DNA of 64,000 nt, taken from NCBI GenBank assembly GCA_965207065.1, contig OZ242260.1, positions 3,194,514 through 3,258,513 on the forward strand, given 5' to 3'. Of this stretch, positions 1 through 64,000 are shown piece by piece. A program made the translations under genes and the position numbers. This stretch comes from a bacterium. GTDB taxonomy: Bacteria; UBA8248. The notes beneath the pieces are model-generated. The model was not told where the DNA came from and searched no databases. It saw only the letters and a program-made list of their open reading frames with translations. Position 1 is the stretch's first letter. Each line of letters starts with the position of its first letter.

Positions 1-7467: not shown

Positions 7468-7710
7468 TGTAGCGGACAGGCCTCTGCGCCTGCCCGAGGC
7501 CTCCGTGCCTGTCCCTACATGAGACGGTGCGGTTTTGTTCGTCATTCCGGTGTCGGGAGCGCCCCTTCGGCAGGCTCAGGAATGCAGTTCCTCCTTTCTC
7601 AGTCGGAACTGACCCTCGATGCGCGGCTTCGCCGCCACCGGTTGCGACCGGCATCCGGCCGCGGCGGAACCTTTACGGAATCTTTACCCCCCTCCGGCGC
7701 AATCGCTGGT
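7468..7710. repeat. REP/MITE-like element (long form)
   Basis: GTAGCGGACAGGCCTCTGCGCCTGCCCGAGGCCTCCGTGCCTGTCCCTAC, then gcggttttgttcgtcattccggtg..., ending with ccggcgcaatcgct. Confidence 0.75.
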
Positions 7711-7790
7711 AGCATCCCCGCACTGTCGAAATCTTCCACGGGGTGCGGACTTCACCGGGCGGGCGGCGGCGTTCCGTCGAGAGAGGGGTG

Positions 7791-8174
7791 ATGGAGCGAT
7801 ACTCGGATGAAAAGGTCCGCCGAGTGGTGGCCGGCATCATACCGACCCTGGATTCGAAACACACGACCGAAGCCTTCTTCCAGGCGGCGGCGATGATGGT
7901 GTTGAAACGGCTCGAGAAGAAGATCGGCATCGTCGTCCTGGACACGTCCACGCTTTCGATGACGCGGCAGTACGGCGCGCCGGACATCATCCTCTGCCGG
8001 GCCGGGGGGGAGTATGTCGCCATCGACCTCAAGGCGGGGAAGAACGACCTTTCCACGCGTCAGCAGCGGTTCCGGGAGCGTGTGATCAGAGCCGGCGGCA
8101 AGTACTTCGTGTGCCGGACGCTCCGCAACGTGATTGACGCCGCGGTGAGCGGCGACCTGGACCCGGACGAGTAA
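7791..8174 (+). CDS. VRR-NUC domain protein (PD-(D/E)XK nuclease)
   Basis: 127 aa. ...DIILCRAGGEYVAIDLKAGKNDLSTRQQRFRERVIRAGGKYFVCRTLRNVIDAV matches the VRR-NUC core (D..E.K..LS..Q). ATG preceded by GAGAGGGG. Confidence 0.6.
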   Translation: MERYSDEKVRRVVAGIIPTLDSKHTTEAFFQAAAMMVLKRLEKKIGIVVLDTSTLSMTRQYGAPDIILCRAGGEYVAIDLKAGKNDLSTRQQRFRERVIRAGGKYFVCRTLRNVIDAAVSGDLDPDE

Positions 8175-8877
8175 TTCCCTTCTCGGGGGACGCCTCTTTC
8201 CCGGCGGAAACGATTGACGGTCGCGTTACACTTTCGTCCCGGCCGTGATGGCAGCACCCGAGCAGCGTTAGTTTGGTGTCTGTCCAACCGTAACTGGTTT
8301 TTCCTGATGCTCTCTGCACCATCAATGTCGACACGATTTTCAGGCTCCTTCGGTGCGTGGACGGCATTCCGACATCGATTTTCATCACGTAGAGGGCAAC
8401 TACAATCCGGATCCGGTCGGCGCTATGACCTATTCCGTCACGGGATGAGCGAACGTGTACGACGATTGTAACAGTTCGGCGGAGGGGTGATAACTTAGTC
8501 GATGCCGGAGACATTCGTAGGAATTGCGCGGTGTAGCCAGCTTCAGCAGGTGCTTTCCTTTTCTTTATCACCCCACGACCGAACGAATACACTTAACCCG
8601 ACCGGAAACTGCCTGCATGCGCTGGAGTTGAAATGAATCCGCTTTCGGTATGATTACAGACTGCGAAAGACGGGTTTTCGGTGAGATTGAAAAATTAAAT
8701 ATAATTATATATATCAATAAGATACGAGTATTTCATGATTATTGAGAATGCTCTGGCGTCTCTAAAAGGAGCGCTTGTATCGAAGGGCGCTCTCGATGTG
8801 CCCCGTTTGACCCACCCTCCTCGGTCGGGTCAAACCCTCGATACGGCCCTTTACGCCTGCCCGGGATGAGGGGGAGT

Positions 8878-9090
8878 CCGTAGGGACAGGTCGCGACCTG
8901 TGCTCATCCTCTCATCGACCGGGAAAAACCACCGTCATTCCGGCGCATGCCGGAATCCAGAGTGGATGTGTGCGAATATGCGCGGTGCTTCATGCCCTCT
9001 CATCGGCAGGAATACGGCAGAAAAGAAATACAATGGCAAAACCACTGGATTCCGGCATGCGCCGGAATGACGGGCGAAACACGCGCGCTG
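8878..9090. repeat. REP/MITE-like element with two cattccggcgcatgccggaat hairpins
   Basis: GTAGGGACAGGTCGCGACCTGTGC, then accgtcattccggcgcatgccggaatcc, ~90-bp spacer, ggattccggcatgcgccggaatgac. Confidence 0.75.
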
Positions 9091-9381
9091 CAGGAACAAC
9101 CCCTCCTCGGGGTAGTCCTGCCCCTCGTGGTTGTCCATTTTCAGTGTGGGCGCGGCCTGGGCAGGCAAAGGGGCCCGCCCCTGCGTCTTCATCCCGCTCA
9201 TTGTTCCAGGCCCGGCCCTGAGCTAACCTGCCAGGGAACCATCCGCTTGAGGCCGGTCGAACCAAAGGCGGAATGCCGAAAGCATGTCAGAGTGCGCCCC
9301 GAAAGGAACGCATCTTAGGCTTGGCGCAATCTGCGTGCGGGGTAGCGGATCTCAAACCGAAAACAATCGGAGGAACGTACG

Positions 9382-10320
9382 ATGCTGAGCAGAAGGAACC
9401 GGTTTTCACTTCTTGCAGCAGTCGTGTCGTTCCTGATGATGTTGTCCGGTTGTGGAGGTGGCGGTCAGGGCGCCGGGTCCGTGATTCTGGAGACGAATGA
9501 AATTGAAGGCGTTTTGAGCGACTTGAGGAGCGATGCGAAATCTCCCGCGCTTGCTCGATTTGGTGCTGATCCTCCTCCTCCGGACGTCCCGACGTGTCAG
9601 GCGCTTCTATTGGGATGTGAAGGAGGCCTCGGGCCGGCTCACTACAGGGCGGTTGGCAAGTTTGACTTTTCCGGCTTTCGTTTCACGGAACGTCGCCGCG
9701 GCGTGTCTTTGGCGGAAAGGAGGCGAGTTTCAGGAGGAGGAGGCGATACGACCAGCTACCGTGCCTTGGCCGGCTGGATCGACCATAGTTTTTTCCTTGT
9801 CGAGACTCCCGGAATCGGGGTGTCTGAAGATAACCGGGTTTTCGCAAATTACTATGGCGCCTATTCGATAGGAAACGTAATAGATTCGAATCCGGATGTT
9901 TTGGCTGGCGCCGCCGCGACGTGGTCTGGGATTATGGTTGGTATCCGTATTGCCGAGCCGGACAGTTTCGTCAAAGGCGACGCCACAATCACGGTTTCCA
10001 ATCCGCGAAGAAATGCTGATCTGCTGGTCGATGTCGAGTTCAGCAATATGAAAGACGAACAAACGGGTGCGAATTTCGATGATGTTTCCTGGGAAGGTCT
10101 GGCGCTCAAAGACGGTTCGTTCGGAGTCGTTCCTGTCAGCGGCGACGAGGCGGATGCCAGCCGGCATCCTGCGAGGAGAGGGGTATCCGGCCGGTTCTAT
10201 GGTCAAAACCATGAGGAAGTGGGCGGCTTGTTCGGTTTCACGACGGCTGTTGCTGAAAATGACGGGGGCATTGGAGATATTCATGATGTTTCCGGCGCAT
10301 TTGGAGCCAGGCGCGACTAG
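9382..10320 (+). CDS. TbpB/fHbp-fold surface lipoprotein (putative Slam-dependent SLP)
   Basis: GGAGGA RBS. Lipobox LSGC followed by a Gly-rich tether. C-terminus RRGVSGRFYGQNHEEVGGLFGF...SGAFGARRD is the canonical TbpB_B_D barrel ending. Confidence 0.7.
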   Translation: MLSRRNRFSLLAAVVSFLMMLSGCGGGGQGAGSVILETNEIEGVLSDLRSDAKSPALARFGADPPPPDVPTCQALLLGCEGGLGPAHYRAVGKFDFSGFRFTERRRGVSLAERRRVSGGGGDTTSYRALAGWIDHSFFLVETPGIGVSEDNRVFANYYGAYSIGNVIDSNPDVLAGAAATWSGIMVGIRIAEPDSFVKGDATITVSNPRRNADLLVDVEFSNMKDEQTGANFDDVSWEGLALKDGSFGVVPVSGDEADASRHPARRGVSGRFYGQNHEEVGGLFGFTTAVAENDGGIGDIHDVSGAFGARRD

Positions 10321-10504
10321 TCCGGCCGCTGCGTGAAGGTGAAGGTATCTTGTTTTCCATTGCCGGAAATCATTCGGATTCATGGCGGCGAAGCCGCGTT
10401 TGCCGTAGGGGCAACCCCTCCTCGGAGCTGCTCCACTATTCGCGAAAGTGGGCCGCCTGCGAGTGGTCCCCACCAGGATCGCCGTTCTCTTGTTCATCGA
10501 ACGA

Positions 10505-10550
10505 GATAGACCACCGTCATTCCGGCGCATACCGGAATGACGAACAAAAC
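10505..10550. repeat. Solo cattccggcgcataccggaatg palindromic unit
   Basis: accaccgtcattccggcgcataccggaatgacgaac; same unit as in the composite elements. Confidence 0.7.
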
Positions 10551-10612
10551 AGGACTCCCTCGTAGTGGGCCGTTCTTGCTTGTGAGTGATCCTCATTCAC
10601 GAACTCGCGGGC

Positions 10613-10640
10613 TTGACATCGGCATGATATTCCCTATATT
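10613..10640 (+). promoter_or_regulatory. Sigma70-like promoter for the RES-Xre TA operon
   Basis: TTGACA (10613-10618), 16-nt spacer, TATATT (10635-10640). About 45 nt upstream of the antitoxin ATG. Confidence 0.5.
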
Positions 10641-10684
10641 TATTAATCTAATGGATATCACGCCTCGTCCTGGAGGATGTCCGC

Positions 10685-11359
10685 ATGACTGAAGCGTTGT
10701 CCCTGATCGATCTGACGCCCGGCGAAATCGACCGGCTGCCCGCCAGTCTCCGGAGGAGGATCGGTGGTTCCTCGCGCTCGGAGGATTCCCCGCCCGGCGC
10801 CTGGCTCCTCGTGGGCGAACGCACAGAGGGGCGGGCGGAACTGCTAGAACGGGCGCTCGAAATGCTGCCAACACTTGCGGCTGAACGAGGATATCGGTTA
10901 TCCGAGGCGAATATCGAGAAAATACTCGACGTCATTCTCTCGGACGCGCCCCGCCCCCGGATCGAGAATGAACTCGAAATCGACAATGCCAGGCTGCGCT
11001 CCCGGTATATTCAGGAAACGCCCCTTCTGACCGGGGCCGAGGTTCGCGCCGCTTCGGGCTTGAAGCCGCGCAACAAGAGCGAGCCCGCTTCCCGCTGGAA
11101 AAGGGAGGGCAAGCTGTTCGCAGTGCGCCGCTCGGGGATTGACCACTATCCGGCCTTTCAGTTCGCAGACGGCTCGCCGCGGCCGGCCATCAAGGCGATT
11201 CTCGCCGCTTTGCCGAAGGACATGACCGGTTGGCAAATCGCCATGTGGTTCGCATCCGGTAACGGCTGGCTGGACGGCGCAGAACCGCAGGAACGTCTCT
11301 CCGATCCGGACGCCGTCGTCGAAGCGGCCTGCAGTCTGGCTGATCCGGCGGTCGGGTAG
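10685..11359 (+). CDS. Xre/ParS/MbcA-family antitoxin (DUF2384 toxin-binding domain) of a RES-Xre TA pair
   Basis: C-terminal ...TGWQIAMWFASGNGWLDGAEPQERL matches the DUF2384 W..N..LGG.P motif. Sits immediately upstream of the RES gene (14-bp gap). GGAGGA RBS. Confidence 0.65.
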   Translation: MTEALSLIDLTPGEIDRLPASLRRRIGGSSRSEDSPPGAWLLVGERTEGRAELLERALEMLPTLAAERGYRLSEANIEKILDVILSDAPRPRIENELEIDNARLRSRYIQETPLLTGAEVRAASGLKPRNKSEPASRWKREGKLFAVRRSGIDHYPAFQFADGSPRPAIKAILAALPKDMTGWQIAMWFASGNGWLDGAEPQERLSDPDAVVEAACSLADPAVG

Positions 11360-11373
11360 GGCATTTCTCCTGG

Positions 11374-12009
11374 ATGTCGATCCGAATACCCCCGTCTGCG
11401 CTCGCAGAGCCTACCCTCGTTTCACTCGAAGCCGGTGCGCTCGTGCACCGGGTGCACGACAGGAATTACGGCGCGGTCGACTTTAACCCATGCAGGGGTT
11501 CTCCCACGCGCTTCGCTCCCGTCTACGATGCGGCGGGTGAGTGCGTTCCGTCTCTTTACGCGGCCGACACGCTGGAGGCGGCGATCCATGAAACGATCTT
11601 CCACGATGTTCCCGTAACGGCAAAACGAAAGACCGTTCCCAGGACGCTCGCCCAAAGCCGAGCGCACGCCCGGCTGGAAATCCTGCGGGATTTGCGCCTC
11701 GCCTCCCTGCGCGGCCCCGACCTCAAAAGGTGGCGCATCGGACGCAGTTCGTTGATCGGCGCCTCACCCAAGCTCTATACCGAGACCGCCCGGTGGGCGA
11801 GCGCCATTCACCACCAGTTTCCCGAAGTCCATGGCCTGCTCTGGACCTCGAACCAGTGCGATCCGGACAGTGCATACCTGTTCTTCGGAGACCGCGTCGC
11901 GCCGGAGGATTTCCGAATCCTGAACGCGCGCGATGGATTGTTCGACACGACGTTTCTCTCGGACGTTCGCCAGGCGGGCCGAAGATGCGGAATCACCATC
12001 ACGGTGTAG
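11374..12009 (+). CDS. RES-domain toxin (ParT/MbcT family)
   Basis: 211 aa. Conserved R (GSPTRFAP), E (LEAAIHE) and S (WTSNQCD) positions of RES domains. Paired with the Xre antitoxin. Confidence 0.7.
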   Translation: MSIRIPPSALAEPTLVSLEAGALVHRVHDRNYGAVDFNPCRGSPTRFAPVYDAAGECVPSLYAADTLEAAIHETIFHDVPVTAKRKTVPRTLAQSRAHARLEILRDLRLASLRGPDLKRWRIGRSSLIGASPKLYTETARWASAIHHQFPEVHGLLWTSNQCDPDSAYLFFGDRVAPEDFRILNARDGLFDTTFLSDVRQAGRRCGITITV

Positions 12010-12057
12010 GTCGACTTTTTCTTTTCTTGTCGTTTGGCCTGCCGAGGAGAGAGGGTT

Positions 12058-12330
12058 ATCGGTTCGCCGTAGCGGACAGGCCCCTGCGCCTGTCCGTGCT
12101 CCTGCGCCTGTCCGAGGCCTCCGCGCCTGTCCTGACGATGGGCAATCACGGGTATAGGCATATCCCATCTACGGACGGCCACGGGGGGCCGCCCCTACAA
12201 TAGATTCGATGGTCACATGCGTAGGGGCGGACCGACGCGTCCGCCTTGCGTCGTTCGCTCGTCAACGTATTTGTAGGGGCTGGATGTTCAGCGTAGGGAC
12301 AGGCCCCTGTGCCTGTCCGGGGTCGTGACC
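12058..12330. repeat. Cluster of REP hairpins (BIME-like) at the right border of the accessory region
   Basis: Three GGACAGGCCCCTG(C/T)GCCTGTCC units, one followed by CTGCGCCTGTCCGAGGCCTCCGCGCCTGTCC, plus GGCCGCCCCTAC motifs. Confidence 0.75.
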
Positions 12331-12486
12331 TGTCCAAGCCCGCTCCCCGTGCCGTCGCCGCAGACCCTGAAAGGAACAATAACTCTCAAAATTCCGCCTT
12401 CCCGCCCCGCCGGGCGTTGCTTCCCCGCGAAAATTCCCGTATCCCCTTGAACCAGAGCTTGATGAGGTTGGCGCAAAGCGGGGAGT

Positions 12487-13611
12487 ATGAACGTGTATAT
12501 CCTGGGCGTGGAAACGAGTTGCGACGAGACGGCGGCGGCCGTTTTGGAGTTCGAGGCTGGTTCCACCCCCCGTGTCGCTTCCAACGTCGTGGCCTCGCAG
12601 CACGAGATCCACGAGAAATACGGCGGCGTGGTCCCCGAACTCGCGGCCCGCCGCCACGTGGAGATGATAGCGCCCGTCCTGGAGGCTGCCTTGGAAGAAG
12701 CCTCGGTTTCGGCGGAAAAAATCGACGCCGTGGCGGTCACGCGCGGCCCCGGCCTGGTGGTGGCCCTGCTCGTGGGCCTCTCCGCGGCGAAGGGACTGGC
12801 GTTTGGCCTGGGCGTTCCGCTCATCGATGTCCATCATCTCGACGGGCACGTTCACTCGCTGTTTCTGCCGGCGGAAGACGGGAGCGCAGCACCTCCCCCG
12901 TTCCCGCATCTGGGCTTCGTGGTATCGGGTGGGCACACGGATTTCTACCGCGTGGACGGGCATTCCGGGGTAACGCACCTGGGCGGCACGCTGGATGACG
13001 CCTTGGGCGAGGCCTACGACAAGGTGGCGGCCATCATGGGGCTGGGCTATCCGGGCGGTCCCATCGTCGATCGCCTGCACGCGAAGTTTCTGGAGGCGAA
13101 CGGGAGCGGCGCCGCTCCGGTCGAGTTCCCCCGGCCGCATCTGGCGGACAGGCCCTACGCCTTCAGCTTCAGCGGGTTGAAAACGGCTGTGTTAAACTAC
13201 CAGAAAGAACGAGGGCTGTACCTGAGCGATAGGAACCTCCCCCCCTGGGCGCGTCCCCAGGAAGTCCCCGAAGAGGTGGCTTGCGCCGTGGCCGCGGGTT
13301 TTCAGGAGGCGGCGGTGGAGGTCCTGGTGGAGAAGGTGAGCAGGGTGGTTCGCCGGGAAAAGCTGCCCGCCGTCTCCGTGAGCGGGGGCGTGGCCGCGAA
13401 CTCGTATCTTCGCAGGAAGCTGGGCGAGCGGGCGTCGCAAGAGGACTGGTCGCTCCATTTCCCCGCGCGCAAATACTGCACGGACAACGCCGCCATGATC
13501 GCCTGCGCGGGCGGCTTCAGGCTCAGGGAACGCGGGCGCGAGGCATTCATGGATTTCACCGATCTGGATGCGGACCCTTCCTGGGAACTGGGAGATGCGT
13601 CGGATGGATAG
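12487..13611 (+). CDS. tsaD: tRNA N6-adenosine threonylcarbamoyltransferase
   Basis: MNVYILGVETSCDETAAAV... Kae1/TsaD signature; 374 aa. Confidence 0.9.
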   Translation: MNVYILGVETSCDETAAAVLEFEAGSTPRVASNVVASQHEIHEKYGGVVPELAARRHVEMIAPVLEAALEEASVSAEKIDAVAVTRGPGLVVALLVGLSAAKGLAFGLGVPLIDVHHLDGHVHSLFLPAEDGSAAPPPFPHLGFVVSGGHTDFYRVDGHSGVTHLGGTLDDALGEAYDKVAAIMGLGYPGGPIVDRLHAKFLEANGSGAAPVEFPRPHLADRPYAFSFSGLKTAVLNYQKERGLYLSDRNLPPWARPQEVPEEVACAVAAGFQEAAVEVLVEKVSRVVRREKLPAVSVSGGVAANSYLRRKLGERASQEDWSLHFPARKYCTDNAAMIACAGGFRLRERGREAFMDFTDLDADPSWELGDASDG

Positions 13612-13632
13612 CGTTTTAGAGAGGATGAACTG

Positions 13633-14730
13633 ATGCGCCCAGAAGAAGCGGGCCCGAGCGTAAATGAGGAGAGGCTTGAGGCCGTTCCCCCGCCGCCCGA
13701 GGGTTTCGATGCGCCCCTGGAGATCGGCGGGGTGAAGATCGAGAACCGCCTCGTCATGGCGCCCATGGCGGGTTATACGAATCTGCCCTTCCGCACGCTG
13801 GTCAAGGCGCACGGCGCAGGCATGGTGGCCACCGAGATGGTGAGCAGCCAGGCCTTGGTGCGGCGGCACCAGAAGACGTATGACCTGATGCGAAACGACG
13901 CGGCGGAAAAGCCGGTCTCCATCCAGCTTTTCGGCGCGGATCCGGCCCAGATGGGCGAGGCGGCGGCCATCGTGGAAGAAGCGGGTGCCGACATCGTCGA
14001 TCTCAACTGCGGATGCCCCGTCAAGAAGATAACGAAAAACCAGGCGGGCTCATCGCTGCTCAGGTACCCCGAGCGGGCGCACGAGATCGTCTCCGCCATG
14101 GTTCGCGCCGTGCGCATTCCCGTGACGGTGAAGATGCGCACCGGCTGGGACACCGTAGAGCGGAACTCTGCGGAGGTCTTCGCCAGGGCGGTGGAAGACG
14201 CGGGCGCAAAGGCCATCACCGTGCACGGCAGGACCCGGCAGGCCATGTTCAGCGGCGCGGTGGACCTGGACGCCATCGCGCGGGTCAAGCGCGCAGTCAG
14301 GGTACCCGTCCTGGGGAACGGGAGCATCCTGAGTCCTCAGGACGCGATCGCCATGATTCGCCGCACCGGCGTGGACGCCCTGATGATCGGGCGCGGCGCG
14401 GTCGGCAATCCGTGGATTTTCTCGCGCCTGCTCCACTGGCTAAAAACCGGAGAATTGCCCGCACCGCCCGGCTTGGCCGAGAAGAAGAACATGGCGATTC
14501 GCCACCTGGGGCTCCTCCGAGAGGTGCTGGGCGAGCGGCTCGCCGCCTTCCACTCCCGGAAGCATCTGCCCGCCTACACGAAGGGCCTTCGGGGAGGCTC
14601 GGCGATGCGCGAAAGGGTGAACCGGCTGGAGGATATGGACGCCGTACTCCGCGAGGTGGAGGCTTTCTTCGATAATCTGGCCTTGCGCTCCCGGATGATC
14701 GGGGCAGGGGAGAGCGCTCATGCGGCTTGA
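13633..14730 (+). CDS. dusB: tRNA-dihydrouridine synthase (DusB family)
   Basis: NRLVMAPMAGYTNLPFR, DLNCGCPVKK TIM-barrel Dus motifs. Confidence 0.8.
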   Translation: MRPEEAGPSVNEERLEAVPPPPEGFDAPLEIGGVKIENRLVMAPMAGYTNLPFRTLVKAHGAGMVATEMVSSQALVRRHQKTYDLMRNDAAEKPVSIQLFGADPAQMGEAAAIVEEAGADIVDLNCGCPVKKITKNQAGSSLLRYPERAHEIVSAMVRAVRIPVTVKMRTGWDTVERNSAEVFARAVEDAGAKAITVHGRTRQAMFSGAVDLDAIARVKRAVRVPVLGNGSILSPQDAIAMIRRTGVDALMIGRGAVGNPWIFSRLLHWLKTGELPAPPGLAEKKNMAIRHLGLLREVLGERLAAFHSRKHLPAYTKGLRGGSAMRERVNRLEDMDAVLREVEAFFDNLALRSRMIGAGESAHAA

Positions 14731-15502
14731 GGGCAGACGCGCCTTCGTTACCGGCGGAGGTCGTGGCATCGGGCGCGCCATCGCGCTCAAATTCGCAGAG
14801 GCGGGCGCGGACGTGGCCGTCGCCGCGAGAACGCGTGCCGAAATCGACGCTGTCGCCGGGGAAATACAGGAAACGGGGCGGCGCTCATTGGCGATTCCCT
14901 GCGATGTGGGCGACTCCAAAGAGGTGGACGAAGCCGTTCAGCAAACGAGCCGGGAGCTGGGCGGCGTGGACGTCCTGGTCGCCAACGCGGGCGCGCTCGT
15001 ACACGCGCCGCTGGGCGAGACCACCGACGCCCTTTGGGACGAAATGATGCGCGTGAACCTGAATGGCGCCTTCTACGCCTTTCGCGCGGCGATCGGCGGG
15101 ATGAGCGAGCGCGGCTGGGGCCGCCTCATCGCGATCAGCTCGGTGTCGGGCAAGATCGGCGGGCCGAACCGCAGCGCCTACCACGCGGCGAAACACGGCG
15201 TCCTGGGCCTGGTCCGCTCGGTGGCGCTCGAAGCGGCGGCGGCGGGCGTCACCGTGAACGCGATTTGCCCCGGCTTCGTGGAAACGGGAATGGTCGCCAC
15301 ATTTCGGGAAGGTCTAGCCGAACAAACCGAGGGTGGAGAAAGCGCGGAGGAGGCGATGAATCGCTACCGGGACGAGGTCCCCATGGGGCGCTTCCTGGCG
15401 CCCGAGGAGATCGCCGCGATGGCCTTGTACCTCGCGAGCGAGGAGGCGGGCGGCATCACCGGGCAGGCCTACACCATCTCCTGCGGCGCGATTCAGATCT
15501 GA
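14720..15502 (+). CDS. Short-chain dehydrogenase/reductase (FabG-like)
   Basis: TGGGRGIGRAIA Rossmann motif, YHAAK catalytic motif. Confidence 0.8.
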   Translation: MRLEGRRAFVTGGGRGIGRAIALKFAEAGADVAVAARTRAEIDAVAGEIQETGRRSLAIPCDVGDSKEVDEAVQQTSRELGGVDVLVANAGALVHAPLGETTDALWDEMMRVNLNGAFYAFRAAIGGMSERGWGRLIAISSVSGKIGGPNRSAYHAAKHGVLGLVRSVALEAAAAGVTVNAICPGFVETGMVATFREGLAEQTEGGESAEEAMNRYRDEVPMGRFLAPEEIAAMALYLASEEAGGITGQAYTISCGAIQI

Positions 15503-15555
15503 GGGAAAACGCGGCCTGTAGGGGACTGTTGAAAAAGCCCTTGAGTGGGTAAAGG

Positions 15556-15680
15556 CAACCCCCCCTACCCCCCCTTGTCAGGGGGGCAAGAAAAAGCAAA
15601 ACCCCCTCTGCCCGGCGGGGGCGCATCGCCTTTTTATACCCCCCTGACAAGGGGGGGTAGGGGGGGGTGGTTTTCCAGTC
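15556..15680. repeat. G/C-rich palindromic MITE-like element, copy 1
   Basis: ACCCCCCCTACCCCCCCTTGTCAGGGGGG ... CCCCCCTGACAAGGGGGGGTAGGGGGGGT long inverted repeat. A near-identical copy lies at 21551-21688. Confidence 0.8.
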
Positions 15681-15699
15681 GAGCGGGGTGTCTCCTCTA

Positions 15700-16035
15700 T
15701 CCCTGAAAAGTCCTCCTCGCTCGGAACCGACCACCGCCGTCATTCCGGCTTTCGCCGGAATCCAGGGACTTTGCCTTTGTTTTTTATTTCTTTTGCACTC
15801 CCGCCAATGAATGGAGGATGAAAAATCGGAGCCCCGCCATTCTCCTCGGCTCTGGATTCCGGCATGCGCCGGAATGACGATCAAAAACCGCATTCACCCG
15901 TAGAGGCGGCCCACCGTGGCCGCCCCTATCGGATATATCCATCCCCGTGGTTGCGCTTCGCAGGGATAGGCGGCGGGGGCATCGAACTGGTCACGACCTC
16001 GGACAGGCGCGGAGGCCTGTCCCTACGGGGTCATC
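15700..16035. repeat. Composite REP/MITE-like element (cattccggcgcatgccggaatg hairpins plus GTAGGGACAGGC..GCCTGTCC REP hairpin)
   Basis: Reverse-complement copy of the element at 29255-29610. Shares modules with 4938-5040, 7468-7710, 8878-9090, 10505-10550 and 12058-12330. Confidence 0.8.
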
Positions 16036-16102
16036 ACGTCGTCGACCGGGGAGATAAATGGGTTTTTCAACAACCCCCGGATGTTCCGGCTTTTGCTTCC
16101 CC

Positions 16103-18127
16103 TCACTGCGTCGGCGGCGGCGGGGAGAGCAGGGCGTTTTCGCCCGGGCGCGCGCCTCCTGCGAACGTCCGGTGCGGCGCGACCATCTGAAGGTGGCGGA
16201 TTTTCTTCTTCTCGACCGACAGCACGAACAACTGGCGGCGCGCGTCGTTGTCGGCTCCCATGTCCGTCAGCCCCATGACGCCCTCGAATCCCCTGAGGGA
16301 GGCGAGGTACCGCCTGACGCCATCCCGCGTCTTCGCCCCCGCTGCGATCGCCGAGAAGATGATTTGCGCCGCGTCGTAGCCCAGGGCCGAGAAAATGTCC
16401 GGCGTGCGGCCGAAAATGCTCTTGAAATCGTTCACGAAACGCGCCACCTTGGGCTCCGTAGAGTCTGCGAAGAATCCATCGACGAAGACCGCGCCTTCCA
16501 CGTAGCGTTCCCCGTGTTCGAGCAGGCGGGGGTCGTTCCACCCGCTGCCGCCCAGGAGTCTGACCGCGCGCATGTTGTAGAAGAGGACCTGCGGCGCGAT
16601 GAGCACCGCTTCCTCGTGGCGGACGGGTACGAAGAGCGCCTCGAAGTTCAGCGGGATTTGATACGGGTCCGACCTGCCCAGACCCAGCGAGCGTTTCCTC
16701 CTTCTCAATTGGCGGTCGTCCATGCCGCCGAGCGCCAGCATCTGCGACCTGAAGTCGGTGGCGTTTTCGGGGAACGAAACGATTTTGACGACCTCGCCCC
16801 CCAGGTTCTCCACCGCCTGGGTGAAGGCGTCGGTCAACTCTATCCCGTCGCGATCCGCCGGGTAGAGGACGGCGAAGCGCCGTACCCCGAGATAGCGGAT
16901 GGCGTAGGAAGCGACGCCCTGGGCCTGGAGGCGGTTCGTGAGCGTATTGCGGAACACCCAGGGGAAATCGGGCCTCATGCGCATCCGGAGCGCAAACGGG
17001 GTGAGCATGGGGATTTTCCGGCGGTTCGCGACTTGGGCTGCGCCTTCCGCCGCCTCGGAGATGAGCGGGCCGATGAGGGCGAGGGCCTTTTCTTTCTCGA
17101 TGAGTTCGGCGGCCACTTTCGCCGCGTCGCCCGCGGATTGCGCCGTGCTTTTCGTATCGCGGACAGCGAGCTGAACCCGCAAGTTGGGGTATTTCGCCAG
17201 ACTGTGCCGGAGCGCCAGTCGAATGCCGTCATAGACGCGCCCGCCCGCGGCGCCCAGGGCGCCCGATAGCGGGAGCATGATGCCCACGCGCCCCGAATAG
17301 ACGGCCATGGGCACATTCGCTTCCTCTGCTGCGCTTTTTGGGGGCGCATCGTCTCGTGCGGCTTTGTCGGGTTTCTCCTGTTGCTCGCGATCCGACAGGG
17401 CCGCTTGCAGATACATCCATGCAGGCGTGCCGGCGAATTTCTCGGCCGCCGTGCGAAGCCGGTGCGGCGCGATTTCTCCCGCCAGCGCCTCGATGCGCCC
17501 GATGAGAATCTTCTTCCCGAAAATTTTCCGGTCGCTCCTCAAGGCGCGCGCGTAGGAGAGCAGGGCGGGGAAGGGTTCGCCCCGCATTTCATAGACTGCT
17601 CCCAGGGAGGCTTCGAGCAGCGCGCGTCTTTCGGGGCTGGTCTCCTTGCTCAGGCTGCTTCTCAGGGAAATCCACGCCTCATCGTGCCGGTCGGCGGCCT
17701 GGAGGGCGAGACCGCGATAAAACACGCTCTCCGTATACAGGGGTGAGAGGGGAAACTTCTCCTGGAGTTGTTCGAGGCTTTGCGCCGCGGATTCCAGCTC
17801 ACCGCGCGCGAGTTGGTGTTTTGCGATGCCAAGCAGCGTCTTGTCGGCGTCGGTGGCGGCTGGATTTCTCTCATATTTCGCTCTCAGCCCGGCCACAGGC
17901 GTCCGGGGCGGCGTCGGGGCGGGGGCCGACCAGTTTCCGGAGCCTGCGGCCAGTGCCTTTTGCGCAGCGGGCTCTGGCGTCGGCGGGGTTTCGGCCTTCG
18001 TTTCTGATGCGGGCATGCGAACGGCGGGCTTGGGCGCGGTCTCTGAGCCTGTGTCCAGCTTGCATCCGGTGAAGAGGGATGCGGCGAGTACGGCGAAGAG
18101 CATGAATCTGAATGTGACGGTGGACAT
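16103..18127 (-). CDS. LpoA-like lipoprotein (N-terminal TPR-like plus C-terminal LivJ-type periplasmic-binding fold)
   Basis: Lipobox FTGC. The C-terminal half resembles a branched-chain amino-acid binding protein fold (VYSGRVGIMLPLSGALGAAG...). The architecture matches the penicillin-binding-protein activator LpoA, but the family assignment is tentative. Confidence 0.4.
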   Translation of the reverse strand: MSTVTFRFMLFAVLAASLFTGCKLDTGSETAPKPAVRMPASETKAETPPTPEPAAQKALAAGSGNWSAPAPTPPRTPVAGLRAKYERNPAATDADKTLLGIAKHQLARGELESAAQSLEQLQEKFPLSPLYTESVFYRGLALQAADRHDEAWISLRSSLSKETSPERRALLEASLGAVYEMRGEPFPALLSYARALRSDRKIFGKKILIGRIEALAGEIAPHRLRTAAEKFAGTPAWMYLQAALSDREQQEKPDKAARDDAPPKSAAEEANVPMAVYSGRVGIMLPLSGALGAAGGRVYDGIRLALRHSLAKYPNLRVQLAVRDTKSTAQSAGDAAKVAAELIEKEKALALIGPLISEAAEGAAQVANRRKIPMLTPFALRMRMRPDFPWVFRNTLTNRLQAQGVASYAIRYLGVRRFAVLYPADRDGIELTDAFTQAVENLGGEVVKIVSFPENATDFRSQMLALGGMDDRQLRRRKRSLGLGRSDPYQIPLNFEALFVPVRHEEAVLIAPQVLFYNMRAVRLLGGSGWNDPRLLEHGERYVEGAVFVDGFFADSTEPKVARFVNDFKSIFGRTPDIFSALGYDAAQIIFSAIAAGAKTRDGVRRYLASLRGFEGVMGLTDMGADNDARRQLFVLSVEKKKIRHLQMVAPHRTFAGGARPGENALLSPPPPTQ

Positions 18128-18429
18128 TTTTTTCTCTAGGGCGGACTGGGTCTCACGCGAGGGTAGGAATTGATGCGCGAAGTGTCAAGGGTGCGTGAAA
18201 CGTAAGGGTTGGGTTAAACTCACAACGATACGATATTATTCGTTTTCTCCCGCCGTGGATGCAGCCGTTGAGCGAGCCAACAGGAAATTTCGGGGTGGGC
18301 GGCCGCCCTCTCCAACCGGTTCCTCGCAAGGAACAAGCGCCGGATGAGCGCGTGGGTGGTTTCCGGTCTGAAGGGGAGACATTCCCGTTCCCCGCGAAAG
18401 ACGAAAGCCCCGACGCATTTTTCGAGAGC

Positions 18430-19287
18430 ATGGCCCGGAAGCGGGTGTCCCCGTGGAGAAATGTCGGGATTCCCGCGTTGATGTTCGTACTGACGTTGCT
18501 TTCCACCTTGATGGCGGGCGCGCTCCAGCGCGGCTTTGCGCCGGACGCCGTCTTTTACCGGCCGGCGGCGCTTCTGGCCGGGCTCCCTTTTTCGCTGACG
18601 CTGCTCCTGATCCTCGGCGCGCACGAGATGGGCCATTACGTCGCGAGCAGGAGGTGGGGGGTGGACGCGTCGCTGCCCTATTTCCTGCCGGCCCCCTCCC
18701 TGCTGGGGACGTTCGGCGCTGTCATCCGCATACGCGGCGGCATCCTGAACCGGAACGCGCTGATGGACGTGGCCGTGGCGGGGCCGCTGGCCGGTCTGGC
18801 CGCAGCGGTTCCGGCGCTCATCATCGGGTTGATGATGTCCAGGCTCGCGCCCGGTGGCGGATCGCTCGGTATCGGGCTGGGAACGCCCCTTCTGTTCGAC
18901 GGCCTCGCGTGGCTGGTTCATGGCCCCATCCCCAAGGGCCAGACCATCCTCCTCCACCCGGTGGCCTTCGCCGGCTGGTGCGGGTTGCTGGTGACGTCGC
19001 TCAATCTCATCCCCGCCGGGCAACTCGACGGAGGCCACGTCATCTACACGCTTCTCGGGAGGTGGCACGCGAAGATATCGCTCGCCGTGGGTCTCGTCCT
19101 TCTGGTGATGGGGTACTGGTGGCCCGGCTGGGTTTTCTGGAGCGTGATCGTGCTCGCGCTGGGCCGGCGGCATCCACAGCTCATGGACGAGTGGGAGCCT
19201 CTGACGCGCAAGAGGCGTATTTGGGGATTTGCGTGTATGATGCTCCTGGTTTGTACGTTCACCCTGACGCCCGTTCGGCTGTTTTAG
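18430..19287 (+). CDS. Site-2 protease family (peptidase M50) membrane metalloprotease
   Basis: HEMGHYV HExxH motif within a TM helix. Multi-TM protein. Start set at the internal ATG (MARKRVSPW). Confidence 0.65.
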   Translation: MARKRVSPWRNVGIPALMFVLTLLSTLMAGALQRGFAPDAVFYRPAALLAGLPFSLTLLLILGAHEMGHYVASRRWGVDASLPYFLPAPSLLGTFGAVIRIRGGILNRNALMDVAVAGPLAGLAAAVPALIIGLMMSRLAPGGGSLGIGLGTPLLFDGLAWLVHGPIPKGQTILLHPVAFAGWCGLLVTSLNLIPAGQLDGGHVIYTLLGRWHAKISLAVGLVLLVMGYWWPGWVFWSVIVLALGRRHPQLMDEWEPLTRKRRIWGFACMMLLVCTFTLTPVRLF

Positions 19288-19310
19288 CCTGTTTCTGGTA
19301 GAGAACCACC

Positions 19311-20360
19311 GTGTCCGACGATTCCATGCCATTGGCCATCGATATCGGGAGTTCCGCCGTCAAGGTGGTGAAGCTCGAAAGGAAAGAGGAGCGCCTCTTC
19401 CTCTCGCGGCTGGGTGCGGTATCTCTCGCGCCGGGCGCCGTTCATGGCGGCTTCGTGCATGACCCCGAGGAGGTCGGGCGGGCGCTGGCGGTGTTGCTCC
19501 CCGCCGGGGAGGAGGAAAGGAAGGTGGTCGTGGCGCTGTCGGGGAGGGCGGCCATGGTGCGGACGGTGCTCCTGCCCGCCGAAGAAGATTTTCCCGTCGT
19601 CGACGCCATCGAAGCCGAAGCGATGCAGGTGCTGCCGTATCCCCTGGAAGAGGTGCGCCTGTCTCACCTGCGGATCGGCCAGATCGAAAAACGAACCGAG
19701 CGGCTGGACGAGTACCTGATGATCGCCGTGAGGCGCGAGCCACTCGATGCGCTGCTGGCTTTTCTGAAGCGGGTTCGTTGCGAGCCCGTCATCGTCGACG
19801 TGAACTTCCTGGCGATGGAAAGCGCCTTCGAACTCTCCGGAATGCGCGAGGAAGGGGAGATCACCGCCCTGGTGGATATCGGCGGCTACGAGACGCTGGT
19901 GAACGTTGTGTGCGACGAGCACACCCTGATTACCAGGGCGGTGCCTTTCGGCGGAGAGGAATTGACGAGATTGCTGTCGAATCGTCTGGAAGTCTCCCGT
20001 CAGGAGGCGGAGGCCGTCAAGCGGGGAGAGGCGACCGCCGCCGACCCTGACGCCCTGGAAGACGCTGTGCGGCTGGAAGCGCAAAAGCTGGCTTTCGAAC
20101 TGGACAGGACGTTTCGGCTCATGTGGCCGATTACGCCCGCCCCGCAGGTGGAGCGCGTGGTCCTCTCGGGCGGCGGCGCGCTGCTCGAAGGGCTTCCGGA
20201 GCATTTGGCAGAGGCGCTCGATGCCCCCGTGGAAATTCTGGATCCCTTCCGCCACGTGGAAGCGTCCGAAGAGGAGTTCGATTCGGACCTCCTGGAATCT
20301 CGCGCACCCGCCTCAGCCATCGGCGCGGGGCTGGCGTATCGCGCGGTGGAGTATGTATGA
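19311..20360 (+). CDS. pilM: Type IV pilus assembly protein PilM (actin-like ATPase fold)
   Basis: PLAIDIGSSAVKVVKL... N-terminal PilM/FtsA-like motif; ~349 aa. GTG start at 19311, or ATG at 19326. Confidence 0.65.
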   Translation: MSDDSMPLAIDIGSSAVKVVKLERKEERLFLSRLGAVSLAPGAVHGGFVHDPEEVGRALAVLLPAGEEERKVVVALSGRAAMVRTVLLPAEEDFPVVDAIEAEAMQVLPYPLEEVRLSHLRIGQIEKRTERLDEYLMIAVRREPLDALLAFLKRVRCEPVIVDVNFLAMESAFELSGMREEGEITALVDIGGYETLVNVVCDEHTLITRAVPFGGEELTRLLSNRLEVSRQEAEAVKRGEATAADPDALEDAVRLEAQKLAFELDRTFRLMWPITPAPQVERVVLSGGGALLEGLPEHLAEALDAPVEILDPFRHVEASEEEFDSDLLESRAPASAIGAGLAYRAVEYV

Positions 20361-21439
20361 AGAACGTACGGGTTCACCTGGGAGAGCGCTCCTACACGAT
20401 TCGTATCGGGGCGGACGCGCTCGGTGATATCGGAAAAGTCTGCCTGCGCCATTTCAGGGGCGGGCGGGCACTCGTCGTGACGGACACGAACGTTGCGCCG
20501 CTCTACGCCGAAAAAACGCTTGCTTTGCTCGAGGCGGCGGGCGTTCAGGCGTCTGTGCTCAGGATTCCGGCGGGCGAGGCGAGCAAGTCGATGCGGCAGC
20601 TGTCCCGCATACTGGACAGGATGGCCTCCATGCGGCTGGACAGGGGCTGCGGCGCCGTGGCCTTGGGCGGCGGCGTGGTGGGCGACATCACCGGATTCGC
20701 CGCGGCCGTCTTCCTGAGGGGCGTTCCCTACGTTCAGGCGCCGACGACGCTCCTCGCCCAGGTGGACAGCGCGGTGGGCGGCAAGACGGCGATCGATCAC
20801 CGACTCGGGAAGAACCTCGTGGGCGCGTTTCATCAGCCGATAGCGGTGGTGAGCGACACCTCGTCGTTAAAGACGCTGCCCGAGCGGGAATTCAGGGCGG
20901 GGATGGCCGAGGTGGTGAAGCACGCGGCCATTGCGGACGCCCGCCTGTTCGCCTATCTCGGGAAGAACGAGGCGCGGATTCTCGATCGCGACGAGGACGT
21001 GATGGGGCGCATCGTCGCCACGAACTGCCGGATCAAGGCGAGGGTCGTCGAGCAGGACGAGCGAGAGGGCGGCCTGCGCCAGATACTGAACTTCGGCCAC
21101 ACGCTCGGGCACGCGGTGGAAGCCCTGGCGGGCTATTCGTCCGCACTGCTCCACGGAGAAGCCGTCGCTATCGGCATGTCCGCGGCGGGCCGGATATCCT
21201 GCGCGATGGGCTTCTGCGCGAGCGGGGACGTGGAGCGGCTGACCACCCTGCTCGATCGTTTCGGGCTGCCCACGCGTATGGAGGAGCCTCCAAAGCTCGC
21301 AGTCTTGAAGCGGCTGCTCGCCAGCGACAAGAAAACGCGCCGGGGGAGTCCCCGGTTCGTCCTGATGCGGAAAATCGGCGCGGTGGAGCCGGGCGTCGAG
21401 GTCCCGCCCCGCTTGTGGCGCGGCGCGCTCGCAGGTTAA
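20357..21439 (+). CDS. aroB: 3-dehydroquinate synthase
   Basis: MKNVRVHLGERSYTIRIG..., GGGVVGDITGFAAA motif. ATGA overlap with the pilM stop. Confidence 0.9.
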   Translation: MKNVRVHLGERSYTIRIGADALGDIGKVCLRHFRGGRALVVTDTNVAPLYAEKTLALLEAAGVQASVLRIPAGEASKSMRQLSRILDRMASMRLDRGCGAVALGGGVVGDITGFAAAVFLRGVPYVQAPTTLLAQVDSAVGGKTAIDHRLGKNLVGAFHQPIAVVSDTSSLKTLPEREFRAGMAEVVKHAAIADARLFAYLGKNEARILDRDEDVMGRIVATNCRIKARVVEQDEREGGLRQILNFGHTLGHAVEALAGYSSALLHGEAVAIGMSAAGRISCAMGFCASGDVERLTTLLDRFGLPTRMEEPPKLAVLKRLLASDKKTRRGSPRFVLMRKIGAVEPGVEVPPRLWRGALAG

Positions 21440-21550
21440 GGGGCTGTTGAGAAAGTCCTGATGAACGAAGTTTCGACTCGTCAGATAAAAGAGCAAGAAT
21501 CACTCCCCCCATGAGGGGGTCGGGTTTCCCGAAGGGAATCCCCATAAAAG

Positions 21551-21688
21551 CAACCCCCCCTACCCCCCTTGTCAGGGGGGCAAGAAAAAGCAAAGCACCC
21601 TCTGCCCGGCGGAGGCTCATCCCGGCGGGGGGACGCCGCCTTTTTATACCCCCCTGACAAGGGGGGTAGGGGGGGTTGCTTCTGACGA
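21551..21688. repeat. G/C-rich palindromic MITE-like element, copy 2
   Basis: Same inverted repeat as 15556-15680, with a short internal duplication (cccggcgg aggctcat cccggcgggg). Confidence 0.8.
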
Positions 21689-21937
21689 GGAGAGTCGGGG
21701 GTTCGTGCGGAAGCGGCCTTTCCGCTAGAGGCGATATCCCCCGACAAGGTCTTTTTCAACCCCTCTCAATCGGGGAGTGAACATCAAAAGCGTGCGCGCA
21801 ACCGAAATCGCTCCACTGGACTTTTTCAGCCACCCCGTTAATCACGGGTTCGGCGGCTCCCGTTCATTGACGCCGCCGCCCGTGTTATCTACCATTCCTC
21901 CCCGGCTTCCATGCGGACTTGATGGAACGCATCTTAT

Positions 21938-22447
21938 TTGAGTGAGCACATGAGAATACTGCTGTTGAACGGTCCGAATCTCAATCTGCTGGGTACCCGC
22001 GAACCCGAAGTGTACGGCAAGACGACGCTGGCCGAACTAGAGGCGGCTCTCGCCCGGATGGCGGCGGATGGGGGGGCGGAACTCGAGTGTCTTCAATCCA
22101 ACGTCGAGGGAGAACTCGTCGATGCGCTCCAGCGCGCGGGGGGCGCGAAACCGCCCCTGAATGACGTGGCCCCCTCGGGCGAATGCGCCGCCTGCGTCTT
22201 CAATCCGGGAGGGTACACCCACACCAGCGTCGCGCTCAGAGACGCGATAGGCGGCCTGGAGTTGCCCGTCTACGAGGTGCACATCTCAAACGTCATGAAG
22301 CGCGAGGATTTCAGGCATCGCTCGATGATAGGGCCCGTAGCGGCGGGAAGCGTCATCGGGTTCGGCCTGGCGGGCTACGCCCTGGCCTTGCGCGCGGCGA
22401 TCAATCTCCACGTCAAGGGGCTGACTTTCCCACTGGAAGAAGAATGA
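21938..22447 (+). CDS. aroQ: Type II 3-dehydroquinate dehydratase
   Basis: ILLLNGPNLNLLGTREPEVYG, HISNV motifs. Confidence 0.85.
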   Translation: MSEHMRILLLNGPNLNLLGTREPEVYGKTTLAELEAALARMAADGGAELECLQSNVEGELVDALQRAGGAKPPLNDVAPSGECAACVFNPGGYTHTSVALRDAIGGLELPVYEVHISNVMKREDFRHRSMIGPVAAGSVIGFGLAGYALALRAAINLHVKGLTFPLEEE

Positions 22448-23514
22448 AGCAGCGTCTGAGCGCATTGAGAAAGGCGATGCGGCGCGAGGGCGTCTCCGCT
22501 TTCGCCGTCACGAACAGGAAGAACGTCCACTATCTCACCGGCTTCACCGGCTCGGCCGGGGCCTGCCTGATCTCCGCGAGAAGCGCCGTCTTCATCACGG
22601 ACTTCCGCTACCGTTCGCAGGCGGCGAAGCAGGTGCCGCCCGATTTTCGACGCGCCGAACACGCCTCCCCGGTGCAGGGGATAGCAAAAGAGTTGAAAAA
22701 AACGAGGGCGAAAGCGCTCGCCTTCGAGGAGTCGCACGTTGTCCACGGTGTTTTCAGGCAACTACGCAAGTTCATCAAGGGAGTGCGCCTGAAGCCCGTC
22801 TCGGGCCTCGTGGAGGGTTTGCGGCTTTGCAAGGACGCAGGCGAGGTTCGAAAACTGAAACAGGGCGCGCGAGTGAACGGGGAGGCGCTGAGCGAGATTT
22901 CAGCGTCGATCCGCACCGGCCGCGCCGAATCGGACGTCGCGCTCGACCTCGAGACCGCGATGAGGCGAAGGGGCGCTTCCGGCGCCTCGTTCGATACCAT
23001 CGTCGCCTCGGGTCCGCGCTCCGCTCTTCCGCACGGCATCGCCTCCTCCAGAAAACTCAAAAAGGGCGACCTCATCACCATCGATTTCGGCGCCGTGGTG
23101 TCGGGCTACCATGCGGATACGACGCGCGTGTTCTCCCTCGGAAAGCCGTCGCCCAAGGCCGAGAAGATATACGAGATCGTCCTGGAAGCCCAGGTGACGG
23201 CGCTCGAGGCCGTGAAGCCCGGCGTCTCCTGCGGGGACGTGGACAAAGCAGCCCGCGACGTCATCGAGGCCCACGGCTATGGCGAGGCCTTCGGGCACGG
23301 TACGGGCCACGGTGTCGGACTCGATATCCACGAAGCCCCCAGGCTCGGTCCCGGCGTGAAGGAGGAACTCAGGCCCGGCATGGTCGTTACGGTGGAGCCC
23401 GGCATCTATCTGCCCCGCTGGGGCGGCGTGAGAATCGAGGATATGGTGCTCGTCACCGAGCGGGGCAAGGAGGTTCTCACCCGTTCGATTACAAAGGAAC
23501 TCGTTGTTTTGTAG
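22444..23514 (+). CDS. pepP: M24 family Xaa-Pro aminopeptidase
   Basis: [24 protein letters not shown] pita-bread fold motifs. ATGA overlap with aroQ. Confidence 0.8.
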
Positions 23515-23546
23515 ACATTTTCATCATCAGGAGGTTTTTTGAACCG

Positions 23547-24113
23547 ATGCCCTCGACAAGTGATTTTCGTAATGGCCTGAAGATTGAGCTCGATAACGAG
23601 CCGTTCATCATCGTGGAGTTCCAGCACGTGAAGCCCGGGAAGGGCGGGGCTTTCGTGCGCACGAAGCTCAAGAATCTGAAAACGGGCCGCGTTCTGGAAA
23701 AGACCTTCCGCTCGGGCGAGTCCGTCGGCGACCCCGGGGTCGAGCAGAAACAGATGCAGTATCTCTACCGCGACGGCGACATCTTTTATTTCATGGACAC
23801 GCAAACCTACGATCAGACGGGCCTTGGGGAGGAAAAACTCGGGCACAGCGTCAAGCTCCTGCGCGAGGAGACGATAGTGGACATCCTCTTCCACAAGGGC
23901 GACGCGATTTCGGTCGAAATGCCCACTTTTGTGGAATTGGCCATCAAGAAGACCGAACCCGGCGTGCGGGGCGATACGGCGACGGGCGCGACCAAACAGG
24001 CGGAGCTGGAGACAGGCGCTACGGTCACCGTTCCCTTGTTCCTGAACGAAGGAGACGTGCTCAAAATCGACACGCGCACGGGGGAATACATCGAACGCGT
24101 GAGGACGGCCTAG
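23547..24113 (+). CDS. efp: Elongation factor P
   Basis: 188 aa. ...VKPGKGGAFVRTKLKNLKTG... (conserved Lys loop). GGAGG RBS. Confidence 0.9.
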   Translation: MPSTSDFRNGLKIELDNEPFIIVEFQHVKPGKGGAFVRTKLKNLKTGRVLEKTFRSGESVGDPGVEQKQMQYLYRDGDIFYFMDTQTYDQTGLGEEKLGHSVKLLREETIVDILFHKGDAISVEMPTFVELAIKKTEPGVRGDTATGATKQAELETGATVTVPLFLNEGDVLKIDTRTGEYIERVRTA

Positions 24114-24138
24114 CGTCCATCCCACCTGAGAAAAAATA

Positions 24139-24167
24139 TTGAAAGTTGCTTGTTCATGGCGTATTGT
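24139..24167 (+). promoter_or_regulatory. Candidate sigma70 promoter upstream of livJ
   Basis: TTGAAA, 17 nt, TATTGT; about 135 nt upstream of the livJ ATG. Confidence 0.3.
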
Positions 24168-24302
24168 ATCCATGAGCGAGGTATACGGTTTCCGAAAAAA
24201 TCACGAGTGCTGCGAGGGGCGTCACGTGTTGCGTGAAGTCCCCTTGATATCTACGTGAAACCCTTGATTCTATTTCATCCAGCTCCCTGAAGGAGACACG
24301 TC

Positions 24303-25427
24303 ATGCGCGACAAGCTGTTTACCGTCCTGACCATTCTCGCAGCCGCCGCCTTCCTGGGTACGGCTGCGCACGCCGCGACGCTCAAGCTCGGCGTAGCCGG
24401 TCCGCTCACCGGCGATCAGGCGGCGTTCGGCGAGATGCTGAAAAACGGCGCTACGCTCGCAGTCGAGGAATGGAACGCCAAGGGCGGCGTGAAAGTCGGT
24501 AAAAAGAAGATGAAGGTGGATATCCTCTGGGGCGACGATCGCCACGACCCGCGGGAAGGGGTGTCGATCGCGCACAAGTTCGTGAACTCGGGCGCCGCCG
24601 GCATCGTCGGCCATTTCAACAGTTCGGTCTCCATCCCTGCCTCCACCGTGTATGCGGAGGCGGGCGTCGTCCAGATCACGCCGGCGTCCACGAACCCCAA
24701 GCTCACCGAGCAGGGCTTCTCGACGGTGTTCCGCGTCTGCGGGCGCGACGATCAGCAAGGAGAAGTCGCGGCGAACTACATCGTGGACAAGCTGAAGTTG
24801 AAGCGCATCGCCATCCTCCACGACAAGACCACCTACGGCCAGGGACTGGCCGATGAGACGAAGCGTTTCCTGGAGAAAAGAGGCGTCAAGCCCGTCTTCT
24901 ACAGCGGGGTCGTGCAGGGGGATAAGGACTACACGCCCGTGCTCACGGCCGCCAAGCAGAAAAACCCCGAACTCGTCTATTTCGGCGGCATCCACCCGGA
25001 GGCCATCCTTCTGGTCAAGCAGATGCGCGAGCGCCTCGGCATGAAGGCGCACTTCATGAGCGGCGACGGCATCGTCACGGACGAGTACTACAAGATCGCC
25101 GGCAAATCCGCCGAGGGCACCTATATCACGTTCACGCCGGATCAGACGAAACTCGCGGCGGCCCAGAACGTCATCAAGAATCACCGCAAGCGTTTCGGAA
25201 AGGAAGTGGGCGCCTACACCATCTACAGCTATGTGGCCGCGAACATGATCCTGAGCGCCATCCAGGCCACGGGCAGCACCAATGGGTCCAAGCTGGCCGC
25301 CCATCTGCGCAGCAAGCCCTGGAACACCTCTTTGGGCAAACTCCAGTTCAACAAGAAAGGAGACGTCCTGGAGAGCCCCTACGTACTCTGGCAGGTGAAG
25401 GGGTCGAAATTCGTAGAGATCAAATAG
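24303..25427 (+). CDS. livJ: Branched-chain amino-acid ABC transporter substrate-binding protein
   Basis: Signal peptide. LivJ/LivK family fold (LKLGVAGPLTGDQAAFG). Confidence 0.8.
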   Translation: MRDKLFTVLTILAAAAFLGTAAHAATLKLGVAGPLTGDQAAFGEMLKNGATLAVEEWNAKGGVKVGKKKMKVDILWGDDRHDPREGVSIAHKFVNSGAAGIVGHFNSSVSIPASTVYAEAGVVQITPASTNPKLTEQGFSTVFRVCGRDDQQGEVAANYIVDKLKLKRIAILHDKTTYGQGLADETKRFLEKRGVKPVFYSGVVQGDKDYTPVLTAAKQKNPELVYFGGIHPEAILLVKQMRERLGMKAHFMSGDGIVTDEYYKIAGKSAEGTYITFTPDQTKLAAAQNVIKNHRKRFGKEVGAYTIYSYVAANMILSAIQATGSTNGSKLAAHLRSKPWNTSLGKLQFNKKGDVLESPYVLWQVKGSKFVEIK

Positions 25428-25452
25428 GGCGCACGTCGCCATGTTGAATCGC

Positions 25453-25487
25453 GGGAGGGGAGGCGAAAGCCTCCCCTTCTTTTTTGT
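25453..25487 (+). terminator. Rho-independent terminator/attenuator between livJ and livH
   Basis: GGGAGGGGAGGC gaaa GCCTCCCC followed by TTCTTTTTTGT. Confidence 0.7.
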
Positions 25488-25512
25488 CTAATTATCATGT
25501 AAAGATTTCTCT

Positions 25513-26421
25513 ATGTTTGCGCAACAGCTGGTGAACGGCCTCGTCGTCGGCGCGGTTTACGCACTCATCGCCCTGGGCTATACCCTCGTCTACGGCATTC
25601 TGCAGCTCATCAATTTCGCCCACGGCGAAATCTACATGATAGGCGCGTACGTGGGCATCGCCGTCCTTGCTGTGCTGGGGACCATGGGCCTCACGCAGAC
25701 GAGCCTGGCGCTGAGCATCGTTCTCGTCTTTCTCATCCCGATGATCTACTGCGCCGCATACGGAATCACTTTGGAGCGCGTCGCCTACCGCCCGCTGCGC
25801 AATGCGCCGAGGCTCTCCCCGCTCATCAGCGCGATAGGCATGAGCCTCTTTCTCCAGAACTACGTTCAAGTCGTCCAGGGAGCGCGCGACAAGGCGTTTC
25901 CCAACCTGCTCGAACTCGGGAGTTTCCAGCTTTTCGGCGCTTACGTGAACGGGCTTCAGATCTTCATCCTGGTTCTGGCCCTGGGTCTCATGGCGGCGCT
26001 CCAGCTTTTCATCAAGAAGACGAAGCTCGGCAAGGCCATGCGCGCCACCGCCCAGGACAGGACGATGGCCTCGCTCGTCGGCGTGAACGTGAACCGGGTG
26101 ATCGCGGTCACTTTCGCCATCGGCTCCGTGCTGGCCGCCGTAGCTGGCGTGATGGTGGGCATGTACTACGGAATCGTGAACCACCACATCGGCTTCGTCG
26201 CGGGTATGAAGGCGTTCACCGCCGCCGTGCTGGGCGGTATCGGCAACGTGACGGGAGCGTTCCTGGGAGGCTTCCTGCTGGCGCTTCTCGAGAGTTTCTG
26301 GGCGGGGTACGTCTCCGCGGTCTATAAGGATGTCTTCGCGTTCATGGTGCTGGTCGTCGTCCTCATCTTCCGGCCCGAGGGAATCCTGGGCGGCTCGGGC
26401 GGCGAGGCGGACAGGACATGA
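25513..26421 (+). CDS. livH: Branched-chain amino-acid ABC permease
   Basis: LivH-type polytopic permease; 302 aa. Confidence 0.85.
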   Translation: MFAQQLVNGLVVGAVYALIALGYTLVYGILQLINFAHGEIYMIGAYVGIAVLAVLGTMGLTQTSLALSIVLVFLIPMIYCAAYGITLERVAYRPLRNAPRLSPLISAIGMSLFLQNYVQVVQGARDKAFPNLLELGSFQLFGAYVNGLQIFILVLALGLMAALQLFIKKTKLGKAMRATAQDRTMASLVGVNVNRVIAVTFAIGSVLAAVAGVMVGMYYGIVNHHIGFVAGMKAFTAAVLGGIGNVTGAFLGGFLLALLESFWAGYVSAVYKDVFAFMVLVVVLIFRPEGILGGSGGEADRT

Positions 26422-27599
26422 GCACATACGCGAGAGTCCCGCTCATCGGTCTTTGGTTCGCCTTTCTGGCGCTGCCTCTCGCGGGATGGAAGAACAGCCT
26501 CTGGATAGGGCTGGGCTGCGCCGCCGTCGTCTTCGTGGTGAGCGCGGCGCGGGCGAGCGCGCAATCAGGCGCTCTGGCGGGGCCGGCGCAGCACATCAAG
26601 ACCGGGTTCGCATCCGCATGGGGTTTCATCGAGGAGAAATCCTACGACAAGCGTTACCTTAGCCTGTTCCTGCTCCTCATTATCGCGCTGCCCTGGACGC
26701 TCGATCGCTATTCCACCGACGTGCTCGTCATCACCGGTATCTACGTCATGCTCGCCCTGGGGCTCAACGTGGTGGTCGGCTTCGCCGGCCTCCTGGACCT
26801 GGGCTACGTGGCCTTCTACGCCGTGGGGGCGTATTCCTACGCTCTTCTGAACAGCTGGTACGGGCTTTCCTTCTGGCCGGCTTTGGGTGTTGGCGTGGCC
26901 AGTTCCGCCCTGTTCGGGATCATTCTGGGAATCCCCGTCCTGCGGCTCCGGGGCGATTATCTCGCCATTGTCACGCTCGGTTTCGGCGAGATCATCCGTC
27001 TCGTTCTCAACAACTGGGACAACGTGACGCAGGGTCCGAACGGCATCCTGGGCATCGGGCGCCCCTATCTGGGCGAGATGCGCCTCTACAAGCCCATGCA
27101 CTTCTACTACCTCGTTGTCATCTTGTGTATCGTCACCATCTTCATCGTGAACCGGCTCGACAAGAGCCGCCTGGGCCGCGCCTGGGCGGCCATGCGCGAG
27201 GACGAGACGGTGGCCGAGTGCATGGGCGTCAACATCGTCTACACGAAACTTTCCGCCTTCGCCTTCGGAGCCGCCTGGGCGGGGTTCGGGGGCGTTGTCT
27301 TCTCCGCGAAGCAGACGTTCATCTCGCCGGAGAGTTTCACGTTTTTCGAATCCGTCATCATCTTGTGCATGGTGGTGCTGGGCGGCATGGCGAGCATCCC
27401 GGGCGTGATGCTCGGTGCGTTCATCCTCACCGTGCTGCCCGAGGTTCTCAGAGAACTCACGCTTTTCCGGCCCATGCTCCTGGGCGGCGCCATGGTGCTC
27501 ATGATGGTGCTGCGGCCCCAGGGACTGCTCCAGGCAAAGGGCCAGCGCCACCATCTCGAGCGCGATGAACCTGAAAGCAAGACAGGGGCGGGGCGATGA
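26418..27599 (+). CDS. livM: Branched-chain amino-acid ABC permease
   Basis: LivM-type permease with a long N-terminal extension; overlaps the livH stop. Confidence 0.8.
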   Translation: MSTYARVPLIGLWFAFLALPLAGWKNSLWIGLGCAAVVFVVSAARASAQSGALAGPAQHIKTGFASAWGFIEEKSYDKRYLSLFLLLIIALPWTLDRYSTDVLVITGIYVMLALGLNVVVGFAGLLDLGYVAFYAVGAYSYALLNSWYGLSFWPALGVGVASSALFGIILGIPVLRLRGDYLAIVTLGFGEIIRLVLNNWDNVTQGPNGILGIGRPYLGEMRLYKPMHFYYLVVILCIVTIFIVNRLDKSRLGRAWAAMREDETVAECMGVNIVYTKLSAFAFGAAWAGFGGVVFSAKQTFISPESFTFFESVIILCMVVLGGMASIPGVMLGAFILTVLPEVLRELTLFRPMLLGGAMVLMMVLRPQGLLQAKGQRHHLERDEPESKTGAGR

Positions 27600-28372
27600 A
27601 ACCAATCGTGCGTCTTTTGATGCTGAAAAAACTCACGCGGCGCTTCGGCGGCGTGGTGGCGCTCGACTCTCTGGACCTGAACGTGCACGAGGGCGAGGTG
27701 TTAGGCCTCATCGGCCCGAACGGCGCGGGCAAGACGACGGCCTTCAATGTGGTGACGGGCCTTTACGCGCCCACCGAGGGCGACGTCATCTTCAAGGGGA
27801 AAAACCTCGTGGGGCTCAAGCCCAGCGCCGTTACGAGCCGGGGCATCGCGCGCACGTTCCAGAACATCCGCCTGTTCCGGGGGATGACGGTGCTGGAAAA
27901 CGTCCTCGTGGGACGCCACTGCAAGATGTGCACCGGCCCGGTCGGCGCGATTTTCAGGCTCCCCGGCATGGTGGCGGAGGAGCGCCGGGCGGTAGACGAG
28001 GCCATGGAACTGCTCGAGTTCACGGGCATCGCCGCCTATGCCTCGGGTATGGCGGAGGCGCTCTCCTACGGGGATCAGAGGAGGCTCGAGATTGCGCGCG
28101 CCCTGGCGAGCGAACCCAGCCTGCTGCTGCTCGACGAGCCCGCCGCGGGCATGAACCCGAGAGAGAAAAGCGTGCTCAACGAACTGATACTGGCGATCCG
28201 TGATCGCGGCGTCACTATCTTGCTGATCGAGCACGACATGAAGGTGGTCATGGGCATCTCCGACCGCGTGGTCGTCCTCGATCACGGGGAGAAGATAGCG
28301 GACGGGACCCCCGCCGAGGTGCGGCGCGACCCCAAGGTGCTGGAAGCCTATCTGGGGACGTCCCATGCTTGA
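27596..28372 (+). CDS. livG: Branched-chain amino-acid ABC ATPase
   Basis: GPNGAGKTT Walker A, LSYGDQRRLEIARAL signature. Confidence 0.9.
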   Translation: MKPIVRLLMLKKLTRRFGGVVALDSLDLNVHEGEVLGLIGPNGAGKTTAFNVVTGLYAPTEGDVIFKGKNLVGLKPSAVTSRGIARTFQNIRLFRGMTVLENVLVGRHCKMCTGPVGAIFRLPGMVAEERRAVDEAMELLEFTGIAAYASGMAEALSYGDQRRLEIARALASEPSLLLLDEPAAGMNPREKSVLNELILAIRDRGVTILLIEHDMKVVMGISDRVVVLDHGEKIADGTPAEVRRDPKVLEAYLGTSHA

Positions 28373-29069
28373 ACTGAGGGATGTCCATTTCTACTACGGA
28401 CAAATCCATGCGCTGCAGGGCGTGTCGCTGGAGGTGCGCTCGGGGCAGGTCGTCTGCCTCATCGGCAGCAACGGAGCGGGCAAATCCTCCACCTTGATGG
28501 CGATCAGCGGCGTCAACGCCGTCTCCCGGGGCGAGATACTGCTCGAGGGCGAAGCCATCCACGCGCAGGAGCCGGACGACATCGTGAGGCGCGGCATCTG
28601 CCAGGTGCCCGAGGGCAGGCGCATCTTCCCGCACCTGACCGTGCTCGAAAACCTGGAGATGGGCGCTTTTCTGAGAAACGACGCCGGAGGCGTCAAGGAC
28701 GACCTCGATTACGTCTGCTCCCTGTTTCCCGTGCTCCACGAGCGGCGCGCCCAGCGGGGCGGGACGCTCTCGGGCGGGGAGCAGCAGATGCTGGCCATCG
28801 CCCGCGCGCTGATGTCAAAGCCCAGGCTCCTCCTGCTCGATGAACCCTCGCTCGGCCTCGCGCCCCGGATCATCGAGACCATCTTCGGGGTCCTGGCGAG
28901 AATCCGCGATGAGGGGACGGGCATTTTCCTCGTCGAGCAGAACGCGCACCTGGCGCTCAATTTCTCGGACTGGGCCTACGTGATGGAGACGGGGCGGATC
29001 ATCATGGGTGATGAACCCGCCGTTCTGCGTGATTCACCCGCCGTCCGCGAAGCCTATCTGGGCGAATAG
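28365..29069 (+). CDS. livF: Branched-chain amino-acid ABC ATPase
   Basis: GSNGAGKSS Walker A, LSGGEQQMLAIARAL. Confidence 0.9.
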   Translation: MLELRDVHFYYGQIHALQGVSLEVRSGQVVCLIGSNGAGKSSTLMAISGVNAVSRGEILLEGEAIHAQEPDDIVRRGICQVPEGRRIFPHLTVLENLEMGAFLRNDAGGVKDDLDYVCSLFPVLHERRAQRGGTLSGGEQQMLAIARALMSKPRLLLLDEPSLGLAPRIIETIFGVLARIRDEGTGIFLVEQNAHLALNFSDWAYVMETGRIIMGDEPAVLRDSPAVREAYLGE

Positions 29070-29254
29070 GGAGGCTTTTTTCGCCGTTCGGGTTTTATGA
29101 AAAAATCCTGATTTCGTGATTGGGCGAATGGAACCAACCGGGGAAGGAGACTGCACTCCCAGTAGTAGAGCACTCAACAACAACTCCCCCCTTGAAGGTC
29201 GGGCATCCCGAGGGAAATGCCCGATGAAAAAGCCCATATAGAGAGCCTGCAAGT

Positions 29255-29610
29255 AGATGGGTTGTAGGGACAGGCCCCCGTGCCTGTCCGAGGTTAGTTC
29301 GATGCCCCCGCGCTTTTCCCTGCGAAGCGCAACCACGGGGATGGATATATCCGATACGGGCGGTCACGGAGGGCAGGGCGGCCACAGGGGGCCGCCCCTA
29401 CGGGTGAATGCGGTTTTTGATCGTCATTCCGGTGTCGGTGCCGATTGATGAATGAGGGTTCGACGAAATCCAGGGACTTTGCTTTTGTAATTGACTTTCC
29501 GCTTTATCGTTTTTCTTGGGCGTCCTGAGATTCGGTAACTCCGTCTGCTCTGGATTCCGGCATTCGCCGGAATGACGGTGAAAACTCTCAAATGGGAGCA
29601 AGAACACCTT
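29255..29610. repeat. Composite REP/MITE-like element (inverted copy of 15700-16035)
   Basis: Shares >100 bp near-identical to the reverse complement of 15850-15945 plus REP hairpin GTAGGGACAGGCCCCCGTGCCTGTCC. Confidence 0.8.
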
Positions 29611-29746
29611 AGGGGGCTTTTTCAATAGCCCCTTCCGCAAAGCCTGTCCGGGCGAAAAAAGCCCGCTCGTCCTTGCCCGCCCGCCCGCTTCGGCCTAAAC
29701 TTCGGGGCGTATCCCTTTTCCACAACCATTCGGGAGGAAAGTTTGC

Positions 29747-30361
29747 ATGATCTACGAAATGCGCACTTATCGGTTGACCGTCGGCGGTGTGGCCGAGTTC
29801 GAGGAGAATTTCGCTAAAGTCATCGACAAGAGGAACGAGGTTTCTCCGATTATGGGATTCTTCCATACCGAGGTCGGGGACCTGAACCGCATCAGGCACA
29901 TCTGGCAGTACGAGAGCATGGACCACCGCGCCGAGGTGCGGGCGAAGACGATGAGCCAGGACTGGTGGCCGCCGCCCAACGGGCATCTCATTCTCGAGCA
30001 GGAGAGCAAGGTGATGACGGCTCCCCCGTTCCGGCCCGAACCGCGGCTGGGGGCGTATGGCAGCGTATATGAGTTCAGAACCTACACCGTGCAGCCCGGC
30101 AAGACGGGAGAAGTCCTGAGCCGCTGGACCGAGCACATCGCGGCGCGGGAAGAGCTCTCCCCGCTGGCGGCGCTCTTCATGACCGATGTGGGGCCGCTCA
30201 ACGAGTGGATCCACGTCTGGGCGTATGAGGACATGAACCATCGCGCCGAGATTCGCCAGAAAGCGCATGAACTGCCGAACTGGCCTCCGGGCTCGCGTCC
30301 GTTCCTGGACACGCAGAATTCAGAAATCTGGATGCCCTCTTCCTTCTCGCCCATGCACTAG
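29747..30361 (+). CDS. NIPSNAP family protein (two tandem NIPSNAP domains)
   Basis: Internal duplication MRTYRL.../YEFRTYTV... with W.YE.MDHRAE repeats. Confidence 0.65.
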   Translation: MIYEMRTYRLTVGGVAEFEENFAKVIDKRNEVSPIMGFFHTEVGDLNRIRHIWQYESMDHRAEVRAKTMSQDWWPPPNGHLILEQESKVMTAPPFRPEPRLGAYGSVYEFRTYTVQPGKTGEVLSRWTEHIAAREELSPLAALFMTDVGPLNEWIHVWAYEDMNHRAEIRQKAHELPNWPPGSRPFLDTQNSEIWMPSSFSPMH

Positions 30362-30371
30362 GCGAGCATCG

Positions 30372-31178
30372 CTACCCCGTGGTGAACAGGTAGAGCAGGG
30401 CAAGTGCGCCCGCGCCCCAGCAGTAGTAGCGAAAGCGCGCGAGGTTGCCGCCCTTAACGAGCCGGATGAGCCAGCCCAGGGCGGCTGTCCCCACGATAGC
30501 CGCGGCCAGCGCGCCGACGGCGAAGGGGAGCAGCTTGGCCCCGAGCGGGCCTTCCAGGTCTTTTATCTTGAGGGCGAATGCGCCCAGGATCGCGGGTACC
30601 GAGAGCAAAAAGCTGAAGCGCGCGGTCTGTTCGCGCGCCACCCCGCGCATGAGGGCGGCGGCGATGGTCGCCCCCGAGCGGGAGATTCCCGGAATGATGG
30701 CGAACGCCTGGAATACGCCGATGATGAGGGCGTCCTTGGCCGTCATTTCGGCTTCTCCGCGGCCTGCGCCCTCCCGGGGTTCGCTCAGGCACAGAATGCC
30801 GCCCGTCACGAGCAGCGCGCAGGCGGCGAGCCTGGGCGAGGCGAACATCTCTTCGACCAGACCACCCAGAAAAACACCCACAATCCCCGCCGGGACCGAT
30901 CCCAGAATCAGGAGCCAGCCAGTTCTTGCCGCGCCGTCGCCTGAATCTTTACCCGCCAGGGACGAGACCCAACCCCGGGCGATGCGCCATAGGTCTTTTC
31001 CGTAGAATACGAGTACGGCGGCGAGCGTGCCGACGTGGAGCAGGACGTCGAAGAGCAACTCGGGTTCTTTCAGTCCCAGAATGCTCTGGCCCAGAACGAG
31101 GTGTCCCGAACTGCTCACCGGCAGAAACTCGGTCAGGCCTTGCACGACGCCGAGAATGAGGGCGTGTTCCCAGGGCAT
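30372..31178 (-). CDS. uppP: Undecaprenyl-diphosphate phosphatase
   Basis: LTEFLPVSSSGH, PGISRSGATI BacA motifs. Start at the internal ATG (MPWEHAL). Confidence 0.85.
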   Translation of the reverse strand: MPWEHALILGVVQGLTEFLPVSSSGHLVLGQSILGLKEPELLFDVLLHVGTLAAVLVFYGKDLWRIARGWVSSLAGKDSGDGAARTGWLLILGSVPAGIVGVFLGGLVEEMFASPRLAACALLVTGGILCLSEPREGAGRGEAEMTAKDALIIGVFQAFAIIPGISRSGATIAAALMRGVAREQTARFSFLLSVPAILGAFALKIKDLEGPLGAKLLPFAVGALAAAIVGTAALGWLIRLVKGGNLARFRYYCWGAGALALLYLFTTG

Positions 31179-31200
31179 GTTCAATCTTCCGGTGGACGGT

Positions 31201-32316
31201 TCATAGGAATCTGACGCCGTCAGGCCCAAGGTTTTTGACCATCTCGCCGATTTTTTCCGCATCCTCAATCGAGCAGATGAGAAGCGCGTCGTCCGTCTCG
31301 ACGACGATGACGTCCTCGACCCCGACTGCGGCGACGAATTTCTTGTTCGAGCGGACAATCAGGTTCTTCGCGCCGATGGCTTCGGTTTTGCCCCCCTTGG
31401 GCAGTATCCACACGTTTCCGTCCTCATCGCGCGGCAGGACGCCTCGTATAGCGGGCCATGTGCCCAGATCGCTCCAGCCGACGTCGGCCGGCAAGACGAT
31501 GAGTTTCCGCGATTTCTCCATCACCGCATGATCGATGCTGATAGACTCGCACTTCTCCCAGGATTTCGCGAATGCGGCTGCGTCGCGCTTCAGTAGTGCA
31601 GATGCCGCCCGGCTTAGCGTTGCGCTCAGGCGGGGCAGGTGGACATCGAGTTCATCGACCAGGTGTGCGGCCTGGGAGACGAAGATGCCGCTGTTCCAGT
31701 AATGTTTGCCGGAAGCAGCATACCTCTTGGCACGGGCGAGAGGGGGCTTTTCAATAAACCTCTTTGCGCGAAACGCCTCTTGGTCTCCCGCATCCGTAAT
31801 GCGCCCGCCGCGCTCGATGTAGCCGAAACCGGTCTCGGGCGAATCAGGCGTCACCCCGAGCGAGACGATTGCCTCATGCTCACTCGCCAGACGCGCCCCC
31901 GCCTTTATGAGTTGTCGGAATTCCCTCGTCTTCGCGACGAACTGGTCTGCGGGCACGGCGCACATGAGCGCGCCCGGCTCTCTCGATTCAATGAGGCGCG
32001 CCGCCAGGCCGAGGCAGGGCGCGGTGTTTCTCCCCGCAGGCTCATGGACGACGTTGCGCTTGGGGATATCGAGATTCCGGAAGAATTTCCGGTGCGCGGT
32101 CGAGGCCATGATGAGCGTTCGCTCGGGCGGGGCGAGGCCGCGTATGCGTTTAAGCGTCGCATCAAGCAGCGTGGGGCCTGCGTTTTTGGGAGGAATCCCT
32201 CCGCCCGGGGGCAGGAATTGCTTGGGCTTCGACTTTCTGCTCACAGGCCAGAAGCGCGTTCCCGCGCCTCCCGCCATGATGACCGCCCACAATGGGGACG
32301 TGTCGCGCCTGGTCAC
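31201..32316 (-). CDS. manC: Mannose-1-phosphate guanylyltransferase
   Basis: AVIMAGGAGTRFWPVSR nucleotidyltransferase motif. Confidence 0.75.
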   Translation of the reverse strand: MTRRDTSPLWAVIMAGGAGTRFWPVSRKSKPKQFLPPGGGIPPKNAGPTLLDATLKRIRGLAPPERTLIMASTAHRKFFRNLDIPKRNVVHEPAGRNTAPCLGLAARLIESREPGALMCAVPADQFVAKTREFRQLIKAGARLASEHEAIVSLGVTPDSPETGFGYIERGGRITDAGDQEAFRAKRFIEKPPLARAKRYAASGKHYWNSGIFVSQAAHLVDELDVHLPRLSATLSRAASALLKRDAAAFAKSWEKCESISIDHAVMEKSRKLIVLPADVGWSDLGTWPAIRGVLPRDEDGNVWILPKGGKTEAIGAKNLIVRSNKKFVAAVGVEDVIVVETDDALLICSIEDAEKIGEMVKNLGPDGVRFL

Positions 32317-32903
32317 TGCAAGAATCCTTTGAACAGGAGAAAACCGCCCAAAAGCAATACGATAAAGATGATGGTCAATAAATTAAAGCGGCGATCGATG
32401 AAACTTCGAATCGGGGGGCCGAAGCGGTGGATAAGCGCGGCCTCGATGAAAAAGCGCGCCGAGCGACTCAAAATCGACGCGATGAGGAAAACGAGGAAAT
32501 TGATTTCGAACGCGCCCGCCGAGATGGTGAACACCTTGTAGGGGATCGGCGTGAATCCGGCGATCGCCACCGCCCAGGCGTCATAGGCGCGGTAGTATTC
32601 CTGAACGATCTGGTATTTATCCGCTACGCCGTAGAACGCGATAATGGGCTCGCCGACGCTTTTCAGGAGATAAAAGCCGATCATGTAGCCCAGCGCGCCG
32701 CCCAGGACGGAGAACGCCGAGCAGACGGCGGCGTAGAGATACGCCCTTTGCGGCCTGGCGAGCGCGAGGGCCATCAGGAGCGGGTCCGGCGGAATGGGGA
32801 AGAAGACGGATTCCGTCGTCGATACGACGATGAGGGCGGGCAGGGCGTAGCGCGAATCCGCCCAGCTCAGCACCCACTCGTAGAGCGCGCGGAGGCTACG
32901 CAT
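32313..32903 (-). CDS. YqaA/DedA-like small integral membrane protein
   Basis: 196 aa, multi-TM. COG1238-like pattern. Confidence 0.5.
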   Translation of the reverse strand: MRSLRALYEWVLSWADSRYALPALIVVSTTESVFFPIPPDPLLMALALARPQRAYLYAAVCSAFSVLGGALGYMIGFYLLKSVGEPIIAFYGVADKYQIVQEYYRAYDAWAVAIAGFTPIPYKVFTISAGAFEINFLVFLIASILSRSARFFIEAALIHRFGPPIRSFIDRRFNLLTIIFIVLLLGGFLLFKGFLQ

Positions 32904-34305
32904 CCGGAAGCGTGACGGCGGGGTATTTTTTTATCTCTTCGTATACTTCGCTCTGGTACGCGCGGAGGGAGGGTTCATCGAGCGCCTCGAAGCGCATGAC
33001 GAGCACGGGCTGGGTGTTGGATGCCCGTATGAGGCCCCAGCCTTTCTCGAAATTGATGCGCGCCCCATCCACTTCAATGGTTTCGTAGAGGTTCTTGAAG
33101 TGTTTCTTTAGGTTTTCGACGATCTGGAATTTCTCCTCGTCCGGGCACGCGACTCTTATCTCGGGTGTCGAGACTGACGTGGGGATCTTAGACACCCGCT
33201 CGGCGAGCGTTTCGCCGGAGTCGCAGAGAAGATGCAGGAGTCTGGCCGCGGTGTAGATGGCGTCGTCATAGCCCAGGTACCCGTCCACGAAGAAGATGTG
33301 GCCGGAGAGTTCACCGCCCAGGGGGGCCTTCTCCTCCACAATCTTGGCGCGTACGAGCGAGTGCCCTGTCGCGCTCATCACCGGACGCCCGCCCATCTGC
33401 TTAACGGCGTCGGCGAGGCGAGATGAGCACTTCACGTCGAAGACGATGGCCTCTCCGGGGCTGCGCGCCAGAATGGGCGCGGCAAGCAGCATGAGCAGTT
33501 CGTCCCCCCAGATGATCCGGCCCGTGGCGTCCACCGCGCCGATGCGGTCCCCGTCGCCGTCCAGGCCGATTCCCGCCTCGGCGCCCGTCTCGCGCACCAT
33601 CGCTATCAGGGATTCGAGGTTTTCGGGCACCGTGGGGTCAGGGTGGTGATTCGGGTAGGAGGCGTCGGGCTCGGTGAAGAGCTCCACCACCTCGGCGCCG
33701 ATTCTTCTCAGCACCTGGGGCGCCAACGTGCCGCCTACCCCATTTCCCGCATCGACGACCACCTTGACGGGCCGCGAGAGCGCCAGGTCCTTGGACGCCC
33801 GCTCGATGTATTGGGGCCGGATGTCGATTTCCTCGAACGCGCCCCGCACCTCGGCCCGGTGGATCCGGTTCTCCTCGATGATTTTTCTGATTTCCTGAAT
33901 TTCAACGCCGTGAATCGCTTCGCGCCCCCGGGTGATCTTGAAGCCGTTGAATTCAGGCGGGTTGTGCGATCCCGTGATCTGCACGGCTCCCGCCACGTCG
34001 AGGTGGTGCGTCGCGAAGGAAACCACCGGGGTGGGAACCATGCCGATCCCGATGACGCGGCAGCCCGAGGCGGTGAGGCCCTTTTGGAGTGCTTCGTAGA
34101 AACCGGGGGAGGAGAAGCGGTTGTCGCGTCCGACGGCGATGGCGGCCCCCTGTGAGCCGCCCAGGTGCGTGCCGAGAGCGCCGCCGATGGTCTCGACGAT
34201 CTCGGTGGTGAGGTCTTTTTCCACAACGCCGCGAATGTCGTATTCCCTGAAGATCAGCGGGTTGATGCCGGGCACGAAAAACTCCTGTTCCGGGCGAGGA
34301 CGCAT
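32896..34305 (-). CDS. manB: Phosphomannomutase/phosphoglucomutase
   Basis: TGSHNPPEFNGFKI active-site serine loop, GLDGDGDR metal-binding loop. Confidence 0.85.
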   Translation of the reverse strand: MRPRPEQEFFVPGINPLIFREYDIRGVVEKDLTTEIVETIGGALGTHLGGSQGAAIAVGRDNRFSSPGFYEALQKGLTASGCRVIGIGMVPTPVVSFATHHLDVAGAVQITGSHNPPEFNGFKITRGREAIHGVEIQEIRKIIEENRIHRAEVRGAFEEIDIRPQYIERASKDLALSRPVKVVVDAGNGVGGTLAPQVLRRIGAEVVELFTEPDASYPNHHPDPTVPENLESLIAMVRETGAEAGIGLDGDGDRIGAVDATGRIIWGDELLMLLAAPILARSPGEAIVFDVKCSSRLADAVKQMGGRPVMSATGHSLVRAKIVEEKAPLGGELSGHIFFVDGYLGYDDAIYTAARLLHLLCDSGETLAERVSKIPTSVSTPEIRVACPDEEKFQIVENLKKHFKNLYETIEVDGARINFEKGWGLIRASNTQPVLVMRFEALDEPSLRAYQSEVYEEIKKYPAVTLPDA

Positions 34306-34514
34306 TTTCGGAAAGCGGGCGAATTATTGCACCCCCTTCTTCGCCGGGCAACCTCATTTTCAATCCCGCCCTTTGTTCTTCCCCGTCGTGAGGGGGTATA
34401 CTGCGCCTACGACCGCCTGTGCGCAGATACGCTCTACGCCTTCTGGATGGTTCGGTTATTGAAAATCTTGAAATTCAGTAATTATTCTTCTCTACATGAC
34501 GGGAGATTTTCGAG

Positions 34515-35213
34515 TTGACCGCAGATACGGGTCCATTGAGCGAGCGAGTAATGATAAAGCTGGGGCGTGGCTTCGTGGGTCTTCTGGTGCGCGTATTCAC
34601 CAGGATGAAAATCAGCGGAATGGAAAACATCCCGCCGGGAGGGAACATCCTCTTTTTGAGCAATCATATCTCCGCGCTCGACGTCCTGGTGATCCCCTGG
34701 GCCATCTACCTGAAATATCCTGAAGAACTGCTTCGCCAAGCGGGAAAAGAAGAGCTTTTCGATCTCCCCGTCGTTGGCTGGATACTGCACAAATGGCGGG
34801 GGTTCCCCATCAAACGGGGCGGGGCGGACAGAAATTCCATCCGAATGATTGAGGAATACATCAAAGAGGGAAAAGTGATCCTCTACCCCGAGGGCACGCG
34901 GAGCCGTGACGGGAGGCTCCTGCGGGGAAACCGGATGGTAGGCCGAATCGTGAGAAACACCACCCCCACGGTCATTCCCGTCTCAATCACGGGGGCGGAC
35001 CGGGTGATTCCGGTGGGCAAGACCCTGCCCCGCCCGGGTACGAGGGTCGAGTTGCGATTCGGCGCCCCGATGGATTTAAGCGGTGAGTATGCAATCGCCA
35101 ACACGAAAGAGGCGAGCCAGAAGATTATCGATCGCGTCATGATGGCGATTGGGGAACTTCAAAACGGGGAAACCGCCGAAATTCCAGAGAAAAAGGGCGC
35201 TGCAAGTGAGTAG
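34515..35213 (+). CDS. plsC: 1-acyl-sn-glycerol-3-phosphate acyltransferase
   Basis: NHISALD (HX4D) and YPEGTRS motifs. Confidence 0.8.
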   Translation: MTADTGPLSERVMIKLGRGFVGLLVRVFTRMKISGMENIPPGGNILFLSNHISALDVLVIPWAIYLKYPEELLRQAGKEELFDLPVVGWILHKWRGFPIKRGGADRNSIRMIEEYIKEGKVILYPEGTRSRDGRLLRGNRMVGRIVRNTTPTVIPVSITGADRVIPVGKTLPRPGTRVELRFGAPMDLSGEYAIANTKEASQKIIDRVMMAIGELQNGETAEIPEKKGAASE

Positions 35214-35697
35214 GGGACCCTTCTCGAAGCCCAGAAAGTTTTCATCCATCCTGAGAGAGGTGCGCCAGAAAGAGCCGTGGGGCAAGAGGCTGGCGAGGAA
35301 TTTCGTGTTTCGAATCTGGCCGAGGGCCGTGGGTGAGGGCATCTCACGGGCGGCGCGGCCGGTATCTATCAGAAAAGGTTGCCTCTATGTGGAAGTTGCG
35401 GACTCGAGTTGGCTGTATGAACTCGAACTGAGAAAACAGGATTTGATGGCGAGAATCAATGAGCACATGGAGGATTCTCGCATCGACGAGATTCGCTTCA
35501 GACTCTCGAACGCAGGCCTCACCTTTGATGATGACGATGAGGAGGATGAACAGGCTGCGTCTTCGCGGAGAGCGACGCCGATTTCCTCCGGCGATGACGC
35601 AGCCATAGAGGACGCCATCGCCGACGTGGGTGATGAGCAATTACGCCGAGCAGCGGAAAAACTCATTTGCCACATTCGTACGCATGGAAATTCCTAA
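35206..35697 (+). CDS. DUF721 (DciA-like) protein; start uncertain
   Basis: ILREV...WGKRLARNFVFRIWPRAVGEGISRAARPVSIRKGCLYVEVADSSWLYEL matches the DUF721 core. Non-ATG start is probable. Confidence 0.45.
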   Translation: MSRGPFSKPRKFSSILREVRQKEPWGKRLARNFVFRIWPRAVGEGISRAARPVSIRKGCLYVEVADSSWLYELELRKQDLMARINEHMEDSRIDEIRFRLSNAGLTFDDDDEEDEQAASSRRATPISSGDDAAIEDAIADVGDEQLRRAAEKLICHIRTHGNS

Positions 35698-35743
35698 TTA
35701 TGATAATATCCGGCGCGAGAAATAGTTGGAGAGGTTGCATTTT

Positions 35744-37483
35744 ATGTTGAAATTCTACGGCAAGCTGATATTGCCCCTCGCCCTGATCCTGGCTGGGTGC
35801 GCGCCCCTCGAACCCGAGGTGAAGCCCGCCGCGCCTGCGCCCGTGGTCAAGCTGCGTCCGCTTTCAGACAAAATAAAGGGTACGTCGAAGTCCTATTTTC
35901 ATTTTATCGCCGGGTATCGGGAAGAATTGGCCGGGAACCTCAAAGAAGCGGAAACGTCTTATGTCCAGGCGGACATGTACAATCCGAACTCCTCTTTTCT
36001 GTCGACTCGCCTGGCGTCGCTTCTCGTCCGTCAGGGGGAACTGACCGAGGCCGAAAAATACGCTCTCAAGGCGACGGCGCAGGATGCGAAGAACCTGGAG
36101 GCCCACTTCGTTCTGGGGGGCATATACGCTTCGAGGATGAAACTGGACGAAGCCGTCGCGATTTATAAAAAAGTGCTGAAAATGAGTCCCGATCACCAGC
36201 AAACGCGCCTGCTCCTGGGCAGCGTCTATCTGGATTTGGGCAAATACTCCGAAGCCGCCGAGACGCTGGAAGTCCTCGTCGAGTCGGGAAAAAGGCCCAT
36301 TCTCGGCAGGTATAGTCTCGCGCAGGCCTATGCGGGCTTGAAAAAATACGCCGAGGCGGAGAGAGAAATTTTTACACTGCTGGAGAGACAGCCCAGATTC
36401 ATGCGCGGCAGGCTCCTGCTCGCCAGGCTCTATGAGGCGCAGGAAAAATTCGAAGAAGCGGAAGCAACCTACAAAAAAGCGCAAAAAATCGAACCCGGCA
36501 ACCGAATCATTCGCTCTCGCCTGGGGCAGCTCTACATACGAAAGAAGAATATGAAGCAGGCTCTGGAAGAGTTCAAAGTGCTCCGCTCGGAGGAACCCGA
36601 CAACGTGAGTGTGCACCGCACGCTCGGTTTTTTGAACTTCGATCAAAGAGAATTTCAAGATGCGCTTCGGGAATTTCGATTCGTCCTGGCGAGGAATCCG
36701 AAAGACGAAATGGTGCGCAAGTATGTCGCGAGAATTTATGAAGAACTGAAGCAATATAAGCGCGCCGAGGAGGAACTTCTCGAGTTATTGTCTTTATTGC
36801 CCAAGTCGCTGGATGGGCACATCCAACTCGCCTGGTTGTACATCGACCAGAAAGAGTGGAAAAAGGCGAGCGACATTCTGGATAAGGCCGTAAAGCACCA
36901 TCCCGAGGAAGGACGGTTGCATTATACGCGCGGTTTGGCGCTCTCCAGACAGAAGCAGTTCACCGAAGCCCTGCCCCATCTTCAAAGAGCGGTGACACTG
37001 GAGCCCGACAGAGAGGGTTATTTGTATTCTCTCGCCTCGGCGTTTTACGAGCTAAAGCGTTGGGACGACGTGGAGGCGACGACGAGAAAAATCATTCGTA
37101 TAAACCCGAAGCATGCGAATGCTCTGAACTTGCTGGGCTATATGTTCTCCGAACTTGATAAAAATATCGCTGAAGCGGAAAAACTGCTGGACCGCGCCTT
37201 GGCGATCGAGCCGGAGAACGCCGCTTTTCTCGACAGCATCGGGTGGATCTACTACCGTCAGGGCCGCTTAAACGAAGCACTCGTAAAGGTGCGTCACGCG
37301 GCGACGAAGATGCCCAAGGACGCTGTCGTCCTTGATCACCTGGGCGACATATATTTCGCCTTGGAAGACCTCGGAAATGCGCTTCTCCACTGGAAGCGTG
37401 CCTCCGAGGCGGACCCGAAAAACGAAAAACTGAAAAAAAAGATTCAAAAGTACCTTCAGAAAAAGGATAAGCCCCTCATGTAG
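35744..37483 (+). CDS. TPR-repeat lipoprotein
   Basis: Lipobox LAGC. More than 10 TPR-like repeats. GGAGAGG RBS upstream of the internal ATG. Confidence 0.7.
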   Translation: MLKFYGKLILPLALILAGCAPLEPEVKPAAPAPVVKLRPLSDKIKGTSKSYFHFIAGYREELAGNLKEAETSYVQADMYNPNSSFLSTRLASLLVRQGELTEAEKYALKATAQDAKNLEAHFVLGGIYASRMKLDEAVAIYKKVLKMSPDHQQTRLLLGSVYLDLGKYSEAAETLEVLVESGKRPILGRYSLAQAYAGLKKYAEAEREIFTLLERQPRFMRGRLLLARLYEAQEKFEEAEATYKKAQKIEPGNRIIRSRLGQLYIRKKNMKQALEEFKVLRSEEPDNVSVHRTLGFLNFDQREFQDALREFRFVLARNPKDEMVRKYVARIYEELKQYKRAEEELLELLSLLPKSLDGHIQLAWLYIDQKEWKKASDILDKAVKHHPEEGRLHYTRGLALSRQKQFTEALPHLQRAVTLEPDREGYLYSLASAFYELKRWDDVEATTRKIIRINPKHANALNLLGYMFSELDKNIAEAEKLLDRALAIEPENAAFLDSIGWIYYRQGRLNEALVKVRHAATKMPKDAVVLDHLGDIYFALEDLGNALLHWKRASEADPKNEKLKKKIQKYLQKKDKPLM

Positions 37484-37505
37484 GGACGCCCGATTCCTTG
37501 AACAT

Positions 37506-38408
37506 TTGGCTACGCCCTCTGTTTCCCGCCCGGATTTCTCGACTTCTCTCACATGGGACATTTGGTATTTGATTAGCTTGCGTATTTGTCTGGTATTTTT
37601 TTGCTTCGCGATAGCCGGTTGCGCGCTCCTTAAAACCGGACAAGTGGAGGAAGTCGCACCGCTCGATATGTCACGGGCGGAAATCATGGCCAAGCTGAGG
37701 CAGAGGCGATATCTCCGTGCGTACCGGGGCATGACATTCATGCAGTTGCGCTATCACGGCGATCGCTCGCAGGCGAGACACGAAAACCCCTTGGTTCCAC
37801 AGGGTACGTTTGCCGGTAACGTGGCCCTTGTCCTGAGAAAGCCCGACTCGCTGCGGATGGAGCCGCTCTCTCCGTTCGGCACGCCTTTGGTGGTGGTCGT
37901 CGCGCATGGCGCCTCGTTTCGCGCTTATTCGCCTTCGCGCAACGCCATTTACATGGGCAGGACGGACAGGCGGGGAATCGAGGAGATTCTTGGAATCCCG
38001 CTGAACAGCGGGATTTTCATCAAGCTTTTGCTGGGGGACTGGGCGGCTGTAATGGGAGGCGAGGAAAATCTCGAATTGAAAAAGCCGGGTTCCGTCTATG
38101 TGCTCGAGACGAAGAGGGGAGCCGGAGGAGCGCTTTCGGGTTTTGTCGAACTGGAGCCTCTCGGTCTTCATCCCGTGAAAATGGAACTTCGCACGCAGCG
38201 GGGGGCAGTCGTTGTTCACTATGGCGAGTTTTTGAAAACCGCGAACGTGTGGCGTCCCTCACAGGTGGAGATCCTAGGGCCCGATGGAAAGAACCGGCTC
38301 CACATCTCCTACCCGACGGATGAGGACGTGATGGACACGACGCTTCCGGACGAGTTGTTCCGACTGGAGACTCCCCGGGGCGCCAGGACGCTGTGGCTGG
38401 GAGGATAG
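37506..38408 (+). CDS. lolB: LolB-like outer-membrane lipoprotein; start likely downstream at a TTG near 37569
   Basis: Lipobox IAGC. Position upstream of ispE-prs-rplY-pth as in the classic lolB-ispE-prs cluster. No in-frame ATG near the signal peptide. Confidence 0.45.
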   Translation: MATPSVSRPDFSTSLTWDIWYLISLRICLVFFCFAIAGCALLKTGQVEEVAPLDMSRAEIMAKLRQRRYLRAYRGMTFMQLRYHGDRSQARHENPLVPQGTFAGNVALVLRKPDSLRMEPLSPFGTPLVVVVAHGASFRAYSPSRNAIYMGRTDRRGIEEILGIPLNSGIFIKLLLGDWAAVMGGEENLELKKPGSVYVLETKRGAGGALSGFVELEPLGLHPVKMELRTQRGAVVVHYGEFLKTANVWRPSQVEILGPDGKNRLHISYPTDEDVMDTTLPDELFRLETPRGARTLWLGG

Positions 38409-38416
38409 CCCGTTTC

Positions 38417-39313
38417 ATGAGCGGCAAAGTTGTTTCCGAAACCGTGGCCTTGAGAACGCCTGCGAAAATCAACCTGCGCCTGAGGATCCTGGGACTGCGC
38501 GCCGACGGCTATCACGAACTCATCACGTGGATGCAGCAGGTATCGCTGTATGACGAGGTTCGAATCGAGCCGGGCGGCAAGAGGATTCTTGTTTATACGG
38601 ATAGGGCTGATGTTCCCGGCGGCAGAGAGAACATCGTGCATCGCGCGGCCCGGGCCTTGCGGGAAGCATCGGGACGCGGTGCGCTCGGTGCGCGCATCTA
38701 TCTGAAGAAGAACATCCCCGCGGGTGCAGGCCTGGGCGGGGGGAGCGGCAACGCGGCGGGAGCGCTCTGGGCGCTGAACCGGGCCTGGCGCCTCGGTATG
38801 CGCAAGGCGGAATTGAGCGAAGTAGCCGCGCGCGTCGGCTCGGATGTCCCGTTTTTTCTCGGTGGACCGGCGGCGGTTTGCCGGGGCAGGGGCGAGCGTG
38901 TCGAGACGAAAGAAGCTCTGAGGAGCGGCTGGTTTCTATTGGTCAAGCCCCCCGTGGTATTGTCCACGCACGAAGTCTATGGCTGGTCTCGTGCAAAACT
39001 GGGCCGGGAGGGACGAGATTTCGACGAAACAAAGGGTCTGGTGCGTCTCGGGAAGTATGAATACGGCAATGATTTGCAGAAAATCGTCTTTCCGAAATAT
39101 CCCCGGCTCGAGAGCCTGTGTGAGGAGCTCTTACGCCAAGGCGCCGTTAGGGCCATGATGAGCGGCAGCGGCTCGACGATTTTCGGCTTTTTTCGACGGA
39201 AAGGGGAGGCCGAGCGGGCGGCAATCCGTATCAGGAAGAGTGAAAAGGGGGAGAATTGCGAATGTTTTCTCACGACTCCGCTTCAGGAGACGTGGTATTC
39301 GAAAAAAAACTGA
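38417..39313 (+). CDS. ispE: 4-diphosphocytidyl-2-C-methyl-D-erythritol kinase
   Basis: PAKINLRLRILG, GHMP kinase motif PAGAGLGGGSGNAA. Confidence 0.85.
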   Translation: MSGKVVSETVALRTPAKINLRLRILGLRADGYHELITWMQQVSLYDEVRIEPGGKRILVYTDRADVPGGRENIVHRAARALREASGRGALGARIYLKKNIPAGAGLGGGSGNAAGALWALNRAWRLGMRKAELSEVAARVGSDVPFFLGGPAAVCRGRGERVETKEALRSGWFLLVKPPVVLSTHEVYGWSRAKLGREGRDFDETKGLVRLGKYEYGNDLQKIVFPKYPRLESLCEELLRQGAVRAMMSGSGSTIFGFFRRKGEAERAAIRIRKSEKGENCECFLTTPLQETWYSKKN

Positions 39314-39447
39314 AAAGTTAGGGAAAATTCCTGAAAAAACGGGAAATAGAGAGAATTTCGCCTCTCACCACTTGCCTCCGCCTGGAAAATCAAGTATCAA
39401 AAATCGCTCTTTGTGATTGAATGAACAATACCATGTGAGCAGGAACG

Positions 39448-40392
39448 GTGAATGGACATCAGTTAAAGGTCTTCGGCGGGCGATCGAATCCGGCACTGAA
39501 TCAGAGTATTTTTGATTCTTTGTACATCCGGCCCGGCTCGATAGAAATCATCGATTTCAGTGACGGGGAAACGTTTGTCCGAATAAACGAGAACATCCGG
39601 GGCGCGGACGTGTTCGCCGTACAGAGTCTGTGTTCTCCCGGGAATGCGAACCTGATGGAAATGCTCATCATGCTCGATGCGTTCAGGCGCTCATCGGCCG
39701 AGCGCATCACGGCGGTGATCCCCTATTTCGCGTACGCGCGCCAGGACCGGAAGGTGCAGCCGAGAGTGCCCATTACCGCGAAACTCGTCGCCAACCTTCT
39801 GGCCGCCTCGGGTGCGGACAGGGTCATCGCTATGGATTTGCATGCGGGCCAGATACAGGGGTTTTTCGATATTCCCGTGGACCATCTCTATTCCGCGCCC
39901 ATCATGATAGAGTATTTCAAGAAGAAGGAATTGAAAGATTTGGTGGTCGTCTCGCCCGACGCCGGAGGCGTGGAGAGGGCCCGTGACTACGCGAGGAGGA
40001 TGAACGCGAGTCTCGGCATCATCGATAAGCGGAGGGAGCGGGCGAACCACTCGGAAGTCATGAACATCATCGGCGACGTGAAAGGATGCGACGTTCTGGT
40101 CGTGGATGATCTTTGTGATACGGCGGGCACGATCAGCCAGGGCGCCGATGCGCTCATGGCGGCCGGCGCGCGGCAGGTATACGCTTGCTGCACGCACGCA
40201 GTCTTGTCGGGCCCGGCGGTGGAGAGAATCGAAAAATCGGGCATCGTCGAATTCGTCGTGAGCGATTCGATACCTCTTTCGGATAAAGCGAAAGGCTGCT
40301 CTCGCATTAAAGTCCTGGAGGTGGGGAGGCTTTTGGCCGAGGCGATCCGCCGGATCCACGAGAATGCCTCCGTGAGCAGTTTGTTCGAATAA
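39448..40392 (+). CDS. prs: Ribose-phosphate pyrophosphokinase
   Basis: LKVFGGRSNPAL..., VVSPDAGGVERAR, PRPP-binding DDLCDTAGT. GTG start. Confidence 0.95.
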   Translation: MNGHQLKVFGGRSNPALNQSIFDSLYIRPGSIEIIDFSDGETFVRINENIRGADVFAVQSLCSPGNANLMEMLIMLDAFRRSSAERITAVIPYFAYARQDRKVQPRVPITAKLVANLLAASGADRVIAMDLHAGQIQGFFDIPVDHLYSAPIMIEYFKKKELKDLVVVSPDAGGVERARDYARRMNASLGIIDKRRERANHSEVMNIIGDVKGCDVLVVDDLCDTAGTISQGADALMAAGARQVYACCTHAVLSGPAVERIEKSGIVEFVVSDSIPLSDKAKGCSRIKVLEVGRLLAEAIRRIHENASVSSLFE

Positions 40393-40425
40393 CTATTCTG
40401 CTGGACGGAATATCTGGAGCGAAAA

Positions 40426-41100
40426 ATGGAAAATTTGTCACTCTCGGTGAATAAAAGAGCCCTGAAAGGAAAGAGCGGCGCCCGTGCGGTAAGAAAAGCA
40501 GGCAACATACCGGGCGTCGTGTACGGGATTAAAGATTCCACACCCTTGACCATCAGCCCCAAGGAACTGGAAGCCTTGCTCGGTACGAGGGCCGGCGCCA
40601 ACGTCATCTTCCAACTCAACGTCGAGGGCGAAGCCGCCTCGGACCGCCCCGTTATCGTAAAAGAGCTTCAACGCGACCCGATGAAGGACACGATTGTCCA
40701 TGCGGATTTTCTGGAAATCCGGATGGACGAGAAGATCGAAATCGCCGTGCCTCTATCCTTGTCGGGTGAGTCGCCCGGTGAAAAAATGGGTGGAACAGTC
40801 TCTCAGTTGCTGCGCGAACTGGAGGTATCCTGTTTGCCGAACGCCATCCCGGAGCAGATCGAAGTCGATGTTTCGGAGGTGGAAATTGGCGATGTGATTC
40901 ACGTGCGTGATCTGCTGATTCCCGAAGGCGTTGAGCTGGTGGCCGACCCCGATGATCCCGTCATGACGGTTATGGTTCCGGTCGAAGAAGAGGAAGAAGA
41001 GGTCGAGGATGAATTTGATGTCGAAGGCGAAGGAGAAGATGCGCCGGATGCCGAGGCATCAGATGACGAGGGGGACAAAGCGGCTGAATCTTCCGACTGA
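40426..41100 (+). CDS. rplY: 50S ribosomal protein L25/general stress protein Ctc with acidic C-terminal tail
   Basis: GKSGARAVRKAGNIPGVVYG N-terminus. C-terminal EEEEEEVEDEFDVEGEGEDAPD tail. Confidence 0.85.
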   Translation: MENLSLSVNKRALKGKSGARAVRKAGNIPGVVYGIKDSTPLTISPKELEALLGTRAGANVIFQLNVEGEAASDRPVIVKELQRDPMKDTIVHADFLEIRMDEKIEIAVPLSLSGESPGEKMGGTVSQLLRELEVSCLPNAIPEQIEVDVSEVEIGDVIHVRDLLIPEGVELVADPDDPVMTVMVPVEEEEEEVEDEFDVEGEGEDAPDAEASDDEGDKAAESSD

Positions 41101-41142
41101 TGGTTCGTGCGGGAAGCCGGCAATAGTGAGACTGGGGTGTAA

Positions 41143-41682
41143 ATGGCTGCCGCTGTCTTGATCGTCGGTCTTGGCAACCCCGGTTTAGAGTATGCGCTGA
41201 CGAGGCACAATCTGGGGTTCTGGGCGGTGGATAGAATGGCCCGCGCCCATCGCGTTTCGGTGAATGATTCGAAATACCATTCCGTCCTGGGCAGTGGGTC
41301 GCTCAGGGGGTGGAAATTCATACTCGCGAAGCCTCAGACGTTTATGAATTTAAGTGGCAAAGCCGTGAGGGCGCTCCTTCTCGGAGAAGGGCTGGCGCCT
41401 GAAGATTTACTTGTGATGCACGACGACATGGATATCGAGCTCGGACGTGTGAAGTTCAAGAAATCGGGTGGAGACGCTGGCCATCATGGCATCGGCAGCA
41501 TCATCCACTCATTGGGTACGGACGAGTTTTCCCGTCTGCGCATCGGGGTGGGCAGACCGCCGAGTGGCGTGAACGGTGCGGATTGGTTGTTGGATCCTTT
41601 TCTCGATCATGAATTGGAAGCAGTGGATCCTGCTGTTGATGAGGCGATGCACCGGGCGATTGAGTTCGTTGTTGGCAAATGA
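41143..41682 (+). CDS. pth: Peptidyl-tRNA hydrolase
   Basis: LIVGLGNPGLEYALTRHNLGF, HNGIGS motifs. Confidence 0.9.
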   Translation: MAAAVLIVGLGNPGLEYALTRHNLGFWAVDRMARAHRVSVNDSKYHSVLGSGSLRGWKFILAKPQTFMNLSGKAVRALLLGEGLAPEDLLVMHDDMDIELGRVKFKKSGGDAGHHGIGSIIHSLGTDEFSRLRIGVGRPPSGVNGADWLLDPFLDHELEAVDPAVDEAMHRAIEFVVGK

Positions 41683-41770
41683 CCTTGAATCCGTCTTGCT
41701 CATTGCAAAGTTGAAAGTCCATCTTAATACCTCTCGCTAAACAGCCCGTGAGGAGGAGGAAAGGGAGATA

Positions 41771-43768
41771 ATGGTTGCTTTCTCAAACATGGCCGCAATC
41801 TTCGGGATTGCGGGGTTGGTTCTGGCGGCTGCGATTTACAATTGGGTTTCCAAACAATCAGACGGCAACGATCTGATGCGGAAACTCGCCGGCCAGATAC
41901 ATGAAGGCGCAATGGTGTTTCTGAAGAGGGAATACAAGATTCTCGCGATTTTCGTCGTGGTCGTCTTCGTTCTTCTGAGCGTCGCCATATCCGTGAAAAC
42001 GGGTATCGCCTTCATCGTCGGCGCCATCTGCTCGGTTCTCGCCGGCTTTTTCGGCATGAACTCGGCTACGAAGGCGAACGTGAGAACGGCGGCGGCGGCG
42101 AATTCGGGCGCGGGCCAGGCGGGCGCGCTCTCCATGGCGTTCTTCGGCGGAACCGTGATGGGTCTTTCCGTCGCGAGCCTGGGACTTTTGGGCGTGGGGG
42201 CGTTGTTCTGGTATTTCGACCTGCTCAATAATGCGTCGAACGTGACCATCATCAGCGGTTTCTCGATGGGCGCGAGCTCCATCGCGCTGTTCGCGCGCGT
42301 GGGCGGCGGTATTTTCACCAAGACCGCGGACGTGGGCGCGGACCTCGTCGGCAAGGTGGAGGCGAACATTCCCGAAGACGATCCGAGGAATCCAGCCGTC
42401 ATCGCCGACAACGTGGGCGACTGCGTGGGGGACGTCGCCGGCATGGGCGCCGACTTGTTCGAATCCTACGTTGGCGCCATCATTTCGACGATATTCATCG
42501 GCTCGACCATCGGCACGGCCCTGGGCGCGAACAGCTCGGCGGCGATGGCGCTGCCCCTGCTGCTCGCTATGATGGGCTTGATCGCCTCCTCGATAGGCAT
42601 CGCCTCGATGAAGGTGCTGGCATCGAAAAATCCGGCCCTCGCCCTCAGGAGCGCCACCGGAATCGCGACGGTCATATTCATCATCCTGGCTTTTTTCGTT
42701 ACCGGCTCGCTGGGCCTGAATAACGGCGTGTTCGGCTCGGTTCTCTTCGGCGCGGCCGGCGGCGTCCTCATCGGCTGGCTCACCGAGTATTACACCGGAA
42801 CGGGCGGAAAGCCCGTCGGCGAAATCGTCGCTGCCTCCGAGACCGGAGTGGCGACGAACATCATCAGCGGCTTCGCCGTGGGTCTCGAGAGCGTGTGCGC
42901 TCCCCTGCTCGTATTGGCGGTGATTACCCTCGTCTCGAACGGCTGGGCGGGGCTCTACGGCATCTCCATCGCCGCCGTGGGAATGCTGGCGACGATCGGC
43001 ATCACCATGTCGGTCGATGCGTATGGCCCGATTGCCGATAACGCGGGCGGAATCACGGAAATGAGCGAGTTGGGGCCCGAAACGCGGAAGATCACCGACG
43101 GCCTCGACGCGCTGGGCAACACCACGGCGGCCATCGGCAAGGGATTCGCCATCGGCTCCGCCGCGCTGACGGCGCTCGCCTTTTACGCTGCGTACACGAA
43201 AGCGGCCGATCTTCAGCAGATCAACCTCACCGAAGCGAAGGTGGTGGCCGGCATGTTCATCGGCGGGGCAGTTCCGTTCCTCATTGGTGCGCTGACCATG
43301 AAATCCGTCGGTAAGGCCGCATTCATCATGATTCAGGAGATCAGGCGTCAGTTCCGTGAGATTCCCGGCATCATGGAGGGAACGGCGGACCCCGACAGTG
43401 CGCGCTGTATCGACATCAGCACCCAGGCCGCTCTCAAGGAGATGGTGCTCCCCGGCGTAGTAGCCGTCGTCGCGCCCATTATAGTGGGGTATCTGATGGG
43501 CAAAGAGGCTCTCGGCGGTATGCTCGCCGGCGCCCTGCTCTCGGGTGTTCTCGTCGCCTTGCTGATGGCGAACGCGGGCGGCGCCTGGGATAACGCGAAA
43601 AAAGAGATAGAAGACGGCAAACTCGGCGGCAAGGGCTCCGAGGCCCATAAGGCAGCCGTTGTGGGCGATACGGTGGGAGACCCGATGAAGGACACCTCGG
43701 GCCCTTCGATGAACATTCTGATCAAGTTGATGTCCATCGTATCTCTCGTGTTGGCGCCGCTTTTCTAG
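41771..43768 (+). CDS. hppA: Membrane-bound H+-translocating pyrophosphatase
   Basis: 665 aa, ~16 [21 protein letters not shown] and [21 protein letters not shown] motifs. Confidence 0.9.
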
Positions 43769-43923
43769 TGAAAGCGGGCGTCTGAAGCAAAGCAAGTATT
43801 TTTACGGCTCCTTGTTGGAGCCGCTATGGCCCGCCGAGGGCATGTATGCTAACCTTCGGCCATTATTGGCTCCTCGCTCCGGTTGGCGAAGGCCGGGGCC
43901 GTTCAGTCCGGGAGGAGGACTAG

Positions 43924-44340
43924 ATGAGACAGTACGAAACGATGGTTTTGTTGTCCCCGGAACTCACCGATGAAACCGTGGACGAGAAGGTTTCCGGTTT
44001 CGAGAAAAAGGTGACCGAAGGGGGCGGAGAAATTCTGAACGTAGAACGATGGGGCAAGAAGCGCCTCGCCTATCCCATCCAACGTCAGCGTCACGGCATC
44101 TATTTCATCGTCACATACCATTCTGAACCGGAAGTGGTGGCGGACATCGAGCGCGATATGCGCATCGATGAAGAGACGTGGCGCTATATGACGGTGCGGA
44201 TGGATGAAGTTCTCCTGAGAAAACTCGAGAAAAACGCAAAAAGCGCGGCCGCCAGAGAAAGAGAGGGCGCTTCGGAGGGCGGTGACGGTGATTCTCCACG
44301 CCGGCCGGCGCCCGCCGCTTCGGACGATTCTAAATCGTAG
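43924..44340 (+). CDS. rpsF: 30S ribosomal protein S6
   Basis: MRQYETMVLLSPEL...; GGAGGAGG RBS. Confidence 0.9.
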   Translation: MRQYETMVLLSPELTDETVDEKVSGFEKKVTEGGGEILNVERWGKKRLAYPIQRQRHGIYFIVTYHSEPEVVADIERDMRIDEETWRYMTVRMDEVLLRKLEKNAKSAAAREREGASEGGDGDSPRRPAPAASDDSKS

Positions 44341-44350
44341 GGGTATCGTT

Positions 44351-44776
44351 ATGGCCCAGATGAATTCCGTTTATCTGCGCGGCAACATGACGCGCGATCC
44401 CGAAAAGCGGTTTCTGCCTTCCGGGAATTCCGTGGTTTCTTTCGGGTTCGCGGTCAATCGGAGGTATCGCAGTGGAGAAGAGTGGAAAGAAGATACCTGC
44501 TTCGTGGATGTAGTCGTCTATGGACGCCAGGGCGATTGGGTGATGGAGCAGACAAGCAAGGGCAGCCCGCTCGTGGTGGAAGGGCGGTTGAGCTTCCGCT
44601 CATGGGAAGCGCAGGATGGCTCGAGGCGCAGCAAGCATGAAGTGGTGGCGAACAATATCCATTTCCTGTCCACCCGGGCCGAAATGTCTGGAGGAGGCGG
44701 TGGGGCGAGGAGCACGGAATCCTACACGCCGCCGCCGCAAGACTCGCCCATGACGGATGATGACATTCCATTTTGA
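44351..44776 (+). CDS. ssb: Single-stranded DNA-binding protein
   Basis: OB-fold. C-terminal acidic tip DDDIPF. Confidence 0.8.
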   Translation: MAQMNSVYLRGNMTRDPEKRFLPSGNSVVSFGFAVNRRYRSGEEWKEDTCFVDVVVYGRQGDWVMEQTSKGSPLVVEGRLSFRSWEAQDGSRRSKHEVVANNIHFLSTRAEMSGGGGGARSTESYTPPPQDSPMTDDDIPF

Positions 44777-44811
44777 TTTCGAAATTGATTGCTCAGTTCT
44801 AGGAGATAGAT

Positions 44812-45081
44812 ATGGCGCTTGTTCCCCGTGGATTTGGCGATAAGAAAAAGAAGAGAAAAAAGCGTTTTCAGCGAAAGAAAATATGCCGCTTTACGGCGGA
44901 TGGTGTGGCGTATATCGACTACAAGGACGTGAAAACGCTTCGTAACATGGTGAGTGAGCGGGGAAAAATCATTCCCCGCCGCGTGACCGGCACCTCCGCC
45001 CGCTTTCAGCGGCAATTGACGACGGCGATTAAGCGCGCCCGCTACATGGCGTTGATGCCCTATACCGTAGACCATTCATAA
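44812..45081 (+). CDS. rpsR: 30S ribosomal protein S18
   Basis: [40 protein letters not shown]. Confidence 0.9.
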
Positions 45082-45098
45082 GTCGGAGATATTGAACG

Positions 45099-45725
45099 AT
45101 GCGCTTGATATTGCGTAAGGACATAGAGAGTCTCGGAGAGGTGGGAGACGTCGTTGAAGTAGCCGACGGCTACGGGCTCAACTACCTTATCCCGAAAGGT
45201 CTGGCGCTTCATGCCACGGCGAGCACGGTGCGCGCGACGCAGCATGAGCAGCGGCTGCGGGAAGCGCAAATCCAGGCGGCGAAACGAAGCGCACAGGATT
45301 ACGCGGGCGAATTCTCGGGCGTCGAACTCGAATTCTCGATGCGTGTGGGTGCAGATGGCAGGCTGTTCGGCTCTGTGACCAACCGGATGATAGAGGACGC
45401 TCTGCAGGAGAAGGGCCTCGATGTGAACCGCAGGAAAATCGTTCTGGATGAGCCGATTAAAATGGTCGGTACTTATGACGTCGACATTCGCCTGCACCAG
45501 GAAGTGAGGGCGTCGGTTCAAGTGAAAGTCATGCCCGATGAAGCGTCCGTGGCGGCTGCGGCCGAGGCGGAAGAAGCCTCTGCAGCCGAGGTGGAAGAAG
45601 CTGCTGAGGCAGCGGATGAGGTTCAGGACGAAGCAGAAGCGTCGGCTGAGGCGACAGAGGCCGTTGTTGCGGATGAGCCGGAGGAAAGCCAGGACGCAGA
45701 AGGTGAGGAAAAGAAAGCCGAATAG
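45099..45725 (+). CDS. rplI: 50S ribosomal protein L9 with long acidic Ala/Glu-rich C-terminal extension
   Basis: MRLILRKDIESLGEVGDVVEVADGYGLNYLIPKGLA; ~55-aa E/A-rich tail. Confidence 0.85.
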   Translation: MRLILRKDIESLGEVGDVVEVADGYGLNYLIPKGLALHATASTVRATQHEQRLREAQIQAAKRSAQDYAGEFSGVELEFSMRVGADGRLFGSVTNRMIEDALQEKGLDVNRRKIVLDEPIKMVGTYDVDIRLHQEVRASVQVKVMPDEASVAAAAEAEEASAAEVEEAAEAADEVQDEAEASAEATEAVVADEPEESQDAEGEEKKAE

Positions 45726-45785
45726 CGTTTCGCATACCCGGTCTTTTCAGTTGTGTAGTGGCAGGACCAAAGATATCATAGAGTT

Positions 45786-45820
45786 GGCAGGGGCTGCCGA
45801 TTTCCGACGCCCCTGTTTTT
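45786..45820 (+). terminator. Candidate intrinsic terminator after rplI
   Basis: AGGGGC-loop-GCCCCT followed by GTTTTTC. Confidence 0.4.
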
Positions 45821-45933
45821 CATCGTATCCCGAATTTACTTTTTCAGATAGTTTGATCTTGGCTGCATCTGATGTAATCTAACGTCCACGCCCGTTCTTT
45901 CCACTGAATCGTCATTGGAGTTTCGAAGTGGAA

Positions 45934-47352
45934 ATGTCCGCTCGTGATGAGCGGTCCGCGCAGACGGGCCATCTCCCCCCACAGAACATAGAAGCCGAGC
46001 AGCGCGTTCTGGGCGCTTTGCTGCTGGATGGCTCGATGGTGCCGCCCGTTATGGAGGTGTTGCGGCCGGAGCATTTCTACCGCATGAGCCACCGCGTGAT
46101 TTACGAGGGCATGCTCAGCCTTTTCGAGAAATCAGAACCCATCGACCTGCTTACCCTGGCCGATGCCCTGAAAAAGGCGGGAACGCTCGATACCGCGGGC
46201 GGGCCCGAATATATCGCGCGTCTGGCGGATGATGTTTCCAGCGCCAGGCGTGCTGAAATTTATGCGAAACTTGTAAGAAGCGCGGCATTGCTCAGAGAGC
46301 TAATCCACACCTCGAACGCCATCGCACAGAGAGCCTTCACAGGCGAGGAGGATATCGATACGCTCGTGGACGACGCCGAGCGCGCGATGTTGGAGGTTTC
46401 ATCCGGCAGGTATCAACAAAGCGTAGAGGGAATGCGCGACATCATCAAACATACGTTTCCCTACCTGGAAGACCTCTATGATCGCAAGGAACTGGTCACC
46501 GGCGTGCCCACGGGTTTCTCCGACTTGGACAAGCTGACGAGTGGTTTGCAGCCCGGGGAATTGGTCATCATCGCCGGTCGTCCCAGCATGGGTAAAACGG
46601 CGTTCGCCCTGTGCATCGCCGAATACGCCGCTTTGACCTCAAAAACCGCCACGGCGATATTCAGCCTTGAAATGAGTGCGCGGGCTTTGGCCATCCGCAT
46701 GATGTGTGGACGCGCCATGGTGAATTCCAGGCAGCTTCAGAGCGGCTACATGCCGTCTCAGAAATGGCCGGATTTGATTCGGAGTGCAGGTGAATTATCA
46801 GAGGCTTCCATATACGTGGACGATGCGACGGATTTGTCCGTATTCGACATCCGGGCGAAATGCCGCCGCATCCAGGCGGATCAGGGCCTTGGCCTCGTTG
46901 TGGTCGACTATCTCCAGCTAGTGCACCACAGGGGTCGTTCCATGGAGAATCGCCAGCGCGAGATCAGCGAAATATCTCGCGGCTTGAAAGGACTAGCGAA
47001 AGAACTCGATGTGCCCGTCGTGGCCCTCAGTCAGCTTTCAAGGGCGGTGGAATCAAGAGAGGGCAAGCGTCCCAACCTGGCCGATTTGCGCGAGTCAGGC
47101 TCTATCGAGCAGGATGCGGACGTCGTGGCCTTGCTTTACCGCGAGGAGTATTATGAGCCGAAAGCGGAGAACAAAGGACTCGCCACCGTCATTCTCGCCA
47201 AACAGCGTAACGGGCCGACCGGTGAACTCGAACTCAAGTTTTTCCCGGATTATGCGCGATTCGTAAATCTGGATTCATTCCATGAGAGCGCGGTTGTGGG
47301 CTCGCAAAATGCGGAACCGGGCTATCCCGATGAAGCGGATGCGCCGTTCTAG
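45934..47352 (+). CDS. dnaB: Replicative DNA helicase
   Basis: IIAGRPSMGKTAF Walker A. DnaB N-terminal domain QNIEAEQRVLGALLLD. Confidence 0.9.
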   Translation: MSARDERSAQTGHLPPQNIEAEQRVLGALLLDGSMVPPVMEVLRPEHFYRMSHRVIYEGMLSLFEKSEPIDLLTLADALKKAGTLDTAGGPEYIARLADDVSSARRAEIYAKLVRSAALLRELIHTSNAIAQRAFTGEEDIDTLVDDAERAMLEVSSGRYQQSVEGMRDIIKHTFPYLEDLYDRKELVTGVPTGFSDLDKLTSGLQPGELVIIAGRPSMGKTAFALCIAEYAALTSKTATAIFSLEMSARALAIRMMCGRAMVNSRQLQSGYMPSQKWPDLIRSAGELSEASIYVDDATDLSVFDIRAKCRRIQADQGLGLVVVDYLQLVHHRGRSMENRQREISEISRGLKGLAKELDVPVVALSQLSRAVESREGKRPNLADLRESGSIEQDADVVALLYREEYYEPKAENKGLATVILAKQRNGPTGELELKFFPDYARFVNLDSFHESAVVGSQNAEPGYPDEADAPF

Positions 47353-47394
47353 CGACGGAACAGCAATAATGTCTCCCCTAAGGGGGCTTTCTTT

Positions 47395-48570
47395 TTGAGC
47401 GAACATCTACTGCCGTCCGGATATCGCAACGCTCTTCTCATCGATCTGGACATCCTGATTCAAAATTATACAAATCTGACGAGTCTGCTTGCCTCTCGAG
47501 AACCGTTTGCCGTCGTGAAGGCGGAGGGCTACGGACACGGAGGCGTAGAGGTCGTTCGCGCTGTATATGAAGCGGGCGCCAAATGGTTCGGTGTGGCGGC
47601 CCTCGAAGAGGCGGAGGCGCTTCGGACTCATGAGATGGGAGATGGATTCGGCGATGCGCGTATATTGGTGATGAGCGATACGTTGGCGTATAACGCGAAA
47701 AGGCTGGTCGATGCGGATTGCGACGCCGCCGTCTGGCGCATGGATCAGGTGGAAGGCCTGGCGAGCGCGGCGAGAGAAGCAGGTAGAAAGGCGAGAGTCC
47801 ACGTCAAGGTGGATACGGGGATGGGGCGTCTGGGGTTGCGCCCGGCGGAAGCCGTCGATTTCTTCGAGAAGATCTCCCGAGAGGAGGGAGTCGAAATTGC
47901 CGGGTTGATGAGCCACCTCGCCCGGGCGGACGAAGAAGATGGAGAGGCAGCGACGGGCGCGCAAATTCGCGAGATGGAGGCGCTGGTCCATGCGCTTCGG
48001 GAGAAAAACCTGCTTCCCCCCTATGTCCACGTGTCGAACAGCGCGGGTTTGTTGAATTATCCCCGGGCGCCCGGCAATCTGGTGCGTCTGGGCATTGCGC
48101 TTTATGGGGCCTCGCCTCAGTTTTCCGGGAGCGTAACTCTCAAGACCGCCATGACGTGGGTGGCGAGAGTGTTGCAGGTGAAAGAGATCGATGCGGGCCG
48201 GCCGGTCGGTTACGGTGGAACTTATGAGAGAAACACTCCCGGTCGAATCGCAATCGTAGCGACGGGATATGGAGATGGCTATCCGCGCATTCTTTCCAAC
48301 CGTGCGGATGCGCTGGTCGGCGGCGTCAGGGTTCCGGTGGCGGGGCGCGTATCCATGGATATGCTGGCGCTGGATGTGTCTAAAGTAGAAGGCATCGCGC
48401 CAGGGGACGAAGTCGTCCTGCAGGGTGAGCAGGGCGATGGTGCCGTCAATTGCGAGGAATTGGCCGACAGGGCCGAAACGATACCCTATGAGATTATGTG
48501 CGGGGTGGGCGTCCGCGTCCCGAGAGTATATTTAAGAGAGGGCCGGGTGACCCATGTGCGCAAGTTGTAG
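47395..48570 (+). CDS. alr: Alanine racemase
   Basis: FAVVKAEGYGHG PLP-lysine motif. dnaB-alr adjacency. TTG start. Confidence 0.85.
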   Translation: MSEHLLPSGYRNALLIDLDILIQNYTNLTSLLASREPFAVVKAEGYGHGGVEVVRAVYEAGAKWFGVAALEEAEALRTHEMGDGFGDARILVMSDTLAYNAKRLVDADCDAAVWRMDQVEGLASAAREAGRKARVHVKVDTGMGRLGLRPAEAVDFFEKISREEGVEIAGLMSHLARADEEDGEAATGAQIREMEALVHALREKNLLPPYVHVSNSAGLLNYPRAPGNLVRLGIALYGASPQFSGSVTLKTAMTWVARVLQVKEIDAGRPVGYGGTYERNTPGRIAIVATGYGDGYPRILSNRADALVGGVRVPVAGRVSMDMLALDVSKVEGIAPGDEVVLQGEQGDGAVNCEELADRAETIPYEIMCGVGVRVPRVYLREGRVTHVRKL

Positions 48571-48602
48571 TGAATAGTTGCCTGAACTGAACGAGAGCGG
48601 CC

Positions 48603-50557
<1,955 letters not shown>

Positions 50558-50659
50558 GCGACTGATTCTTAATGCCTTTGTTGACAATGAGCGGGGGCTT
50601 TGCTACGAAGCCTTGGCTATGATGACAAGCAGGGCGTTTTTTCCATGGAGACATAGGGA

Positions 50660-51055
50660 ATGTTGGATTCATTAGCGGCATGGTTGGCTGATTCTTCTGT
50701 GGCGTATGCCATGGCTCCTCCTTCTGGCGGCGGCGGTGGCTCACCCAGTTTCCTGATTCAACTGGCGCCGTTCCTGATGATTTTCGCCATCATTTATTTC
50801 ATCATGATCAGACCCCAGCAGAAGAAACAGCAGGAAATCCGCAGGATGCAGGAGGCTCTCAAGCCTGGAGATCAGGTAGTCGTGAGCGGGATCCTGGGTG
50901 AAGTTCTGAGAATCAAAGACGATATCGTAACGCTGAAAGTGGACGAAAACATGCGTATTCGCGTTCAAAGGTCATTTGTGACGGTTATTCCCTCGAGCGC
51001 GAATGCGGAGCAGGCCAAGGCTCCCCAGAAAGAACAACCAGAAAAACAAAAGTGA
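50660..51055 (+). CDS. yajC: Preprotein translocase subunit YajC (start possibly at the internal ATG 50711)
   Basis: LAPFLMIFAIIYFIMIRPQQKKQQE...GDQVVVSGILGEV. Confidence 0.8.
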   Translation: MLDSLAAWLADSSVAYAMAPPSGGGGGSPSFLIQLAPFLMIFAIIYFIMIRPQQKKQQEIRRMQEALKPGDQVVVSGILGEVLRIKDDIVTLKVDENMRIRVQRSFVTVIPSSANAEQAKAPQKEQPEKQK

Positions 51056-51130
51056 AGTCATTTCACCTTCACTCGGTGAAATGGTTTTCGGTACGGGTGG
51101 CATGGAACCATCCGGCGTAAGGAGAGTTTC

Positions 51131-52681
51131 ATGAGGGGTGTAAGCTGGCGGGCGGCTGCGATAGCCATCGTTATCGTCGTTTCCGCGTTTTATCTGATTC
51201 CACCGGAAGAGCGCATCAATCTCGGGCTTGATTTGCAGGGCGGGATTCATCTGGTCCTCGAGGTGCAGTCCGAAAAAGCGGTGGAATCGAAAATGAGCCG
51301 CTACTTCACCGAGCTTCGAAACCGCCTTTCGTTAGACGACATACGGACCCGTACCTTCAAGCGCGACGGGTTGAGACTGACCGTGACCCTGCATCGTCCC
51401 GGTGACAGGGGCCGTTTCCTCTCCATGATGCAGAACTACCCGGATCTCACCCTGGAGCGGGAAGAGGGCAAGCCGCCGACGTTCGCCTATTTCCTCTCCT
51501 CACAACAGGTGGAGCGCACGAAAGAGCAGGCCATCATTCAGGCGCTCGAGACGATTCGGAACCGAATCGATCAGTTCGGCGTGCGTGAACCCACGCTCCA
51601 GCGACAGGGAGAACGTCGCATCATCATCCAGCTTCCGGGAGTGGAAGACCCCTCCCGGGCGAAGTCTCTGATCGGCAAAACGGCGCTCTTGGAGTTCAAG
51701 ATGGTGGACAGTCAGGCCAACGTCGCGAGTGCGCTGGAAAGGGGTCGTTCGCCCGAGGGACTGCAGCTTTTGTATGAAGTATCGAGAGACAGGCAGACGG
51801 GCGAGGTGATCGAGCGTACGCCCCTGCTGGTGAAAAGAGAAGCCGCCCTGACCGGCGATAATTTAACCGATGCGCGCGTGGAAATCGGAGACCGCTTCAA
51901 CCAGTCCTACGTGGCCATTGCGTTCGATTCCGTGGGGGCGGATGCGTTCGACCGCCTTACGGCGGCCAATGTGGGCAGGCGCCTCGCCATCGTGCTCGAT
52001 GGTGTCGTTTACAGCGCGCCCGTCATTCAGGAGCGAATCAGCCAGGGCAGGGCGCAGATTACGGGGAGTTTCACGCTCGAAGAGGCGACGGATCTGGCGA
52101 TTGCTCTGAGAGCGGGCGCGCTCCCCGCTCCCGTGGAAGTGCTGGAAGAAAGAAACGTCGGTCCATCACTCGGAGCCGATTCCGTGCGTCAGGGTCTCAT
52201 CAGCATCATCGTAGGTTTCGTTCTCGTTCTGATATTCATGGGTATCTATTACAAACTGAGCGGCGCAGTGGCCATCATGGCGCTCCTGTTCAACCTGTTG
52301 ATCCTCATGGGTGCGCTCGGATTCTTCGGCGCCACACTTACCCTGCCCGGCATCGCAGGCATCGTGCTGACGGTCGGTATGGCGGTCGACGCCAATGTCC
52401 TGATTTTCGAGCGCATCAGGGAAGAATTGCGCCTGGGGAAAACAATCCGCTCCGCCATCGAATCGGGATACGGCAAAGCCTTCCTCACGATTCTGGACGC
52501 GAATATAACGACGCTCATCGCAGCACTCGTGCTCCTGCAATTCGGGACGGGACCCATCAAGGGATTCGCCGTTACCCTGAGCATCGGCATCGTGGCGAGC
52601 ATGTTCACCGCGATTTTCGTCACCCGATTCGTATATGACTTCTTCTTGTACCGAACCGACGTGAGGAGTTTGAGCATCTAA
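51131..52681 (+). CDS. secD: Protein translocase subunit SecD
   Basis: 516 aa. Periplasmic domain plus C-terminal 6-TM RND-like core. Confidence 0.9.
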   Translation: MRGVSWRAAAIAIVIVVSAFYLIPPEERINLGLDLQGGIHLVLEVQSEKAVESKMSRYFTELRNRLSLDDIRTRTFKRDGLRLTVTLHRPGDRGRFLSMMQNYPDLTLEREEGKPPTFAYFLSSQQVERTKEQAIIQALETIRNRIDQFGVREPTLQRQGERRIIIQLPGVEDPSRAKSLIGKTALLEFKMVDSQANVASALERGRSPEGLQLLYEVSRDRQTGEVIERTPLLVKREAALTGDNLTDARVEIGDRFNQSYVAIAFDSVGADAFDRLTAANVGRRLAIVLDGVVYSAPVIQERISQGRAQITGSFTLEEATDLAIALRAGALPAPVEVLEERNVGPSLGADSVRQGLISIIVGFVLVLIFMGIYYKLSGAVAIMALLFNLLILMGALGFFGATLTLPGIAGIVLTVGMAVDANVLIFERIREELRLGKTIRSAIESGYGKAFLTILDANITTLIAALVLLQFGTGPIKGFAVTLSIGIVASMFTAIFVTRFVYDFFLYRTDVRSLSI

Positions 52682-53610
52682 TGGAAATTATCCGGCCAGA
52701 CGCATCATACGACATCATCGGCAAAACAAAGCTCTTCGTCGGCATCTCCACTGTGGTCGTCTTGTTGTCCGTTCTTCTGCTTATGACCAAGGGTATCAAC
52801 TACGGCATCGATTTCACCGGCGGCACGCTGGTTCAGGTGCAGTTCAAGGAAGCCAAGCCGATCGGCGACGTGCGAAGCGCCGTCGGGGGGCTTTCTTTGG
52901 GCGATACGGTCATCCAGAATTTCGGCTCCGAGGGGGAGTTCCTGATTCGTGTGGAGAAAAGCTCGGGCGACATCGAGGGTGTCGAATCCGTCGTGAAAAC
53001 AGCGCTCATCAAAAAATTCGGCAAAGAAGCATTCGAGATGCGCAGAACCGAAATGGTGGGCCCAAAAGTGGGCGCGGATTTACGCCAGAAGGCGCTGAGC
53101 AGCATGCTCTTCGCCCTCATCGGCATTCTCATCTACATCAGCTTCCGGTTCCAGTTCCGACAGGCGATAGCGTCGGTCGTGGCGCTTTTGCACGACGTCA
53201 TCATCACGCTCGGCGTTTTTTCCTTGTCAGGCAAGGAGTTCACGCTCCCCATCGTGGCGGCCGTCTTGACGATCATCGGTTATTCATTGAACGACACCAT
53301 CGTCGTGTTCGACCGCATTCGCGAAAATACACGGGCTTCGAGACGCGCCGAGTTATCCGGGCTCGTCAACAAATCCATCAACCAGACTCTCTCCCGTACG
53401 CTGCTCACCTCCGGGACGACTTTGGTCGCCGTGCTGGCGTTCCTCATACTTGGTGGCGATATAATCTCCGACGTGGCGTTCGCGCTGGCAGTGGGCATTG
53501 TGGCCGGTACGTATTCTTCCATCTACGTGGCGAGCCCCATCCTTCTCGCATGGCCGGAGCCGGCGCGCCGAGGCTCCAGAAGCAAGAGAAGTTCCACCGC
53601 TAAAGCCTGA
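52681..53610 (+). CDS. secF: Protein translocase subunit SecF
   Basis: 309 aa. Follows secD with stop/start overlap. Confidence 0.9.
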   Translation: MEIIRPDASYDIIGKTKLFVGISTVVVLLSVLLLMTKGINYGIDFTGGTLVQVQFKEAKPIGDVRSAVGGLSLGDTVIQNFGSEGEFLIRVEKSSGDIEGVESVVKTALIKKFGKEAFEMRRTEMVGPKVGADLRQKALSSMLFALIGILIYISFRFQFRQAIASVVALLHDVIITLGVFSLSGKEFTLPIVAAVLTIIGYSLNDTIVVFDRIRENTRASRRAELSGLVNKSINQTLSRTLLTSGTTLVAVLAFLILGGDIISDVAFALAVGIVAGTYSSIYVASPILLAWPEPARRGSRSKRSSTAKA

Positions 53611-53625
53611 GTAAATCCCGGGAAA

Positions 53626-53646
53626 GGGCAGAGGGTGTTTCTGCCC
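53626..53646. terminator. Candidate bidirectional hairpin between convergent secF and argG
   Basis: GGGCAGA gggtgtt TCTGCCC. No strong T-tract, so a weak call. Confidence 0.3.
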
Positions 53647-53748
53647 GGAAGAGCGTTTACACATCCCCGCCTAGGTAATGAAATCCTCTCTCAGAGTTAT
53701 CACTCCATAGAAGATTCCGTACTGTCTTAGGTTCTGGGTTCTGAAATT

Positions 53749-54952
<1,204 letters not shown>

Positions 54953-54966
<14 letters not shown>

Positions 54967-55891
54967 TTCCTCCGGCTAGAATTTGAAGGAGAATCTTCTG
55001 GGCGTGGAGCCGGTTCCCGGCCTGCGTGAAGACGACGCTCCTGGGGCCGTCGATCACGTCCGCCGTCACCTCCTCTCCCCTGTGCGCGGGGAGGCAGTGC
55101 ATGAAAACGGCGTCTTTATGCGCATGCCGGAAAACTCTCTCGTTTACCTGGTATGGGGCCAGGGCTTTCTGGCGGCGTTCGTTCTCATCTTCCTGTCCCA
55201 TGGAGGCCCACACGTCCGTATAAACGGCGTGGGCGTCCGCGCATGCTTCTTCCACGTCCTCGGTGATATGGATTTGCGCGTTCGATTCTTGCGCTGAACC
55301 CAGGGCCTGCTCCAGGATGTTGGCGTCTGGCCAATACCCATTCGGACATGCCGCGCTGACGTGGACGCCGATTAAAGCGCCTACGATGAGCAGCGAGTGC
55401 AGCACGTTGTTGCCGTCTCCCAGATAGGCGAGCTTAAGGCCATCCAGTGCGCCGTAGTGCTCTCTCATCGTGAGGAAATCGGCGAGCGCCTGGCAGGGGT
55501 GGTGGAGGTCCGTCAGCCCGTTGATGACGGGGACGCTCGCGTTCGCTGCGATTTCCTCCACGCGCGCGTGCGCATACGTTCTGACGACGATGCCGTCCAC
55601 GTATTCGCTCAAAACCTTTGCGCTGTCCGCAGGGGTTTCCCCCCGGGCGATCTGCGTGTCGTTCGGCGCCAGGAAAATGGTGCTGGCCCCCAGTTGGGTG
55701 AGACCCGCCTCGAAGGAAACCCGTGTCCGTGTGGAGTGCTTCTCGAAGATGAGCGCAAAGTTCTTTCCCGACAGCGCAGGGCGGAGTTTTCCTTGCGCCG
55801 TTTCTTTTTTCTGGACGAGTGCCTCTTCGATGAGTCCGATAGTCTGCGCGGCGCTCAGTTCCTCGCCGGTCAGGTAGTCGAGCTTTTTCAT
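54953..55891 (-). CDS. argF: Ornithine carbamoyltransferase
   Basis: STRTRVSFE carbamoyl-phosphate motif, HCLPA. Confidence 0.85.
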
Positions 55892-57081
55892 TTCACAAGA
55901 TCCGAGAGGGCCTCATCGAGGAAATTCATCAGCTTGTCGATCATCTCTTTTTCCACGACGAGGGGAGGTATGAGCCGGATGACCTTCTGGACGGCCACGT
56001 TGAGCAAAAAGCCCGCTTCCAGGCCCTTCGTGACGATGGAGGTCGCGTCCACGTCCACCTCGCAGCCGATGATCAGGCCCTTGCCCCTGATATCCTTGAT
56101 GATGGCGTGCCGCGTCGCCAATTCCTCGAGTCCGGCGGTGGCGTACGCTCCCATCTCCTGTACGTGTTCGAGGAATCCGGGCGCGGTGATGGCGTCCATC
56201 GCGGCGCACCCAGCGGCGGTGGCCAGGGGGTTGCCGCCGAACGTCGCCGCATGATCGCCCGGTTCGAACGCCATGGCCTTGTCCGATGCGACCAGCGCGC
56301 CGATGGCGGTTCCGCCCGCCAGGGCCTTCGCGAGACTCATGGCGTCGGGCGCCACGCCCTCGTGCTCGTACGCCCAGAGTTTTCCCGTCCTGCCCAGTCC
56401 GACCTGGACCTCATCGAAGAGAAGCAGCAAATCGTTCGCGTCGCAAATCTCACGCAAGCCTTTAAGGTAGCCATCGGGCGGCACGTTCACGCCGCCCTCG
56501 CCCTGGATGGGCTCCACCATGATTGCGCAGGTATGCTCCGAAACCGAGGCGGCTACGGACTCCACATCGCCGAAGGGCAGGTAGCGGAACCCGGGCAGCA
56601 GCGGCTTGAAAGCCCCGTGAAATTTTTCTTGACCCGTGGCGGTGAGCGAGGCCATGGTGCGGCCATGGAAGCTCATGTCGAAGCTCAGTATCTCGTGGCG
56701 GCCTTCCCCGTATTTATTGAACGAATACTTTCTGGCGAGCTTGAGCGCCGCTTCGACGGCTTCGGTGCCGCTGTTGCAGAAAAACGCCTTATCGCCGAAA
56801 GAGAGCCGGTTCAGCCTTTTCGCCAGCTCTATCTGGGGTTCGATGTGGTAGAGGTTCGAGACGTGGATCAGCTTTCCGGCTTGCTCCCTGATGGCGGCCA
56901 CCACGCCGGGGTGGCAATGCCCGAGATTGCACACCGCCAGGCCGGATACGAAATCCAGATACTCTTTCCCGTCCGCATCCCAGGTGCGGCAACCCTCGCC
57001 ACGGACCAACGCGATGGGGTAGCGCCCGTAGGTAGGGGCGACGTTGAGTTCGGCGTCCGAGATCAGTGTGGCGTTGTCCAT
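55888..57081 (-). CDS. argD: Acetylornithine aminotransferase (class III PLP aminotransferase)
   Basis: Start at the internal ATG (MDNATLISDA...). LFDEVQVGLGRTG PLP-lysine region. Confidence 0.85.
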   Translation of the reverse strand: MDNATLISDAELNVAPTYGRYPIALVRGEGCRTWDADGKEYLDFVSGLAVCNLGHCHPGVVAAIREQAGKLIHVSNLYHIEPQIELAKRLNRLSFGDKAFFCNSGTEAVEAALKLARKYSFNKYGEGRHEILSFDMSFHGRTMASLTATGQEKFHGAFKPLLPGFRYLPFGDVESVAASVSEHTCAIMVEPIQGEGGVNVPPDGYLKGLREICDANDLLLLFDEVQVGLGRTGKLWAYEHEGVAPDAMSLAKALAGGTAIGALVASDKAMAFEPGDHAATFGGNPLATAAGCAAMDAITAPGFLEHVQEMGAYATAGLEELATRHAIIKDIRGKGLIIGCEVDVDATSIVTKGLEAGFLLNVAVQKVIRLIPPLVVEKEMIDKLMNFLDEALSDLVK

Positions 57082-57101
57082 GCTTTTCCCCAATAAAGAA
57101 G

Positions 57102-57977
57102 CTATCTGACGATTTGCGTGCCCACGCCTTCTTTCGTGAACACTTCGAGCAAAACAGCGTGTGAAACCCTTCCGTCGACGATGTGGGTTTTCGTGACGTC
57201 CGATGAGAGGGCGTCCAGACACGCGTCGACTTTCGGGATCATCCCGCCGGTGATGATTTTCTCGTCTTTGAGCCTGTTGACATCATCGCGCTTCACGGTG
57301 CTGATCAGGTTTTCGCTTTCATCCAGAATGCCGGGCACGTCCGTCAGGAGGATGAATTTTTCCGCATGAAGCGCCCCGGCGATGGCGCCCGCCGCCGAAT
57401 CGGCGTTGATGTTGTAGACGTTGCCGTCCTGCCCAACGCCCAAAGGAGCGATAACGGGGATGAAACCGCCATCGGTAAGATGGTGGATGATGTCGGGCCG
57501 TATGGCCAGGACCTCGCCGACGCGCCCCAGGTCATATTCCACGTCCTCTCCGCCGGGCCCTTTTCTGTTCATGATCAATTTCTTCGCCGTCGTAAGCCCT
57601 GCGTCCGATCCGGAAAGGCCCACGGCGTTACCCCCGTGCCGGTTGATGAGTCTCACGATGCTCTTGTTCGTGGCGCCGGAAAGCACCATCTCCACGACGC
57701 CGACCGTTTCCTCGTCCGTCACCCGGAGGCCTTCGATGAACTCGCTGGTCTTGCCGATTTTCTTGAGGGTTTCGCCGATTTGAGGCCCGCCGCCGTGGAC
57801 GACGACCACGTTGATACCCACGTACTTGAGCAGCACGATGTCCTGGGCGAAGGGGGCGTGAAGCTCCGGCTGCACCTGGGCGGCGCCGCCGTATTTGACG
57901 ACGATGGTCTTGCCCGCAAACTGTTGGATATAGGGCAGCGCTTCAACGAGCGTCGCCGCCCTGTCTCTTGGTTCCAT
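57102..57977 (-). CDS. argB: Acetylglutamate kinase
   Basis: TIVVKYGGAA, VVVHGGGPQI motifs. Confidence 0.9.
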   Translation of the reverse strand: MEPRDRAATLVEALPYIQQFAGKTIVVKYGGAAQVQPELHAPFAQDIVLLKYVGINVVVVHGGGPQIGETLKKIGKTSEFIEGLRVTDEETVGVVEMVLSGATNKSIVRLINRHGGNAVGLSGSDAGLTTAKKLIMNRKGPGGEDVEYDLGRVGEVLAIRPDIIHHLTDGGFIPVIAPLGVGQDGNVYNINADSAAGAIAGALHAEKFILLTDVPGILDESENLISTVKRDDVNRLKDEKIITGGMIPKVDACLDALSSDVTKTHIVDGRVSHAVLLEVFTKEGVGTQIVR

Positions 57978-58080
57978 GTCTAAACCTTCAAAAAGAAACG
58001 ATGAAATACGGGTCTCTCGTCATAAGCCGAGAAATATACACTTCCCCGAGGCGCAAGGCCAAGGGGGAAGGGCAGAAGGT

Positions 58081-59442
58081 TTAGAGAATATAACGGCTCA
58101 AGTCAAGGTCTTCGACGATGTCGCTCAAGCGCTCGCGCACGTAGGCGGCGTCTATCTCCACGTTTTCGCCGGACATCTCGGGGGCCCGGAAAGAAATTTC
58201 CTCGAGAAGCCGCTCCATGATGGTGTGGAGTCTTCTGGCGCCGATGTTCTCGGTCTGCTCGTTGATGCGGAATGCGAAGTGGGCCACTTCCTTCACGGCG
58301 TCTTCCCCGAACGTGATGTTGACGCCCTCCGTCGCCAGAAGAGCCGGGTATTGGCGCACAAGCGCGTTCTCGGGTTCCTGGAGTATGCGGATGAAATCAT
58401 CGCGGTCCAGGGAGTCGAGTTCCACGCGGATGGGGAAACGGCCCTGCAGTTCAGGCAGGAGGTCCGAGGGCTTGGCCATGTGGAACGCTCCCGCCGCGAT
58501 GAAGAGGATGTGGTCCGTCTTCGCCGGGCCGTACTTGGTCTGTACGGTGGAACCCTCCACGATGGGGAGCAGGTCTCTTTGCACGCCTTCGCGCGAGACG
58601 TCGGGGCCGCCTCTTCCGTTGTTCTGGGCGGCGACCTTGTCGACTTCATCGAGAAACACGATGCCGGACTGCTCGGTGCGTTCGATGGCCTCGGCGTTCA
58701 GGTTGTCCGGGTCGATGAGCTTGTCCGCCTCATCCTGGGCGAGATACTCGAAAGCTTCGGGCACCTTCATGCGCCTGCTCTTGGGGGCTTGAGGCATGAA
58801 GTTTCCCATGATTTCCTTCATGTTGATCCCGATTTGATCCATGTCGTTCCCGCCCATGAAATGAATTTCGGGGCCTTTATCCGCCACTTCTATCTCCACT
58901 TCACGGTCGTCGAGTTTGCCTTCGAGCAAAAGGGCGCGAAACTTCTGCCGTGTTCGCTGGTAGCTTTCCTCGCCGAGCGGGTCCTTGGATTGGCCCCGCT
59001 CGTCCATCGCGCCGAATCCGGGAGGATGCGGCAAGAGCATGTCGAGGAGCCGCTCTTCGGCCAGTTCCTGGGCTTTGGCTTTGTTGATATCGCGTTGTTC
59101 TTCCTGGACGATGTTCCGCGCCAGTTCGACGAGATCGCGAATCATGCTCTCGACGTCCCGGCCTACGTAGCCCACCTCGGTGAATTTGCTGGCTTCGACC
59201 TTGATAAAGGGGCTTTTGGTTAGCTTGGCCAGGCGTCTTGCGATCTCGGTTTTCCCTACGCCGGTGGGGCCTATCATGATGATGTTCTTGGGAGCCACGT
59301 CCTCCGCCATCTCGGGCGGCAGTTGTTGTCTTCGCCAGCGGTTTCTGAGCGCAATCGCCACTGCTCGTTTGGCGTCCTTCTGGCCGACGACGTAGCGGTC
59401 AAGTTCCTCGACGATTCGAGTAGGCGTGAGATTTTCCATCAA
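58081..59442 (-). CDS. hslU: ATP-dependent protease ATPase subunit HslU
   Basis: [18 protein letters not shown] Walker A. 453 aa. Confidence 0.95.
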
Positions 59443-59987
59443 AGGGTTTCCACTGAAATGTTGCTGTTGGTGTAGATGCAGATATCAGATGTGATTTCCA
59501 GAGATTTTCTTACGATTTCATCTGCGTTCAATTCAGGCTCCAGACTTAGGATTCCGCGCGCGGCGGCGATGGCCATGGGGCCTCCGCTGCCGATACCAAG
59601 CACGCCGTCATCCGGCTCGATGATGTCTCCCGTACCCGAGAGGATGAGCGAGGTATTCTCGTTCGCCACTGCCAGGAGGGCTTCCAGGCGGCGCAAGACC
59701 CTGTCCGTCCGCCAGTCCTTGCCCATCTCCACGGCGGCGCGGGAGAGGTTTCCCCGGAATTCTTCGAGCTTGCCCTCGAAGCGCTCGAACAGGGCGATGG
59801 CGTCGGAAGCCGAACCAGCGAAACCGGCGAGGACTTTCCCGTCGCCGAGCTTGCGGATTTTCACGGCGCCGTGCTTTACCGCTGCATTTCCCATGGTGAC
59901 CTGCCCATCCCCGCCGAGAGCAGTTTGTCCTTTATAGCGTAGAGCGAGAATGGTTGTGGAGCGAATAACTTCACCTGGCGTCGTCAT
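59439..59987 (-). CDS. hslV: ATP-dependent protease subunit HslV
   Basis: [12 protein letters not shown]... N-terminal Thr protease. Confidence 0.95.
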
Positions 59988-60929
59988 CTATCGCCCTCGT
60001 TCTTGTTTCTTCTTTGCCCTGGGGTGCGCATCGTCATATACGGCGCGCAAATGAGAAAAATCCACCTGTGTGTATCTTTGTGTCGTGGATAGGCTTGCGT
60101 GTCCCAATAGTTCCTGAATCGATCTCAGGTCGGCCTCCTGGCTTTCCAGCAAATGCGTCGCCGCCGTATGGCGGAGAGCATGAGGGGTGAAATGATAACC
60201 GAAACCGCCTTTTTTTTCATACGCAAGGAAGATGGAACGCACGAAGGCCGGTGAAATCCGCTTGTTTCGTTTGTTGATGAATAGGGGCGTATCCTCGTGA
60301 GGAGCTATTCCTGCTTGCGCGAGATGGTTGTCTACAGCCTTTTCCGCTTCTTTGGTGATGGGTACGATTCTCTCTTTTCTTCCTTTCCCGCGAACGCGGA
60401 TGAGTCTTTCCGCCATGTTCAAGTCGGAGCGGTTCAGCCCTGTCAATTCGCTGACGCGCAGGCCCGAGCCGTAGAGAAGCTCGAAGATCGCCTTGTCCCT
60501 CATGCCTTCGGGGGTCGAAGTATCGGGCATCTCCATGAGGCGGACAGCGTCATCCACGGGCAGGAAGGTAGGCAGGGGCCTGTTTTCTTTGGGAGAGGGG
60601 ACCTCTCCCGCCGGGTCGGATAGGGGGAGGCCCTCTCGCCTCAAGAAACGAAACAGGCTCCGTATGCTCGATAGATGCCGATTCACCGTCGCAGGGGAGA
60701 CTCCCTTGCGGTACAAAAATCCGAGGTAGCCTCTGACGGCCAGAGAGTCGATTTCATCCAACGGAACCGGCTTCTGCGCCCAATCGGTGAGGAACTCATC
60801 GAAATCTTTCAAGTCCGCCGCGTATGCGCGAAGCGTGTGTTCTGAACTGTCTCGCTCATCGCGCAAATGCGCTTCAAACAACTCCCGAGCTTCGCTCAGA
60901 CAGTTTGTGAGTCGAGTTTGCTTCGCCAT
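59988..60929 (-). CDS. xerC: Tyrosine recombinase XerC
   Basis: HALRHTAATHLLE...LGHASLSTTQRYT catalytic R-H-R-Y region. Upstream of hslVU. Confidence 0.85.
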   Translation of the reverse strand: MAKQTRLTNCLSEARELFEAHLRDERDSSEHTLRAYAADLKDFDEFLTDWAQKPVPLDEIDSLAVRGYLGFLYRKGVSPATVNRHLSSIRSLFRFLRREGLPLSDPAGEVPSPKENRPLPTFLPVDDAVRLMEMPDTSTPEGMRDKAIFELLYGSGLRVSELTGLNRSDLNMAERLIRVRGKGRKERIVPITKEAEKAVDNHLAQAGIAPHEDTPLFINKRNKRISPAFVRSIFLAYEKKGGFGYHFTPHALRHTAATHLLESQEADLRSIQELLGHASLSTTQRYTQVDFSHLRAVYDDAHPRAKKKQERGR

Positions 60930-62230
60930 TGCTCCAAATCCTCGATAGCGCGATTGGTGACGTGCTTTTTCCTCAACTTTTTGGGAACGCGCTTTTCCAG
61001 GGGCGGAAAGAGGCCGTAGTTGATGTTCATGGGCTGGAATTTTTTTGGATTCGCTTCGATGATGTAGCGATTCAATGCGCCGAGCGCAGTTGTGGCGGGC
61101 GGGGGAGTGATGGGTTCTCCCTGTATGGTGGCTGCCGCATTGATTCCCGCGATAAGGCCGATGGCGGCCGATTCAAGGTATCCTTCCACGCCGGTGAGTT
61201 GGCCCGCCATGAAAATATGCGGGTGACGCTTGAGTTGCAAGGTAATCCGCATCAGGCGCGGCGCATTGATGTAGGTATTCCGGTGCAGGCTTCCGTAGCG
61301 TAGAAAACGGGCTTTCTCAAGTGCGGGAAGTGTCGAGAAGATGCGTTTTTGCTCGGGGTAGCGCAGCCTGGTCTGAAATCCCACCATGGAAAAGTAATCG
61401 CCCGTCAGGTCCTCGCGCCTGAGTTGGGCGACCGCACAGTATGTTTCTCCCGTATCGGGGTGTTCGAGACCCACGGGCTTCATCGGCCCGAACGCCAGAG
61501 TGTCTTTTCCGCGAGCTGCCATTTCTTCGAGAGGAAGACAGCCCTCGAAATAGATCGCACGCTCGAATTCCCGGAGGGGGATTTTCTCGCCGACGAGAAG
61601 ATCCTCGACGAATTGGTAATACTGCGTTTCGCTGAGGCCCAGGTTGATATAGTCGCCCTCACCGCCTTCTTCGTTGCCCTTTCCGTAGCGCGAGCCCTTG
61701 AACGCCGTCGACATGTCGATACTGTCCGCATGAAGAATGGGCGAAATGGCGTCGTAGAAATAAAGGTACTTGCCTTGCGTCAGGCGGGCGATTTCGGCGG
61801 AGAGGGAATCGCTCGTGAGCGGGCCGGTGGCGACGATGGTGAGGGTTTTCTCCTCCAAATCGTTGATTTCTTCTCGGTGGATGGTGATTCGCGGATCGTT
61901 TTCGATCGTTTCGGTAATCGTCTTGCTGAAAGACGCCCGGTCGACGGCCAACGCCAAGCCTGCGGGAACCCGGCAGGAATCCGCGCCCTGCAAGATGAGC
62001 GAATCGAGTTTGCGCATCTCTTCTTTGAGTAGGCCCGAGGCGTTTTCCACCGAATTCGAGCGGAACGAATTCGAGCAGACGAGCTCGGCCAACCCGCTGG
62101 TTTCATGGGCGGGCGTTTTCTTGTGGGGACGCATTTCGTAGAGGTCGACCTCTACGCCCCGCCTGGCCGCTTGCCAGGCGGCTTCACAGCCCGCCAGGCC
62201 ACCGCCGATGATACGCAGTCTTTCGCTCAA
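60896..62230 (-). CDS. trmFO: Methylenetetrahydrofolate--tRNA-(uracil-5-)-methyltransferase TrmFO
   Basis: IIGGGLAGCEAAWQAA FAD motif. Gid/TrmFO family; 444 aa. Confidence 0.85.
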   Translation of the reverse strand: MSERLRIIGGGLAGCEAAWQAARRGVEVDLYEMRPHKKTPAHETSGLAELVCSNSFRSNSVENASGLLKEEMRKLDSLILQGADSCRVPAGLALAVDRASFSKTITETIENDPRITIHREEINDLEEKTLTIVATGPLTSDSLSAEIARLTQGKYLYFYDAISPILHADSIDMSTAFKGSRYGKGNEEGGEGDYINLGLSETQYYQFVEDLLVGEKIPLREFERAIYFEGCLPLEEMAARGKDTLAFGPMKPVGLEHPDTGETYCAVAQLRREDLTGDYFSMVGFQTRLRYPEQKRIFSTLPALEKARFLRYGSLHRNTYINAPRLMRITLQLKRHPHIFMAGQLTGVEGYLESAAIGLIAGINAAATIQGEPITPPPATTALGALNRYIIEANPKKFQPMNINYGLFPPLEKRVPKKLRKKHVTNRAIEDLEQWRSKLDSQTV

Positions 62231-64000
62231 GCCGAGGCCTCCTGGGCGGGGGTGACTTTCGAGGCTTCCTTCCGCTCGACGAGTTCAGGAGGACATTCTA
62301 CCGCATATCCGCATTCTTTCTTGGGGCAGGCGAGCTGGTTCCCGTTCTTCTTGGTCGTCTTTATCGTCAGGATGGGATTCCCGCAAGAGGGGCAGGGCTG
62401 CGCCACGGGCCAATCCCAGGCGACGGTCTTGCACCCAGGGAAGCGATTGCACCCGTAGAACGGTTTTCCGGTACGGCGGGAGCGCCGCTCCACCAGTTCC
62501 CCGTCGCAATCCTCACGGGGGCAGGACACGCCGGTCGTCCTGGGGGCAGGGGCGGCCTGTCCATTGCCGAGCGCTTTTCTTTTCTTGTGCGTATCCGGGG
62601 ATGCCGTGCAGGAGAGATATATTCCAAAAGGTCCTCGTTTCGCCTGCATGGGCGCGCCGCACTCCTCGCAAGGCTGGGCGAGTTCCTCGATACGGGCCAT
62701 CTCTTCCGCCGCTTCCGGCTCAGGCTCGTTCTCGGTGGGAATGCTTTCCGAATAACGGCAGCCCGGGTAACCCGAACACGATATGAACCAGCCGTTTTTG
62801 CTGAATTTCTTCACCAGCTCACGCTCGCATTCAGGACAATTTCTGCCGATGGGTTCTCCTTTGGTCTTGAGATTCGGCAGTTCTTTTTTGGCTATCTGAA
62901 TTTTCCTGTCGAAACTGTCGTAAAAATCTCTCATCACGGGCAGCCACGACGTCGTTCCGTTCTCGATGTCATCGAGATATTTTTCCATCTTTGCGGTGAA
63001 ACCCACGTCGATCTGGTCGGGAAAACCCTGTATGAGAAGGCGGTTCACTTCCCGGCCAAGGGAGGAGGGCGTGAATTGCCTGCGTTTTCTTTCTATGGTG
63101 ACGTATTTGCGCTTCTCCAACGTGTCCAGGATGCTCGCGTAGGTGCTCGGGCGACCCACGCCGTCTTCTTCGAGTTCCTTCACCAAAGAGGCTTCCGTAT
63201 AGCGCGGCGGAGGCTGGGTGAAGTGCTGCTCGGGCGCGACGCCGGTGGGAGCGGATTCGGATTTCACGAGCGATAGAGGGTCGGCGTCCTCGAGAGGCGG
63301 AAGCAGCCTGTCTTTACCGGAACCGGCTGACCTGGAATTCGGGCCGTCCGCGTTGTTCCCGGGTTCGGAATCGCTTTGATATACCCTCAAAAAACCCTTG
63401 AATTTCAGGACGGAACCGCTTGCCCGCAGGAGGAGTTCCTCATCCTCTTGATGGTCGTGAGTGATGTCCACGCTCGTCTGGTCGTAAACGGCCGACGTCA
63501 TCTGGCATGCGAGAAAGCGCCTCCATATGAGGCTGTAGAGAGAGAATTGTTCGGGTTTCAGGAAAGCGCGCACCTTCTCGGGCGTGAGCCCGACATCGGT
63601 GGGCCGTATCGCCTCATGCGCGTCCTGGGCCGTCTCCCTCGTCTTGTAGACGTTCGGCCTATGGGGAAGGTGGTCTTTCCCGTATTTCGTCTCGACATAC
63701 GAGCGGGCCGCGGCGATGGACTCAGGCGCCAGGCGTACGGAATCCGTTCTCATATAAGTGATGAGGCCGACGTTTCCCGCTTCGCGTCCCAGGTTCACCC
63801 CTTCATATAAAGACTGGGCGATGCTCATGGTCTTTTTTGCGCCGTAGCGCAGCTTGCTGGAACTTTCCTGTTGAAGAGTGCTGGTGATGAAAGGAGCGGG
63901 CGGTCTGCGCCGACGCTCTTTTTTTTCAACCCTGGAGACTCTCAAAGCGCTGGCGGCAATTTTTTCCGCCAGTTCCATCGCTCTGGCTTCATTCGGAATT
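62227..64000 (-). CDS. topA: DNA topoisomerase I, C-terminal part; continues past the right window edge
   Basis: PAPFITSTLQQESSSKLRYGAKKTMSIAQSLYEG (Toprim/cap region) plus C-terminal Cys4 zinc ribbons. The N-terminal ~300 aa are missing from the window. Confidence 0.8.
   Translation of the reverse strand, partial: IPNEARAMELAEKIAASALRVSRVEKKERRRRPPAPFITSTLQQESSSKLRYGAKKTMSIAQSLYEGVNLGREAGNVGLITYMRTDSVRLAPESIAAARSYVETKYGKDHLPHRPNVYKTRETAQDAHEAIRPTDVGLTPEKVRAFLKPEQFSLYSLIWRRFLACQMTSAVYDQTSVDITHDHQEDEELLLRASGSVLKFKGFLRVYQSDSEPGNNADGPNSRSAGSGKDRLLPPLEDADPLSLVKSESAPTGVAPEQHFTQPPPRYTEASLVKELEEDGVGRPSTYASILDTLEKRKYVTIERKRRQFTPSSLGREVNRLLIQGFPDQIDVGFTAKMEKYLDDIENGTTSWLPVMRDFYDSFDRKIQIAKKELPNLKTKGEPIGRNCPECERELVKKFSKNGWFISCSGYPGCRYSESIPTENEPEPEAAEEMARIEELAQPCEECGAPMQAKRGPFGIYLSCTASPDTHKKRKALGNGQAAPAPRTTGVSCPREDCDGELVERRSRRTGKPFYGCNRFPGCKTVAWDWPVAQPCPSCGNPILTIKTTKKNGNQLACPKKECGYAVECPPELVERKEASKVTPAQEASA

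Follow-up and report, generated by a model that had tools for sequence, protein, structure and literature searches.

The window, meaning the whole 64-kb stretch of DNA that was analysed, carries on its forward strand a lipoprotein gene in which the following parts can be distinguished.

9185 to 9381, + strand: conserved upstream promoter/leader region (putative), with a mean identity of 80% across 9 orthologous loci and long invariant runs
9382 to 10320, + strand: lipoprotein gene, 312 aa plus stop codon, ATG start (open reading frame, homologs, dN/dS)
9382 to 9453, + strand: signal peptide with lipobox LSGC, aa 1-24, Cys24 being the predicted acylated residue (read from the sequence)
9454 to 9477, + strand: Gly-rich tether GGGGQGAG, aa 25-32 (read from the sequence; model pLDDT is low at residues 16-32)
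9478 to 9906, + strand: N-terminal handle (effector) domain, aa 33-175 (model and alignment)
9907 to 10317, + strand: C-terminal eight-strand TbpB-type beta-barrel, aa 176-312 (domain model, Foldseek, PF01298)

The gene is real, as the encoded protein has 140 homologs and a dN/dS of 0.30-0.42 against its orthologs; the database protein P0199 is 100% identical to it. A Shine-Dalgarno sequence (GGAGGA, 9369-9374) lies 7 nt 5' of the ATG. Structural covariation in the leader is weak, and we infer only tentatively that this region is a promoter with an ECF-sigma-like motif (GGAAC at 9235-9239, 16 nt spacing, GTCGAA). No sigma-70-like promoter is present 5' of the gene, and no Rfam family is found within positions 6800-10800 of the window. 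The N-terminus of the protein, MLSRRNRFSLLAAVVSFLMMLSGC, consists of a positive n-region and a hydrophobic core followed by the lipobox L-S-G-C (Cys24); laid out as MLSRRNR / FSLLAAVVSFLMM / LSGC, it fits the lipobox pattern [LVI][ASTVI][GAS]C. Both the lipobox Cys and the Cys72/Cys79 pair of the handle reach at least 90% conservation when 66 homologs are aligned. The handle, modelled as one helix plus about 7 strands, has no match to any Pfam family over aa 33-175 and is matched by only 23 representative clusters at E<=1e-3 in a search of 1.84 billion proteins; judged from its sequence, it is a lineage-specific domain. The barrel carries several motifs that are at least 90% conserved among the 66 homologs (ATWSGxMxG, GDAxITV, VDVxFxN, WxGLxLxxGxFG, GxFYGxNHEEVGGxF and GAFGAxR). 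PF01298 (TbpB_B_D) aligns with aa 262-311 over profile positions 87-126 of 126 (E=4.3e-5), with a score of 24.5 bits that falls narrowly below the 26-bit gathering cutoff; it matches 59 of the 66 family members at E<=0.01, and many homologs have a precomputed PF01298 match. The NCBIfam model NF041636 (slam_lipo) reaches 18.3 bits (E=2e-3) over the C-terminal 46 residues only, against a curated cutoff of 80 bits, and the family profile matches PDB TbpB chains at E=9.6e-8 via the last two strands.

The AlphaFold2 model of the full-length protein, obtained with the family alignment (pLDDT 79.5, pTM 0.80), has a single lobe in which the helix and approximately 7 strands of aa 33-175 are followed by eight strands in aa 178-311, and residues 170-312 modelled alone again yield eight strands (pLDDT 83.7, pTM 0.79). 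Upon comparison with the PDB by Foldseek, the full model matched at a probability of ~1 only TbpB-superfamily or Slam/type XI cargos, namely HphA, the TbpB C-lobe, the LbpB N-lobe, hemophilin, fHbp, the NHBA C-domain and PmSLP, the top full-length match being HphA (8gmm, E=2.5e-5). For the barrel alone, the NHBA C-terminal barrel was the best match (probability 1.0, TMt 0.60), followed by TbpB, PmSLP (0.99) and HphA in a set spanning probabilities of 0.96-1.0. As modelled, the C-terminal domain is an eight-strand barrel of the TbpB type, and the protein as a whole has the predicted layout of a Slam/type XI secretion system (T11SS) cargo, in which a lipoprotein signal precedes a variable N-terminal effector and the C-terminus forms an eight-strand targeting barrel, according to the definition taken from PMC12282271 and PMC5449769. 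An initial annotation of this DNA had described a 312-aa protein with an LSGC lipobox, a Gly-rich tether, a TbpB-type C-terminus and a TbpB/fHbp fold, all of which agree with the above. The PF01298 search that it had proposed gave the expected family by E-value but not by bit score, and the structure prediction that it had also proposed returned the eight-strand barrel; since the models contain eight strands, the lack of such a barrel, which it had named as the outcome that would count against the claim, is not what was found.

Comparison with known systems places the protein more precisely. Like fHbp and NHBA of Neisseria and PmSLP of Pasteurella, it has a lipobox, a flexible linker, one predicted handle and one predicted eight-strand barrel, and no TonB-dependent receptor is encoded next to it. 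Unlike them, it belongs to an uncultured Nitrospinota-type sponge symbiont, not to a proteobacterial pathogen; its identity to these proteins is only 10-17%, its handle has no detectable relative outside a small clade, and PF08794 (FHBP_C) matches only one of the 66 family members, weakly. With TbpB and LbpB it shares the handle-plus-barrel lobe and, in the last two barrel strands, the pattern G-x-FYG-P-x-x-E-E-x-GG-x-F ... FGA-K/R-R; it differs from them in having one lobe instead of two, in the absence of a TbpA-type receptor gene nearby and in its PF01298 score (24.5 vs 26 bits). The HphA and hemophilin cargos of type XI systems likewise have two domains with a C-terminal targeting barrel, but they are unlipidated secreted haem binders encoded beside a T11SS and a TonB receptor, whereas the lipobox of the present protein is conserved and neighbours of these kinds are missing. 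Its architecture and probable mechanism would make it a single-lobe surface lipoprotein of the fHbp, NHBA and PmSLP type, not a bipartite receptor or a hemophore. Indeed, although the best Foldseek matches include the HphA hemophores and TbpB/LbpB, it is very improbable that the protein acts as a lipid-anchored hemophore or forms, as the lipoprotein component, a bipartite nutrient receptor like TbpB/TbpA. The two lobes and the adjacent TonB-dependent receptor of the TbpB/LbpB type are both missing, PF22829 (HphA) does not match the 312-aa protein, whose lipobox is conserved and whose orthologs have no T11SS next to them, and the handle shows no detectable sequence relation to the handles of hemophilin or TbpB. 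A TbpA-like partner was considered and rejected, as no TonB-dependent receptor occurs in the 64-kb window or as a recurrent neighbour in 80 loci of the family.

On the left of the lipoprotein gene, the window contains genes of a different kind, up to a junction that is followed by a conserved segment and a toxin pair.

111 to 2045, - strand: TraK, TraE, TraL plus a pilin-like ORF (TraK_N 57, TraE 124, TraL 93 bits; GC 0.69-0.73)
2021 to 3380, - strand: two regulators of the HTH_17 (AlpA/excisionase) type, encoded between Tra genes and Slam (PF12728 37 and 43 bits)
3391 to 4860, - strand: Slam/type XI secretion outer-membrane protein, 489 aa (PF04575 49 bits vs cutoff 22; TPR repeats)
5066 to 6787, - strand: cognate cargo of the Slam, 573 aa from this start, with an alternative upstream start at 6865; called here the 599-aa protein
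8700 to 8765, no strand: right junction between element and chromosome, an AT-rich stretch ending at 8764 (blastn breakpoint vs L090 and L091)
8765 to 10411, no strand: 1.65-kb conserved chromosomal segment with the lipoprotein gene, 96.5% nucleotide identity to L090 and L091, with an indel on each side
10685 to 11359 and 11374 to 12009, + strand: Xre/ParS-like antitoxin and RES toxin (RES: PF08808 52 bits)

The Slam (42 homologs; GC 0.74, GC3 0.92; 100% identical to P0187) is the only one within the 64-kb window. It is oriented divergently from the lipoprotein gene, and the two starts are 4.5 kb apart, the distance that the initial annotation had given. The 599-aa protein has a Sec-type signal without a lipobox, two tandem N-terminal repeats and a C-terminal barrel, so that the earlier description of one lipidated and one non-lipidated cargo holds at the sequence level. 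This barrel is homologous to that of the lipoprotein family (hhalign 97.6%, E=4e-12, ~25% identity), and the two proteins would thus present the same kind of targeting barrel after unrelated N-terminal parts. The gene directly upstream of the Slam in L083, L084, L085 and L087 encodes a protein 68%, 62%, 42% and 38% identical to the 599-aa protein, respectively, and window positions 3391-6688, which cover the Slam and the 599-aa gene, align to L083 and L084 as one block at ~75-81%. In these two loci the surroundings consist of transposases, a group II intron, ArdC, SSB and integrases, and the lipoprotein is absent; the pair is an independent mobile two-gene module. SSR tracts occur at window positions 7034-7161 and, as a GCCT tract, in L085, which makes the module a candidate for phase variation. 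PLSDB plasmids gave no match to the window Slam.

In composition, the segment with the Tra genes and the Slam has a GC of 0.65-0.74 and a GC3 of 0.79-0.92, and the lipoprotein gene has values of 0.56 and 0.56. It is not the lipoprotein gene but the element that departs from the window mean GC of 0.61, and the former was rejected as the outlier in composition. Overall, the Slam sits on a high-GC, F-type conjugative element that is inserted between an S41 peptidase gene and the lipoprotein gene and whose left part extends beyond the window edge. Ordinary chromosome makes up the other 48 kb of the window, with DnaB, Alr, Tgt, SecD, H+-PPase and others. The sharp change in composition, the repeats near the junction and the fact that the closest named Slam homolog is labelled Gammaproteobacteria could also be taken to indicate an assembly chimera, in which a proteobacterial conjugative element was joined to a Nitrospinota chromosome. 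Against this, an interspersed repeat of the host lineage is shared by the island (4930-5017 and 7469-7550), the core chromosome and related loci, database entries labelled Nitrospinae/Nitrospinota include Slams with at least 93% identity (MCY4384914.1), and the REP copies (8933-9072) lie away from the breakpoint at 8765. Moreover, P0187 (the Slam) and P0199 (the lipoprotein), each 100% identical to the window proteins, are both listed with one 4,476,866-bp contig. A chimera is unlikely because of the shared repeat, the Nitrospinota-labelled Slams and the presence of both proteins on one contig, and we give it very little weight.

The relation between the lipoprotein gene and the element becomes clear upon comparison with related chromosomes. 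Nine related loci match the window from 9180-9192 rightward, through the antitoxin, RES, TsaD, Dus and SDR genes. The 4.23-Mb contig L090 comes from a relative that is ~97% identical (95% for the lipoprotein); its gene order is transketolase, S41 peptidase, 877-nt gap, lipoprotein, TsaD, Dus and SDR, and at this site there is no Slam, no Tra gene and no RES pair. By blastn, the breakpoint of the window against L090 and L091 falls at 8764/8765, 617 nt 5' of the lipoprotein ATG, and nothing to the left of 8765 has a match in L090/L091; the Slam is missing at the corresponding site in L090, L001 and L002. A second, independent indel lies 3' of the lipoprotein gene, since 10412-12398, with the antitoxin and RES genes, is absent from L090; the pair is present in L001 and L002 and absent in L090 and L091. 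The S41 peptidase gene is the ancestral upstream neighbour of the lipoprotein gene: it is found 0.4-1.1 kb 5' of the latter in L002, L006, L010 and L012, other insertions have pushed it away in L001 and L013, and the 64-kb window lacks it altogether. As this neighbour is kept, displaced or missing across the loci, the spacer between the S41 peptidase and lipoprotein genes is a recurrent insertion site, and the variable insertions on both sides place the lipoprotein gene on the 1.65-kb conserved segment between them. Neither the window nor any of 7 relatives has a tRNA gene at the insertion site. The lipoprotein gene therefore lies outside the island of the Slam, given the empty site in the close relative L090; closeness to the Slam alone does not place it in the island, and it was the empty-site comparison that decided the matter.

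These data contradict the model of the initial annotation, according to which one island carries one translocon with two cargos, the lipoprotein being the second substrate of the Slam at 3391-4860. The model has its merits, as the genes are 4.5 kb apart on one 4.48-Mb contig, the two barrels are homologous, and Neisseria Slam1 serves several SLPs. In addition, the nearest outgroup Slams pair with family lipoproteins that carry the NHEEV motif, and since they serve such lipoproteins, the window Slam may retain an ancestral capacity to do so. Besides the empty site in L090/L091 with its breakpoint at 8765, however, the divergent orientation, the differing composition and the recurrence of the Slam and 599-aa module without the lipoprotein all argue against a single island. 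Regarding specificity, a neighbour-joining tree groups the window Slam with L083, L084, L087 and L085 in a monophyletic subclade whose neighbour is always of the non-lipidated 599-aa type. The remaining branches of the tree pair with family lipoproteins, including the sister/outgroup Slams L089, L034, L086, L054, L040-42 and L060, which are 42-54% identical and accompanied by NHEEV-motif lipoproteins. Published chimera experiments show that the cargo barrel determines type XI specificity and that even 39%-identical cargos are secreted poorly by a non-cognate T11SS (bioRxiv 10.1101/2023.03.15.532718); the two barrels of the window are only ~25% identical. The Slam of L020, the closest lipoprotein relative with a linked Slam, is only ~22% identical to that of the window (A2 alignment). 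On the other side, one Nitrospirales chromosome has a Slam of the window's subclade (at 0.95 Mb) together with an orphan lipoprotein of the family (at 2.31 Mb), and the 4.48-Mb contig lists a second Slam, P0121, which is 94% identical. The lipoprotein is thus probably not a substrate of the Slam at 3391-4860 in particular, and the single-island, two-cargo model is rather unlikely.

The broader claim, that the lipoprotein is a Slam substrate at all, fares better at the level of the family. In a survey of 80 family loci from species-representative genomes, in which a PF04575 gene was sought within 10 kb, a Slam was found in 12, and 68 were unlinked. In 10 loci the Slam lies directly downstream of the lipoprotein in the same orientation, separated from it by 0-78 nt, the linked Slams that were checked score 53-91 bits for PF04575, and two further lipoprotein-Slam pairs (L086 and L089) were reached from the Slam side. 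As a 20-kb interval is well under 1% of a genome of 3-4 Mb, chance alone would by our estimate bring the two together in about one of the 80 loci. Across phyla, Slam is the only recurrent neighbour in these loci; the largest neighbour cluster (50 loci) was discarded as an artefact, as it consisted of stop-free reading frames antisense to the family gene. L020 has a lipoprotein 52% identical to that of the window, with which it shares the ending SRHPA...GRFYGPNHEE...VSGAFGARRD, and a PF04575 gene (91 bits; L020 1685-3079) 790 nt downstream. The Slam-adjacent relatives (L020, L034, L040-42, L054, L060, L065, L086 and L089) come from sponge-symbiont Alpha-/Gammaproteobacteria and Acidobacteriota and are full-length homologs (profile ~10-308, E 1e-49 to 1e-101) with the lipobox and the NHEEVGG motif. 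They lie directly upstream of their own Slam, whereas the window gene and its orthologs in Nitrospinota, Binatia and Nitrospirales are orphans. Slam-dependent lipoproteins have been defined by a lipobox gene beside a Slam and an eight-strand barrel common to all (PMC5449769; PMC12282271), and the family linkage, together with the lipobox and the predicted barrel, fits this definition. Collectively, Slam-dependence of the lipoprotein family is plausible, but the window Slam is a doubtful partner because its subclade pairs only with the 599-aa type.

The orphan state of the gene in its own lineage leads to another explanation, namely that the protein is a periplasm-facing outer-membrane lipoprotein that has its barrel by descent and works without any Slam in this lineage. 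Indeed, intact orthologs with 76-95% identity are kept at this position in genomes that have no Slam within 10 kb or, in searches of low recall, on the same Mb-scale contigs, and 68 of the 80 family loci are unlinked to a Slam. No Slam lies within 10 kb in any of 11 Nitrospinota-type, 6 Binatia or roughly 25 Nitrospirales loci, and near-identical lipoproteins occur on four other Mb-scale contigs that do not appear in the Slam match lists, the searches behind these again being of low recall. Close relatives may thus keep the lipoprotein without any Slam, which would favour a periplasm-facing or Slam-independent role. On the other hand, the Slam profile search missed Slams already known from the loci (L034, L040 and L054), and with this poor recall Slams may likewise have been missed on the ortholog-bearing contigs. 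Lack of linkage is also what is seen in Neisseria, where the Slam substrates TbpB, LbpB and fHbp are likewise unlinked to Slam1, and this counts against a Slam-free role. Moreover, the TsaD and Dus genes next to the lipoprotein gene give a dN/dS of 0.12-0.18 for the same genome pairs, so that the value of the lipoprotein is 2-3 times that of its housekeeping neighbours, as expected of an exposed protein, and the eight-strand barrel has been described as a defining feature of T11SS cargos (PMC12282271; PMC5449769; bioRxiv 10.1101/2023.03.15.532718). We regard the periplasm-facing alternative as unlikely, though with a share of probability that has to be reckoned with.

The reading that we consider likely is that the lipoprotein is encoded by a chromosomal gene that is passed on vertically in a Nitrospinota-type sponge symbiont and has the build of a Slam cargo, the nearby Slam being located on a separate inserted element. 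In this scheme, the lipoprotein would be exported by Sec and then acylated at Cys24 by the activity of Lgt, LspA and Lnt; as the residue at +2 is Gly, inner-membrane retention is not expected, and Lol would place the protein in the inner leaflet of the outer membrane. From there, a Slam-type translocon recognising the barrel, be it the imported one acting in trans or another one elsewhere in the 4.48-Mb genome, would flip it to the cell surface, where the displayed handle would bind a ligand. The inserted conjugative element, in turn, brings its own non-lipidated cargo.

The family is found almost only in uncultured MAGs, which include Nitrospinota, Binatia, Nitrospirales, Alpha-/Gammaproteobacteria, Acidobacteriota, Gemmatimonadota and others. 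Its members fall under at least 8 phylum-level labels and derive nearly all from sponge MAG series; those other than the APA, RHO, COS and CAR isolate series are presumably sponge-derived as well. The named series represent demosponge symbionts (PMC8163846), and sponge symbionts reportedly encode few classical secretion systems (PMC8163846). The Slam/type XI system has been described as proteobacterial (PMC5449769; PMC12282271), and nearly all that is known of it and of its lipoprotein cargos comes from pathogens among the Proteobacteria, in which they capture nutrients, evade immunity and serve as vaccine antigens. The protein itself is of an expected kind; what appears mildly new is the setting, that is, the presence of this cargo architecture in an uncultured Nitrospinota-type sponge symbiont. 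Here, the cargo architecture belongs to a conserved chromosomal gene, and the translocon rides a conjugative element. Slam genes are also found on chromosomes labelled Nitrospirales and Terriglobia and, as described here, in a Nitrospinota-type genome. If displayed on the surface, such lipoproteins would be candidate host-interaction factors of sponge symbionts.

A further possibility, which we hold to be quite improbable, is that conjugative elements carry Slams into sponge-symbiont Nitrospinota, Nitrospirales and Acidobacteriota, where resident orphan TbpB-fold lipoproteins would switch from periplasm-facing to surface-displayed. If true, a mobile translocon would unlock a chromosomal host-interaction factor, and type XI secretion would not be confined to Proteobacteria.

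Window 1-8764 forms the terminal part of an F-type conjugative element that is integrated in the chromosome; the element's right junction lies at 8764/8765, preceded by an AT-rich stretch, and its left end falls outside the 64-kb window. The inserted DNA has a GC content of 0.65-0.74 and includes the following genes:

111-758, TraK, part of the F-type element
854-1414, TraE, part of the F-type element
1422-1715, TraL, part of the F-type element
1725-2045, pilin-like ORF, part of the F-type element
7743-8174, + strand, 143-aa ORF with a VRR-NUC nuclease match below threshold (22.1 bits vs a cutoff of 23.8)

The same element also holds two HTH_17 genes, the gene for the outer-membrane translocon Slam and that of its cargo. 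The latter, a non-lipidated protein encoded at 5066-6787 (-), contains two repeats of about 120 aa in tandem, with the consensus LTASFHG.P..H.G..L..FE.RFSE.F.GL.L.A.K.AL.VTGGR..DVKRTVRG.N..VTVRVRPSS, and proteins of this 599-aa type share a conserved Cys pair (ADC.A.GAIC); sequence searches of Pfam and the PDB with this type of cargo returned no match. On their 5' side, the cargo genes of the window and of the related loci L083 and L085 carry simple-sequence repeats. In the window, the octamer CTGTGGGT is present in 16 perfect copies at 7034-7161, some 170-300 nt 5' of the operon formed by cargo and Slam. L083 has (CCGAGAG)x36 at ~7348-7600, upstream of the cargo gene, and the Nitrospirales locus L085 has (GCCT)x19 at 7225-7300, within the 5' coding end of the cargo gene, where it is translated as LPACLPAC... 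All three look like tracts for phase variation by slipped-strand mispairing.

Type XI secretion has been described as proteobacterial (PMC12282271); a PF04575 Slam with an adjacent cargo was found here in genomes labelled as belonging to non-proteobacterial phyla, namely a Terriglobia chromosome (L054), Acidobacteriota (L071, L079), the Nitrospirales chromosome OZ241905.1 (L085) and the Nitrospinota-type genome of the window. For the 4,476,866-bp contig from which the window derives, two Slam proteins are listed, P0187 and P0121, which are 100% and 94% identical to the Slam of the window, respectively; this genome therefore probably has the Slam module in two copies.

In the alphaproteobacterial locus L065 (OZ244055.1, 7730-12905), a lipoprotein of 1209 aa contains, in three tandem copies, the module of the family to which the window's TbpB-fold lipoprotein (9382-10320, +) belongs, and a Slam directly follows its gene after a gap of 74 nt. 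Many orthologs, 386-391 aa long (e.g., P0018, P0029 and P0033), have an extra insert of about 75 aa that separates tether from handle and includes two Cys (columns ~200-295 of the 66-member alignment), with the pattern ...GNVEVSCPAGGPACVV.V..DG.VEY..., which the 312-aa lipoprotein of the window lacks. Upstream of its gene, a region of about 200 nt (9185-9381) is conserved in nine orthologous loci, with an invariant pair, GGAAC-N16-GTCGAA, that resembles an ECF-sigma promoter. Directly 5' of the SD sequence lies a small hairpin, with compensatory GC to AU changes in three of the nine sequences; an Rfam search of the region gave no match.

The surroundings of the lipoprotein gene contain other insertions. 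A separate indel, 10412-12398, is formed by the segment with these two genes:

10685-11359, Xre/ParS-like antitoxin
11374-12009, RES toxin

This indel is shared with the related loci L001 and L002 and is absent from L090 and L091, which are ~97% identical. In L001, the insertion site between the S41 peptidase gene and the lipoprotein gene is occupied by a different insert. Its genes encode Sel1 and TPR proteins, two integrases and a 459-aa lipoprotein (7854-9233) whose C-terminus matches TbpB_B_D weakly (E=0.003).

Two interspersed repeats were also detected. The REP-like 24-mer CGTCATTCCGGCGCATGCCGGAAT occurs five times in the window vs zero expected: 8933-8956(+) and 9049-9072(-), an inverted pair upstream of the lipoprotein gene; 10515-10538(+), about 195 nt past its stop codon; 15856-15879(-); and 29554-29577(-). 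The second, GTAGCGGACAGGCC.CTGCGCCTGTCC..., recurs in the island, on the core chromosome and in related loci of the Nitrospinota type, and lies in the window at 4930-5017, 7469-7550, 12062-12143, 12286-12335, 15986-16026 and 29259-29293.
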